Below are positions 1-64,000 of a DNA stretch of 64,000 nucleotides, in pieces; the first letter of the stretch is position 1; each line of letters begins with the position of its first letter. A program made the position numbers and the translations under genes. The DNA lies in NCBI GenBank assembly GCA_030295235.1, contig AP026162.1, positions 1,736,001-1,800,000 of the forward strand, written 5' to 3'. Source of the stretch: Fistulifera solaris. Lineage: Eukaryota. The notes below the pieces were generated by a model. The model had not been told where the DNA came from, did no database searches, and was given only the letters and a program-made list of their open reading frames with translations.

Positions 1-442
1 AATAAAGAAAGACTATATTCGGTTGTTTATAATTCCCTTAGGGTGCAATGGAGTTATTACCGGAGTATTATTTTTTGTTCATTTTGCGTTTTGTCGTCTC
101 CCCTCAGACTTTTTGTCGTTCCGTGATTCACTTGCACATAGTAACGTTTTGCTACGACATCACGTAGAATCTTACGTCTTTTGCTACTGAAAGAAAGGCT
201 TGGTCCCGGACCTCGTTCTCGCAGTTCTGCGAAGCATTTCGACGTCAACCAAGATGCTCATTTCGCATGCACACGCCACTTCCTTGCGTGAACTGTTTGA
301 TCTCTTCATTTTGATCAAAACGCTCATCTTTCTATTCATATTTCTGTTTTGAGTTGCTTCTTTTGCCACGTGAAGAAGACGACACCATGGCTCGACCGAA
401 CGAAAAGAATCGCAAAACGAAAAAGGTCAGTTCCTCGCAAAA
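1..442 (+). repeat. Direct duplicate of 8424-8865 (intergenic region plus first ~18 codons of the HOP2-like gene); may extend left of the window
   Basis: Identical as read by eye at offset 8423; ORFs 57..248/8480..8671 and 184..369/8607..8792 are identical. Identity ends at CGCAAAA|C (442) vs CGCAAAA|T (8865). Confidence 0.95.
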
Positions 443-3400
443 CTCCGAGCCGAGTGCAACAAGAGTTGGATGAAAGTGCAGCCGACGGTGGGAATCCTAC
501 AGAGGAAGAGTTAACAGCGGCAAAGACTAAGGTGAAGGAGAGCTTCCTGGCGGTCTTGTTTCTTGTCAATAGCGACCAGCACAGATTTGGCGAGCTGTTA
601 CTTAAACGTTGAGAATGACTTCACGCTCGGGACTCAAAAGTATCCGCAGACACTCAGTGCCGCGTACGACTGTTTGATGAACTACAGGGCGGTTCCGGTT
701 GAGCGCCAAAGAGACGATGGTGGCGGCCTGGCATTCTTCAATAACGGACAAGAAGGCCGGCGGGAGGTCGAGCAGGGCAGCGGACAAGGCGGCCGGGAAA
801 GCAATGGAGGGCGAGGACGAGGCCGCGGGCGTGGCGGCGGACGCGGAGACGGAAACGCAAACAACTCATCGGGCGCCAAAGTATCGGACAATGGAGATGA
901 GGAGATAGACCACTCACAATATCTCTTAGACCAAGCCGGTAATAATAACGATGAAGTTGCTGCGTACACTATGGACTACGTAGACCGATTAGAGACTTGC
1001 TTACAAGTGTTAGGACACAATGGTGTGCAGGCCGACACTCTTCTCCTAGATAGTTGCTCAACAGTGTGCCTCATATCAAACGGAAAACTGCTACATGGTA
1101 TTCACGACGTGGATCGGCCAATGCGTGTGCGGTGCAATGCCGGAGTCCGGGCAACGAGCAAAATGGGATACTTGGGCTCGTTTCCCGAACCGGTGTGGTA
1201 TGATCCCGGAGGAATAGCAAATATCCTGTCTCTTTTTGTCGTGCAGAAATACTATCCCGTTACCTTTGACAGCTCGGGAGGACAACAGTTTTAAAGTTCA
1301 CCTGGCTAACGAGACTCTCTGCTTCCGACCAACTGCTAAAGGGCTATATGCCATGGACGGAAATGCAAGTGAAAAATGTGAATGGGCTATGGTTACAACT
1401 GTACAGCAAAAGATGTCCGGGTACTCAGCACGAGCTGCATAATGCTGCCGTGCCGCAAGAACCGTACAAAATATTATGATGTACCCCAGCGACCGTCAGT
1501 TCGAAGAAATCGTTGATCACAACCTGATTAAAAACTTGGACGTGACTCGGTCTGATATTCAGGCGGCTAGTGATATCTTTGGTCCCAACCTAGGCTCGTT
1601 GTAATGCGGAAGACTGTCGTAAAGCGTCGCCCCGAGTGCAAAGCATGGCCAACGGTATTCCCGCAGACATTCAAGAAAGGTGCAAAAACATCGTTCTCGG
1701 AATTGACATACTGTTCGTGAACAAAATTCCGTTCTTCATCACCACGTCCCGTGACCTGCACTTTGGAACCGTGGAAGACCTCAACAACCGACAAATCCCC
1801 ACCGTCTCCGAGGCTCTTGGGGCGTGTTGTTAAGCTATACAAGCGTCGTGGACTAAAAGTGGTCGCCATCACGGCGGATCGCGAATTTGCTCCGCTTGAA
1901 GTTGACTTCCCAGGCGTGACATTCAACTTTGCCTCCGCTGATGAGCACGTGCCTGAAATCGAACGCTACATCCGAACCGTTAAGGACCGAGTGCGCAGCC
2001 GCTACAACACACTGCCTTTCAAGCGCATTCCTCGCCTCATGCTGGTCCGCCTTGTCGCCAATGCCGTATTCTGGTTGAACGCCTTTCCCCACAAAGATGG
2101 CGTGTCCACTACTCTCTCTCCCCGATATCTACTGACCGGACAGCACCTTGATGCCACAAAGCATGTCCGCTCGCGAATTTGGGAGCTATGTGCAGACACA
2201 CGAGAAACATACATCCGACATGCAGCCGCTGAACCACTGGGGCCATTTGCCTTGGACCAACCGGAAACGAGCAAGGCGGGCACTATTTTTGTCTTTGAGC
2301 ACCGGAGAGCGTCTACACCGCCAGTACTGGACTCCCATGACAATGCCAAACGATGTTATTGACCGTGTCAGCCAGCTCGGTGCAAAACAGAAAATGCCCA
2401 AAACGCTCACATTTGCCAATCGCTTCGGATTAGAGCTTCCTGATTACCCCGATGAAGCCGACGGCGATCACGACTCTTCTTATTCTCCGAGTGACGATGA
2501 TGACTCTTCCGTCGCCACATCCTCTTCCTCACGACTCGGATGATAGCGCCCGACTCCGACTCTGATCCTGATATCGCCATTTGCTGGTCCTCCCGCCCCT
2601 GCAGGAGTGAGCCCCGCTCATCGTGTCGATAATCGGGATGATGAATTGTTCAATGACGGCATGGACCATCCAAATGATGATGACGACAACTCTGTCGGGA
2701 AGTACAGGAGTGGGGGATGACGAAGCTAACTCTGTTGGAAGCACAGGAGTGGGCGGTGAAGATATCCACGAGGACGGCATGGACCATCCAAATGATGATG
2801 ACGACAACTCTGTCGGAAGTACAGGAGTGGGGGATGACGAAGCTAACTCTGTTGGAAGCACAGGAGTGGGCGGTGAAGATATCCACGAGGACTCTGTCGA
2901 GAACACAGGAGTGGAAGACTTTGTCGAAAACGCAGGAGTGGGGGAAATGGAAGACATACCCAGCGAATCGGACCAAATTGCCGCTGAGATGGATGCGCGA
3001 TATGGACCAAGAAATCACGGGATCAATCTCAGGCCGCGGAAACCACGAAGCTACGACCATCTTCATGCTTATCTTGCAGACCAAGACCCAGTCCTGGTGC
3101 AGGAATGCATTCAGTCAGTTATGGACTCGCTGTTTATGACCGAACAGTTGCCCCTTAATCGCGGCTTGAAACTGTTTGGAAAAGACGGAGCTGACTTCGG
3201 TCGTCAACGAGTTGAGGCAATTGGACCGAATGGATGCAATAATCCCGCGAGAACGAAAGTCTCTGAGCCGAGAACAATTGAAGCGGGCTCTGCGGTACCT
3301 TATGTACCTCAAACAGAAAAGATGTGGCCGAATCAAAGCGCGCGGGTGCGCTGACGGCCGTCCACAAAGACTTTACAAAAGCAAAGAGGAGACCAGCTCA

Positions 3401-4750
3401 CCGACCGTGATAACCGAAGTCTGTTTTCCTCACTGCACTTGTGGCCGCTCTTGAACGACGCAAATCAATGACACTAGACATCCCAGGCGCATTTATGCAT
3501 TTGAAAATGGACGAACTCATACACATGAAGCTCGGAAGGAGCAATGGCAGAATTGCTGGCAAGGGTCAGCCCAGAGAAATATCGAAAGTATATTGTTGTC
3601 GAAAATGGAAGGCCAGTCGTGTATGTTGAGCTTGCCAAAGCTCTGTACGGGACATTACAAGCCGCCCTTCTTTTTTACAAAAACATTTCCTCGTTCCTGG
3701 TCGACGAGCTTGGGTTCACAATCAATCCGTCACGACAGCTGTGTTGCAAACAAAATGATCAATGGAAAACAATGCACCGTGTGCTGGCATGTAGACGATT
3801 TGATGATCACACACGTCGATCAAAAGGTACTGGACGACATTGCAGACAAGTTCAACAACAAGTACGGCTCGCCCCGAGGCACCGGTGACTGCGACGCGCG
3901 GCGATGTTCACGATTATCTCGGAATGACACTCGACTTCTCCGAGGACGGGAAAGTTCAATTCCGAATGGATGATTACGTCCGAAAACTTGTTGAACGAAG
4001 CACCAAGCGATTGTGACGGGACCTCGGTGACTCCCGCGACCGCCAACCTGTTCACAATCAACGACGAAGCTGAGAAACTCCCACCGGAAAAAGCGGAAAT
4101 ATTCCACCGATTCACGGCCAAACTTCTTTACCTGTGCAAGCGTGTTCGAATCGACATTCAAACCGCGGTAGCATTCCTCACAACGCGAGTGAAACAACCG
4201 GATGTGGATGACTGGAAGAAGCTGGCACGATGCATTCGATACCTCAGCGCAGATCCAAAACTTCCACTGACTCTCGAGATGGCTGATTGTTGCAAAATTG
4301 AATGGTGGATTGACGCGTCTTTTGCGGTGCACCACGACATGCGAAGCCACACTGGGCTAACAATGTCTCTTGGAAAGGGATCCGGCGATATCGAGCTCGA
4401 CCCGACAGAAAATCAACACAAAGAGTTCCACAGAAGCCGAGCTGGTAGGGGTGGACGACGGAATGTACTTGGTAACCTGGACTCGGAACTTCTTGGAGGC
4501 CCAGGGCGTGAAGTTGGCCGACAATGTTGTCTATCAAGACAATCAGAGCGCGATTCTGCTAGAGAGGAACGGCAGAGCTTCGAGCGGCGACGCAGTCGAC
4601 ATATTGACATTCGCTATTTCTTCGCGGACGGACCGAATCAAAAATAGGGAGCTCCAGCGTCGAATATTGCCCAACAACCGAAATGCTCGCGGATTTTTTC
4701 ACGAAACCACTCCAGGGTAGCTTATTCCGGAAGATGCGTCAACGCTGGTA
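443..4750 (+). pseudogene. Gag-pol polyprotein with many frameshifts (decay or sequencing error)
   Basis: Motifs are spread over successive ORFs in changing frames (563, 1636, 1751, 2148, 2623, 3176, 3441, 3544, 3593, 3970, 4370). Confidence 0.8.
2655..2892 (+). repeat. Two near-identical 117-bp tandem units in the acidic IN-RT linker
   Basis: GACGGCATGGACCATCCAAATGATGATGACGAC starts at 2655 and 2773. Built from CAGGAGTGG (TGV/AGV) sub-repeats that continue to ~2940. Confidence 0.9.
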
Positions 4751-5153
4751 ATGAACCTTGGATCGAAAGATCCAAACGATGCGATTCTTTGTCAAGACGG
4801 TTCACAGGAGTGTGTTGGAAATGAAGATGGCTGGAAGATCGTCCGTCGTCGGAGACACGAAGGACGAAACGTGCACACGGGTGACGGACGGAATTCAGAA
4901 AGAATTCGCATCGGCCATCAACATCAAAAAAGGATGACCCGCCCTCGACCACGAAATCGACAAAGCGTAAGAGCAACGCAACGATGGACTTCAGTAAAGC
5001 AATTAGCAGCCACAAGAATACGAACACGTCAGCCTCGCCACGTCCTGGTGCGAGCAGGAGCTCAACGAGGGCGGGCTGAAGCGTTCATTCTTTTGAGCGA
5101 ATCTAAAGTAAAAACGAAAGTTATCTTTACTCGGTTTTTTGAACGGTATCTAT

Positions 5154-5656
5154 TGTTGTCCTGATTGGACGCGATTACCGTTGCGGAAATCGGGGTTTCA
5201 ACAGAATATTGTTTTGCTCTTTCACGCGTTTCTCGGTTTTCTTTTTGTTGCGTGCGGTGATGGTGGTTGGATATTTCATCAAAACGTACGGAGGACGGAC
5301 AACTTTGCTAGATCCGAGTACCTCTACGACCTGAATGACCCCTTAAAGCAACAATGTAACTCATACTATCGACAAAGACACTCGTGTTTTGAGTAGTCGA
5401 GAAGGCCGATGCGACAACAAAGAAAACAATCGTGAAACGACGCAGCTACATCTGCTTTCCATGTAGTTAGACTAGTTACTTTACCTGATCGCTTTCTTCC
5501 GACGCATCGTAAATCGTAACTCTATTTTTCCGTTAGAGAGACAACACACACGGCGACTTAGCAGTTCCACCAATAGTTTCAATATTTTGTGTTGAATTAA
5601 CGCCTGTCGATTTAGGAGATTATTCTTTACTAACGTTAGTCAGAAGTACCCCAACA
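5154..5656 (+). repeat. Probable 3' LTR (~503 bp)
   Basis: Begins TGTTG (5154) and ends CAACA (5656), a terminal inverted repeat, downstream of RNase H. No 5' LTR is present to confirm the boundaries. Confidence 0.7.
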
Positions 5657-5744
5657 GTCTGACGCATGATTCTTGATCAAGCGAGACGGCGAACATCGGC
5701 GCCTTCTTGTCAAGAATAAGACGTTGCTATCGATTCTTTAAAGC

Positions 5745-6486
5745 TCACAGCCGATTTTCTTCCGTGTACAACGGATGGGTCTTGTAGTCAACACCCTCCG
5801 CTTCCCAGCCTTCGGCACGTAATGCATTCGCAATAAAGTTAAGACGCTTTCCATTGACTCCAAAATCCAAATAGCCAATACGACTGCTGGATCGCACTTG
5901 TACCGAGCGTTCGGGAGTGCCCGGAATGACGGCGAATTCAACATCGTCAATGTATCCATTCTTCAAAGCTTCGTATTGAACATATATGTAGCCTTTCTTT
6001 GCATCGACCGTCCTGATTTCAAATCCACCTCCATCGACCCCGTTCTGACCCGGCGTGTACTTCTTCAAGACTTGTTCGAGTTGCAGAAAGGCTGCCTCTT
6101 GATCCTTGTCTTTCGGCCAAATGAAAGCAGGTACTGAGTGATCCGGATCGTCGGGAATAGTGGAAGAGAAGCAGTTTGGCGCCGGTCCGCATCCTTTCAA
6201 TCCAACATACTCTTCTTGATCGAGACTTTGTCGAATGGCCACGCCGAGATCTTTTCGGTTGGGGGCCTCTTCGTTTCGGCCGATCATCGTACTTGTTGGA
6301 GATTTTGTTTTCAAATGCGTTGGCGGGCTGCGCAGTCGATACAAGTCCTCCCGAGATCCACAGCAGCGCCTGTCGCCGCGGCAAAGTTGATTTTGGGTCG
6401 GGTATCGGATCGGAAGGCGGCATCGACCAACTGACGCACTGAACGACGAGCAAGAACAGCAAAGAAATCTGTAAAGCAGCCTTCAT
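5745..6486 (-). CDS. DUF1499-family plastid (probably thylakoid lumen) protein; one frameshift near 6250
   Basis: Signal peptide ending VSW; twin-arginine RRQAL...ANA; motifs PNCFSS, YIDDVEF and [18 protein letters not shown]. Confidence 0.8.
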
Positions 6487-6977
6487 AATGGTAAAGATCT
6501 CTTTTCCTCTAGTTAATGATTACAGATGACTTGAAGAGCTCTTATTATCCTCTCATTTCATCGCATTAATCAGCAGTTGTTTTGTTTCGTCATCAAAGAA
6601 GAATGCGTGGCGACGAAGCAGCAGGATCGAAGATCGAAGCAGGATTGTGTTTGGGAGTAAAAAAAAAATCCATACCTGGTACCTCTAGCTAGCGAAACGT
6701 ACATATACGTATATTAGGTATATTAGTATATAATGTCGTATATATACAAAGTACACATACCCCGTAGTATAGTACGGTACCGAATTATACGAGCAACGAG
6801 CAACTAAGTTACCTGCGAAACAAACACCAGCACTTTGACTTTAAAATAAGTAGGTCCAATATCTATTAGTTGTTACACGCTTATTGAATTTGTTCCGTGT
6901 GCATGATGAAGAAAGGAGGCCAGCGGGGATATTACACATTGCTGAAAACCCCGGTATTGTCGATTGAAAATATCTAA

Positions 6978-8385
6978 TCAGTTACAATATCTACACCTTA
7001 GCGATCTTTGCCAAAAGAAGCCGCTATCGCTCAGTATTCGCGATGATTCCATATTGTTGTTGCTGGACAACTTGGGTACGAAGCGCACGGTCCCTGGTAT
7101 GCTACCTTCTTTCAAAATTTCGTTCCATCCCTGTTCCTCACAACCATTCACTCCGGACCAATCAAAGGAAAGTTCGATAACCGATGCTTGGGAAGGATAC
7201 GTATCAAGAAGCCATTTCACCACTCCTTCATTCTGATCCTCAGAAAGTGAACACGTTGAATACACCAAATGCCCCCCTTTCTTCAACAACCGAAAACCGT
7301 TCGACAATAGAGACCGCTGCAAGTCAACAAGTCTACGGAGTTCTTCTTCATCTGTCAACACAGGAATAGAAAGTGACTCGGATGTCTCTGGTTTTGTCGT
7401 ACCGACAAAAACACCGGCTTGCTTTGCCAGTTGTCTCCGAACGTGCTTGAGCGAACCGTCGGTGCTACATTCAACGTCGACAAGGACACGGTCAAAAAGC
7501 TTAACTGGAACATGACTCAGCGAACTCTCTCCGGCTTGACTCGCTTGACGATCCACGTCGACTAGTTCCTTAAGTCGCTTTCGTTCTCGTCCTTTCGCAC
7601 TCCTGTTTCGACGCTTTCGTCCTTCATCATGAAGGCGTTGTTCCATGCACACAGACGAATCAAATATCAAGTTGGTTGGTTCGGACCCAAACATAGTGCC
7701 ATCATTGTTGTATAGTCGAATCCGTATGCTCTTTCCTTCTTTGCTGCCAATATAGGGAACGACTTGATGCTTCTCGATAATTTTCCGGCATGTCGACAAA
7801 CGAGATTCTGAACAGTCAACACCAATCACCGTAGCTTCCTCGGAATTATCCGAAAGAACATTTTTCCGTAAGTAGTCTGAAATGGCACATAGTTTTAAAC
7901 CAGGGGCACAGCACAAGTCAAGGATCCTCAAAGGTACCTGGGGTGAATCGTTGCCCTTAATACGATCGCAGTGCGTAGACAATAATGCGGCAACGGCTGC
8001 TCCGGAGCTGACCTCCTGTCCATATATTCTCCCTTCTTTGTAACAAGATGATTGTGACAGTCGAAAATCCCCCGGTAGTGAATAGAAACCAAAACTCTTG
8101 TGCAACCACGAAATCGGATGGGGATATTTGGAGTCTGGTGGCAGTTCCGTCTATCGAGAAGGAAAGAGTGAATGTGAGAAGCTCTTGCAGCTTCATCGTA
8201 TAGGTTATCAAATGACTCACCTGGAGAAGTTTGAGCGTCTCGTCACCATCAAAGGCAGGATTCAGTCGGATATGCCGGTCGGCAAGGACGAGTTTCTCCT
8301 TTAACAGATCGTTTACATCAATGCCAAATTGTGCATAGTAAGCTCTTAGCTTTGCCGCGTGATCCGCCGTTTGTGGCTCGGACAT
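6978..8385 (-). CDS. NOL1/NOP2/Sun (RsmB/RsmF-like) RNA m5C methyltransferase
   Basis: ILDLCCAPGLK, FDRVLVDVECSTDG, LVYSTCSL..QNEGVV. Intron 8151-8220. Confidence 0.9.
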
Positions 8386-8809
8386 GGAATAAACCAGAGG
8401 AACGAATGTATTAGATGCTCGTAAATAAAGAAAGACTATATTCGGTTGTTTATAATTCCCTTAGGGTGCAATGGAGTTATTACCGGAGTATTATTTTTTG
8501 TTCATTTTGCGTTTTGTCGTCTCCCCTCAGACTTTTTGTCGTTCCGTGATTCACTTGCACATAGTAACGTTTTGCTACGACATCACGTAGAATCTTACGT
8601 CTTTTGCTACTGAAAGAAAGGCTTGGTCCCGGACCTCGTTCTCGCAGTTCTGCGAAGCATTTCGACGTCAACCAAGATGCTCATTTCGCATGCACACGCC
8701 ACTTCCTTGCGTGAACTGTTTGATCTCTTCATTTTGATCAAAACGCTCATCTTTCTATTCATATTTCTGTTTTGAGTTGCTTCTTTTGCCACGTGAAGAA
8801 GACGACACC

Positions 8810-11302
8810 ATGGCTCGACCGAACGAAAAGAATCGCAAAACGAAAAAGGTCAGTTCCTCGCAAAATGACAATGACGAGGTAACAAATGACGAGCCCGAAG
8901 TATGGGATGTCATCAAGGTCATAAATCCGAAAGATGATGATAAACCGACCTGTCGTTCGAAACGATGCAAGAAAACGGCCGTGGCGGTTTGGGCCGCGAG
9001 TCACCAGCCGGAGGACGAATGGCCCGTCTGCGAGAAGTGTCAACTCGCGGAATTCGGTGGATGGCCCGAGGGCGTTGAACCCCGGAAGACGACGACGATG
9101 AGCCAGTCGGAACGGAGGAAGATGATGCAAGCAAGAAAACGACCAAACGCTCCGTGAGCCCTGGAAATGCCGCTGATAGCGATAAACCTGAAAGCAATGA
9201 CGAAACAACTACTCCTACAGACGAGCAATCGAATGGCGATGAGGAAGAACAGTGGCAATTGTCGGAGATTCTGTCCAAAGAGGCTGTGACGGGGCGCGGT
9301 CACCGCAAGTGTATGACAGACGATTGCAAAAATCGGGCAGCGTGCGTCTATGTGTCGACGAAAACTCCAAAAGAAAAGTGGTATACGTGTCTTGATTGTC
9401 AGGTAAGGAAACATCTCTTCATTGCAAATTGTTAAGTAAACATTTTAAAAGAACCTTTACTCACGTAACTCCCAGGAATCGGACTTTGGTGGATGGCCCG
9501 ATGCTGACGAACTTCCGGTCAATGTCATGACAGATGAACATAAAGACGCGCTGATCAAGCATTGCGCGAAGAAATCCGATATTGACATGCCTCTTTTTGG
9601 ATCGAAGACTCCGAAAAACACCGGAAAGGCCCGGGCTATCAGTCCCGACATGGCTGACGAAAACGGCGTCAACGATCCAGATACGCCGGAGCACGATGAA
9701 GACGACGAATGGGAGGCCGAAGAAGTTTGGGACCTCGTGAAAATTATCGGTATCGACGCTCTATTGATTGACAGTCCGGTCAAGTGTTCGACTGAAACCT
9801 GCCTACTCCCAGCTGCCTGTGTCTATGTTTCATCGCAAGCTCCGACGGAAAAGTGGTACACGTGCCTCGACTGCCAGGTAAGTCTTTCTCATCGCAAACG
9901 AAACTTATTGCGTTGCTTCAGCACAAACTGACAGTAATCATGTCATCTTCTGCAATCCAGGAAAAAGATTACGGCGGATGGCCTGATCTCGACGATCTCC
10001 CGGTCAAGTCCCTTTCTGATGAGCATCAAAAAGTTTTGAAAGAAAAGTGTTCGAACAAGCCAAACATCAAGATGCCCGTAGTCGATCCGAAGACGCCGTG
10101 TGACAAAAACCAGCAGCAGATAACTAACAATTTCTTCTCTTTTGATGATGCACCGGACGGTACACAGTGCGGAACTGGCGATGATATCAACCTTGTCTCA
10201 CCCGTTCCAACGGCTCCTGACAAAGCAAAAAAGCAACCCAGCAAGGAGGCTTTGGCGTTGCACAAGAAATGGCTTGAGGAGGCGGAAGCACTGGGTGGAC
10301 CTGGTGCTCGAATCATTGTCAGCAAACCAGCCGCGAAGGAAAAGATTTTGGAAACGATGTTCGATGCTTTCCGTCCCATGAATATCACTGAAATCTTCCA
10401 GGTAAGTCGGCAGTCTTCCACATTCAATTTGTCTTCGAAATACACCGCTCCTACTAAAACTGCCAATGAAACTTTACAGGTTCATAAAGGGGCTATTCCG
10501 AAGCCCGTTTTGAAATCGTGTTTGGACGACATGGTCAAGGGCAAGACCAATCCGTTCGACGATAGCGACTCAGAAGAAGCCAACCAGGAAATCTCTGACA
10601 ACAAACCCTCAACTTCGGATCACTTCGCAGGGTCTCTGTTTCTAAAAGCAGGGAAGAGTTCGAACGCGTCTGTTTACTATGTCGACTACAACAAGGCAAA
10701 GAACGGCAACGGACTTGATGCCGACGAGCGAAATGACCTTTACGCGAAGAGTACCCAAGCTGTGCTAGAGGAAGAAGACCTCCAAAACAAAAATCCGATC
10801 GACTAAAGATAGCGCTAAGGAAATCTTCTCCCAACCGACAAACGAAGAGCTTGTTGTCCGTCTTGACGAAGCCGAAGCCAATCTTCTAGAGATTACCAAA
10901 AAGGTTGAAGAGGCACGGCAGCTGAAGGTGAACGAGAAGCATAAAGAGCAGACAAAACGCCGGATTGAGCACTTTGCAACTGAATGGCGCAAGCGTCTTC
11001 GTCTGACGATGGATTTCCTTCACACGATGGAAGAAGTATCCGATGGCACAGTTAGCGCAAAGAAGTGTCTTTCTGGTGACGGACAGATCGAGATGGATTC
11101 AGATGAAGTCGCTGTGAAACAGGCTCTCGCACTTGCAAAGAAAAAGCATTCCGGTCCTCCGCGGCCATTGAAAAGAAGCAAGACCAAGGGGACGGAAACC
11201 AGCGATGGTATTGCCCCGAGCAAGAACTTTATTGCGGTTCGTCTAAACAGCCAGGGTCGAGTTGAGCGAGTTCTCCTTGATGATGGAAATGATGTCGAAT
11301 AA
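8810..11302 (+). CDS. HOP2: HOP2/TBPIP (PSMC3IP)-like protein with three N-terminal Cys-rich repeats
   Basis: Winged-helix start AKEKILETMFDAFRPMNITEIF, then a coiled coil, then EWRKRLRL and GQIEMDSD (HOP2 has EWRKRKRM and GIETDE). Introns 9403-9475, 9878-9960, 10402-10479; indels near 9140 and 10790. Confidence 0.75.
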
Positions 11303-11378
11303 TTCTGAACTCGAAACTTCAAGGTACATTGATCTCCGTTGCCCGCGGATAAGTAGCGCTTTCAGTCTAAGACATATT

Positions 11379-12673
11379 TTAGAACCACCCTTCAAACGAA
11401 ACGTCTTCACTTCTCTTCTTCCATTTGTATGAATTGAGTAGGCTGGGGATCATGATAAACGATAAACTCAAGAACAAGTTAGCCTCGTAGGGAAAGTCGA
11501 AAAACGTTTCGCCGTATTTGATTGCGTACGATGCGACGGCACACCCCGCAAACAGCTTGAAAAGAAAATTGTAGTCGTCATCTTTCTCTAAAACTTGGCC
11601 AAGATCTTCAAAGCCGACCAATGATTCATTGTCAAAAACTTTTCATTCTTTGCCATTTCACGCTTCTTTGTGTCGGTCACAAAGGTCGACAGCAATGGCA
11701 CGTCTGTCGTATATCCATTCGAAAAAGCGATGCGGAATGCCGCATAGGCAGCTGTTGTGTTACCCACACAGGTGAGAAGTGCTTGCAAAGGAACAAGAAA
11801 TGGAATCTGGTTGTAAAAGAGATGGTATGTGCAAGCCGTAATGCCCGACGAATGTAACGGCAAGAGACCCCACGTAAGACCCTTCCATCGTGGATTCTTC
11901 ACAACTGAACTCCATTTCCAACAGAATCCCATGGCCGCTAGAAACTCGACCAGTGACGAAATATGAATGATCCAGCAGCCAATAGATAGAGCATTTTCTG
12001 GCTCCGACTTTAGGCCGAGTGTCGTTCCTATCGTAGCAGGAATGTCCATGAACCCACCGAGGTAGGGGAGTGTGCACGGTAGCTCCTGCGACCGCTGGCA
12101 CCGCGGCTGTGATACTCGCGAGTGCCGTCAAAGCGACGACGAGCCATGTCATGGGAGCGTAGCTAGTAGCGGACTGTGGCGGCGGCAAGCCTTGTTCTTT
12201 GGCCCGCAACGCCTGTCGAAAGGCGATGACCGTGACGAGATTGGTCATGGTCAGCAAAGATTCGGCCGATCCATGCAGCCAATCGGAATCGGCCAACGAG
12301 ACGCCGTACAAGACTTTTGCTGCAATCGCGGCGGGTATCGTAAGGAATACAAAAAGTAGGCATGTCGCAAAGCCCACTGTCACACCTTTGGGCGTTTCGT
12401 TCTCGGGGCGATCGAGAAAGTAAAGAAACGCCAGATAGGGAAAGAGCGAGGCACCAAAAATGGCCCGGCGAGTGCTTCGGCTGTATCGGCGTCCATATTC
12501 GCTAGCAAAGTAGTCCATTGACCAGCATCCGCCAGCTCTGGCAACGCATGGTGTTGACGATTGGCATGCAGCAACGCTCTCGATGCGATAGGAGTGATAA
12601 AACACGTCACCCTTTGAAAGCTGAAAGACAAAAGCAACAGGAGACAGTAGCAAGCAACGCCTTTCGTGCTCAT
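11379..12673 (-). CDS. Plastid membrane protein, DUF3593 + Ycf49/DUF2499 fusion (frameshifted)
   Basis: Signal peptide ending VTC-F. DUF3593: SLFPYLAFLYFL..TPK..TIPA..YG.SLADSDWLHGSAESLLT. Ycf49-like: NALSI.CWIIHISSLVEF..WKGLTWG.LP..ACTYHLFYN. Confidence 0.75.
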
Positions 12674-12916
12674 GATAGTCCTTGTCATTTATCAACAAAG
12701 TGAAGGAGAAATACTAATCGTGGATGGCAACCACAGCAACCTTTTGAAGAAGATGATGATATTCATCATTCGTCATTCGCAATAATAAACGCCAACGAAG
12801 AGCGGCTCATGACTCATGATTCTACCTCAGCAAATCCAGTCATGTGAAGAGGTAATCTACACTTTAGGAGATAGTAATGGAGTTGGCGGACGAATACGGT
12901 ACTCACAGGAGTTATA

Positions 12917-13110
12917 CACGTTCACAGAAAATGTGGGGACGTGGTAAAATGTGGGCATGTGGTTTTTTCACGAGGAGTCGTCCAGAAAATGTGGGGATGT
13001 GGATTTTCCACGTCTTCAGAGAATGTGGAGAATGTGGGCATGAGGTTTTTCACGTCTCCAGAAATGTGAGGATGTTGTTATTCACTTCTCCAGAAAATGT
13101 GAGGATATGT
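12917..13110 (+). repeat. Degenerate short repeats (CAGAAAATGTGGG-like), related to the adjacent satellite
   Basis: About seven AATGTG(G/A)G cores between 12928 and 13103. Confidence 0.7.
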
Positions 13111-13142
13111 TTTTTTGTCCCAAGAGGTATATGAACAAGCCA

Positions 13143-14350
13143 TGGACCAGTGTTTTCTCGATCCTACCGAACTGCTGTGCCCTTTCCAAACATACTGGAC
13201 GCGGTGTTTGGTGTCACGATTTTAATTGTGGTGAACGTTCCAATAATTCTGGAAAGTGTGTTTTTATCATAACAGAAGAAAGTGGGCGTTCCAGAAATTC
13301 TGGATCATTTATTTCCCTTCATACAGAATTCTGTGCTGGTCCAGAAATTCTGGACCAGTGCTTTTTCGATCCTACCGAACTACTGTGCACGTTCCAGAAA
13401 TACTGGACGCGGTGTTGGTGTCACGACAAATGTTGTGCACGTTCCAATATTTCTGAAAGTGTGTTTTGATCAGAACAAAAGAAAGTGGGTGTTCCAGAAA
13501 TTCTGGATCATTTATTTCCCGTCATACAAAAATTCTGTGCTGGTCCAGAAATTCTGGACCAGTGCTTTTTCGATCCTACCGAACTGCTGTGCACGTTCCA
13601 GAAATACTGGACGCGGTGTTTGGTGTCACGACGAATGGTTGTGCACGTTCCAGTGTTTCTGAAAAGTATTTCCCTTCATACAAAAATTCAGTGCTGGTCC
13701 AGAAATTCTGGACCAGTGCTTTTCGATTCTACCGAACTGCTGTGCACTTTCCAGAAATACTGGAGGCTGTTTTTGTGTCATGACGAATTGATGTGCACGT
13801 TCCAGTATTTCTGAAAGTGTGTTTTGATCAGAACAGAAGAAAGTGGGCGTTCCAGAAATTCTGGATCATTTATTTCCCGTCATACAAAAATTCTGTGCTG
13901 GTCCAGAAATTCTGGAAACCAGTGCTTTTTCGATCCTACCGAACTGCTGTGCACGTTCCAGAAACACTGGACGCGGTTTTTTGTGTTATGACGAATTGTT
14001 GTAGACGTTCCAGTATTTCTGAAAGTGTGTTTTGATCAGAACAAAAGAAAGTGGGTGTTCCAGAAATTCTGGATCATTTATTTCCCGTCATACAAAATTC
14101 TGTGCTGGTCCAGAAATTCTGGACCAGTGCTTTTTCGATCCTACCGAACTGCTGTGCACGTTCCAGAAATACTGGACGCGGTGTTTGGTGTCATGACGAA
14201 TTGTTGTGCACGTTCCAGTATTTCTGAAAAGGTTGTTTTGATCAGAACAAAAGAAAGTGGGTGTTCCAGAAATTCTGGATCAGTTATTTCCCGTCATACA
14301 AAAATTTTGTGCTGGTCCAGAAATTCTGGACAGTGCTTTTTTCGATCCTG
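13143..14350 (+). repeat. ~205-bp higher-order tandem satellite (~6 units), each of four ~50-bp subunits carrying a TCCAGAAATTCTGGA-type palindrome
   Basis: TGGACCAGTG-type anchor at ~13143, 13351, 13555, 13709, 13914, 14120 and 14327. One unit lacks a subunit (spacing 154). Confidence 0.95.
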
Positions 14351-14530
14351 GGAGGGCGGAAATTCACTTGTTCAGAAAATGCGTCTGCAGCCATGACGCC
14401 GTTCAGTGTCAAATCCGTAAACGAATGAAATAGACCAGGTAAGACGAAGTTCTTCTATTGTATCCATTTCAATTTCAATTAGGCAACACTCGAGTTCGGG
14501 ATCCGTATCCAGAGTGGCTCAACGTAAAAA

Positions 14531-15367
14531 ATGGGATCGCGTGCATTATTATTATTATTTGTCCCCCTCTTGTTCGGACGAGTGTCGTCGGCGTTTATTC
14601 TACAACAGAAACCAATCAGCTACCCACATGAATTGCGCGTAAAAGATTTGGAAAAAGATATCGAAGAAAGAAGCCGAAGGAATGCGAAAGGGGGAGCAGG
14701 AGAGGTAGCCGCAGGTGCCGTCTTGGGGGGACTCCTTGGAGGTCCTTTCGGTAGGTGTCTTCCATGTTACGAATCGGGCCTCGATCATAACCGTCTTTCT
14801 CACGCCACGATTTTGACTCTTTTCATTCTATAAAGGAGCTTTATTTGGGGCCTCAATTGGATCTAATTTTGGGGCTAAAGGTGCATTGGAAAGAGCCCGC
14901 AGAGAAGAAATGGAGCGACTGGGCGTGACCGAAGAGATGCTACAATCAGCGAGGAATGTCGGGGCGGCCTTGGAACGCAGTTTGGAGGGTCTGAAAGCCA
15001 CGCGTGAAAGCCTGGAAACTCAACAATTAAATGCAAGGAGGCTGGATGCCAAAGTTGAGGAATTGTACGACAAAGCAAAGAGCGCGCTTTCCAGCGGCGA
15101 CGAAGACGCCGCGAAGCGATTCCTTTGGAGCGCACCTCTGTGCAAGACAAATTGAAACGCGTTCTGATGCAATGTGCCGAAGAGAAACGGCGCTACGAGC
15201 AATTGGAAAGTAACGTATCGATATTGGAAGAGAAGGCAATTGAGGTGAATACGCTTCTGCAAAGAACCATTGGGGCAAAAGCAGTCGTAGATACAGGGAA
15301 TCTTGGATTTTCATTGTCGAAGGAAGATCCTCTTCTTCAAAAATTTCGCGATTTAGGTATTGAATAA
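14531..15367 (+). CDS. Plastid-targeted PspA/IM30-like coiled-coil protein with glycine-zipper segment
   Basis: Presequence VSSAF; GAVLGGLLGGPFG|ALFGASIG; LYDKAKSALSSGDEDAAK; ends DPLLQKFRDL. Intron ~14751-14836; indel ~15125. Confidence 0.6.
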
Positions 15368-15571
15368 AGGTTTCGAATACATCGATGCTCGAAGGGGACT
15401 ATTGACTTTTTACAACAAACACCTAGCACTGCTTTACTACAGCATTAGAATCAAAATAGTAACTGAACCGTAAATCTATCTAGTGTAAATTTCGTGTCTT
15501 TTAACGGATACGAATAATGCGATTTGCAGTAAAATACAGTAGACTAGACGACATTAGTTTCAGGTACGACC

Positions 15572-16012
15572 TGTCACAGAATATCTGCAAGACAACAAAC
15601 CGAGTCCAGAATTTTTGGACTTGCCACAGAATTTCTGTATGACAACCAACCGAGGTCAGAATTACTAAAAAAACGACCGAGTCCAGAATTTCTGTAAGAC
15701 CAACAACCAACCAGGTCCAGAACCAGAACTTCTGGACCAGTCACAGAATTTCTGTAAGACCAACAACCAACAAGTCCAGAATTTCTAGACCAGTCACAGA
15801 ATTTCTTTAGGATTAACAACCGATTCCGAAATTTTCGGACCGTTCACAAAATTTCTGTAAGATCAACAACCAACCTGGTCCAGAATTTCTGGACTCTTCA
15901 CAGAATTTCTGTATTACCAACAACCTAGTCCAGAATTTCTGGACATCCTACTGAATTTCTGTATGACAAACAACCTAGCCCAGAATTTCTGGTAATTCAC
16001 AGAATTTCTGTC
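15572..16012 (-). repeat. ~52-bp tandem minisatellite (~8 units), reverse-complement relative of the 13-14 kb satellite
   Basis: Consensus GTCCAGAATTTCTGGACCAGTCACAGAATTTCTGTA(A/T)GAC. Its reverse complement closely matches GTCATACAAAAATTCTGTGCTGGTCCAGAAATTCTGGAC in the left array. Confidence 0.9.
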
Positions 16013-16295
16013 AGTAAGGTTTACTACAAAGTATCCACTCGACCTGAACCGCGTTGTACTGTAGACTACTGGTACCAGGAAGGACGCTAAAATTCTGCCT
16101 CTCAGTACAAGTTGCTACGTAGAGCCTACGGCGAGGCAGAATTTTAACGTCGTGTCCAGGTACACGCAAAGATTATTTTCTTCCGCGCGTTCGACTACTG
16201 TACAACAAGGACAACACACTACTGGTATTGCAGCATTGCGTCCGAAAAGGCGAAGTGTGTTCATGGAAGAAAAATAATCCGAGATCCCAATAAAC

Positions 16296-16970
16296 ATGGA
16301 GGACGAAGCCGCAGCCGCAACGCGTCAGAAACTAATGGCCGCAGATGAAGTTTATGTATACAAGATTCCTCCGATGAAAGGAGCCGGAGGCCACCGGTGA
16401 GTAGCATACATCGCTAATTGTTGCTAACGTCATCGAATCAACTCACGTCTTACGTTAATTTCCTTTAAAAGGGCGGACGATTGGGACCTAGCTAATCCAC
16501 TGCAGACTTGTAATCTCGTCGTCGAAATGAGTGGCAACACTCTTTACTTGGAGTTTATGCACGAAGGGACGCTCTTTGCGCAGAGTAAGATGGTGCTTGA
16601 CAAGGAAAAACACCTCAGTATAAGTCATTTTATCCAAGACGTTGTTGATTCGTCTCGTTATTTTGCTATCAAAATACAAGGAGTAGGTGGAAAGGAAGCC
16701 ACCATTGGCTTTGGCTTTCGCGATCGAGAAAAGGCCACAGACTTGCGCGAGAGTCTACAATACTTTCGAAAATCGGTCGACCGGGAAAGCGAAGCTCAAA
16801 CGATGCTGCCTTCTGTAAGCATTCCTGTGCTGGAACAAGGAGAGAAAATTCACGTTAATTTACACGGGAAGTCCACTATTTCGAAGACGAAAACGCAGCC
16901 AGAAAAAACTGGTAAAGTACCGGTTCCCCTTCTTCTAAAGAAACCTCCACCACCAGCTGGTGATAAATAG
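16296..16970 (+). CDS. NECAP: NECAP-like adaptin ear-binding coat-associated protein (PHear domain)
   Basis: EVYVYKIPP..GHR|ADDW, VVDSSRYFAIKI, IGFGFRDRE.A.DL. Intron 16397-16471. Confidence 0.9.
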
Positions 16971-17039
16971 ACGATACTACTGAAGCTATCTAGCTAGACT
17001 GACTTCTCAATTCATTGAATTTTTGCGCATTACGATCCA

Positions 17040-18209
17040 TTACTTCCGTCGAAACACAGTGCGTACCCGTTGCCACAATCCCTTATTTTCAGCAGTATCG
17101 TTTCTCTCCATCACATCTTTTCGGTACTGTTGCACTTGCTTGTAGTGCTCATCTCTCATCCTTGCAAGTTGCATTTCAGTTTCCCGTTGCTGTTTCTTCA
17201 ACTGGGAATTGTGCTGCATTCTTAGTTCAACGATGGTTCCTCTAAGCATTTCGATCTCCTCTTGGAGTCCAGTATCAATGACTTTCGGAGCTGACTGCAC
17301 TTTGTCTTCAAGAAAACGGTTCCTCTCTTCAATAGCTGCAATTTTTTGTCGAAGCTCTTGAATCATTTGCTGTGATGCGTCACATTCCGCAAGCAGCGCC
17401 GTGTATTTGCCCTGTATGATCGATGCCTTTTCCTCCGACGCTGCTAGAGAACGTTGAGCTCTTTCGACCGCCTCTACGTCGACACTTCTCCTTTGCCGTG
17501 TTTCTTCTAGTTTAGCTATAAATTCATCGCGTTCAGCGTAAACGTCATCTAGCTCGGCTGACAGCTCCTCCTCTTTCCGGCGTTGGTTGTCAAGTATAGT
17601 CTTGTGCCGATTCAGTTCGTTCTTACAATCTGCTTCCATCTTTCTCCTATCTTCAGCCATAAGCGCGATCTTCTCCTCCATCTGGATGGCTTTTGTTTCA
17701 TAAGCTTTCAAATCTCGATTGTAAGATACTTCGCGCTTTATGAGATCAGAGATCTTCTTTGCCGATTTGCTCAGTGATGTTTCGTAGTCAGACGTCAATG
17801 TTTCGATCTGTTTTTCGTGTCGTTTCTTTTCGTTCGTCAGTGCAGACTCGGCACTTGCAAGCCTCTTCTGTACAGATTCTAAGTCTCCCAGAGTCTTCGT
17901 TTGTCGTTGTTTCTCTTGCGCCATACGTTTTTCCCATTGGGCTGACGATTTTTCGGACTTTTTCTTCATTTTCTTCACCACCAGTTGCAGCACTTTTAAC
18001 TTGGATTTTGTCAGTTTAAGCTCGTCCTCGGTATCCATTACAACGTTACCCTCATCTGCGTCCTTTGTTTGTGCTGTCATTCCGAAAGCAACCAATGAAG
18101 GCTCCGGTGTTCGAAGTTTCGATCCATTTTGCAACGGACCGAACTGAAACGGCGTGGAAAGAGGCGCGTTGACCAGAAGGCCGGCGAGCCACAATGGCTT
18201 TATTTTCAT
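17040..18209 (-). CDS. Coiled-coil protein with N-terminal signal/plastid presequence
   Basis: Long ORF; likely start MKIKPLWLAGLLV; heptad-rich E/K/Q body. Confidence 0.7.
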   Translation of the reverse strand: MKIKPLWLAGLLVNAPLSTPFQFGPLQNGSKLRTPEPSLVAFGMTAQTKDADEGNVVMDTEDELKLTKSKLKVLQLVVKKMKKKSEKSSAQWEKRMAQEKQRQTKTLGDLESVQKRLASAESALTNEKKRHEKQIETLTSDYETSLSKSAKKISDLIKREVSYNRDLKAYETKAIQMEEKIALMAEDRRKMEADCKNELNRHKTILDNQRRKEEELSAELDDVYAERDEFIAKLEETRQRRSVDVEAVERAQRSLAASEEKASIIQGKYTALLAECDASQQMIQELRQKIAAIEERNRFLEDKVQSAPKVIDTGLQEEIEMLRGTIVELRMQHNSQLKKQQRETEMQLARMRDEHYKQVQQYRKDVMERNDTAENKGLWQRVRTVFRRK

Positions 18210-18691
18210 GGTGGCTATATGATTGATACCTGAAGCTGACAAGGAGTGGTGGTTGTATCTTCGCAATGATGCAATGATGCAAAGAGTGCAATGAATGGCA
18301 TCTTGTGATGTTTTTGATGTGTCGGCGCGTGTTCTAGATGATGTGGTCCGGTCGCAGGACAGGCGACCTTTCCTTCTGGCTAATAAGGTTCTTAGTTTTT
18401 CGAGCAATAAAATAATGGTGAGGTCGTCAAGTGCAAAACATGCGTGCATTTAACTAAAAACGATGCTTGATTTACTAATAAAGAAGCCAGATTAAGTTAG
18501 CACAAAGCTCAAGGGTCCAACTTAATAATAGGTTAGATAGTTGGTAACCAAGTCTGCGAGGACAGACCTTCCTAAAAAGCAAACAACAACGTAGGAAGCG
18601 ACCCTAGCAAACAGTCCGGTTTTAAACTGGCCTAACTGTTAAGCCTGCAATTCAAAAACATGCAAAGCACAATCGCCCCTTTTGTGTCAAA

Positions 18692-19295
18692 TTACTTCTT
18701 GGTGCCCTTCTTCCCCTTCTTTTCGACGTCACATTATTTTTGACAACGGTTTCCTTCTCCGCCATGGCCTCAGCTCGTTCCTTTTCTGCTTTTTTGCTGC
18801 TCAAGTTTCAGCCTCTCCATGCGAGCGATCCGATCAGGCAAATTTGGCAGTTTTTCTGCTAACTTTAGCATCAACTCTTTCTTTGTATGGTTCGATACAT
18901 CCACTAAAACACGCCCTGCATTGTCCCACTGACACGTTATGTCACGGCTATAACCTTTATAGGGCTGTAAAACATGTCGAATATGTAGACTTTGGAGAGC
19001 CTGAGACAAATCCATCACTGATGGAGTCTCCACCGCTTGTTCCGCGCCAATTCGCCGTCCTTGCTTAATTGTTTTTGTCGAATCTAAATAGGATGGGTAA
19101 ATCACCTGAAAGCCGGTGGTATCCATGGTGAATGTTTCTTGAAGAGGCCAAAAATCCTGTACGACCGATCGGGAGCGGGAGGAAGGTGGACCATCTCGTC
19201 CTCGGGTATTTGCAGGGCATCCATCGGGTTTATTGGCATAGCGGGGGCTTTAGGGCCTACTTGCTTAATGCGCACGCCTCCTTTCTTTTCCCCAT
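18692..19295 (-). CDS. SRP19: Signal recognition particle 19 kDa protein (frameshifted)
   Basis: VIYPSYLDSTKTIKQGRRI..AV..P, KGYSRD, GRVLV, Lys-rich tail. The N-terminus is restored by adding one A in a homopolymer. Confidence 0.9.
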
Positions 19296-19928
19296 CCTTC
19301 GTTGTTGATTATTAAGTAAAAATGAGAGCCTTGATGAACAAATTGGCCCTTTGTGGCGTAAAATAAGCAACAAAACAACGGAGATCCGTTCCGTTCCGTC
19401 CACTTTCGAAATAAACAATACCTGTAAGACACTCGTAGTGCGACTTGAACAGGTTTTCTCATATAGTCACTAACAGTAGCATCTGCGCGTACAAACAGGT
19501 CTTTTGTCGTTTGTTCTTTTTGTTTCTTCTAGGTCCTTTGTTTCGAATTACGTAGTAGTAGGTAGTAGTAGTAGTTAATACAGTACAAGGTACACTTTGC
19601 TTTTTTATGTTTGTGCCTTGTGCTTGTGCGTGCCAGCTTTCCGTTTCCGTTTCTTCCTCGTTCCTCGTCGTCCTCCGTACTCCGTACTCCGCCGCAGGAT
19701 GTTTTTGCCACGCCAGCACACAGCACATACATACGACCGTCGACCGCACACACCACACACACAAAACAACAATCATCTGTGCGAAGCGACGATTGGTTTC
19801 ATTTTACTTCTCTCCGAGCAACTTCGTCGTCTCTATCAAAAGCTATCTCGTTGCACAAAAAGTCGCAGAATAACGGAGAGAGTCCAGGGCAAATCTCTTT
19901 ACTCTTAAAAAAGTTGCTCTCGTTTGAA

Positions 19929-21704
19929 ATGGATCCACCGCACGTCGCCGACGACGTGAACAAGCCGACTCGAGATGTTACTCCGGAATTTCCTGTTATG
20001 AGGTAAGGCAAAGTCTTTGCTGTGTCGCGCTTGCTCTCCTACTTGGATGATCGTCTTGAATGCCATTCGAAACATTTACACAAGTAGTATTTGGAGCAAA
20101 GAATGTTCAATCCTCCCTCGCGGCGCTCAAGCGAGTTGCCGCTTGCCGCCCGCATGGTCGCCGTGTTGCTTGTCAAAAGGAGTGGTGTAAAAAATTGCTG
20201 TTCCTGAGAGTTCTTGGAGACATCGAACATGTACTGATGACTGGAATTGCAAGTTGCAGTTCGGAGTCAGCTTATGCCTTGGTTAATATGATTGATGGAG
20301 TACCTCTCTACTCTTTTGTGTCCGAACGTATTTTGAAATAATGCTTTATGCTTTATGTCTTGTTTGATACTCCGTACTTCTTACTGTTTCTGTATGAACT
20401 GGATGACTTTCTGACTCTTCTCTCTTTCGCGAAACCAAACTTGCCTCACGAAAATTGTTTTCAGATCAATGCCTGTATTGACGAGTCTACCAAAGATTGA
20501 AAGAGGGCAAGATAGTTTAGTTGGAAGAGCAAAGCAACCTTTTTCAATTTCTCTCCCTCCTTTGAAACAAAGCTTTGGAGCCGCCGCATTGTCTCATTCT
20601 CCTGCCAACTATTCAAGTGACGACAAGTTTGGTCTCAAGCATGAGTGGGACGGCGTGGCTACCGAAAGCTTGTGGCAGGTCAAGGGCGAGGATCTTGAAA
20701 TGGTTCCCTGGGAATTTCCTCTTGAAAGGACTCATCGTGAGATTAGAATGGATGTTGGTGAAGTGGCAAGTCGCATTTCCGAGCGACTTCGTCTCATGTC
20801 AGTCGAAGCTGAATACTGTTCAAAGCAAGCCAAAGCAAAATGCAAAACGACCGATGCTGTTTCCTTTCGCATCCGTCTTTTCGCAGGAGGAGAAGATGGA
20901 CAACCGGTTGTAGTAGAGCTTCAAAGGAGGAGCGGATCGGCATCCAGTTTCATGCGAACTTGCCGCGCAGTTCTCGATGCGGCGGAGGGCAAAGATTCCG
21001 GCGAAAAGCCATCAGTTACATCTAATGGCGCACCACCGGTCTTTAAACTCCCCGTGAGTTCGATGAGTTGTCTGGCCCATGTGGTGACTGCGGATGCTGG
21101 ACTAGAATCAGATGCAAAAGAGGCCTTGCAAGGCGCACTTAAATTATTCAGATCGGACCAGCGCGACGCTAGTCTTCTTGGGCTCGAGAACTTATGGTGT
21201 CTATCCGACCCAGTGAAAACATCTGCTGGTGTAGCAACGTTTGTTTGCAAATCGCTTATAGCTCCCGGTGACGTTCGAGAAGAGCTTCGCGTTTTAATCG
21301 AGCACGATGTTTTCTCCGTGGAAGAAAACGATCCAGAAGGCTCATTAAAGTTCCGAGAGCATCAACGGTTTCTCTGCTTGCGCGTCTTCGCAAATGCAAT
21401 CTCTGTGTGCTTCAAGAATGGCTCTTTGAAAGACCTTGTTTCCGACTCCTGGTTTGCCGAGATCTTTGTTCCTTTGTTGCTCGACGAACTGAATAGAGCC
21501 GAGACCGGACTCCACAACGCTTTTCAAGCTGCCATTTGCTTACACGGTCTTTTGTCTTCCTCGCCCTCTACTTTGCACCAAGTACTTGTTGATAATGGGG
21601 CCAATGCAGCTTTGGAAAAGGCCTTTAAAATCGGGCAGTCGCGTCACGAACTACTTGCGTGCGAGAGCCGGCGCTGTTTGGATGTTTTGGACGCGAGCTC
21701 TTAA
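19929..21704 (+). CDS. Uncharacterised protein with a KA1-like region and helical C-terminus
   Basis: Exon 1 MDPPHV..VMR joins in frame over intron 20003-20464. VSFRIRLF..VVVELQRRSGS..F resembles the kinase-associated domain 1. Confidence 0.65.
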
Positions 21705-21756
21705 GCGATCCGGGTAACCTTTTATGTCTTTAATATTTTATAATTTGCTTCGTCGT

Positions 21757-22755
21757 TTAGTTATCTGCCTGATTCTACGAGCATACCTACGAAGAGCTCT
21801 ATCTTGGCGCCGCCTGCTTCGTTGGCAGCGGATCATGCGTAGGAGCAATCAAAACCTATGTGTTCTCCTAGCTGGTTTTGCTGAAAGCCTTCTGAAAGAC
21901 CTTCCACTTCAGATCGAAAAATCGGAGGTTCCCCCGTTCCAGTCCAACACAGTAATTGGCTACCTTCAAATTCGCTGAGAAGGGGTCAAATACTCGCGGT
22001 GAAAGACAAAGCACGCGAGCATTCAATGCTAGAACGATACCTGGAAAAGAAGGACCCAGGACCACTGTTGAGATGAGAAAGTCCTTCAACTTAGGCGACC
22101 CACGGGTACATACCGAATTCTTCATTCAAGCGAAATTGGCGAATAAGAGAAGCCATTTTCTCGCAATCATCTTTGTGTATCCCACTTTCGATTGGTAATT
22201 AACTTTGAATCCGAGTGAAGGGCGAAAGCGAACGGTGATACGTTCTCTAAACTCTCGACACGTCTTCGAAACGATATGCAGGCCTCAATAAAAGAGTGGC
22301 TTCTACGCAATTCAAAGAGTCGCGGCAGCCTGGCCGGGAAAGATGTCAGCATTAAGAAAAACGGTGGTGTGTAGGCTTGCCCTGCTCTCTTGCTGGCAGT
22401 TGTTGATTTGATTTAGCAGGCAACTGAGTGTGGCTGGAACAACTTGTAGCTCCTTCATGTCGAGTTTGATGTGCTTGAAAGGCGGTCGGAGAGCGCGGCT
22501 CAGAAAAGAGTGAAGCGACAACTGACTCGTGCGATTTGGAGGGTGTGCCATTATAGGAACGCCATCCGACAAAATATCCCTTGCAGAAAGCGCATTGCTT
22601 TCTTCAAAGTGTTTAGTGCTCGCGTCAAAAGAGGATCCTAGTAATATATCCGCTTCAATCGCATTTACATTCTCGTCGCTTAAGGCATTTTCCAAGCATT
22701 GTCGAGAGTTGGTCGCATGAGCCCATTTCAGTGTACTGGGGCAAGGCAATGTCAT
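21757..22755 (-). CDS. FAM151/menorin (DUF2181)-like protein; frameshifted, 3' end approximate
   Basis: WAHATNS, AIEADILLG, PIMAHPP, IKLDMKE, FLNADIFPG. Confidence 0.8.
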
Positions 22756-22929
22756 TTTCTACTGCGGTTGATAAGAAGATAGTCGGTCAGAATTGCTAGC
22801 AGAAAAATTAGGAGAAGTCTATATTGATGTGTTTTACATGCCGCGTTTGCAAAGAGGTTGGATGTCGATGAACAAAAGCTGTTTCAGGTCTCAGCTTCGC
22901 AATGAAAGGAAATGAGGTTATCAAGCACG

Positions 22930-23746
22930 TTAGGGATTGGGCTCAATGTCGTCTAGGATTATTTGCTCTTCATCCCCATCCTCCGTTATAACCCGTTGTA
23001 ATGGGTTCTCGTCGAGCCATTGTTTGTAGCTCTCGGTTCGTTGGACTGTGATAACTATTCTGGCTCGTCTTAGCTCTCTTCCGCCCGTTGATCGCCCCAT
23101 CCCGTGTAAGGACGCAACGGAGGGAGAGTCTACGGGCTGAACTGATGAGATTCCTCCTTCTTGTGATAAAATTGGCTGGAGCGGTGGGGTCCCAGGAGTT
23201 GCCTTTTTACGCTTTGGTTCGACTGTTACGTATGATGTTTGAACTCTTGAATGGTTATCGAAGTACGTTAGCTAGGAGCGGACGAGTCGAATGCGAGCAC
23301 ATCAACTTACCTCACTATTGTAGCAAGTCTCGAACGCTCCAAAAGGTGCGCAGCGTCTACTGCAGAAACGATCGCTCCCTCCAAAGCTGATAGGTCGCAC
23401 ATTTCATCCGTTACCAGGAATTTGCGAGCCAAATTGAAGAAAGCAGTAGGACCTTTCGATGCCGATACAGCAATCACCTGTCGTGGTTCCAAGGGAACCT
23501 CTTGAGTCGATGGTGATGTGCTCACTGTCGGAGCTGTAACAAGCTTCGTATCAATATCGCTTTTTCCGCCTTGAACATCGCTCGCCTTTGTTGGGGTTGT
23601 TAAACTGGCCGAACTAGCAGTATTTTTGATGTTGTCCGATTTTTCTTTTATTTGTTGAAGGTTCCGTGATTCCGTCGCTACTTGTGGCGACGGATTTCTC
23701 AGATCAGTATTCTTCGTTGATGCAGTTCCGACTCTTTTGTTGACAT
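22930..23746 (-). CDS. Alba-domain nucleic acid-binding protein
   Basis: VIAVSASKGPTAFFNLARKFL..DLSALEGAIVSAVDAAHLL..IVR|VQTSYV...ARIVITVQR. Intron ~23245-23310; indels present. Confidence 0.7.
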
Positions 23747-24608
23747 GCTATGCTGAGAATTGTTACGTTGCAGCAACTACTATTTCACTTCGATCGGGCA
23801 CAGAAATTTAGCGGCTGAGCACAACTTCGAAAGGCATTGACGCTACAATCTGCAGTTTGCTGCGAAACCTTATTATCTCCTTGTAATCTACTCTTGGTTA
23901 CCCTTTCAATTGAAAACGGCACAAATAATGCTCCTTGTCGCACAAAGGCTGACAATGGCGACTTTGCAGGAAAAAGAAAAACTTCAAAAGAAGTGAATTT
24001 TGCCATCGGAAATATCGGATATCCTTCAAGATCCCGTGCAAAGTGTTGACGTCAAATTCTCGCACAAAGATCGGACTGCAACTTCTCATCGAAGGGATTG
24101 AAATCTGTCTCATGACTGAAAGAGTTCTGACCCGGAGGTAAATTTCCTACACTTTAGTGGCGTGCTGCTATATCATGTCGTTTTATACATCGATATGGAT
24201 GCCGATCAGACAGGTCAAGACAGGGGGAGGGGGAGAAAATTGCTGAAAACTGCACAGGTAAAAAAAATACTTAGGGCAGAAGACAGATTGTTCCAAGACC
24301 GATTACAGATACTTAGTACTTTGAAAAAATACTAATACATTTTGTTAAAGAAGCCAAGAACGCAAGGAAGAATATATAGGCTTCTGAGTACCGGTGTATT
24401 CTGTGACTTAAGGATGAAGTTCAGAATTGGCTTTTTGACAAAAGGCCAACGACGACGGAGGACGGAGACCCTTTGCTGGTGATGAGAAACGGAGACATGG
24501 AGATTGAGATGAATATCACTTATCATTGTCGTTCGCTTGCTGATTATGCCAATTGAATGAGTTTACATAGACAAAGAGAATTTAAAGCCGCCTCGCCTCG
24601 ATGATACA

Positions 24609-25842
24609 ATGGAAGAATTAGCTTTCCTTGAGAATGCTTCGGCGTCTTTCGTTGATCTGGAGATGAGCGGACCTCCGGCCAATCCTCTTCCGTTTGGACG
24701 AGCCACAACTGGAAGAGCGGAACGTGTAGATGCCATGGTTTTAAATCCTGTAACAGGAGAACATCTTGAGGTATCGAATATAATTTACGAAAGGCATCCA
24801 GATCGACGTCCTCCAGACCGAGCGTATTGGGTTGGTCGGAAACTGAAGAAATGCATCTTCGGCGTCGTCAAAGAGTGCACTTTATTACGCTTTCGCAACG
24901 ACGCTCTCGTTCCATGGGAAGTCACGTCTGGTAAAGCGGCTGTTAAGATTATGTCTTGGCAAAGATACGAGAACTGCAACACATCGAAGATCCAATTAAG
25001 GAAGTTTCGGCTATGCAGTATATTAGTGAAGGAGGTCAACACCCGCATGTTATGGGTGTGTTGGATGTACTCAAAGACGAGGAGTATCTGTTATTATTTA
25101 TGCCATTCTGTTCATCAGGCGATTTATTTGGTTTTGTTCAGCAAGCAGGTCGTTTTCCTGAGCCAATGGCTAGATACTGGTTTATGCAAATTCTTGAGGT
25201 GAGTGACCGGGATATTATTTTAGTTTTCTTTGCCACTAGCGCCGTCGCTTACATAGTTTATTTATCGTGATCAAACAGGGACTCACACATTTACAGAAAA
25301 AGGGTGTTTGTCATCGTGACATGTCTTTAGAAAATATTTTGGTTGATGAATACAGAACAGCTGTTGTTATTGATCTTGGAATGTGCTTAAGGGTGCCTTA
25401 TGATGACGGAGAAACTGGAGGCGTTGCGGACGTTTCAGCGGGGACTCTTCGTCGTCTAATTAATCCTCTGATACCATGCGGCAAACCCAACTATATATCA
25501 CCGGAAGTTTTGAAGAGCGAGGTACCGTTCGATGGATTTGCAATAGATTTGTGGGCAACGGCTGTGATGTTATTTATAATGCTGGTAGGCCTTCCACCAT
25601 GGGAATTTGCACGCGAGGAAGATCCCCGTTTCCGAATGGTGGCAAGGGGTGGATTAGAACGCATGCTCCGCTCTTGGAATCGTGAAATTAGTCCATTGGC
25701 GGCCGATTTACTACAAAAAATGCTGCGGGAAGACCCTAGGCAGCGGTTATCATTAGAAGAGGTAAAGGTACACCCGTGGGTTCTTTACGAGGGAGGTGGC
25801 GCGGTTCCGCAAGCTCCTGGTCATGAAGAGTGGCGTGGTTAA
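24609..25842 (+). CDS. Ser/Thr protein kinase (CAMK-like), paralogue 1
   Basis: AAVKIM, HRDMSLENIL, IDLGM, CGKPNYISPE, DLWA, R..L.EV..HPW. Intron ~25199-25278; indel ~24960. Confidence 0.92.
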
Positions 25843-26007
25843 TAATGTTAGTATCGAACTACGACTGTCAGCGTTGCTTTGCTTTGTACGTTTGAATGAC
25901 ATCTCCACTTGCTCAGCTAGTGCTGAATCAATAATCTAGTCTCTAGTAGAAACACAGGATCACCGATGGGCTTGAATTTGTAATGCCGACGTTGCTGGAG
26001 GCCTAAA

Positions 26008-26188
26008 TCTATTTATAATTTTATAATAGCGCGCTGTGTCCGTGTGTGTGTGTGTCACGTAACGTAACGCGCTCCCGGGTGTCTGAATCACGGGTGTGAC
26101 GCTATCCCCGGGGATCGAGCCCCCCGCTTGCGGGAAGGGCGAGAACGAAAAAAGCTCCCCGTAGGCTAGCCCGCCGCAGGCGGGCTAG
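26008..26188 (+). mobile_element. Probable non-autonomous Helitron (181 bp)
   Basis: A|TC 5' end (TCTATTTATAAT), (GT)n tract, GC hairpin CTAGCCCGCC-GCA-GGCGGGCTAG, CTAG|T 3' end, no TSD. Confidence 0.6.
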
Positions 26189-26213
26189 TTTCCATAAAGA
26201 AACGGTGATGATC

Positions 26214-26660
26214 AATATCCGGGTGCCCCCTCCGTCGATAAATTTCCCTACGGGGCCTACGTGAAATGCACGTAGACATTCGCAACATTGCGTACCTGTT
26301 GTCTTACTCATGTTTGTGTTCCAATCAATGTGGATTCTCGCTTATGGTCTCTATACACGTCTGTTGAGGAATGATACGATGAAATTTGTGCTGTCGGACC
26401 CGAGAATCGATGAGTTCGAGTGTGATAATTTCCGGTTGCTACCTACGTCGATAAAATTCCTACGGGGTCTACGTGAATATCACGTAGACATTCGAAACTT
26501 TCTATCTTTGCTTTTTGTAATGTTTTGATTTTATGTTGATAGTGAACATGGTCTATGGGTGCGCAATTTTCCATGTTTGTTCATGGTTTTATTGCAATGC
26601 AGTCAAACATATACCCGAAAAGTGGATTATGCCGATGCACAATATCCGGGTTTCCCTCAT
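26214..26660 (+). repeat. Degenerate ~213-bp repeat containing a hairpin
   Basis: ~50-bp block at 26233-26282 and 26446-26494 (perfect stem GTCTACGTGA-ATA-TCACGTAGAC in copy 2). AATATCCGGGT recurs at 26214 and 26641. Confidence 0.75.
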
Positions 26661-26798
26661 GTACTCGCATTGCGAGGCACAAAAAAACACCCGATCATTT
26701 TACCAGGTATTTGTGTTGATACTTTTGCAAAGCACCTTTGCCCCTTGGGGACAAGACTGTTTTGTTAGCCTTCATGTATCACAAAAACAACAATCATT

Positions 26799-28096
26799 AT
26801 GGACTTGTATTATAACAATGTCCGCACACTGAGTGAGGAAGAGCTCCAGCAAGCGTTTCTTCAGAATGCATCGGTCTCGTATTCCATCCTTGAATGCATC
26901 CGCCCAGCAAGCCAATGAAGTTCGAACCAGCTTGCGTGGGAGAGGCAGAAAGGGTGGATGCACAAGTGCTGAATCCACACACGGGAGAAATATTACACGT
27001 ATCGAATATTGTTTACGAAAAACGCCATGATGGATTGCCCCTCAACGCGCCTACGGTGTGGGCAGAAAATTGATGGAAGCCATTTACGGCTGTATTCGAA
27101 TCTGCACCATTTTTGAAATCCGCAATGATATGCAAGTGCCTTTTGCTGTCACCGAAATGAAAGCTGCCGTCAAAGTTCTTTCGTGGGAAAAGATCCGGTC
27201 GTTAAATCATGCGGAAAATCCCATCAATGAAGTGGCTGCCTTACAACATGTCAGCCAGAACCCGCACGAGAATGTCATGAGCGCGCTGGACATATTACAA
27301 GACGAGGAATACCTTTTGATTTTCATGCCCTACTATTCTTCGGGAAGTTTATATGATTTTGTTTCACGAGCTGGGCATTTTCCCGAGCGCGTGGCGAGGT
27401 ATTGGTTCACTCAAATTTTGGAGGTACGAGCAAGGCCTTTATAATATGTGTGTCATGTCGAAAGCAGCTTCTGAACAGAACAATCATTTTTCTTTCCGTT
27501 CGCAGGGTTTATCGCATTTGCAGAGGCTTGGTATATGTCACCGCGACCTATCTTTAGAGAACATATGCATCGATGACTATACGAATTCAGCGATCATCGA
27601 TTTGGGCATGTGTTTGCGCATTCCCTACATCAATGAGAGCTCAGGAGGTGATGTGGATGTCACGGCCGGAACATTACGGAGACTCATGACAGCGGCTGGA
27701 ACGTGCGGGAAAATTTGGTACATGTCTCCTGAAATTATTCGCAACGACGACATGTTCGATGGGTTTGCGGTGGATCTTTGGGGCGCCGCTATTATTTTGT
27801 TTATAATGTTGACGGGCAGGCCACCCTGGCCTTTTGCTAGTCGACAGGCTGCTGAATTCCGCGTTGTTGCAATCGATCCAGTTCCCGATTATCCCAATGA
27901 AAATTATGGCATTGGTCGGCTTTTACGAGAAATGGGTAAAGAAATATCACAACAGGCGTCTGATCTACTGCAAAGAATGTTACGAAACAATCCACGCGAG
28001 CGACTTTCTCTTCTTGAAATTTTGCAGCACCCTTGGCTTCAAGAGGAGTCGGAGCATGAACCAATGGCAGATCCGGACGATGAATGGAGAAGATGA
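26799..28096 (+). CDS. Ser/Thr protein kinase (CAMK-like), paralogue 2; 5' part frameshifted
   Basis: AAVKVL, HRDLSLENI, IDLGMCLRIPY, CGKIWYMSPE. Same intron position (QILE|GL) as paralogue 1. Confidence 0.88.
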
Positions 28097-28153
28097 GAGC
28101 ACCCAAACGATCATAACAGATATGATTTTAGTAATGTAGTCATGTGTTATCTT

Positions 28154-28702
28154 TCACGGCCCAAACAAGCTCCAGTCTCGAATGCAAAAGCTAGCTAAGA
28201 TTGCTTGGAACTGCAGTGATGGTTTCGTCCCATTCCCGTCTGCTTGAGGATTACTTGCCGCCGGTGATGTCAAAGTGATAAGGATGTCGGTAGAAACGGT
28301 GGGCAATCGGATCGCACACAGTTCAACGTGGATCCAAATCGGATCAGAAGGCTGTGGCACACGTTCACGGCCTTGGCTCATGCGTTGCGATCCGCTACCG
28401 GTGCAAAGAACTGCTGTCGGCGGCAAGCCAGCAATGATTGGAGATGGGTCGCTCGGTGCGAACGAAACATCTTGCGGATTGATGACACCATTCGATTCTG
28501 CCAAATCTTGAAAGAAGTAACGGGCTGCTTGATCATCAGTTACGTCGGTCTGATAATCAAGAATTTCAATGACCAACAGGTTCCCTTGATCATCTTGCCA
28601 ACATTCTTGATGATCGGGCACCTGTCGTATATCCGACACGTCTCTCCATCCCTCGGGAACTTTGCACTCGATACTTCCACCAAAGAGCTGTCGAAGGACC
28701 AT
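28154..28702 (-). CDS. MOG1: Mog1 / Ran guanine nucleotide release factor
   Basis: LFGGSI..P..WRDVSDIRQVPDHQE, LLVIEIL, AIRLP.VSTDILIT, SF.IRDWSLFG. Confidence 0.92.
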   Translation of the reverse strand: MVLRQLFGGSIECKVPEGWRDVSDIRQVPDHQECWQDDQGNLLVIEILDYQTDVTDDQAARYFFQDLAESNGVINPQDVSFAPSDPSPIIAGLPPTAVLCTGSGSQRMSQGRERVPQPSDPIWIHVELCAIRLPTVSTDILITLTSPAASNPQADGNGTKPSLQFQAILASFCIRDWSLFGP

Positions 28703-28977
28703 TGGCTTTTATCTTTCTTATTGATAGAAGCGTAAGCAGAAAGTAGATGTCAAAGTTAATATTTATGCGGTTGTGCTCGCCCTCCGGCATCGATCACCAT
28801 CGTCGCGATCGCATGCAAGCTTCGTGACTGAGATGCAGTCGGGAAAAAAGTAATCTACATTTTGTGTCTATAGAAAAATCCACAGAACGATCCTCAGAGA
28901 TTTTTATCACAAAGATTAAGGCGTCCATTGGCAAACGGTGCTGAAGTCATTAACATCGCGGTACAGACAGATAGACC

Positions 28978-29500
28978 TCATCAAGCTAGCAGAGCGAACA
29001 GCGAAGACGGGTCACGTTGCAATTTGGCTCGGAAAAATCATGAATCAACACTGAAATTCAGTCGTGATAAGGTAAAACCAACAATCCGGGCTATAGTGAT
29101 TACTGAAAAATATTTCCGCAGAGTTTTGCAACATAATAATACAGAAGCGAGGCTTCCATTCGCAAACTGTGTTGAAGAAATCGCGTAGTTTGCATCGTTA
29201 TACAGAAAAATGGAGCTCAACAAGCTTTGGGTTACGTTGCAATTTGCAATCTGGCTCGTAAAATCGTGATTCAACACGGAAATTCAGTCGTGATAACGCA
29301 GAACCAACACACCGGGCTATAGTGAATACTGAAAAATGTTCCGCAAAGTTTTTCAACATTATAGACGAATACAAAATCGAGGCTTCCATTCGCAAATTGT
29401 GTTGAAGTAATTTGCATCGTAATAGACTTTAGACGAAGGGATCTCAACTAGGCTCAACAAGCTAGGGTTATGTTGCAATGTGCGATCTCGCTCGCGAAAA
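28978..29500 (+). repeat. ~227-bp degenerate tandem repeat (~2.3 copies), intergenic
   Basis: GAAATTCAGTCGTGATAA at ~29053 and ~29279. CCGGGCTATAGTGA and CGAGGCTTCCATTCGCAAA each occur twice; CTCA(T/A)CAAGCT occurs three times. Confidence 0.85.
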
Positions 29501-29717
29501 TAAAGTTTCGTGACAGAAGTGCATTCGTGATTACTTTCAGTCGACACTCTTTGATCGAAAGGAAGATGCCACGCATTTTGTCTAAAACAAATATAGGTCC
29601 GACCCAAAGAATTTGAAAATTTAATAACAATTGTATTAAGGAGCATTAGTCATTATTACAATTATAACAGCATATCTTTCTGACTATCAGTCGCGCTGAT
29701 GAATAAGCAAGCCTCTT

Positions 29718-30804
29718 TTATGCAACCAGAATCCGCTTTAGTTCCTCTGCTCTAGCCTTTGCGATCTGAGCCACAAGCGCCAAGTCCTTTGTTCTCAGCG
29801 AGCAAATTCTATTATTTTCGCCAAACGATGGACAGAAATCCAAAAGAAGAATTTGTTCTGGCGCGTGACCATCGACGACCATGGTTATCATTGTCGACAT
29901 TGAACATTCTTCGGCTGAGCTGGGATCTACTAACCAATTCCGTCTCTTATCCTCTAGTTCTGAAGTCTCGCTACAGTACAATCCGACGGTAACCGGGAGT
30001 GGTAGTAACGGAAATCGCATTTTATGCTGTGTTTCTCCGCGCTCCGAACACCGACACCCCGTGGCAATATTACCTTCCTTCGTTCGCTCAGCGTCGTAAC
30101 CTTTTGGTTGCCACCATATTCTTCCCGTCTTTTCGTCCAATGAAATCCCGTGTTCGCGACATGGAATTTTCGTGTCCATAAGGGCAGCAATACAAGCCAA
30201 CAGAGCAGCGTCACCGACATTCCCTGCATTTTGTAATATCTTTACCGTCACGACGAGGCCAATCGCGGCCTTTGCCGGGACAAGAAGCAATGGATGATAG
30301 TGATTATCCTCACCCGTACTAATCGAATCTTCCAGTGCTTCTTGGGCGCAAACATCCAGGGTCCGCTGCAGGTAAGACTGTAAAACTGAGATGTTGATCG
30401 AATCATCCTCCTTGAAAGAAGAAACAGTGACATCAATATCGCCCCTACCAGCCGGAAACGCTGCTGTACACATTGGTTGGCCAACCTGTAACGTTACTGC
30501 TGCGAGAATGGACGTTGATTCGTCTTGATTTTCGTCGTTGCGGAATGAAACTAGAGCCGAACCAGAGGCATGTTTGGATAGAACGCCTTGCTGGATAGTT
30601 GTCTTGCGATACTGGGCGAGGAGTCTTCCGTCAGCGCGTGAGTGACTCTGAAGCATACTTTTCGCTTTTGCCTACAACAAATTGTTAGAAATAACGAAAC
30701 AAAACCATCCCGTCAGATCAGTTTGTTCAACGAACCTTTGGGTCAAGCAGTGTTTCTGCTCCTAACGCTAGATCGCACCATGATGAGGTAATATCGTTCG
30801 ACAT
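29718..30804 (-). CDS. Exosome complex RNase PH-like subunit (RRP43/42/45 group, probably RRP43)
   Basis: RADGR, GSALV, AGNVGDAALLACIAALMDTKIP, WLVDPSSAEE. Short exon 1 joined over intron ~30673-30735. Confidence 0.75.
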
Positions 30805-31530
30805 CTGTGGTTATCTAATGAGTATAGTCTTCCTTCTCGGTCGGTTCTATCGGCGACGGTGTTCAAAAGATGGAATTTGAAGCAACGTATACTCTCAATA
30901 GCGTTGGGAAATGGGAAAGTCTAATGAATGTGAATGAAAAACCTGCATGTTTATCTACAGGGTCGTTTGATGGTCATTCGGTAGACGGAAAGACGGCTCA
31001 ATTATTACAACAAGGTTAACGGTTCAACAAGACGGTTTCGGGCTGCAGAATACGTAGTAATTATGTGGCAGCCAGCTGTCGACGACATTGTTTCTTCCGA
31101 CCAGACTACTAATTGTAGTCACAGTAAAAACCCGCGCTCGATCAAAGAATTTCAAATCCTTCAAGTCGAAATCTTATTCGCTGCTTTTGTTGTCATGCGA
31201 CCCCATAACGTTGAAGCTTGATAAAGAACAGTTTCTTGTTGCAACCCTCATCATTACTTCTGCCTAATCGATTAACCAAATCGGCAATTGACGAAGCATT
31301 TCAACCTTCTGGTAAGTCGAAGACGAAAACCGAGGGAGCGGAAACTTCTGGAGCTTCATCGGTTGCCGCTCTGCGGGAGAGAATAAAGATTCGTAAAGCA
31401 CAACAGACGCAAGCGGAGGGTCTTGGCGAAAGGGAACCGAAAACTTTTATGGGTGCGTCGTATTGGTATTGTTTGTAACAATGCTTCCTTACCAGTCTGA
31501 TTTGCAGGTTGATATTCGAAGCGATAAACC

Positions 31531-33330
31531 ATGTCAAACTACTCGAAGAGGAAGTGCCGTGTGGGTGAAGCAGATGGAGGTATATCGCCTTATACTGGAA
31601 AGAACTTCTCGTCTTCAAGTCGTGAAAGTCAAAGGAAAAATGATTCTCCTCCTCTCGATGTCATAGTCATCCGGCGGGAAGAGCTGGATACTTGTGACAT
31701 GAAAATGAAACCAAAACCGTCTTCTGTAAGCGTGGAAATGTCGACGTCGCCGTTTCAGCTCAAGCCAAGGAATAGTTTGAAAAGCGCGGGCTCACAAGGA
31801 AGAAAGCGATCATCATCCTCAATAAGCCCCGGTTTGTTTTCGACCGAGGATTCATTGAGTGGTGTGGACGCTAGGCGAGTCGACACCGCTCGCTCTCTGA
31901 AAGGTTTTCCCGTTAAGGACTCTTCTCATTATTTGGAATCACCCGGGGGACTCAGTAACACCCTTTCAAACCTCAATGCACTGTCGCTTCGAACACCTGA
32001 ACAGACCAGGATCTCTTTGTCAAACGTGCGTGCCGCAGGGTGTCCCAGTCCGCCGGCCTTTCTTGACGACGGCTTAGCGCACAAGCGATTATTTACAAAG
32101 ACCTCTTTTACCAGATACAGCGGGTCCCCAGCCGTTGAAACGTTCCCGTCTAGCCCCTTAGCTGGTGCAGCACGATTAGGCCTGTCAGTGACAATGGGCT
32201 CACCGGATGGATCTGCGTTTTCGTCTCCGAAGCCAACATCTTTTACTTTTTTGGGGCATGAAAGTCGTAGCTTTTCGACTCCAACGTCTCTTGAACACAG
32301 GATGTTTTCACAGGCAAAAACTGTTCCCGGTGAAGTCGGCGAGCGAGACAATGTTTTGTTGTCGCAGGGAAGCGGAAAAGGAACCAATAGATCAATTGAA
32401 AGCTTCAGTACGATCGAGGAACACCGCAGCGACAGAATGAGAAGGTCTGGAACTATTGGCAACAGCAAGAGGTCACCAAATCAGATTCTGCCGCAAGTAT
32501 TTCTGACTCCAAGAAGCAGTGGTATCAACATATCTTGCTTAACCCGGTTCCCGTCTCCGCCGAGAAATGATGAAATGAGTTTTTCTTTCTTCTCGTCCGC
32601 AAGTGAACGTAAGGATATGCCTCAAATGAAAGGAACAAAGGATGAGAAAGATTTGCATCAGGAAGCCAGGCCCCATTCGCTTACACAGGACACGGCTTGT
32701 TCTACCCTAGGCGAAGAACACGATCTCATTTACCTGCCTGACATATCACGAGGCGTGAAACAAGAGTCTTCCGTGGAACATTCTTTGGAACGTTGTAAAA
32801 GTCAACTGGCATCAGGGTCGCGACCACGGTCTCGGTCGCTACTCACTCGATCTCGGTCAAATAGTTCTATTCTTGCAGAACTATCTTCTGCTGATTACGG
32901 CCGCGATGGAAATGAGTCCTTGAGTTGCAGTGACGAAGAAGAAGCGTTCTTGCTCGTCGCGCCTTCCAGTCTAAGGTCCAACAAACTTGACGAGGATCTA
33001 CCCCATAAGCGAAAACGAGATCTTTGTTTCGCAAATGAAGTAAGAACTCCTTTTCAACAATCAACGTACGTTGCTGCTGCGAATGCCTCCTTCGAGGTCA
33101 AGCTGGCTCCATCAAACATGTACGATGGAAGCTCAGCTCCAAAGAGGGATTCCGCAAGGTCCGAAACATTGTTTTCACCAGGTGGGGACATCAATACTGA
33201 CCAAATCTCGTATACATTGTATCCGAACGCCGAAGCAGGCAAGATGAACGAAGAGTTCATTACATCCCGTGATCTAATCACGCCTCCGCCAATGAGACCT
33301 GAAAATCTACATCTGACTTCGAATTTCTAA
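31531..33330 (+). CDS. Ser/Pro-rich, probably disordered hypothetical protein (599 aa)
   Basis: Long uninterrupted ORF with many SP/TP sites; no recognisable domain. Confidence 0.7.
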   Translation: MSNYSKRKCRVGEADGGISPYTGKNFSSSSRESQRKNDSPPLDVIVIRREELDTCDMKMKPKPSSVSVEMSTSPFQLKPRNSLKSAGSQGRKRSSSSISPGLFSTEDSLSGVDARRVDTARSLKGFPVKDSSHYLESPGGLSNTLSNLNALSLRTPEQTRISLSNVRAAGCPSPPAFLDDGLAHKRLFTKTSFTRYSGSPAVETFPSSPLAGAARLGLSVTMGSPDGSAFSSPKPTSFTFLGHESRSFSTPTSLEHRMFSQAKTVPGEVGERDNVLLSQGSGKGTNRSIESFSTIEEHRSDRMRRSGTIGNSKRSPNQILPQVFLTPRSSGINISCLTRFPSPPRNDEMSFSFFSSASERKDMPQMKGTKDEKDLHQEARPHSLTQDTACSTLGEEHDLIYLPDISRGVKQESSVEHSLERCKSQLASGSRPRSRSLLTRSRSNSSILAELSSADYGRDGNESLSCSDEEEAFLLVAPSSLRSNKLDEDLPHKRKRDLCFANEVRTPFQQSTYVAAANASFEVKLAPSNMYDGSSAPKRDSARSETLFSPGGDINTDQISYTLYPNAEAGKMNEEFITSRDLITPPPMRPENLHLTSNF

Positions 33331-33662
33331 GTTTTGTTACCCAACTTTATGCATTAATTTATAATTTTTTGTTTTTCATGGATCTACTGGTTGTGTTGCG
33401 TTGATGAGGCTGCGAATTGCGAATATTTATTGGATTGTTATTCTAAAGGGAAGACCGTGGAGGAACGTTTCGTCGCTCGAATAAAAGACGAATTACAAGA
33501 CCTTTGGAGTCTAAAGTACGAGCTTGTGATGAAACGAGAAGCAGCGCTAGTTCCAGTTAAAGCAATGAGTTATATAAATTATTGAGTTAAAGTACTACTA
33601 TGTTGCTCTAGATGGAGTCCTGATGAATGATATCGAAAACCCACTAAAGTTGCACATCATAC

Positions 33663-34394
33663 TCAGGCAGAGAACGCGAGGAAATCGGAAAAGGCTTTCT
33701 CTAACTTGGCAAGCTTGCCCTCCATGATCTCGACGCGACGCGGACTTCTCGGGATTCCATCCTTTTGAGTATTGGCCTGTTCCAACTCGGTAATATCCTG
33801 CATAATGACTCGAATCAAACGATCCGTTCCGCGTTGCGTATCCTCTTCAAAGGCAGTGTTCACTGTGTTAAGTGTATCACGAAGATCAGCAAAATCCAAG
33901 TCTTTGATTATGGTCTTTCGCACATTAACCTGCGAATCGGCTTTGAGTGCGGCTTGCATGTCTTGGACGGCCGATCGGTAACCCTTTACTTTTTTGAGGG
34001 CCGACTGGACCGCATCCGACTTTAGGATATCGGCGTCAATTTCGGCAGTTTTGGGGTCCAATACTCCGGGGCTACTTCCTTTCCGAATTCGCCATATTGA
34101 GCGGCAAACGCGTCCGATGGACTCACGATAGCAATACCTCCTGTGACAAACATGGCAGCCGCTTGAGACAAGAATTCGGATCGCGATGGTTGCTTTGCAA
34201 AGAGCTGCGACGGAGCTGTGGTGAATCGAAATGAAAGAAAGAAATTTTACATGAGATTTTTTGACTTTCAACAACAAGGACGCTTGGCTTTGTCTGTCTT
34301 TCCACTTACCGACATCGTTCCCTCTTTTGTTGGGGGCGAAGGCCGATACAGGTTCCGAGACGAGGAAAACAAGGCAAAGAGTAGCAAACTTCAT
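33663..34394 (-). CDS. Plastid-targeted helical protein of unknown function
   Basis: Presequence MKFATLCLVFLVSEPVSAFAP; helical C-domain LRDTLN..FEEDTQRGTDRLIR. A probable intron and indels lie in the middle. Confidence 0.7.
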   Translation of the reverse strand: MKFATLCLVFLVSEPVSAFAPNKRGNDVGKWKDRQSQASLLLKVKKSHVKFLSFISIHHSSVAALCKATIAIRILVSSGCHVCHRRYCYRESIGRVCRSIWRIRKGSSPGVLDPKTAEIDADILKSDAVQSALKKVKGYRSAVQDMQAALKADSQVNVRKTIIKDLDFADLRDTLNTVNTAFEEDTQRGTDRLIRVIMQDITELEQANTQKDGIPRSPRRVEIMEGKLAKLEKAFSDFLAFSA

Positions 34395-35061
34395 CTTTCA
34401 CGCTTCAAAATAAGTAAATGTTAGCTTCGTAGGTCAATGGCGAGTCGATCGCTTTGTGTCTTTGATTTTTGTTAATAGCAACAGCTGTCACCAATAGTTT
34501 TCCACAATAATAAGATCGTTGTCCTTCTGACTCGTTGACACCCCGTCATACCAGGTACCTTCGGCTTTTGACGACGTGCGTGTTAAACTCGTAAGGCGTG
34601 AATGAAGTGTCCGGGACTGCTACATCGCCCTACTATAAAGTAGCCTGAAGTCTTATCGGTAATTGTTACCTATTGCCAATAAAGTCACTATGCTTTGTCA
34701 TGTAGGGATCACGACTTTAATGACTCAATGCGTCAAGCGCTGTGTGTTTTCGGTTGCATGCTTCGAAACCGTTCCTCTTCGTTGTTCCGCGTTGCGGCTG
34801 TTTTGTTACAAGTGTTCATAAGAACAAGTTACTCGTAGCTCGTAGTATTGTGGTCAACTCTGCATTTTGTGATTCGAAGAAAAGGATTTTGCAAGCGTCC
34901 ATTAAAGCTTGCAAGGCCGTTCTTGATTTTACTACTTAGCAATCAATTAAAAGGGGCCCGTGGTAAAAGCATCATTACCCCGGACTTCGATCGTTTACAG
35001 CCGGCGTTCCCTTTGACTACTCTTCGTTCACGAAGTCTTCTTGCATTAATTTGGAGCGACC

Positions 35062-38000
35062 ATGTCAAAGCCACGGCCTATTCCTCTGACGCGTCCCTTA
35101 CGGTCGACACCGGACGAAGCGGAGCCATCCTTTTCGTTCGAAGAAGAGTCGTATTTGTCGAACCGAGCTGTCGACTTTGAAGACGATTTTCACCGTCGTT
35201 TGACGGGCACTCGTCGCGAAGAAAGTGGTGGGAGCAGCTTCTGGAGAGCGTCGAGTGTGAATAGTGTCGCCGCTACTCCTTCTTTCAATAGTGTTCATCT
35301 TCGGGGGAAAAGCGATGTGAATGTGAAAGAACGAAAAGCAAACGTGATACCGGCCCCACCAACGCCACAGCCGGTTGCGAGAATGTCGAGCGCCGAAAGT
35401 CTAACCGGAAATAGTAATGTACGTATTTCAGTCGGGTTGAGTTGGTTCTGTAAATGACGCTCACTTGTTTACTTCTTTCTTATTATTTTTTCTCTTTGCA
35501 GTGGCCGGATCGACGAGATTCTAGTCTGTCCGCAAATTCATCTACCTCTCAAAAGCACAAGAAAGATGTCACACGACAGAGAGCTGCGGATCGACGTTTG
35601 AAATTGGATGCTCAGGGTTCAACGCTAGACGCGGGGCACATCATCGACAATGACGCTAGCTTCTCGTTTCAGCTTCCGAACTTTGCGCAAATGGTCCATG
35701 CAACCAGCCTCGATCGGTCGTCGAGTGATCAGTCGACTGGTTCGCTGCTTTATGGAAAATCTCCGGGTGGGACATTTATTGGAAAGTCCTCGTCGCTCAT
35801 ATTTCCAACCGGTCTCAATACGAATGGCGACAATGACAATGAAGCAGCAAAGGCAAAAAGACGCAGAATTAATCTGGCGCTCGATCAATGTGAGGCTGTA
35901 CGATTTCCATTCAAGAAGAAACTCATCTTGACGAATCTAGATCTCTCGGCTGCTGACATACCGTTGAAGGACTTGTGCGGAACATCGTTGGGCAATACAT
36001 TGTATAAGTTATCTCTTTCAGGAAATAGACTCGGAACGGTCCCCGCGCGCTTGGTACAAAACCTACCTGTACTGAAGCATCTTGATCTTTCGCAATGCGA
36101 ATTGAGTCAGCTGCCGGAAAAATGGAACCTTCCTAAGCTGTCGCAACTCAATTTAAGCCACAACGGCTTTACTGAGTTTCCCGATGAGGTAAGCAATTTG
36201 AGGAAATCTAACGTTTTTGGTTTTTTTTGCTTCAACCTAACTCATCCACAATATTGCAATAGATGATACTCGCTGGGCTTCCCGAGCTGCAGGAGCTGAA
36301 TATGTACGCTAATAAAGTTTCAGAAATTATCATACCTGCAAACCCGAAATTACTGTCCAAGCTAGAAAAGCTTGACCTTGGATACAACGATCTTGTAAGC
36401 ATACCACCAGAGCTTGACCAGCTGAAATCATTGAAGGTCCTTCGCGTCATGAACAACTTTTTAGCGAAAGTTCCAATGCGCGTTTGTGAAATGGACTTGA
36501 AAAGCATTGATGTTTCTAGTAACCCGATTACAGAACCGCCTGCGGAAACATGCGAGCGCGGTATCTGTTCAATGAGAAGATATTGGCATTGTATCCGCAT
36601 GGAAGAACAATCAAAGCAAAAGGCCATAGAAGAGGCATCTAAGAAAGTACAAAAACAATCGAAGAAACGAGAAACCAAAAAGAAGTACGGTGGGCTTGGT
36701 TTAATGTTTCAGGGGAAATCGAAAGCAAAAGTCCCGGAGAGCGATTCTTCTGTGCATTCGCATACTTCGCCGTCCGTTATTCAACGAAAGCAGATAGAAT
36801 CTTCCGCGTCCTTTCGATTGGAGGATGAGTCTCCGTCTAAGTCTACGTTGGGGATGGTCAGTGACGAAAACATTGAAGGAGCAAATAACGACACCTCAAC
36901 TGACAAGGCCACATTCAGCGCATCTGATGTTGGTAAAGAGGAGCTTGAAGAACAAGATCGTGTTACTGTTAATGACACGCTGAAGGTTATCTTTGTTGGT
37001 AAGTAATGGGATTGTACGATGAATGTTTTTTCGCGTTTTCTTTGCTAATCGTACGGTTACGATTTTAGGCATGGCCATGGCAGGCAAAACATCGATGATA
37101 AAGCGCTTGATTGAGGGGACAGATGCCATTGTTCCTACACGGGACGAACGCACAATTGGGGTCGATATTTATCAGTGGAATCCAAAGGATGATGCTCGTT
37201 TTGAGCACATTGATTCTCGCATCGAATTTCAAGATCAAGAGTTGTCTCAAACATGTGGTGATGTTGACGTAAAATTTAGTGTCTGGGATTTCGCAGGTGT
37301 GTAAAACTATCCGAAAGCTGAACACAATTTAAATATTTCAAGCTGTTTCGCTGACTCCACTTACTCAAACTAACGATTACAGGTCAACACGTATACCATG
37401 CAACTCACGAGCTTTTCTTCTCATCAAGAGCTCTATATGTTCTTGTGTGGGATATGGGTGTGGGCAACCCTGCTACACAGAAAAGTCAGAAAGCTGTCAA
37501 CGACAGCGGTGCCTTTTCATTATACGACTCTGACGAAGAGGACGACGAAGACGATATTAGAGCAGAAGAAGAAGCTCGTCGTGCTGATAGAGCTTTGGAG
37601 CACGATATCGACGAAAAGGTTCAATTCTGGATTGACTCTATACAATCATCGGCTCCTGGGGCAGCTATTCTTCCTGTGGCTTCATTTGCTGATTATTTCG
37701 GAAATGAGTTAGAACACGAGGCGAAGCGTCGTTGTAGTATCCTAAAACAGCGCCTATTAAAGCACGAAGAAAGAAGAATCAAAGGTCTGAAGGAGCGCTA
37801 CAAAGATTACATCGACCAAAACCGTGCAGACGATCCGGCTGCGATTCGCTTGCGCAAATTACTTTGTCCTTTTATCAGACCGAAACTAATTTTTGGAGAC
37901 AACGATGACAACAGTGTTGTTCGCGTAAGCGGGACGAAGTATACTGGCTTTGATGTTTTGACTGAGAGAATTATCAGTATTGCAACAGGGCGCTATAAGG

Positions 38001-40493
38001 TACAAAAGTTTCCTATTTTTCACGGTCATGTTGGTGCCAGAATCCCTCGGATGCGCTTGGAAGTTCGAGAAGAAGTACGAAAAATGCGTGAAAAGTTTAA
38101 GGTTGTTGAATGGGGCCATTTCGTTAACACCCTCAAGGATCGCGGTTTGACGAATATTGAAGACATAAGTGATGCTTTGCACTTTTTGACGAATACGGGT
38201 GAACTCTCTTACTTTGGCTCTGTGATGACAACCAAAGCATTACCATGCAGTACCGGGACAAGTCCTCAACGCGAAGAAATAGATCGCAGTGATCAGGATG
38301 ATGACAATTACGATGATGATGCTTTACTGTCGATGGACGATACAAGTATCACCGCTCCGATTACAGAGGATGGTTCTTTGACCACGATAGAAGATTACAT
38401 GTCAAATGGTCTATCGCAGTTCGTCTTTTGAATCCTAGATGGCTAGTCGCTGCTGTCGCTTGCATTCTTCGTCATGATCTTGACCGCGAAATCAAAGAAA
38501 CACGACGCCAACTGATGTCGACAGAGGAAGGAGGGTGGTCAAAGAACTCAAACTTTTATGAAGCACATTTGAATTGCCCCGTCATTACTGACGAGGACGC
38601 TTGTATGTTGTGGAAGGCGAAGCGAATAACCAAATTAGCTGCAAAGAAGGCCGAAGAGTATTCCCATGACATGACAGTCACCCCATTTGAATTTCTCCAG
38701 CTTCTTCTCATCCGTTTCGGTGTATTCGTGCCCATCGACTTGACGATTGACAAGGCATTGTTGGGCGGCAAGGAGTACTCTAGATGCGCTGATACATTAT
38801 GTCCCGTTGAACAAGTCCTTGATACGACCCCTTTGGAAATTATTACGACGATAGATCATGGCGATAGCCCAAAGTCAAAATTTTTCTTCCTGCCGAGTCT
38901 ACTAGGACCGTGCGAACCCGCAGATGCATGGACGTACAAGACTACCGACTCGTGGAAGACCACTTTATGTCACTCTGTTCTTTTCCCCGATGGTATCCCT
39001 CCTGGTCTCATGGAACGACTTACTGCTAATGTTCTCAGCTCAATTTATGCCGCCACAAGAAATACTGATGCAAGCTCAAAGGCAACGCTGACACAGCAAG
39101 GCTTGGCAACTTGCGAAGGGCAAATGTCCGTAAAGAAATATTGTGCTGGCGCACGGCTTTCTACATTAAACTAGGAACACTGATCACAGCAAGTGACGGA
39201 ACGAAAACAGAAAGTGTGGTAGAAATCTTCACTCATCTTGCCGACAGGGATTCCCATCTCTGCGTTGGAGCGGATGACATGGCCGTCGGAATGCGTCGTC
39301 TTATAACAAGTGGAAGAGGTCAAGTTGGAGACGGTGGTAGAAAGATTTGGAAGGGAGGTTATTTGCTTGTATGTAAATGCATCCAGCGAGTCATGGAAGC
39401 ATATGGCGGTCTAGAATTCGAAAAGCAAGGATTTTGCCCAGAATGCTTGGCGAAAAAGTCTATTGGAGAGGCGAGCTCTTGGGATCATACTGCAATAAGA
39501 GCTGCGGTAAGAGATTCCGAGTCGACGCTTCGATGTCATCATGGCCATCGCGTCGACACACGATTTGTTGCCGGACCTGTTGATTCTTTCCTTAAAACGA
39601 ATCAGGATCTTATGGTTAAAACGGTGGATGCAGTCGATACAGTCGTCCCAGTGAAAGACATTTTACCAGCTGTTGTGGTGGTAGGTCTTTGGGATGGGAA
39701 AAGTCGAAAGGTTGTCAGAGTAGGCTCAGGATTCATTGTTGACAAAAAGCGAGGTTTGATTGTCACCGCAAGTCACACGCTAATTAACATTTGGGGAGAT
39801 AAGAATTACCCATATGGCGAAAACTATTACGGTCTACCACAAGGTAAAGTCGTGATCGGTGTCATCCCAGACAAGGATTCAGAGGAATGGAACGGAAAGG
39901 ATCTTGCAGTGTTTCGCTACTTTGCTAAAATCGTGGCGAAAGACCCTCGTTTGGATCACGGGGAATGTCATTTGGATGCTTGTGTTCTTCGCATAACCAC
40001 TCGCTTGGAGAATGACGTCGACGGCAACGGAGATGGATGTGGTGACCAACCCGAAATTCTTCTTTTGAATAACGACAAGGCGATGAAGAAGGAGCAGCTT
40101 CGATCTCTCAAAGTGACCGAAAAGTGCGAGATAGAAGAGCAAGTTCGAATTGTTGGGTATAATCAAGGAGGCAATGGTCTTTTAGGACCAGGAGAGAGTT
40201 TGAATAGATGTGTCGACTTTGCTCGGGGTTATATATGCATGAAATTTACACACGACGATCTAGAATCGGGAACGTTTAGCAATAGCGGGCGTCGAGACCG
40301 CTTCAAACCTAAAGAAGAAGTTGTAGTGATTTGCCCAACAATCGGAGGGCACAGTGGAGGCCCATGTGTGAACCAACAAGGCGAGGTTATTGGAATTCTA
40401 AGTAGGGCAGACCCAGCTGAAAGCCAGCGATGCTACATCTCTCCTGCGCATGAATGGAAGCACCTGGTAAAAGAAGCGAAAAGCAAGATGTAA
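35062..40493 (+). CDS. Roco protein: LRR - Roc GTPase - COR - trypsin-like serine protease
   Basis: LRRs: LSLSGNRL, LDLSQCEL, LDLGYNDL. Roc: VIFVG|MAMAGKTS, RTIGVDI, VWDFAG|QHVYHATHELFF. COR: NPRWL, FFLPSLL, PPGLMERL. Protease: GSGFIV, TASH, DACVL, GHSGGP. Introns 35419-35501, 36189-36262, 36999-37068, 37297-37382; indels ~38425 and ~39135. Confidence 0.9.
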
Positions 40494-40656
40494 ATCAAGT
40501 TTACTTTAGATCATTACTTTTGTTCAATCTTCCCGTTGTCGTTCGTCACCCTCTTCTAGAGTCCTTAGCTCGACACCAGATAAAACTAAAGAGCCTCGTG
40601 CTCCGTAAATATATTCTCTGGAGAACGCCTTTACTTCGAATGGCCATTGCAACCTA

Positions 40657-41297
40657 TTATTTGTCGTCGGTGTTGGGAAGCCAATTTCCAAACATATTCT
40701 CGAAGTCTGATTGTGCCTTGTCGGCTGCAGTATCAAAAAAGCCTTTGTCGCTATTCCAATCGTAGCCCGGGATAAATCTATTGGTGGTCCGGGGGTTTTA
40801 GCATAATTCCTCGCCTTTCCATCACCCCATGGCTCGGGCGACACCTCCGAAAACAAGTCGAGCTTTGAATTTTGAAATTGGTACCGCTCCAGCAGTTCCT
40901 CGACTTCTGCTTGATTCGATCCTTCAACCCGCGCCACACGATTTCCCTGGTAGAACATATCATATGTCGGCCATACATTGACTGCAGCCTGACCGAGAAG
41001 AATATTCGCATTTTCGTACTCCGCGAAGCATCTCAAAAACAGTGTGGCCGGATTGGCTCGAGCCAGACGCTCATACTCTGCTTCAGTCGCCTTACAATCG
41101 CTATTAACGGCGCTCGTAAATTTTACAACAGTCACAATACCATCAGGTCGTTCTGGAAGGGGCTGGGCTGCCAGTTTAACAATCTGACGAATGAAAAACC
41201 TTAGTTTGTGACGGCAAATAGTCGATGATTGATAAAGGCAAGTTGTGCGTACCTCTTCCAGCTGCTCATAGGTACTACCGTGCCGAAGAGTCGACAT
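40657..41297 (-). CDS. Atypical thioredoxin-fold protein; further 5' exons likely (up to ~41820)
   Basis: VVKFTS..DCK....YERLAR..P..LFL, V.VWPTY.MFYQGNRVARVEG; no CxxC. The C-terminus FIPGYDW..NWLP follows an indel. Confidence 0.65.
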
Positions 41298-42624
41298 TGT
41301 GAGAAAGGATGATCTATCATAGGATGTCCTTCAGAGAAGCATACTCACTTAAATTCTTTCACCATGTATGAACCCGCACTCTCCCCATAATAATCCCCTC
41401 GAGCATCACCGACCCACCGCCTGCTTTCTCGAGATTGCGTTTTTGGGCTAAAATCGATAATAATATACGTCACTTTAGAATGAGGCAACGAATACGATAT
41501 CCTACATCATGTTTCTAATTTTGCAGACTTACGGAACCGCATAGCATTCCACAAGGGACAAAGTAGCGAGCAGAAAAATAACGGTGAATGTGATACGTCG
41601 ACATTCCATTTTTCGAGGAATTAAAGCTTGAACCTAGGACAAAAACGAATAAGAAATCAGGGAGCTCAAGCGAAGGATCAGCAATATTATACAATGACAG
41701 GTCGTCCTTCTTCCTCCAGCAAGTTGTTAGAAGATAATAAATGCTTTTCCTCAATACCAGGTAATATTTGAAGCAACACTCACTCGCGCAATAAACATAC
41801 GCTTGGCCTTGGCTGCATTTTTTTGTTTTCCTTTAGTGTGCACTATCAAGTAAAGTGTACAACTACCGTGATTTAACTTCAGTCCCGGGATTAATTCCCA
41901 CTATTCAAAACTCCGTACTTGTATCTATGAATGATTTGAAGGGACATACTTACTTTTGTGACTGACTTTTGACAAGCTATAAAGCGTGTATGATTTTATT
42001 GGTACAAATATTGCTTCTACGGTGGCTGCTGAATTCATTTACGTTGAGAATCTTGCAAGAGTCGTGACTACTACTCAACTTGAAGGCAATCCCGACAAGT
42101 CGAAACAAATATTCGTGATAAAGTTAATTCGTCACCAAAAGATATAACTTATCAGTGAAAGGGAATAGCTTGGTTTCGATAGAGTAGCTGACGGTTTGAA
42201 AGATGAAGATCTTACTAGTGCCTCTAGAGTCGAGACTAGAGCATTATTATTCTACAAGGGATAGGGATCATATTGTAAAAACGACCATTGCTCTTGACAG
42301 GAAATAATGCCGCGCCAAATTTGTTGTCCGAGAAAAGTTTTGTGTACACTTCCAGACGCGGTAACTGCAAGCCAGCCTGGTCTACTATCTAACGAGCAGT
42401 AGCCGGAAAAGACCCAATGAGTCTTGACTATGGGTCGTTTACACTCATTCTTGTCAAGTGCGACACGAACGATACGTTTTCGACTAAAGGGATTTAAGTA
42501 TTAAGGTACTGGCGGGATTCAACGAGCGGTTGTGTTTCATTTTTTCTTCAAACTTGTCACAATTTCAAAGAAAGCAAACATCACAACAACAGTGGAATCA
42601 GAGTTTCCCAGGTCAAGTCAATCA

Positions 42625-44141
42625 ATGATGCCAGGAAGTAAGCAATGGTGGCTTTTTGTTCTTGCGTTGGTCAGCGCAACATGCTTTGCCAGAACAGCCG
42701 AAGTAACTGACCGAACAGAAGCCGCAGACCGAAGTGCAGCCCTGAGACGAAGTCTCATGATCCACGACATGTACCATGATTTAAGTATGAGTTTGAGCAT
42801 GAGTATGAGCATGAAATATGCTAAAGGAAAGAAGTCGAAGAAATCGAAAGGTAGCAAGAGCAGCAAAGGAAAAGGAGCTCCTTCAAAGTCTGTGAAAGGC
42901 AAGGGTAAAGAGCCACCGGTGGAGTCTCCAAAAGGCAAGGGAAAAGAGACTTCTCCAGAATCTACGAAAGGAAAGGGGAAAGGAACCGCTTCAGAGTCTA
43001 CAAAAGGAAAAGGAAAAGGAAAAGGAACCACTTCAGAGTCTACAAAAGGAAAGGGTACCAGCTCAAAGAAGTCGAAAGGAAAAGGAAAAGGTGCAGCGCC
43101 CACACCAGACGGTAAGCAATCCTTTGTGACTTGCGACACGCACTATCTGCTTGGTAAATTCTGACTTTTGTTTATTCCGCAGTTGCTCCATCGCCGACAG
43201 CAAGCATTGCGCCCAATGCACCTTCGGCGCCTTCAGCACCATCTGCCCCATCTCCATCTGTACCTACGGCAACACCTCCTACTCCACCCACAGCGGGAGA
43301 TATTGGAATCGTTCTCGAGCCTTACGACGTCCTTTATACAATTGAGCAAACGAGAATTCCCAACCAGGCGGATTATCGAGGCGTGACAGAACTCACTCAA
43401 GCTTACCTTGATGGATTCTTTGCCGGGGTACTAGATTTGTCAACCGACATCATGTTCTCTTCCAGTACAACGACCAACACAGACAGAACATTCCGCCTTG
43501 GTCAACCTGTCAGGGTGGAATACAACACTACGATCTTTTTGTCATCTCTATCCTCGGTGGTCCCTGGTGAGGATGAATTAAATGCACTACTCATGAGCGC
43601 ATTTCAGCAACAAAATGCCGAATACCTCGAAGCTGTCCAGGGTTTGTCTCGTGTCAACATCTTTTCAACGACAACTACCGCTGAATTTGTCGAATCGACC
43701 CGCACCGATGAAATGGAAAATGAGGCCGAGGGTTCCGACAGTTCCGAGGGAGACTCATCGTCAACACCTGTCGGTATGATTTCCGCAGCGGCAGCTGGTG
43801 CAATGGTTCTGTTTGCCACCGGATACGTTGCCTACCGTCGAAGCATTTCAGAGGATGAGCCAGCAGGCAAGTTCTTTGACCAAGATGGCCATGTTACAGT
43901 GGCAGGAGAGACCTATACCGGAGATACGTATACTGGGGCTTCATGCATGGATTCACACTCTGGAGCGGGAAATACACATTCTTATTCTCCTCGTAATTGG
44001 GACGAGACATCAGAATATATGCAGGAAGCCGGCTTACATATACCGACTTTACAAGAGACCCCTTTTGAAGATATACCTGTTGACGACGATGATGATTACT
44101 CCGAAGAAACTTGTGAAAGTTACGACTACGTGCAGCCGTAG
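42625..44141 (+). CDS. Type-I membrane protein A: signal peptide, RXL, Lys/Gly/Ser-rich block, Pro-rich linker, lumenal domain, TM, acidic tail
   Basis: RRSL, MSLSMSMSM, repeated ESTKGKGK. Intron 43112-43182 splices in frame. TM ISAAAAGAMVLFATGYVAY-RR. Confidence 0.8.
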
Positions 44142-44214
44142 AGCACGGCCCGCATCTAATAATGTATTTAATATAGTTTATGTTCAACCACTTCACGCAC
44201 AAATCATTAAGATG

Positions 44215-45795
44215 CTAAAGTAATGGTGTAGTATCTGTGAGCCTAGTCCTCAACAATTCCGGTGCCTCATCTATTGTCGGCGGCCAGGGCTTCCCTGCAC
44301 AAACATGTTCGACTTCCGCGATGGTCCTCGGACAAAGCGTATAGTTGACACAACCGCAATCGGATACACATATTACGTCTTCAAGTCGTATGCCCCCAAA
44401 TCCCCGATATTCATCAATTTTATTCGAATCTAAATAACCTTTCAGAGGTGATCCGTCGGCTAGCGCTTCATCGAGTAGATGATCAATGAAATAGCACCCC
44501 GGTTCGACTGTCAACGTCATACCTTCTTCAAGATAACGCGCTGTTCTAAGTGATTTAAGCCCGGGGAGCTGTATACGCATTTGCTTTCCGGGTAAATAGC
44601 CGCCTACGTCGTGGGTATCGATACCAATAAGATGTCCAAGTCCATGCGGCATGAACACTGCCCCCAGCCGAATTTCGACCAGCTCGTCCAGAGACTTATC
44701 ATGCAGTTTAATCAGTCCAATATTCGCAAGTGCTTGAATGATCGTTTTCTCGGCTGTTTTGTGACATGCAACCCATGAAACACCTGGCTTGATCATTCGG
44801 TACACTTCAATCTGCGCCTGCAAAACTGCTTCATAGATCTGTCGTTGCTTGATTGAAAATTTGCCGTTCACCGGGAAGCTGCATGTCACATCACTACCGT
44901 ATCCAAAGTATTCGGCGCCCATGTCAAATAAACAGATATCACCATCTAAACTTTGTCTCGCATTCGGCTCACCGGCATGCCCATAATGCAAGACAGCCGA
45001 ATTAGGGCCACAGCCGCATATTGGAGTATAACCTACCAGACGACAGCCGTAGTTGTAGTAGCAATAGTGACGAAATAGCGATTCCGCTTGATACTCCATC
45101 ATTCCGGGTTGCATGTTCCGCATCACATACGCGTGTGCAAAAGACGTGACTTCGGTTACATGTTGAATCAAAGACCGTTCTGTCGAGCTCTTCACGACAC
45201 GACATTCCGCTAGGATTGGAAACAACGTCTTCGTATCCAACAAGTCTTTCAGCTTTTCGCTATCTATAATATCCACTGGAGGCTGATACATCTTCCCCGA
45301 ATCCGAATTTAAACCGTTCATGAGAAAGATCTTTGGAGTCTCTGGGCCGTGAGCGTTAACATTGCTGGTCGGTTGTTGTGAACAAGCTCGAAATAAATCA
45401 TCCTCAACATCTTCAGCATACTTGACATGATCCACACAGTAAAGCGATTGCCACTCTTGAGGATTTCGAATACGACCCATGATGGTGGCATAAGAAGGCG
45501 GATACTTTGGGATGTACAGGGTCGTTTCGCCAGTACGGATATCGATTGACATGGAGCAATCTGGCTCCTTCACTCCCGAAAGATACCAGAAATACGATTC
45601 TTGACGAAAGATTGGCTCATGATCCGAGTCAAAACGAGTTTCGCTTGGGCCTCCTTTCAAATAAATGATCCCTTCCTGCACGTTCGCGGCGCGCATCTTG
45701 TCACGAAGCTTCTTGCGGTTCGCGACGAAAACGTCATTCACTGGCACCTGATAGGTTTCGCGTCCCATGGAGAACACTGAGACTGAAGAAGTCAT
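44215..45795 (-). CDS. PEPD: Xaa-Pro dipeptidase (prolidase, M24B)
   Basis: FRQESYFWYL.GV.EP, LFDMGAEY..YGSDVTCSFP, PHGLGH.IG.DTHDVGGY, TVEPGCYF, GGIRLED. Confidence 0.95.
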   Translation of the reverse strand: MTSSVSVFSMGRETYQVPVNDVFVANRKKLRDKMRAANVQEGIIYLKGGPSETRFDSDHEPIFRQESYFWYLSGVKEPDCSMSIDIRTGETTLYIPKYPPSYATIMGRIRNPQEWQSLYCVDHVKYAEDVEDDLFRACSQQPTSNVNAHGPETPKIFLMNGLNSDSGKMYQPPVDIIDSEKLKDLLDTKTLFPILAECRVVKSSTERSLIQHVTEVTSFAHAYVMRNMQPGMMEYQAESLFRHYCYYNYGCRLVGYTPICGCGPNSAVLHYGHAGEPNARQSLDGDICLFDMGAEYFGYGSDVTCSFPVNGKFSIKQRQIYEAVLQAQIEVYRMIKPGVSWVACHKTAEKTIIQALANIGLIKLHDKSLDELVEIRLGAVFMPHGLGHLIGIDTHDVGGYLPGKQMRIQLPGLKSLRTARYLEEGMTLTVEPGCYFIDHLLDEALADGSPLKGYLDSNKIDEYRGFGGIRLEDVICVSDCGCVNYTLCPRTIAEVEHVCAGKPWPPTIDEAPELLRTRLTDTTPLL

Positions 45796-46132
45796 GATGA
45801 ACTATTGAGCGGGAAGTTGTGTTGTTTGTATAATCAAGAACACCATGATGTTGTTGTCATCAATTATTTTTTCTTTTTGTCGTCGTTATCGAATCCACTC
45901 GTGTCTCAAAAGTGCAATGCGTGACAGAAATCTGAGTACCGCTCTCGGTTCGACCGTTGAACAATAAAATTTATTGCTGGTGCGACAGATTTGAATTTGA
46001 AAACTTTTTCATCGCGCAAAATTTGAAACTCAACGGTGCACCTCGTTCGTTCGTCCCAACAAATGCACGCCTTCTCTTTTTGTGATTTCCATCAAGCATG
46101 GACAAGCTATTTATGAAGTAAAACGAATAACC

Positions 46133-48773
46133 ATGAATACTACTTGCCGACGGCGGATACTTGAATTACTATGGTGCCTCATCTTGTTGGTGTCGGCCAA
46201 CGGTGAAACCCATCGACAATCCAATCGGCATCTGATAAAATCAAGTGGTAAATCAAAACGTCACGAGTTTAACATATTTGCGAGACATAAAGGAAGCGAA
46301 AAGAGTAAGGGGAAAGCGTCTTCCAGTAAAAGTAGCAAAGAGAAAGGAAAAGGATCTTCTAAAAAAAGCGACAGTGGGAAGGGAAAAGGAAGCTCCAGTA
46401 AAAGTCATAAATCAAAAGGCAAGGGAAAGGGATCAAAGCGGACGGCCACTCCAACAATCCACGATATTGAGTTCCCTACACTATCTCCTGTAGTTCATTC
46501 TTCCTCGTCGAAAAAGTCAAAAGGAAAAAAGTATAGCAAAAGGGAGCGAGGACCGTACCGTCCGTCCCACACCAAAATTAAATGATACTCCAACAGTGGC
46601 ACCTAGCATATCACCAACAAGAGCATCAACCGGAAGTCCCACACGGTCTCCCGTTACCGGTTCAATTCTCTTGCCCACCAACTCGCCATCAATGAATACG
46701 GCCGAGTCGCCAACGTCCTCGCCAGCTTTCACTCCTACTTTACCACCTGACGCCGGCCGCACCTCCGCGCCGACAGATCCGAATGACACCCCGACAGTGA
46801 CACCGACAGCACCAGATGATACCCCAACAGTGGCACCAACAGCATCAGATGATAGTCCAACAGTGGCACCAACAGCATCAGGTGATACCCCAACAGTGGC
46901 ACCAACAGAACCGAAGGACATTCCAACAGTGGCACCAACTTCTTCAGCAACTGAAACCTTAGCTCCAACTGCACCATCGGATGAAACAGCAAATCCAACC
47001 ATATCAGCGTTTCCAACCGGTACAACTTTCCCAACTGGAACTGCTTTTCCGACGACGTCAACGCCAGGTCCATCGTCTTCGTCGACCTCAGAAGCGAGTG
47101 AACCTTCGATCACGACAGCTCCTACCATTGCATCTACGTCCGAGCCTGCCGTCACCACAGCTCCTACTAGTGCAACTACAACGGCTCCAACTAGTGCAAC
47201 TACTTCTGAGCCTGCAATAACAACGGCTCCAACCAGTGCAACAACGTCCGAGCCTGACGTCACGACTGCTCCTACTAGCAGTGCTGCTACTGATGAGCCT
47301 GTCGAAACAACAGCGCCCACAAGTGCCACTACGCCTGAGCCTGCCGTCACGACTGCTCCCGTCACGACTGCTCCTACTAGTAGTGCTGCTACTGATGAGC
47401 CTGTCGAAACAACAGCGCCTACAAGCGCCACTACGCCTGATCCTTCCGTCACGACTGCTCCTACTAGCAGTGCTGCTACTGACGAGCCTGCCGTTACACC
47501 AGCTCCCACTAGTGCCAGAACAACGGATCCTTCTGTCACGACAGCTCCCAGCACTTCAGGTACAGATGATCCTTCTGAAACGACAGCTCCGAGCAGTGCG
47601 TCATCAGATCCGTCAGTCACGACAGCACCTAGCAGTTCTGGTACTGGTACAAGTGACCCTGCCGTCACGACAGCCCCCACCAGTGCCAGTTCTCCGGATC
47701 CTGTAGGTACGACAGCTCCTTCCAGTGCGACTACGTCTGATCCTGCCGTCACGACAGCTCCTTCGAGTGCGACTACGTCCGAGCCTGCCGTCACGATAGT
47801 TCCTACTAGTGCAGCTACATCTGAGCCTGCAACTACAACGGCACCCAGTAGTTCAGGTACGAGTGAACCTGTCATCACAACGGCCCCCAGCACTATTGGT
47901 ACCAGCGAACCTGCCGACACAATAGCGCCAACCCCCCAAACCGGATCAACTGCGCCAGCACCAACTCCTTCCCTGGCTCCCACAGTCAACTCGTCTGGTA
48001 CTGAATTAACACCATTTGCAATAGTATACAATACGAGCAACACGGCACAGCCATCCGAGGAGGACTTCGCAGAAGTAGAAAATCTCACCCTTGCATACAT
48101 CGATGAATTCCTGACCCAAGCATACGGTTATGTCGATGGTGTCGAATACTCCGGCATTGAGGGGGAGTGCGACGGGTCAAGCGTTTCAGCCGAATCGTAT
48201 AGGATTTGAAACCAGCATTATCTTTGATGAGACGTCGGAAACCGTTCCATCACAGGAAGACCTGGACGCGATTCTTGCTGTTGCATTTGAACCACCGCAA
48301 GTAGATATGTTCATCTCGATGTTGAACAATGAGCTAAGTCCCACAAATCCCATGTCAACAACTACTTCGGTCGTCTACACTGCAGTTCGACCAGAGACTG
48401 ACGACTCACAAGAAGGCCAACGCCTAGGTATCGTCGTGATGTTCACCGGAGTTTGCGTCCTTTCCATCATTTTGGGTGTTTATGTCACGGAGAAGCGACG
48501 CAGCAATCACAGTCAAAACAAAAGAAAACGAAACATCCCGTTGTCGACGAAATTACAGTGCTCCTAGACGAAATTTCGCGAGGCTCGTCTTCACGCATTT
48601 CTCGTTCGCGTGTTGCGTCGCCATACCTTGAAGACGATCGGTTAGTCGAGATCGAATTCTCCAGAGATGCGGAAGCATTAGATCCTCTTTGTTCAGATCC
48701 TTTCTCACTCTCGTGGCTTGACTCTTATTCCCTGTCAACGGCGAAATCAAGAAGACAAGCCACAGACCGATGA
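46133..48773 (+). CDS. Type-I membrane protein B: signal peptide, RXL, Lys/Ser/Gly-rich block, long Thr/Pro mucin-like repeats, lumenal domain, TM (frameshifted)
   Basis: RHL, SSKSSKEKGKGSSKK, many TTAP(T/S) and PTVAPT units, TM LGIVVMFTGVCVLSIILGVYV. Indels ~46555, ~48170, ~48540. Confidence 0.8.
46780..47900 (+). repeat. Coding tandem repeats (~33-51 bp units) encoding PTVAPT and EPAVTTAPTS
   Basis: CCAACAGTGGCACCAAC x4 (46824-46938); recurrent GTCACGAC(T/A)GC(T/A/C)CC. Confidence 0.9.
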
Positions 48774-49907
48774 TCCGAGTTTCCAGAAGGGACGTGTAAC
48801 GATACTGTTTGTTATTCATAGAGCATAGTACATGGTTTGTGCTACATCTGTCGAGCGTAAATCGATTTGCATGTAAATGATTGTCTTCTTTGGCAGTATA
48901 TCAGGTACTGCATGATATGAGGTCTGTTGAGGTTTGTGGCGCAATATTATGTTGTCTCCTTAGTCGATCCCGATGTTCATACTGTATACGAAGTGAAAGA
49001 CATCTCAATACTCTCATGCAGGAGATGTCTAAACATAAAGGTATAAATAGTTGCTGGAGCGATAAGGCCCTCTGGCCTTCATGTTGTACTCGAAATAGAC
49101 CTCAGTCGACATATCTTGCCCTCGAATAATTCATCATAGCAAACGACCGACAGCATGCGATTTTTACGTCCTTTCCACGAAGAAACTATGCGCTTTAACA
49201 TGAATGAAAGTATTCTTCATTGAGATGACAAGAGTCAAGAGATATCATTATTTCATGAAGTCGATTATAGCTAGACTAGCAACGAATGATGTGGGTCAAA
49301 AAATGCGCCAATTTTTTATGGGCATACGCCTTGTGTTTTTCATGAAAATGAGAGGAGATTATACAGTAGGCCACGAAGTACAAGAGTGACAATGTAAAAA
49401 TAAAGTGTAGTTTTAAAGTCGAAGCGGTACTTGCAGTCGCAGTGGGTTTAACAAATGTCGCTGGTGGAAGCACGGACAGACTGAACCCATGTAATTGATC
49501 GTGACTGAATGTTGTGCACTTTCCCGGGACACACCTTTATTATTTTTGTACTATAGGATGTTTCTGTAGTATTGGCTTCAACGGAAAATTGTTGAACATA
49601 GTAGTTCAGTCTATTTATACATGTATAAAATGTGTACTATGAGTAGTACCCTGGTAATGACCCACACCAGCGCGTCATTATTTTTTTGTCACCGTAGCAG
49701 ACAAATTTGTGTAGGCAATGTACTCAGGAGATCCGTCCATCCATCCGTTACATCGAATCTCGTCCTTTCTCCTCCATCGTCCATCGTGAGTGTGGCCTTT
49801 TGGCCTTTTGACGAAGTACGAACCGTACAAAGGCGCAAACAGCAAACCGCAATTACACATCATCGTCATTCACCACAAAGGTCACAAAGCCTTTTCGCAT
49901 TGCAACC

Positions 49908-51657
49908 ATGTCGGCTGATCCTGAAACCCGAGGCCCTGCGGCTTCTGACGACAAGCAGGACAACAAAAGAAATGGCAAGGACCGAAAGCGAGACGAAACT
50001 CCGATCGAGGAGCTTTATGATCTCAGCAAGCCGATTCCTAAGGTAAGACTGTCGCCGATGTAATATTGCTTTGCCACTGTGTGATTATTGGTGTGATAAG
50101 TCTTTGTTTGTTCTCTCCTTGTTCACGTGTATACGTTGCTGCAACCCGCCGCCGTTCTTTTTGTTATATCCGTTTTCTTACTCATTTTTTCCGTCCATCG
50201 TTGCATCTCCACGTTGCAATTACTTTGTAATCCTTTACGCTGTACAGGTCGATCGCCCCAACAAAGATGCCCACGAGAAAGAACTCGAGGCACTGAACAA
50301 CGCGATCAATGCTATCAAGGAGGAGCGCCAACAGATTCAGGACAAAATCGATGCGTTTATGGCGGACCCTGAAGCCAAGTCGGGTGTTCAAGCTATCCGC
50401 AACAAGTTTAACGAGATGAAGGCGAAGAAAAATGCGCTTATCGAAGAGAAGAAGTTCATGAGAGACGATATGGATAAAGTTAAGAACCAAGCTGATAAGA
50501 TCATGAAGGATAAGAAGGACACACGAAGCAACATGAAGTTCAACAGTATCGAAGATATCGACAAGGAAATTGCCAAGCTGAAGCGCATCCAGGAGACGAC
50601 CACCATGTCTTTAACCGATGAGAAGAAGCTAATCAAGGAGATGGATGCTTTGCAAGCCTCGAAGAAGTTTGTTTCGGAATTGAAGCAAAAGGATAACAGT
50701 TTGGAGGATGCCAAGGAGCAGCGAAAAAACATCGCACAGCAGATTGCTGCCAAAGATAAAGAGATCGATGCTTTGAGCAAAGAAATGGACGAAGTTATGG
50801 CCCAAATTAAGAACTACAACAGCCAGGGAAGATAAGAAGCGCGAAGCTATCCAGGGACTGTTCAAGTCTCGCGATGAGCTCAAAGTAAAGATGTCCGAAA
50901 AGATCAAAGAAAAGGATGCGATTCGTGATGCCTTCCGCGAGAGCAACAACGCATGGTACTCCTACCAGAGAGCTATTAAGGCGCAGAAGAAGATGCAGTA
51001 CGAAGAGGGAGAAAAAGAAGCGCGATGAAGAACGCGCTGCTTACCTGCCAAGCTTGAAGAAGAGGAAATGAAGAAAATTCCCTACGAAGAAGAGCAAGCG
51101 CTCTGCGACTTCCTCGCCGACTACTTGGAACGAACCTATCTCAAAAAAGATGACGACGAGGAGAAAGCTGAGAAAAAGGACGATGTCGTCGAAGTGCAAG
51201 ACGATCCTTTGCCAAATTCAAACCCGTCGTTAAGTCCGAGGAAGATTATTTTGGCAAAGGAAAGGGCAAGAAGAAGCGCACCCGACAGACCAAGAAGCCG
51301 GGTACGACTGCGGGACCGTTCACCCTTTCTCTCGATTTGATCGAACAGTTTGCAATGATCAGTTTGGTGCCTCCAACGTCTGTTGAACAGGTTGAAGAAA
51401 AGGTCAAGGACCTTCGCGAAAAGAAGGAATGGTTCAAACAGCAGCCACGCGGAAGCGTTCCCACGGCTCAAGACATTCGTAAGGCGAACGAAAAGGCCGT
51501 TGCTAAGCAACGGCAAGCAGACGAAACTGGCGCTGTCAAGAGCCGAAGCAATGCTGGAGGTTTTTCTTTGTCAAACGATGAGTTTACCCCTCTCGGTGCC
51601 GGAACTACTGCCGCTATGAACGCTTCGTGGGGACAGAAGGCCCCACTTTCTGGATAA
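49908..51657 (+). CDS. Bfr1 / proton-pump-interactor-like coiled-coil protein (frameshifted)
   Basis: RPNKDAHEKEL..L, FNSIEDIDKEIAKL..IQETTTMSLTDEKKLIKEM..L, IPYEEEQALCDFL..YL. Intron 50043-50247. Confidence 0.65.
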
Positions 51658-51975
51658 AAACATACGGAGTATATTGCAACTTAACCGGTATCCGGAACTT
51701 CCAAAAAAACTCCCTTTTAACATTTCAAGACTATTAATATTGGTTGATTTTTTAAATACCCTGTACAAGACTAAGAGTCGGATCCATTAGTTCATGGCTT
51801 CTCCCATTGACCAAAACTCGCGTGGGATGGATATGGTACGCACAAAGTATTGCATGATGATGTGTCAAGTTTATACTGGATGATGCAGTGTAGTAGAACA
51901 TGTGCGAAGCAGGGGTACACTACGCGTGTTTTTCGAAGATAACTGAAGAATTAAATCAGTTTACGATCTACGAAA

Positions 51976-53208
51976 CTATTCCTCTAGGTCGACTGGGTTC
52001 ACCAAAAGCTCCGAGAATGGTTTGAGCTTTTCAACACCGCGGACCTCGTGATCCAACAAAGGCATGAGCGTCACGTGGAAATCATCTCCGTACAGATCGA
52101 AGCACTGACCAATGTACTTGTCTTGCATTCGCTTTCGTGCCAACATTTTGGAGCAAATCTCCTGTGCTTCTTTCGGCAAACCACTGGCGTTCGCTTCGTA
52201 CCACTCGGACAACTCCTCGGCATCTTTCTCGGGGAAGAGTACTTGGTTGACAACAATATTGTGCGAGTCAATCCCGTACTTGGACAGCTCTTGAACCAAA
52301 CGCTCTGTTTCATAAATGGACAAGAATTCTGGAATGCAAACACACACGAATGTGGTCTTTGCGGGGTCCTGGAACTGCGCGTTGACCTTGGCGATGACCG
52401 CTCTGGTTTCTTCTAATTTTCCGAGCATGTGCTCTTGCGCCGCAGCCGGGTTGTTTCCTCCCGACATGAGAGCCGTGGCTTGACCAATGAGACCACCAAA
52501 GCGATCCTTGAGTTCCCAAACCTTGGCAAAGGCCTTTTCAAGGATGGTAGGAAACGACAAAAGGCGCAACGTGTGCCCGGTGGGTGCCGTATCAAAGACG
52601 ACGACATCAAAGTCCAACTGCTGTACCTGCTTCATGAGTTCCGAGAACGACATGGCTTCGTCAATACCAGGAATACTGTTTTGCAAGTCACTGAACATTT
52701 GGTTGAAAATATCATTTTCATCCTCGGCCGAATCGATTTCCGAGGCGACTTCCTGTGATGCATCAATCTCCATGGCGCAAAGATTGTCAAAGCCATTGAT
52801 GGGTGTGGGTTCTCTGCCGATTTTCTGGCAAAAAGCATCCGAAAGATTGTGTGCTGGATCTGTCGAAACCAGGAGAACCTAAATGAAAACAAGAAGACGA
52901 GTTAGGCAAACGTTCGCAGTGTTTGAATGCGAAGAGCCCTGATATTCTCGTACGAACCTTCTTTCGGGACATGGCGAGCTGCACACCAAGGCAGCATGAC
53001 GTTGTAGTTTTTCCAACTCCACCTTTTCCTCCTGTGAAAATAACAGCAAGTGAGTAAATCCGCTATGGTATTACATTTAAATTATGAATAAATGGACATG
53101 TTTGATGTTTCACGTACCCACAAAGACCCACTGAAGGGTCGTTTGATCGATGATGTTTTTAAGGCTGGGATCCGGGAGATCGGCGTCGTCAATCTCGTTG
53201 GCTGTCAT
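51976..53208 (-). CDS. GET3: GET3/ASNA1 (ArsA-family) ATPase
   Basis: [67 protein letters not shown]. Two introns. Confidence 0.95.
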
Positions 53209-53710
53209 GATGTTTACAAGCTGAAGAGAAGCCGAAAGGGAATGGAAAAGGGTTAGTAACGATGTTTGTTTGTTGTTAGCTTTCACAACGCCGTACTTAT
53301 TCGAGTTGATGCTCGTCGCTCGTCGCGATGATGCTGATCGAACGATGTATAAAATAAATACAACCGTTACTCCATGTACACTGAAAGCCATACTAATAGT
53401 CAATACTATTGTCTAGAGTGTTTTCTCGTTTATCTGTGGTCCGCATTGCTCGTGACTCACTGACGACGGATGCCTCGTGACTGAACGGCTAACTTTCACT
53501 CCACGTGGATCTGCCTCGCGACGACTGTCGGCCTTTATTATTTGCTGCCAATCTGCCGTTGCCGTTGTTGTGTTTTGCAGAGTCAAAATTACAATCATTA
53601 ACAGAGCATTAAGCTACGTCTTACCATTCACTTACCGCACTATACGTACCAGTGTTAAACGCCTTTCAACGGAGCGACAATCGCCGAACAAACAATACGA
53701 AAAGTCGAAA

Positions 53711-54760
53711 ATGAGACGAGGCTCTCTACTGCACCTCTTTTTGAAATTACACCTTGTTTTCGCCCTTGTGGACTTCGTGAATGCGAAAACAGATGCACCT
53801 CGTCGGACGTTTCAACACAGAATACACAGCTCTCGAGAAGCGACGACCAGAAGAGTGTCGTCTCGTCAGAATGGATCAAAGTCATCTCTGGATATTTTGA
53901 ATTCCTTACCCCGAGGAGGTTCCACCGCCACGAAGGACAACCTCGATGCGTATCGTTTACAACAACAACTATATTTACAGAGCCGGTCGCTGCAGCTGCG
54001 ACAAGCACTCATTCAGCGTGGTGTTTTGGAATTTCAGCACACCGAATCGAGTCAAGTCGCCCAAAATGTCGACTGGGATTGCGCCTTGGCGACTGCCGAT
54101 CACCCCAAGTCGTGTCTTTTCTCGTTCGATGCAGAGGAAGGCAGCAAAGTTATTGCGCCGATCGATACGCAACAATGGATTACATTATCCGCTCTCAATC
54201 GGCTTCGTCGCAATGATCCGACGAAAGTTGAACCTCTGTGGCATTCTCAATACAATATCTTGCAAACATGGTTCCACCCAAACAAGAGTCCCTACTCTCT
54301 TTACACGCACCTATCGCCGGTAGGCACCTTTCTTTCGTGTCTATTGGATGCTCCTCTTTTGCTCGGCGCATCCATGATCCTCGCATGCACGTTTCTTTTT
54401 CTTGCCACGTTTCCTTTCTGGGAATGGCTGATCAAAAGGATTCTGACCAGTCACATCATGTGGATCAATTATCACCAGTGGGCTCGGTTTACGCGTGCTG
54501 CTTTGCCGCTGAAGCTACTGTTGGGTCAAATGGCCTGGAAAGGTCTGGCGAACGTGTTTGGTCAGATTTACGGCAAAATCCGGACTTATTTGGTAGAGAT
54601 TGAGTGTCAACTACTGGAACAATCGATTCCATTAACGATTCTGGAGGGTACCAGTGGAAGTCCGGACGCAGACGAAGAGGGCGACGACGACGAATTCGAC
54701 GGTAATGATAGCGACGAAGATGATGCCGCATCGGATGAAGATGGCGACGAAGACCTATAG
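53711..54760 (+). CDS. Hypothetical membrane protein with signal peptide, PRGG motif and acidic tail
   Basis: Long ORF; hydrophobic N-terminus, central TM segment, D/E-rich end. Confidence 0.7.
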   Translation: MRRGSLLHLFLKLHLVFALVDFVNAKTDAPRRTFQHRIHSSREATTRRVSSRQNGSKSSLDILNSLPRGGSTATKDNLDAYRLQQQLYLQSRSLQLRQALIQRGVLEFQHTESSQVAQNVDWDCALATADHPKSCLFSFDAEEGSKVIAPIDTQQWITLSALNRLRRNDPTKVEPLWHSQYNILQTWFHPNKSPYSLYTHLSPVGTFLSCLLDAPLLLGASMILACTFLFLATFPFWEWLIKRILTSHIMWINYHQWARFTRAALPLKLLLGQMAWKGLANVFGQIYGKIRTYLVEIECQLLEQSIPLTILEGTSGSPDADEEGDDDEFDGNDSDEDDAASDEDGDEDL

Positions 54761-54808
54761 TCAATACAACATAGAAACGTGTTACGAAGTACTCGGTTCC
54801 TACTTGTA

Positions 54809-56478
54809 TTATCCTAGCCAAGCTACTAATTCGTCATGACGTGGCACATGACTTAGATCGCTTCCAACTGACGCTAAGCAAGGAGGCTTCTCGAGTGCCT
54901 TTTGAGCAACTTGCCTCAAATCTTCCTTCGTCACCGCGTCGATCTTTTTACAGGTCACATTCATATTTTCTCGTTGCCCATACGTCAACACCTGTCGCCC
55001 CATATCTTCAAATAGTACCAGTCGAGACTCCAATTGCGTCAAGACGTTGCATTTGAGCATGTTTCGTGCACGATCCAGCTCCTCGTCGCTAACATGATTG
55101 ACTGCCAGCTGCGCCAAATGGTGGGTAAAAACTTGTACCATGTTACGGGCGTTTTCTGGCATCGTCGAGCCAGAAATCCCCCAAATGCCTGATTCGCTAT
55201 GAAAAGCAGTGTAAGCTTCCGCACTCTCTGCCCAACCAAACTGATTCAAAACCCGGCGATATAGGCGACTGTACATGCCTTTACCCGGTCCTCCGGCAGA
55301 AAATGAGGAACCTCCGCCCAACAGCGTCTGTAACACACAAGTAGCAACTAATGCGTCAGAATGCCAGCCTCCAACTTCAAACCCTACACCTATGCGCACA
55401 AGACCATCGACCGTAGGGCGTTCCACTCGTTTTTCACCTCCTCGGTACTGGGATGGTTTTACAACGCTGCGTCCCTCGTCCTTTTGTTTCCAAATGCCCA
55501 AATAATTCATCTGCTTTATTAACTAGAAAGTCGTGTCGAATACCAGCTCCGCCTATCGCCAAGCCTTTTGGATTTTGAACAAACTGCCGCTGCCAGTAGC
55601 CGTGAACTGTGTCGGCAGATAGCTCAGCGAGTGCTTCTGTGGGACAGAAATGCGGTTGACCTAATTGTTGATTTCCCCCGTACGCTGCTTCTTGCAGAGC
55701 CTCGCTCAGTAACAACTCCGGCATCATGTCCATGGCTTGAAAACCAAGTGCCATCTTGGCATCTTCTACTTCCTCTGGCAAAAACCTTGCTTCCAGCAGA
55801 ACCTCTTTGAGCAAATCCAGCGCATTCTCTACGTTAGGTCGCAACAAATCAATACAGTGTAAGGACTGTTCCCGACCCGTCGACACAAAGCGTTGACCTC
55901 CCCAATCCTGCAACAAAGTATTCACTTGGGGTCCCATATACTTGTTCGTGGCCCCAAAGGCTAAAACTTCGAGCAAATTCGTTACCCCCGTTTCACCCGG
56001 ACGTTCGAGGCGACTCCCGACCTCACAGACGGCACCAATCGTGCTGACTTGACCGTATGTTTCTTGAGAAACCACCCGAATGCCATTATCCAGTGTCGTT
56101 ACTACAGTTTCAGGAACTTCCAATTGATCGGCCGGAAAATTGGGAGGAATGGAGGCGGGAACTTCGTTCGTAATCGCATAAGCTGAACTGAGTTTTGTGT
56201 TCAGTTTTTGCGCTGCTCCGATCGGATCTCCTCGATCTGCTGCGGACTTAATGCTTGCGCATCATCGAAACGATCCTCTGACAACCGACGAGCTGGCCAC
56301 GAGCGAGGGGTTTTCTCGACGTCCTTAGCTTTCGTGCGTTTGATCTCTGGAGGTTCTTTCGCTAAAGGGTATTCATACACACTGTAGGAGCTCGCACAAC
56401 GCTTTGATCGAACTACCCGGGCAGCAAAGGTCGACGCCTCGAAAGCTTACGAAAGGCCACGAGGCTGTGAGAAGACAT
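54809..56478 (-). CDS. PMPCA: Mitochondrial processing peptidase alpha subunit (M16B), frameshifted
   Basis: TTLDNGIRVVSQE, GSRLE, glycine-rich loop LLGGGSSFSAGGPGKGMYSRLY, LESR.V.FED.GRQVL; Arg-rich presequence. Confidence 0.92.
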
Positions 56479-57092
56479 GGCAAGCCAGCAGAATGTCGAG
56501 GTTTATGTGATCTAATGTAACACAGAACGGACGACGACTTTCAAATCAAATAATATCATCGAAAGATGATGTTGCCCTTGGATGCGGAGATGTGAACGGA
56601 GGAAACTGCGCGTCGCAAAAAAAATCATTCGCCCGTTTTGTTGGTCGCGAGAGACGGATGGACAGGCAGATTTACTGTAACCCAAAATGTAAAGTGAGCT
56701 GGTGCCACGTGAAAAAATACCAGGCAAAAGGAAAAGTCTCTGGAGAAGTGGTAAATTGAAGAATAAGGGAATGTATTGTAAATGCTGCAAAAGGAAAATA
56801 CATAATACGAGTAATGTAAGCTAACAAGATTAGGTGGCACTTTTGTCTCGTAGAAGTGATATTGATTGATTCATGACTAAAAGGCAGTCACGGAGATAGT
56901 CATCTACACTTCAGGCTAAAGTAGATAAGGAAATTAAGGTTGAATTGTAAATTTTGGAATTTTGAGAGGCTTGCAGAATAGTTGAAGGTGAGGTGACAAT
57001 CTGACTTGCAAGAATAATCATGAACATAAATCTAATCTGTATTGTTTGATTCCCCAAACTCGCTAAACGACAAGAAAGTCGGCATTTGTTTG

Positions 57093-59176
57093 TTAGCGTG
57101 ATGAATCTGTGCTCCTGGTTAAGTTGCATAAATTATACAATATGGCATGGTATCGCCTCATACCACTATCGAGCGAGGTAGAACCGGGATTTTTTAAGTG
57201 AAAGCTCACGCTTGTTCGTGATATTTGACCCAAACCTTCTTTCCATGCTATGCCGTGCTGTTCGACAAGCTTTTTCCAGTCTTGAGCGGGTTTCTCTTTG
57301 CTCCAGGCAGCGTGCTGGTCTGCATTCCACGTGTGGTATCGAGTCTCATTGCGATCATCGTTCGTATCTGTGCAAAGTACACCAGCTGATCGAAAGCAAG
57401 ATGATGCAAGTCTATCCTCATAAGAAGCTCTCCAGTGCGGCATACATGTTGGATGATCGAACAGCTCTTCCACCAAAAGTCTCAATGCGGCTCGGTTTAT
57501 TGTATATCCGGATCCACCATTGCAGTACCGTCGCTTCTTGAGAGCGAGAGAACCACCCAATAACAAGGGCATTGCATCATCCCAAGGTCCCTTCCACGAC
57601 CCAGTTGCTGCAGTAAAACGCAAATTCTCAGGAATGAGATAGTGATCGTCCCCACCAATATGAAACAGATCAAAATCATTCAAATAATGATCGTATGCAT
57701 AGTGAAACATAGCTCTCACTTTCATCCACATATTGTCATATATTTCCGGACCCTCATGCAACAAGTGAACGGCCCCAATCGACTTGTCCGTTAGATTCGA
57801 CGCCGCAAAGAATCCATCACATCGAGGGGCCCATGTCTCCGCGATTGCTTGTAAGCGCGAATGCCCATTCGATTGCGTGTAAACCATACAAAGAACTTGT
57901 TTCTGATTCTGATGTGCAGTTGCGATTTCTATCTTTTTGAGCCCTTGGTATCCGTATTTTCCTTCGTCCCCTTCCCCAAAAGGGATCTCACACACCCCTT
58001 TCGGTTCGTCGGATACATGATAGTTGAAAGCTTGCGGATGCTTTTTGATGTAATAAGGGTCGTGCACGTAGCCGGGATTACCATACTCATCCAAAGCACC
58101 TAGAACTTTTTTCCAAAATTTATCGCAAGCTCCATGAAGAATTGAATGAACCCTGATGAGAGATATCACTGTATCGAAAGGTTTTTGTGGTTGTGTTGCC
58201 AAGACTTCCCATGCACTCGGCAACGTTATTTCCGAGTATCGCCTCAAATGCGCCCATTTCTCTTGTCGGTCGCGAGCTTTGTTGGGACGAAGACACGAGG
58301 CCGGAGCTCCCGAAAGACAGGATGATATCCAATTTTGAACAGCCAAAAAGTCACTACCTTTCAGTACATGCGAGCAGTGTTGTAGCAATTTCGCAGTCGG
58401 TTGATTGCCAGCACGTGGACGATCGCAGCCGGGTGCTTTCATTGGTCGCTCCCAAACAGTTCTCGATATTCTCTGTTTGTTTCGGCATTTTGAAGGATCC
58501 AGCTTTGTACGACCAAAGGCTGGTCATGATTGGAGATTTGGTTGGATTGCAAGATGTAAAAAAAGTTCTCGGGAACAAAATAGGACCGATTCGGATCCAG
58601 CCAATGAAACCACCGGTACTGACTCAATTCAGAAATGAAAGCAAAAACAGCTTGTAATCCGTCAGTCGTTGCGGGAATATGAATACGATGGAGATTGTTG
58701 TCTGATTGTTGAGATATAGCAGCGCCTTGGAGAGTCATGTAAATTTGTAAGAAACCGTCACATTTTCCTCGAAGTGTCTGAAGAAGAAAGCCATCTGTTT
58801 CCTTGGTTGCATTATTATCGGCAATCCAAACGCACAGGAGTGCATGTTCGTCCGTTCTTGATATTGGCGTTTGCTGGAAGAAATAGTGCAATCGGTAAAG
58901 CACTTGGTATCCCATTCTCCCGCCTTCTTCTGTTCCTTCCCCGGGGAGGATTGAACATACCTCAGGAAGATGCGTTTCCCAGGGCGCCTGCGTCTGGTTG
59001 CAGGTTAAAGCCAACCTGAAAACTTCCCGTCGACCTTGAATCGTTTCTGGAATGAAAGATAATACAGATTCGGCGGAGTCGGTGCTTCGAATGGCGCGAT
59101 TGTTCAAAAGAAAGGCGATGCTCGTCCACGCCAAGAAAACGACGAGACAACTCAGTTTGAGACGCGGAGACGTCAT
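57093..59176 (-). CDS. GT31 (C1GALT1/Fringe-like) glycosyltransferase with a degenerate N-terminal second GT-like domain
   Basis: N-terminal TM; TWAPRCDGF, NMWMKVR, FHIGGDDHYLIPENLR, YCNGGSGY.INR.AL, EDRL..SCF, SVSFH. Indel ~58440. Confidence 0.85.
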
Positions 59177-59709
59177 TCTTCTCGCATCCTTTCGTTTCTC
59201 CGACTAGCTACTAGATGATGCAATGAAATTTCCAATGCAAGGACAACATCGTGATGGAGGAACAAGAGTAGGTGCAATGAGGAAAAACTGACGATGACCG
59301 ACGCTGGGGCTATACTTTTGTCTTTTTGCGCGACAGCCATTTGCGCCAAAGAGGCTAACGCAGAAAGTACTAAATGGAAAAAATGAATAAGTAGAAGGTG
59401 ATTAGGAACGTTAAGCTTATTTAATGTAAATAACGTCTAAATCTATTTCTTGCACGAAAGTGAACCGGCCGGCGCTTCTTTCCTTTCTGCTTTCGAAAAA
59501 TCACGCGATGCATGATTGAACGCAACGCAACAGGTTGCTGTGCAAGCAAGGTGCTCTTAGACTGATCCTTCATTGTCGAGTTTTGAAGAACTGTCGAGTT
59601 TTGAAGAACAGCAACCAAAATTGAAGAGAATAAATAACTTTAACTAAGTGGGCTGGACGCGCATTCGCTTCTCGACAATTCTCGCTACAAGTTCAAAATA
59701 GAAAAGAAT

Positions 59710-62700
59710 ATGGTGAAATTCACCGGCAGGCCCGATGAGGCACCTCTCTTGTCGAGCTCGTCTTCCATCGTTTCTTCCGATGATCGACGACACAACACAC
59801 CGGCACTTTCTTCCGGAGACCATAAGGGCGGATTTATCAGACTGTTTGCGAGGCATCGTCCCATCACACCGATAAGTAAGCCTCTCACGACAAAGACCCT
59901 GAAAACCGTCGATACGCGCTCTTTAGTCGTCGAGAAAGAATCTTTCAGAAAGACTGTACCCGCTACGAAGAGAACGAAAAACAATCTTCGCCCACAGCCT
60001 CTGCAAGAAAATAAAAAAGATTCGCGACGCAAACAGAGACCTCGCAAGGATGCGAATAAGTCCGATCCTGCCGCGGGTGACCTTACAGCAGTGATTTCAC
60101 AGGGCGACAGTACCACCGGATGCTCTCATACGGTAGCGACGACGCAGTCGGATGCCGGAGGTCATGAATTGCAGACATTTCATTCGCTGGGTGGCTCTAC
60201 GTCCCGGGAGGATCACGAGTATTATTCCTTTCCGGCTTCGTTTGACGCGGCAAAACATTGTGATGAAGTGCAACATTTATCGCCGCTGTCTTCCAACCGC
60301 TCTTCGGGCAAACAATTTACCAGCGGCGCATCGCAATCTTCTCCCGTTAAAGCTGGAAAAGTGCAACAAACGAATTCGATGAACGGCAGCGTAGCGGAAT
60401 GTCACGAAGTTGTAATATCAAAGCAAGTGTCGTCTTCGGCCGGCGAGACGCCGCCGTCGGTTTCTCGCGCGCTTCCTTCGGATTGTTCCAGTAGTACTGA
60501 GCAAGAGTCGACTTCACCCGAGAAAGAAACTTCTAGGAACAAAAGGAACATTGTGGAAACTAGTTCGCCCTCTTCTCTAGAAGGAAAGCCGAAATTGCAA
60601 ATGCATGAAGATGACACTCGAACTCCGAAAATTGTCGCGACTGTGAGTATCTCGCCAGTCAACGACACACTTCACGTTCCAGAGGACAAGTCTTCCCAAC
60701 CCGACATACCTGCGCGAACGAAGCGCCCATTAAGCAAAACGAAAGCGCTGTTGTCACGACCCTTTGGACGCTCGTCACTTCCCCCCTGAGATTATTCGCA
60801 AGTGGGTTGTGGAGGTGAGTCCAGCAGAATGGGATGCCGACGAAAGCGAATGGAAATATCGCCTACTGATTCAAAGCCGGCACGTCAACAAAGAGAGGAA
60901 GAATAACCCCGTGTTTCCATATCAGCAATCGTTTACGACGGCGTTCACATGGAGATCGATTGCTGACTTTTTGTGGTTAGAAGAGTCGCTGCAGCGTGAG
61001 TACCAAGGTGGGTTGTTGCTGCCAGATCTAAGTAAAGCTCTTCGCGGTCCGATCAACGGTAACATTCGAGAAACGCCGGTCGAGGCAGAAAAACTAAGAA
61101 ACTGGTTAAGCGATGTTTTGAATGGCGTGCGAGGACAGGGAGAACTTCTCATGGACTATGAAGCCGAGGGGATTCTTGGGTCCGAGAGTATGGAAGCATT
61201 TCTGTACCGAAGCTCGGGGCCCACTTCGCTCACTCGTTCCCCCGAGCCGAAATCGTCAACCCTTTCGCCTGATGAGACTCCAGCGACCTCCTTCATTGAG
61301 CATCTGTTCTCTCCGAATGGTATTCTGAGTCCATTTGCAGCTTGCGCGGGAACAACTAGTGGTCATGGAGACATGTCCAAGAGCAGACGCGCTGGTCTAT
61401 TAAAGCAAATCGATGCTATTTCATGCCAGTCTAGCGCCTTGGAAATCGACCGGTCTTTTGATCGACAGGAATCATTCTTGGATAGTGACCCGGTCATTCG
61501 AGAATGTCCGACGTTTTACTCGATGTTCATTGAAGCGGAGCAAGCTTTGCTTCGGAATTACCTGGCAACGGCTCATCGGACAACGGAAAAGCTGAATAAG
61601 TTAATCGACGAGGAAGAGAAGGCTGGATATGCTTGGAGCGTCTTTGTCCAAAGTCTCGTTATGCTTTTTGCCATTGAGAAGGAGTTCGAAAGCTCTCATA
61701 TCGCTGATTTAAAGCTTAAGCAGGAGAAAATACATTTTTGTCAAGTTGATAAAGATTTGGTTGAAGAGAGTCTTGAAGCTTTTACGAAAGCCAAAGTTGA
61801 CCGCGTGCTTCCTGCATTAAATGTATTCGGCGCTATGCTCCGAGCATATGTTGACGATTTAGAATCCATTGATCCAGCCTGCAAAGCGTTCGAGGATGCG
61901 CGAATAGATCTGATGAACATTCTGGAGGCACATGATCGCCCTGCATCACAGACATGGGAAGATAAAATAAAGGATATGGCGTCACGATCGTTCGGTTCTC
62001 ATGTAGCCCAAGAAAAGCAACTGGAGATGCAACTACAGAAAGAAGTGGAGAAGAATCGATTACTCAAGAATGAGAAACTTTTGTACAGATCATTGACCAC
62101 GTTTTGTCGCGGTGTTCCCATACGGTCGTCCCGGATGGCCTGGCGCTATTTGAATACAGAAGCGACTCAATGTGCCGCAATGTATGCTGCATCTGTCGCG
62201 CTACGTAAGAGCATAGCAGTTGGTGAAAAGGCGGCTTCAAAAAGGGTCGCTCGTCAGGTCCAGCAAGAAAGACAGGATTTTGAAGCAGAACTAGGTCTCG
62301 TGATGAAGATAATTGATCTTTCGCCACAAGGATCGAGTAGTAACGACGGAAAGAGAATCTTGGAATTAGCTCACGAACGCGCTGGAAAATGGGATCTAGC
62401 TCTAGCCAAAGTACTTCTCGAAAAAGTTGGCTTCACTGACACGGGAATGCAGCTGCCAGAACTCTCTCGAGACCTTGAATCGATTCGCAAGTATGCCTGT
62501 GGTTTACATGACAACTTGGATCGCTGCATTCGTTCCTTACACCAACTTCGCAAGGCATGCCTTGGTGGACGACAAGTCAACAAACAGAGAGGCCCTTTGG
62601 AGACTGCCAGAAATGAGTTTTTCAGCGAGCTTGCCAACCTGTTCAGTGGAACTTTTGTCAATGTCGACAAGCGATATTCAGAGCAACGAAAACAAGTTCT

Positions 62701-63391
62701 CAGCCAGGCTGGGATAGATACAAGCGACTCTTTTCAATGGAAAAGATTATGTCCGTCATCCCAGCAGAACGGAAGGGCAACATTCACACAGGGCAGTGCA
62801 GCTGATCTTATTAATGCGTACTTCGTCGAACGTGATTCTAAAATTGGTTGGATTTTTGACCAGCTGGCCCAGCTCTTACAAGACTATTTTAAACAAGTGG
62901 AGGTGATCGAGAACTTCGTCTATATGAATTATGTTGGAACTGAATTGGAGAGCTTTTTAAAGTCTAAACGGGCGGAGATGCTGTTCGCTTTTGAGAAGAA
63001 GACGGACGTAACAGCGGCAATCAATGTCGCCATGAAGAAGAGACTTCCTCATCTCGTATCCGAGTTACAAGTAAAGCTAGACGGATTCGGCCCTGACGTC
63101 TCGCAGACAAAATTGAAAGAGATGAAGGCATCTCATCTGGCGAGCAAAGAGATCAAAGCTGAATTGCACGAGCTTTCATTGAGGCGTTTCGTTCGTTCTC
63201 GAGAAGCGTCGACCGAGAAAGTTATTTCGTTAATTAAATTTCTTTCAAGAGAAGTTGAAAACACTTCGACTCAGGAACTAAAAGCGTTAGGGGAAGCAAT
63301 GGCAGTTCTCGAACGAAGTATTGACAAAGAAGATTTTGATACCGTCGTATATAAGCTTTCGAAGAAAAGCCTGAAGGCTGAGATGACATAA
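59710..63391 (+). CDS. PX-domain (sorting nexin-like) protein with disordered N-terminus and helical C-terminus
   Basis: WKYRLLI..TWRSIADFLWLEESLQREY.G.LLP resembles a PX domain. Two ORFs are joined by an indel at a C-run ~60785. Confidence 0.6.
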
Positions 63392-63471
63392 AGCATTATA
63401 AAATCAAAGATCATTTGTGATTACTTAGTTTCAATAACATGTAAAGTGTGGTGATTATAGCAGTACATTAC

Positions 63472-64000
63472 TTAACGGGACAGTGGGGAGAAGCGCCTTA
63501 TTAGATCCACGACCCGAAGAGGTACATCTGCATCAGAACGGGCGCTTCCCTTGCTTCGCATAGACTCGTTATCTGAGCTGTACGGGTCTACATCCACGTG
63601 GGCAGGGGCCAAAGGGTCGTGATGATAGATTGAGTCCTCATCATGCACTGCTTCGCCAAGCCTGATCATGTGCTCGTACGACGACAAGTCTCCCAGCTGA
63701 TGTTCTAATGTATCTTCCCCAAATTCCATACTGTGCCCGCCTTCAGAAGCACAATCTTCCGTACCAGCTTTCGTCGATATTCCCCACATGGACTGAGTGT
63801 CGTCGCACATGTGAGTTTGGTGAATGTTGTTTCCGACTCCAGAAGATGAGTACATAGTAGCTCCCCCAATGTATGTCTCTCCGGCCACAGTAATGTGCTG
63901 TCCATCAAAGGTCAATTTGTCCAGATCAACATAGGAACTGCGCTTTCGGTAAAAAGCGACTCCAATTAGAAGTGCAATGAAAGCACCTGCACTTGCCGAT
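63472..64000 (-). CDS. 3' end of type-I membrane protein C (relative of protein A), partial
   Basis: Frame is open to the window edge: SASAGAFIALLIGVAFY-RKR...DGQHITVAGETYIG. Confidence 0.75.
   Translation of the reverse strand, partial: SASAGAFIALLIGVAFYRKRSSYVDLDKLTFDGQHITVAGETYIGGATMYSSSGVGNNIHQTHMCDDTQSMWGISTKAGTEDCASEGGHSMEFGEDTLEHQLGDLSSYEHMIRLGEAVHDEDSIYHHDPLAPAHVDVDPYSSDNESMRSKGSARSDADVPLRVVDLIRRFSPLSR

What the first reader, a model, noticed from the sequence alone, without database searches (positions are those of the whole stretch)
10300..11150. HOP2-like meiotic recombination factor in a probable diatom
The spliced C-terminal part follows HOP2 in order: RP-x-N winged helix, coiled coil with PTNEEL, EWRKR, IE.D. 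From memory (needs checking), diatom meiotic-toolkit surveys reported MND1 but not its partner HOP2. The long N-terminal extension and an acidic insert in the winged helix could hide such a gene from BLAST.
Basis: partly seen in the sequence, partly recalled or inferred. Interest (0 to 1): 0.7.

Follow-up and report, generated by a model that had tools for sequence, protein, structure and literature searches.

The report
Diatom HOP2-like meiosis gene (SIG7)
This is a real diatom gene of the already published sex-induced SIG7 family, very probably the divergent diatom version of the meiotic pairing protein HOP2, and it carries extra zinc-finger-like repeats whose job is unknown.

Summary
The gene is real: four exons at 8810-11302 (+), about 750 aa. 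Its two frameshifts are assembly errors. It is the orthologue of Seminavis robusta Sro587_g171310, the sex-induced gene SIG7/M3.

The identity claim holds and gains support. The family hits TBPIP weakly (17 of 96 members). The predicted core matches Hop2 structures first. S. robusta SIG7 with S. robusta MND1 passes complex prediction (0.70 against best control 0.01; a like complex is solved). The genome holds a separate MND1 and RAD51, and no DMC1 was found.

The parts
8810..11302 (+). SIG7/M3-family gene (divergent HOP2), 4 exons, about 750 aa
   Evidence: model of 751 residues without stops; second copy at G000:C2, 89% nucleotide identity over the region
8810..9402 (+). exon 1; one base missing from a C run at 9079 (assembly error)
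   Evidence: the C is present in the C2 copy and in contigs of run X1 at depth 26.4 of 26.4
8897..9068 (+). Cys4 repeat 1 (short form, ends at FGGWP)
   Evidence: repeat HMM, 43 bits
9247..9572 (+). Cys4 repeat 2 (long form), split by intron 1
   Evidence: repeat HMM, 107 bits
9403..9475 (+). intron 1, GT-AG, phase 0, directly after CLDCQ
   Evidence: inferred from splice signals and homologue alignment, no RNA joint seen
9722..10057 (+). Cys4 repeat 3 (long form), split by intron 2
   Evidence: repeat HMM, 110 bits; a homologous unit folds at pLDDT 95-98
9878..9960 (+). intron 2, GT-AG, at the same place in the repeat as intron 1
10237..10326 (+). family-conserved helix and GG loop just before the winged helix (PSKEA...IVSK)
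   Evidence: H, W, A, GG, I, K conserved in about 85-97% of rows; helix H2-15 in the model
10327..10686 (+). HOP2-type winged helix, split by intron 3 and the acidic insert
   Evidence: TBPIP hits in homologues; 62 of 64 residues of 2mh2 aligned at 1.3 A
10402..10479 (+). intron 3, GT-AG, 78 nt (in frame here, 77 nt in the C2 copy)
   Evidence: absent from spliced homologues
10534..10629 (+). acidic insert between helix 3 and the wing
10711..11030 (+). three coiled-coil segments with kinks at PTNEE (10835-10849) and NEKH (10931-10942); EWRKR at 10982-10996; one extra A at 10789-10791 is an assembly error
   Evidence: helices 135-171, 175-203, 206-240 of the model; the extra base is absent from the C2 copy, X1 contigs and P0019
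11031..11104 (+). capping region ending in IEMDSD
   Evidence: touches MND1 in the complex model
11105..11299 (+). family-specific C-terminal helix, basic linker and beta-hairpin (NFIAVRL...ERV)
   Evidence: F, V, L, G, R conserved in 82-97% of rows that reach it; strands 301-306 and 312-316; touches MND1 in the model

Best explanation
The gene encodes the diatom HOP2 orthologue (SIG7/M3). Its C-terminal 330 residues form a winged helix, three kinked coiled-coil segments and a cap. These pair in parallel with the separately encoded MND1 (predicted here, not shown by experiment). As in other eukaryotes, the two winged helices would capture duplex DNA and the capped end would bind the recombinase filament, promoting homology search in meiotic prophase (inferred from the family). 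As no DMC1 was found, the filament served would be RAD51 (inferred). The N-terminal 0-3 Cys4 repeats are an accessory zinc-binding module on flexible acidic linkers. Most likely they tether the complex to a protein or chromatin partner rather than to bare DNA, since they are acidic and Trp-rich (weakest step, inferred).
Against: No TBPIP hit on the window's own pieces; 79 of 96 members miss TBPIP at E<=0.1, and LZ3wCH is not among the 25 of 57 families shown nor hit by any of 30 further members. The PDB sequence match to Giardia Hop2 is not significant (E 6 and 1). The Foldseek E-value is above 0.001, and unrelated winged helices (Z-alpha, TtgV) lie within 1 Z unit. The Atlas recognition value was below its mark (1778 against 2300). 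A Hop2-Mnd1 complex is solved, so the complex pass may come from memory, and it was run on the S. robusta pair, not on this genome's proteins. No reciprocal search against canonical HOP2 sequences and no tree could be made. No expression data exist for this copy.
Confidence: 0.88

Rival explanations
1. The N-terminal repeats are divergent PARP-type zinc fingers (Cys4 instead of CCHC) that bind DNA breaks and bring HOP2-MND1 straight to SPO11-made ends, making up for the missing DMC1 pathway. This is a rival for the repeats only.
Confidence: 0.15
2. The repeats read a histone mark or another methylated or basic peptide, as CW and PHD fingers do, and place HOP2-MND1 on chromatin. This is a rival for the repeats only and one special case of the best explanation.
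For: Invariant or near-invariant Trp, Tyr and acidic residues (W57 42 of 42, W73 40 of 42, D62 41 of 42, D67 40 of 42) and acidic net charge. UniRef labels the Cyclotella member 'CW-type domain-containing protein'.
Against: zf-CW and PHD are not among the Pfam families shown for family members, and no such fold is listed. The aromatic residues may be core residues; I could not inspect the model's surface.
Confidence: 0.2
3. SIG7 is a HOP2-derived protein that has left recombination for another role in gametangia (chromatin or transcription), or it is a divergent second MND1-like paralogue.
For: It diverges far faster than diatom MND1, which still matches Giardia Mnd1 at E 9e-36 while SIG7 matches Giardia Hop2 at E 1-6. 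MND1 is not induced during sex in Skeletonema while SIG7 is. The review notes MND1-independent activity of mouse HOP2.
Against: A full-length, in-register interface with MND1 is predicted; the kink and cap residues are near-invariant; TBPIP, not Mnd1, is the family hit; SIG7 against MND1 profiles gives probability 0.3%.
Confidence: 0.1
4. This copy is a pseudogene broken by two frameshifts.
For: Frame breaks at 9079 and 10789-10791 in the window.
Against: Both lie in homopolymer runs; both are absent from the C2 copy, which has two other homopolymer indels; contigs of run X1 restore both at full depth; P0019 has the same sequence with the frame open across the second.
Confidence: 0.02

Closest known systems
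SIG7 / marker M3 of diatoms (S. robusta Sro587_g171310 = CAB9513363.1; P. multistriata 0010180; S. marinoi STRINITY_DN12692)
   Same: Same architecture end to end: Cys4 repeats, winged helix with acidic insert, kinked coiled coil, cap and tail; 29% identity over 685 columns to the S. robusta protein and 35-46% to other named diatom members; one locus per genome copy.
   Different: Three repeats here (one short, two long) against two visible in S. robusta; expression of this copy is untested.
HOP2 / TBPIP / PSMC3IP (Pfam PF07106 plus PF18517; Giardia structure 4Y66)
   Same: Winged helix, then three zipper segments with two kinks, then a cap; predicted parallel heterodimer with MND1 including contact of the two winged helices.
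   Different: About 750 aa against 231 for the Giardia chain; about 430 aa N-terminal extension with Cys4 repeats and an extra helix; 27-67 aa acidic insert in the winged helix; about 65 aa extra C-terminal helix and hairpin; no DMC1 found in the genome.
MND1 (PF03962)
   Same: Same overall fold class.
   Different: A canonical MND1 lies on C25 and C26; SIG7 gets no Mnd1 hit among the families shown and profile probability is 0.3%.
PARP-type zinc finger (PF00645), for the repeats only
   Same: Similar order of secondary structure and four ligand positions; weak structural match.
   Different: Cys4 instead of CCHC, C-x4-C first pair, no basic signature, acidic; no sequence-profile similarity.

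Membership tests
SIG7/M3 | Sequence orthology to Sro587_g171310 | tested here: met
   no tree was built
SIG7/M3 | Induced during sexual reproduction | not testable with these tools
   No run on record as RNA holds the stretch; published only for other species
HOP2 | TBPIP-type winged helix (PF07106) | tested here: met
   Met at family level: 17 of 96 members at E<=0.1, two of 41 over the cut-off; 1.3 A over 62 of 64 residues to 2mh2. Not hit by the window's unspliced pieces; the spliced protein was not scanned.
HOP2 | Three leucine-zipper segments with two kinks after the winged helix | tested here: met
   helices 135-171, 175-203, 206-240 in the model of P0017
HOP2 | LZ3wCH capping domain (PF18517) | tested here: inconclusive
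   No Pfam hit; the Atlas ranks LZ3wCH clusters first at 0.90; short helices follow zipper 3
HOP2 | Heterodimer with MND1 | tested here: inconclusive
   Prediction passes (0.70 against 0.01), but a like complex is solved and binding is not shown
HOP2 | Distinct from MND1, with MND1 present | tested here: met
HOP2 | dsDNA binding and stimulation of RAD51/DMC1 strand exchange | not testable with these tools
   needs biochemistry
HOP2 | Reciprocal best hit or clade with canonical HOP2 | not tested
   No canonical HOP2 sequences were fetched; the 150 listed hits (of 658) all score E<=3e-34 and the tail was not visible
zf-PARP (repeats) | C-x2-C...H-x2-C ligands and E-Y-A-K-S-x-R-A-x-C signature | tested here: not met
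   C-x4-C...C-x2-C and no signature
zf-PARP (repeats) | Fold of three strands and three helices around one zinc | tested here: inconclusive
zf-CW (repeats) | Pfam or fold match to CW fingers | tested here: inconclusive
   One automatic UniRef label; not listed in the Pfam or fold outputs

The most novel reading that the evidence does not exclude
Diatoms kept HOP2-MND1 after losing DMC1 and rebuilt HOP2 by adding one to three zinc fingers of PARP-like fold that aim the complex at meiotic breaks or marked chromatin, so that RAD51 alone can do the homologue search. The repeat would be an undescribed zinc-finger family and a built-in targeting module not known, to my recall, in other HOP2 proteins.
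Probability: 0.25. Interest if true: 0.75.

Novelty: new member of a known kind. Interest (0 to 1): 0.4.

Why it matters
Two diatom surveys state that HOP2 is absent and treat MND1 as an orphan; later papers only presume that SIG7 is HOP2 and ask for confirmation. The fold matches and the predicted SIG7-MND1 dimer make that question directly testable. They also give a function to M3, the one sex marker shared by centric and pennate diatoms and used on ocean metatranscriptomes. Patil 2015 lists worm, fly and Neurospora as lacking DMC1, HOP2 and MND1 together, so a lineage with HOP2-MND1 and RAD51 but no DMC1 would be a useful natural test of what the complex does for RAD51. The gene family itself is not a new discovery.

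Tried and rejected
Pfam on the window's unspliced pieces: no relevant hit. TBPIP and LZ3wCH scans of the genome do not find this locus. PDB sequence searches with family profiles: only non-significant hits, Giardia Hop2 at E 6 and 1. The profile search of 1.84 billion proteins found 658 hits at E<=0.001 but listed only the best 150, so canonical HOP2 in the tail could not be seen. Repeat: Foldseek, its VIA second look and the Atlas gave nothing usable; the repeat was folded inside a 296-residue protein, not alone, so no claim of a new fold is made. zf-PARP homology by sequence was tested and not found. The viral scan for zf-PARP gave one weak locus, which was left out. No RNA holder was listed; run X1 covers the introns without joints and so looks like DNA; X2 and X3 laid nothing. 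Attempts to place divergent members outside diatoms failed for lack of names. Earlier findings of the scan: none on this gene. Pseudogene reading rejected.

Full report
The observation. They belong to a larger gene: ATG at 8810, GT-AG introns at 9403-9475, 9878-9960 and 10402-10479, stop at 11300-11302. The model has 751 residues. The introns are inferred from splice signals and from alignment with homologues; no RNA joint was seen.

The frame breaks are errors. The window's frame breaks at 9079 and at 10789-10791, both in homopolymer runs. The genome holds a second copy on C2, 89% identical over the region, that lacks both breaks and has two other homopolymer indels. Contigs of run X1 add the missing C at depth 26.4 of 26.4 and drop the extra base at 13.5 + 18.9 of 32.4; X1 may be the data behind the assembly, so it is a check of the letters, not independent biology. 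P0019, from a public assembly, reads through the second break.

What the gene is. Homologue searches returned 5 and 98 proteins; all named ones are from diatoms, centric and pennate. One is S. robusta Sro587_g171310.1. Two window pieces match it at E 2e-21 and 4e-29, and it finds only this locus and the C2 copy in the genome. That gene is SIG7 and marker M3.

What is in print. Patil 2015 (PMC4647503; passages) lists Hop2 and Dmc1 as not found in six diatoms and says Hop2 is either highly diverged or replaced. Ferrante 2019 (PMC6678668; passages) calls Hop2 absent and names SIG7, unannotated, as up-regulated 5.7 log-fold in sexualised Skeletonema. Bilcke 2020/21 (bioRxiv 10.1101/2020.03.16.987719 and PMC8027222; one passage each) reports an InterPro Hop2 domain in three species and says more work is needed. 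Bilcke 2025 (PMC12618581; passages, section 7 and rows of supplement 3) calls M3/SIG7 a presumed distant homolog of HOP2, expressed in gametangia and present in centric and pennate diatoms. I saw only vegetative values for M3, mostly under 1 CPM but up to 11 in a few samples; its main supplement was too large to read. A 2026 preprint (10.64898/2026.03.25.714164; passages) uses 'Hop2 like/0010180'. The idea is therefore published as a presumption.

The partner. The genome has a canonical MND1 in two copies, 93% identical to a named diatom MND1. S. robusta MND1 and SIG7 residues 370-704 were folded together: score 0.70 in the median of three runs, best of three controls 0.01, at least 94% agreement of contacts, partner pLDDT at least 77. 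The mark was reached by 51 of 78 solved and 2 of 108 mismatched microbial pairs, and by 71 of 105 solved and 2 of 126 unrelated eukaryote pairs. The register is parallel (MND1 86-104 with SIG7 516-533; 160-174 with 587-601), the winged helices touch, and the family's C-terminal hairpin also touches MND1. My alignments were not used by the tool. Since the Giardia complex is solved, the pass shows likeness to HOP2-MND1 and does not show binding.

The recombinase. The Rad51 profile scored 10 candidates and gave 11 matches on three pairs of contigs. One pair scores 340-409 bits and the tested copy is closer to RAD51 (367 bits) than to DMC1 (285-288 bits). The other two pairs score 25-58 bits, the level of paralogues, and were not classified. 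No DMC1 was found, in line with Patil 2015; the search gives lower bounds.

Mechanism. Shown by sequence: gene structure, family membership, repeats. Predicted: HOP2 fold and dimer with MND1. Inferred from the family: capture of duplex DNA by the winged helices and binding of the recombinase filament by the capped end; mammalian HOP2-MND1 stimulates RAD51 as well as DMC1, so service to RAD51 alone is plausible. Speculative: targeting by the repeats.

Verdict. A true, very probably intact diatom HOP2 orthologue, but a member of a family already flagged in print as HOP2-like. The added value is the structural and complex-prediction support and the undescribed repeats. Interest 0.4.

Noticed in passing
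window 6978-8460 (-): An RsmB/NSUN-type RNA methyltransferase gene (PF01189, E 6e-21) lies head to head with this gene, a few hundred bases from its start; the two may share a promoter region.
   Followed up: no
window 11379-12713 (-): A gene with DUF3593 and DUF2499 domains spread over two or three reading frames ends tail to tail with this gene; the frame changes may be further assembly indels.
   Followed up: no
window 12928-14349 and 15568-16011: Arrays of tandem repeats with periods near 51, 101-104, 153 and 204-207 bases, possibly a satellite or non-autonomous element.
   Followed up: partly
window 9079 and 10789-10791; L007 2590 and 4596: Four one-base homopolymer indels in two copies of one 2.5 kb gene: apparent pseudogenes in this assembly need a check against reads.
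   Followed up: yes
G000 C1/C2, C25/C26, C27/C29, C15/C16, C19/C20, C9/C10: Most genes searched occur on two contigs; for this gene the copies are about 89% identical. This suggests a hybrid or allodiploid genome, which makes retention of both HOP2-like copies of interest for pairing of diverged chromosomes.
   Followed up: no
window 11105-11299: A conserved C-terminal helix and beta-hairpin beyond the IE.D motif, where canonical HOP2 ends (recalled); it touches MND1 in the complex model. No separate fold search was made.
   Followed up: partly
P0060, P0122 and relatives: Family members without Cys4 repeats, with a Lys/Ser-rich N-terminus instead, including Extubocellulus spinifer.
   Followed up: partly

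Follow-up and report, generated by a model that had tools for sequence, protein, structure and literature searches.

A single gene of five exons was found to span positions 35062-40493 on the plus strand of the window (the whole stretch of Fistulifera solaris DNA analysed here, 64,000 nucleotides in length), which confirms the initial observation of such a gene. It encodes a protein of 1706 residues, in which a disordered N-terminus is followed by approximately seven leucine-rich repeats (LRRs), a Roc GTPase, COR-A and COR-B, a Cys3-His metal site, a flexible linker, and a C-terminal HtrA-like serine protease, whose His-Asp-Ser triad is complete. The protease is of the S1C type, S1C being the MEROPS subfamily name for HtrA/Deg proteases. 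The sequence-only reading, which had proposed one gene combining LRRs, Roc, COR, a metal site, and a trypsin-fold protease, was borne out, with each feature lying where it had been placed. This identity and architecture can be considered very probable, whereas the complete explanation, i.e., an intact Roco protein with a conserved metal module and a protease output gated by the nucleotide switch, is only slightly favored.

Gene structure and reading frame

The predicted start codon (ATG at 35062) has an in-frame stop upstream, and the alignment with the Mayamaea homologue P0012 starts at 35059. Exon 1 (35062-35418; this and all following features are on the plus strand) contains the start codon and a Ser/Pro/Arg-rich N-terminus in which no Pfam family was detected. 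After intron 1 (35419-35501; 83 nt, GTACGT..TTGCAG), exon 2 (35502-36188) encodes what remains of the variable N-terminus, followed by the first LRRs, the LRR region beginning at about 35907. Intron 2 (36189-36262; 74 nt, GTAAGC..CAATAG) leads to exon 3 (36263-36998), which carries more LRRs (to about 36568), a Lys/Ser-rich linker, and the start of Roc (from about 36974). Both remaining introns are in phase 1: intron 3 (36999-37068; 70 nt) lies within the codon of the first P-loop Gly and intron 4 (37297-37382; 86 nt) within the Gly codon of DFAG. Between them, exon 4 (37069-37296), which is matched by Pfam Roc, encodes the P-loop GMAMAGKT, the switch I Thr, and DFAG. Exon 5 (37383-40493) comprises the remainder of Roc, COR-A, COR-B, the metal site, the linker, the protease, and the stop codon in one frame with two bases restored. 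All four introns are of the GT..AG type, and each was seen as a joint in contigs of the public runs X3 and X4, whose library type is not on record; the first joint (35418>35502) was present in one X3 contig and two X4 contigs, and the second in one contig of each run.

The window record does contain the two indels suspected earlier (near 38425 and 39135), each of which corresponds to a one-base deletion in a homopolymer run. One T is absent from a T-run at 38425-38426, and one base, either A or G in the reads, is absent at 39131-39132; once a base is added at each site, a single open reading frame (ORF) of 1706 codons is obtained. Three runs bearing the same organism label as the window (X1, X3, and X4) and one metagenome run (X2) were available for comparison. 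Behind 38425, the extra T was present in 29.2/29.2 of the depth in X1, 27/27 in X3, and 43.3/43.3 in X4. Behind 39131, an extra A or G was found in 18.8+22.2 of 41 in X1 and 263.7+142.5 of 406.2 in X4, and an extra base in 117.1/117.1 in X3. In X2, only part of the depth had an inserted base, with 10.1+11 of 36.1 for the first break and 13.6+8.3 of 31.1 for the second.

One alternative is that the window copy is a true pseudogene, with deletions that belong to the genome of the sequenced individual and a protein that ends prematurely after COR-A. The presence of both deletions in the window record and the X2 depth without the inserted base (15.0/36.1 at the first site and 9.2/31.1 at the second) would agree with this possibility. 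It is nevertheless very unlikely, considering that the missing base was carried by the entire depth of all three same-organism runs at both sites, as well as by contigs that match the window with no other differing letters (records 15 and 23), and that both deletions fall within homopolymer runs. Moreover, the homologue P0002 is unbroken across both sites, and the 453 codons past the second break contain no stop and show 93% identity to P0002. Both frameshifts are most likely assembly consensus errors, and the gene is an intact, spliced, nuclear diatom gene, because the contigs of the three same-organism runs carry the missing base at both sites. The partial depth in X2 would be compatible with a frameshifted allele that is real in some population.

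The LRR-Roc-COR core

Pfam searches of stop-to-stop frames identified LRR_8 (2.9e-10), LRR_4 (1.5e-10), and Roc (PF08477, 30.9 bits versus a cut-off of 27). In the spliced product, the P-loop GMAMAGKT corresponds to residues 594-601 (Lys600 at 37086-37088) and DFAG to residues 667-670. The GTPase motifs were well conserved across 48 sequences, including G53 (47/48), K59 (41/48), T81 (40/48), D131 and G134 (48/48), and Q135 (38/48). The canonical NKxD G4 motif is absent, a Roco-like xSFxD taking its place. The C-terminal part of Roc (37385-37744) includes a helical insertion of acidic character, with VASFAD as a Roco-type G4, and a single-sequence alignment of this region to the LRRK1 Roc G4 gave a weak match (E 0.12).

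COR-A (37745-38425) was detected by Pfam in the window piece below the cut-off (PF16095, 21.7 bits and E 2e-4 against a cut-off of 35.3), and the family member P0172 exceeded the cut-off with 37.6 bits. COR-B (38426-39392) had no match in Pfam and was delineated from the structural alignments of the P0042 Roc-COR and from its conservation (0.60). An AF2 model of this family member (pLDDT 78.2, pTM 0.71) gave LRRK1 (8e05, 6e-18) and LRRK2 (8fo9) as the best Foldseek matches, and also matched the Roc-COR of Chlorobium tepidum (3dpu and 6hlu) and Methanosarcina barkeri (4wnr). Its alignments with LRRK1, LRRK2, and the Roc-COR tandem 3dpu, on which the assignment of COR-A also draws, extend over some 830-990 columns. 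In addition, E values obtained with the family profile were about 1e-26 for LRRK2 Roc, 4e-23 for LRRK1, and 8.5e-19 for C. tepidum Roco (6hlu). With G1, the switch I Thr, and G3 all present in Roc, and with COR located directly C-terminal of it (P0172 score and P0042 model), sequence and modelling indicate that the protein is a member of the Roco family (LRR-Roc-COR).

The metal module and the protease

Behind COR-B lies a small alpha/beta module (39393-39587) with a putative Zn site of the CxxC...Cx3H form, composed of Cys1355, Cys1358, Cys1388, and His1392 (CPEC at 1355 and CHHGH at 1388 of the spliced product). The columns of these putative ligands were retained in 39, 37, 42, and 40 of 46 sequences, respectively, and were invariant in 48/48 full-length sequences. 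The module was modelled with a pLDDT of about 87-96 and corresponds to no Pfam family. It is followed by a linker (39588-39668) of low conservation (mean identity 0.25) and low model confidence (pLDDT <50 at model residues 153-166), because of which the protease is predicted to be tethered flexibly to the metal module.

The protease domain (39669-40490) has a chymotrypsin fold with an HtrA-type triad, as supported by Trypsin_2 (PF13365, 2.5e-14 in stop-to-stop frames), triad conservation, a model with a pLDDT of 90.1, and structural matches. The latter include Deg1 (Z 22.9, rmsd 2.3 over 195 residues) and DegS (Z 22.8), with Deg1, DegS, DegQ, and HtrA3 all at Z 21-23, as well as Rv3671c, DegP, DegS, and HtrA1 in Foldseek; profile matches were found to HTRA1 (4e-12), HTRA2, and DegP/Q/S. 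The complete triad that had been read from the motifs TASH (H1468, 39774-39776), DACVL (D1535, 39975-39977), and GHSGGP (S1661, 40353-40355) is seated in this confidently modelled HtrA-like fold. Family-specific insertions and four conserved cysteines are also present in the domain.

The structural neighbors include trypsin-fold paralogues that are inactive (e.g., haptoglobin and the SMIPPs of the scabies mite), which raises the possibility that the domain is a dead or structural binding module (pseudoprotease) and the protein a scaffold. This is highly improbable in view of the retention of His, Asp, and Ser in 45, 46, and 45 of 46 diverse family members, the conservation of the GHSGGP oxyanion-hole motif, and the finding that, across 48 full-length sequences, Asp1005 never varies and His936 and Ser1126 scarcely do.

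HtrA proteases usually assemble as trimers and possess PDZ domains. No PDZ domain was detected in the Pfam scan at E values up to 0.1, and nothing follows the terminal helix of the protease domain; because of these two features, the protein is HtrA-like in its protease domain without being a full member of the HtrA family. HtrA-style regulation thus cannot simply be assumed.

Fusion and conservation

Many database entries of 250-790 residues consist of the C-terminal part alone, as would be expected if Roco and protease were two adjacent genes or transcripts that are fused in appearance only. This explanation can practically be dismissed on several grounds. The sequence runs from COR-B to the protease without stop or intron once the missing bases are allowed for, and in X3 and X4 every one of the 30 bins into which the gene was divided is covered by contigs, which also bridge 38995-39563. 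Trypsin_2 was found along with Roc and/or COR-A in 114 of the 120 best longer homologues, and two transcriptome ORFs marked as complete, P0080 (1912 residues) and P0081 (1795 residues), contain LRR, Roc, COR, and Trypsin_2 together. Moreover, the short entries begin inside the long last exon (P0002 at 37439), and would fit ORF-based gene calls on intron-containing DNA. A separately transcribed protease, which would have undermined the one-gene proposal, is therefore contradicted by exon 5, which spans Roc to the stop codon, and by the fused homologues and complete transcriptome ORFs.

Conservation of the architecture extends to pennate as well as centric diatoms, and full-length transcriptome ORFs are among the examples. 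Among the matches listed, all named homologues are from diatoms, and each named species has one orthologue and otherwise only distant paralogues; the protein is the diatom orthologue of a low-copy family that both pennate and centric diatoms conserve. The mean pairwise identity among 22 orthologues was 0.61 for the LRRs, 0.68 for Roc, 0.57-0.60 for COR, and 0.66 for the protease, and 0.21 for the Lys/Ser-rich linker of exon 3. The Roc-COR-metal site-protease core was also found with a WWE/U-box N-terminus that replaces the LRRs, and these WWE plus U-box proteins form one clade (support 1.0). No description of the Cys3-His module or of the WWE/U-box paralogues was found in the literature searched.

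Possible mechanism and biological role

The likeliest mechanism, by analogy with studied Rocos, is one in which a nucleotide-controlled Roc-COR switch would govern the tethered protease, although the chances for it appear evenly balanced. The LRRs would bind a conserved cellular ligand or partner, and Roc, which keeps the P-loop Lys, the switch I Thr, and DxxGQ, would cycle between nucleotide states. Such cycling could alter the COR-mediated oligomeric or conformational state, as in C. tepidum Roco and LRRK2, and the altered state might gate the protease, either because protease domains are brought into proximity or because autoinhibition is relieved. The output of the switch would then be the proteolysis of substrates.

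A more specific proposal is a one-gene innate-immune or programmed-cell-death switch, in which the LRRs would sense a ligand derived from a pathogen or from damage, Roc-COR would oligomerise, and the protease would carry out a defence or death programme. The protein does have a sensor-NTPase-effector layout, and the occurrence of the same core with WWE plus U-box is reminiscent of how sensors are exchanged as modules in NLR-like systems. Furthermore, brown-algal LRR-ROCO genes have been proposed as immune receptors in the available text of PMC3341825 and PMC11378527, and a Roc-like GTPase with COR is described in bacterial conflict systems in that of PMC7159879 (eLife 2020). On the other hand, the LRRs are conserved to the same degree as the enzymatic domains (0.61 versus 0.57-0.68, 22 orthologues), non-brown-algal SAR species have at most four ROCO copies according to the available part of PMC11378527 (Front Plant Sci 2024), and only distant paralogues accompany the single orthologue per named species among the matches listed. 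This conservation and copy number are not the pattern of a diversifying receptor repertoire, and are more readily reconciled with a conserved ligand than with a receptor in an arms race. The immune proposal is improbable. The protein might still be a single-copy sensor, itself conserved, for a signal that is conserved as well, so that this proposal overlaps in mechanism with the gated-protease explanation and differs from it only in biological role.

It is likewise conceivable, although doubtful, that Roc-COR-Cys3His-protease is a nucleotide-gated executioner module of ochrophytes, placed on interchangeable sensor heads for stress- or infection-triggered cell-fate decisions in diatoms. The heads would speculatively be LRRs in the window gene, WWE plus U-box in a sister clade, and other N-termini in a third. 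If true, a third class of Roco effector would stand beside the kinase and death-domain classes, in the form of a self-contained device that senses, switches, and cleaves. Executioner proteases of diatoms are poorly defined.

No sign of a signal peptide or transmembrane segment was observed in the protein, whose top hydrophobic windows lie inside the folded COR-B and protease cores, and because of this a cytosolic location seems most likely. Pennate and centric diatoms both possess this conserved, expressed, probably cytosolic, and putatively regulated protease. It is a tangible candidate for a role in signalling or in proteolysis that decides cell fate, and its knock-out is feasible in transformable diatom species. 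How the nucleotide state of Roc-COR is passed to the output domain is still debated for LRRK2. In a Roco with a protease output, peptide cleavage could serve as an independent and easily assayed read-out of the Roc-COR switch.

Comparison with known systems

ROCOs with a C-terminal peptidase domain (IPR009003) have been reported in brown algae and other SAR organisms as 'group 3' in the available part of PMC11378527. Like these, the window protein combines LRR-ROC-COR with a C-terminal PA-clan peptidase in the same domain order and belongs to a family with few copies per species. The available text of that study catalogues the peptidase domain only, and the protease type, metal site, triad, WWE/U-box paralogues, and function are all absent from it. 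The earlier suggestion that the architecture is uncharacterised thus holds in that no characterised example, and no functional study of a peptidase-bearing ROCO, was found in literature searches, but the architecture itself had already been catalogued; the protein is a fresh member of a catalogued yet uncharacterised kind.

LRRK2, the protein known from Parkinson's disease, and LRRK1 share the LRR-Roc-COR core directly followed by a catalytic output domain. Their output is a kinase plus WD40, whereas the window protein has a serine protease and no kinase; it also lacks armadillo/ankyrin repeats and differs in the acidic helical insertions in Roc and the Cys3-His module behind COR-B. The minimal LRR-Roc-COR layout is shared with C. 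tepidum Roco (6hlu, 3dpu) and M. barkeri Roco2 (4wnr), which, unlike the window protein, have no enzymatic output domain; nucleotide-dependent monomer/dimer cycling has been shown for C. tepidum Roco, according to the available part of a review (PMC6337361).

In sequence as in fold, the protease domain is closest to the HtrA/Deg proteins (DegS, DegP, DegQ, plant Deg1, and HTRA1-3), with which it has the His-Asp-Ser order and the GxSGGP motif in common. In contrast to them, it is without PDZ, is fused behind a GTPase module, and carries family-specific insertions.

Trypsin-like effectors are reportedly among the STAND/NLR-like proteins covered by the bacterial conflict-system work. Such protease-fused proteins follow the same logic as the window protein, in which a sensor made of repeats is coupled to an NTPase switch and an effector. 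No NACHT or NB-ARC domain was detected in the Pfam scan, and the layout is analogous only, the NTPase being a Roc small GTPase rather than a STAND ATPase. Compared with the bacterial conflict proteins, the window protein is eukaryotic, conserved, and low-copy.

Gene structure and integrity of the reading frame

The gene occupies window positions 35062-40493 on the forward strand, where seven stop-to-stop frames follow in succession, and four candidate introns were obtained by reading the junctions. These introns, all on the forward strand, lie at 35419-35501, 36189-36262, 36999-37068 (splitting the P-loop) and 37297-37382 (splitting the DFAGQ motif), and each was found as a GT..AG joint in contigs from the public sequencing runs X3 and X4. 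The contigs of X3 and X4 lack exactly the four intron intervals, as expected from mRNA-derived reads; library types are unrecorded for the runs, and these two were taken as cDNA-like solely from the four spliced joints. No spliced joint for any of the four introns was present in the contigs of X1 or X2. A joint in X1 at 35425>35489 (skipping 63, TT..TT, side 30) falls within intron 1 and was attributed to the second haplotype differing in length here. The last exon (37383-40493, +) encodes the remainder of Roc, COR, the Cys/His module and the protease.

The two indels suspected in the sequence-only reading are real in the window record, and the full depth of X1, X3 and X4 restores the frame at both. 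Behind 38425, an added T is carried at 29.2/29.2, 27/27 and 43.3/43.3 depth in X1, X3 and X4, respectively, and behind 39131 an added A or G (two alleles) at 41/41, 117.1/117.1 and 406.2/406.2. Two contig records (15 and 23) that otherwise match the window exactly bear the additional base, and both deletions are sited in homopolymer runs. In addition, the homologue P0002 (1032 residues) aligns with 81-93% identity by segment, with frame shifts at 38425-38428 and 39132-39138 and no residues lost across either break. In X2, a wetland metagenome, the inserted base is found in only 21.1/36.1 depth at the first break and 21.9/31.1 at the second, and it is possible that a real frameshifted allele exists somewhere. 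With one base allowed per break, the spliced coding sequence of 5121 nt forms a single open reading frame (ORF) of 1706 codons. Our conclusion is that the organism carries an intact gene and that the two breaks in the window record are most likely consensus errors.

Across the four runs, the gene was observed at window 35000-40600 in two sequence forms that differ by 6-9%. Contig pairs sharing identical ends show 0 differences in one member and 16-25 in the other, and the frame-restoring base is present in both forms; at the second break, one form has A and the other has G. The homologous proteins P0001 and P0002 (93-94% identical) probably correspond to the second form, and the presence of two forms suggests a very heterozygous or two-subgenome organism.

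Genomic surroundings

The window is eukaryotic nuclear DNA with a GC content of about 0.44-0.52 and short GT..AG introns, and ordinary nuclear genes surround the Roco-protease gene, including those for an rRNA methyltransferase, protein kinases, an RNase PH-like protein, aminopeptidase P, ArsA/GET3 and an M16 peptidase. The products of two nearby ORFs at 25240-25842 and 27320-28096 (+) both correspond to a C-terminal half of a kinase domain, and the two may be tandem kinase genes. Another ORF at 42505-43164 (+) has a signal-peptide-like start followed by Lys/Gly/Ser-rich repeats of KGKGK type, a composition that we take to resemble that of diatom biosilica-associated proteins. At 54809-56261 (-), a mitochondrial-processing-peptidase alpha-like gene is divided between two frames with an 89 nt overlap, which align consecutively with residues 63-282 and 291-497 of MPP-alpha (7jrg_B); a further one-base error in the assembly or a short intron could account for this split.

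Domain organization

The sequence-only reading had described a single LRR-Roc-COR-protease gene, and this description is borne out by the 1706-codon ORF and by the Pfam order on the stop-to-stop frames, which is LRR_8, LRR_4, Roc (30.9 bits, cut-off 27), COR-A (2e-4; 21.7 bits, under the cut-off of 35.3) and Trypsin_2 (2.5e-14). About seven LRRs span roughly residues 255-450. Within Roc, the P-loop GMAMAGKT (residues 594-601), the switch I Thr and DFAGQ (residues 667-671) are present, and the Roco-type G4 motif VASFAD aligns with the VGTHLD region of LRRK1 in a weak single-sequence match. A family profile built from 48 full-length members matched LRRK2 at about 1e-26 (best stretch in Roc), LRRK1 at 4e-23 and the Chlorobium tepidum Roco at 8.5e-19. 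Moreover, an AlphaFold2 model of the family member P0042 from Roc to the C-terminus (1171 residues, pLDDT 78.2, pTM 0.71) gave LRRK1 (6e-18) and LRRK2 as top Foldseek matches and also matched the Roc-COR structures of C. tepidum and M. barkeri. The profile and model matches thus place the Roc and COR domains in the Roco family. Pfam at E up to 5 returned zero families for COR-B (38428-39132) and for exon 1.

A model of window 39132-40490 (pLDDT 90.1) comprises the end of COR-B (its residues 1-90), a small alpha/beta module (residues 99-147) containing Cys1355, Cys1358, Cys1388 and His1392, a low-confidence and poorly conserved linker, and a protease of chymotrypsin fold. The four Cys/His columns of the putative metal module are kept in 39, 37, 42 and 40 of the 46 sequences of alignment A1, respectively, and are invariant in 48/48 full-length sequences; in the interval 39132-39650, which covers the end of COR-B and this module, Pfam at E up to 5 yielded zero families. 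Of the triad residues, His1468 is retained by 45 of the 46 sequences, Asp1535 by all 46 and Ser1661 by 45.

The solved structures nearest to the protease domain are HtrA/Deg proteases, as indicated by sequence profile (HTRA1 at 4e-12, with HTRA2 and DegP/Q/S also matched), by Foldseek (Rv3671c, Deg2, DegP, DegS and HtrA1) and by VIA-align (Deg1, Z 22.9; DegS, Z 22.8). A search of the ESM Atlas retrieved only generic bacterial and viral Trypsin_2 clusters (0.90-0.91). A homodimer prediction for two copies of window 39132-40490, run with the alignment unused and without controls, scored 0.00, a value that weighs neither for nor against dimerisation.

Four further cysteines in the protease (window 39669-40490), at positions 1537, 1654, 1665 and 1687 in the motifs DAC, VICP, GGPC and RCY, are kept in 38-41 of 46 members. 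A second metal site or redox-sensitive pairs are possible roles for them.

Distribution and a WWE/U-box sister clade

When the C-terminal piece was used as the query in a search for longer proteins, 217 matches were obtained; among the best 120 of these, all 120 contained Trypsin_2 and 114 also contained Roc and/or COR-A. Those named among the matches listed are all diatoms (Mayamaea, Epithemia, Nitzschia, Cylindrotheca, Pseudo-nitzschia, Thalassiosira, Skeletonema and an Odontella transcriptome), and two transcriptome ORFs marked complete (P0080 and P0081) hold LRR, Roc, COR and protease in one ORF. Shorter database entries, of which the named ones are again diatoms, represent either fragments of the C-terminal part or ORF-based calls that fall within the long final exon. 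At 50% identity, 344 representatives were found with an E-value limit of 1e-3 and 180 with a limit of 1e-30; most of them match query residues of about 22-472, indicating that the end of COR-B, the putative metal module and the protease travel as a single unit.

By Pfam, 32 distant long representatives all contain Trypsin_2, 22 contain Roc and/or COR-A, seven contain WWE (five of these with an additional U-box) and one contains LRRs. Five proteins (P0147, P0160, P0166, P0191 and P0201) carry a WWE pair and a U-box instead of LRRs on the same Roc-COR-Cys3His-protease core, and P0161 and P0224 have WWE only. A midpoint-rooted FastTree analysis of the core (48 sequences of alignment A2) unites the five WWE/U-box proteins in a single clade (support 1.0), and a second clade holds the LRR-type orthologues from pennate and centric diatoms. 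Distant paralogues and WWE/U-box relatives are mostly metagenome or assembly records, and the few with a taxon name come from diatoms; among the distant members these are the paralogues Epithemia P0211, Pseudo-nitzschia P0235 and Leptocylindrus P0172. From its domain composition, the sister clade appears to link the module to ADP-ribose and ubiquitin signalling.

A survey for the architecture in bacteria, as proposed earlier, recovered one protease-only relative and no Roco-protease in two scans across the genomes of 185,579 species, which require near-exact peptide patterns and are therefore insensitive, so that absence from prokaryotes is weakly supported. The single-protein scan gave 38 pattern matches with no relative among them, and the scan with alignment A3 gave 29 with one relative, a 523-residue ORF (7224-8795, +) on a Gammaproteobacteria MAG contig (L001). 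This ORF shows 35% identity across the whole protease domain, family-specific insertions included; no Roc, COR or metal module was found in it, and it is not a Roco. It adjoins an ORF of 12 ubiquitin repeats (10113-13310, -), and the GC content of the contig falls from ~0.62 to 0.46 from about position 7000. The stretch is either a eukaryote-derived island or part of a chimeric contig, and it lends no support to a bacterial origin of the fusion.

Conservation and proposed mechanism

Among 22 orthologues, mean pairwise identity is 0.61 for LRR, 0.68 for Roc, 0.57 for COR-A, 0.60 for COR-B, 0.56 for the putative metal module and 0.66 for the protease, with 0.30 for the N-terminus and 0.21 and 0.25 for the two linkers. 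The architecture is real, expressed and ancient within diatoms, with purifying selection in all folded parts. As the LRRs are conserved like the enzymes and the gene is low-copy, this pattern points to LRRs that bind a conserved ligand or partner. Such a pattern is unlike that of a pathogen receptor undergoing diversification, and the protein may yet be a conserved sensor for a conserved danger signal.

A Roco review (PMC6337361) describes a nucleotide-dependent monomer/dimer cycle; the words 'protease' and 'peptidase' occur 0 times in it. By analogy with the biology of the family, the most likely mechanism is one in which the Roc-COR nucleotide switch would shift the protein between oligomeric or conformational states and so gate the protease on its flexible tether.

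Comparison with known systems

Full-text searches of openly available papers found no characterised Roco-protease and no functional study of one. A survey of brown-algal ROCO genes (PMC11378527), the sole source here for peptidase ROCOs beyond diatoms, reports three 'group 3' genes with an extra C-terminal peptidase domain (IPR009003) and ROCO copy numbers of at most 4 each in diatoms, oomycetes and Schizochytrium. The architecture stands as first read, but given these peptidase ROCOs it is not wholly new and belongs to a catalogued but uncharacterised kind. Three details go undescribed in the literature covered: that the protease is HtrA-like, that the Cys3-His module is invariant, and that a sister clade with WWE/U-box exists.

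No PDZ domain was found in the protein, so that, although the protease domain is HtrA-like, the protein as a whole does not qualify as a true HtrA. Between G3 and G4 of Roc (window 37440-37700), there is a conserved acidic insertion, which is predicted to be a long helix in the homologue model, and a second long helix is predicted after G4. The Roc of LRRK2 is compact, unlike the Roc described here with its acidic insertion and predicted long helices.
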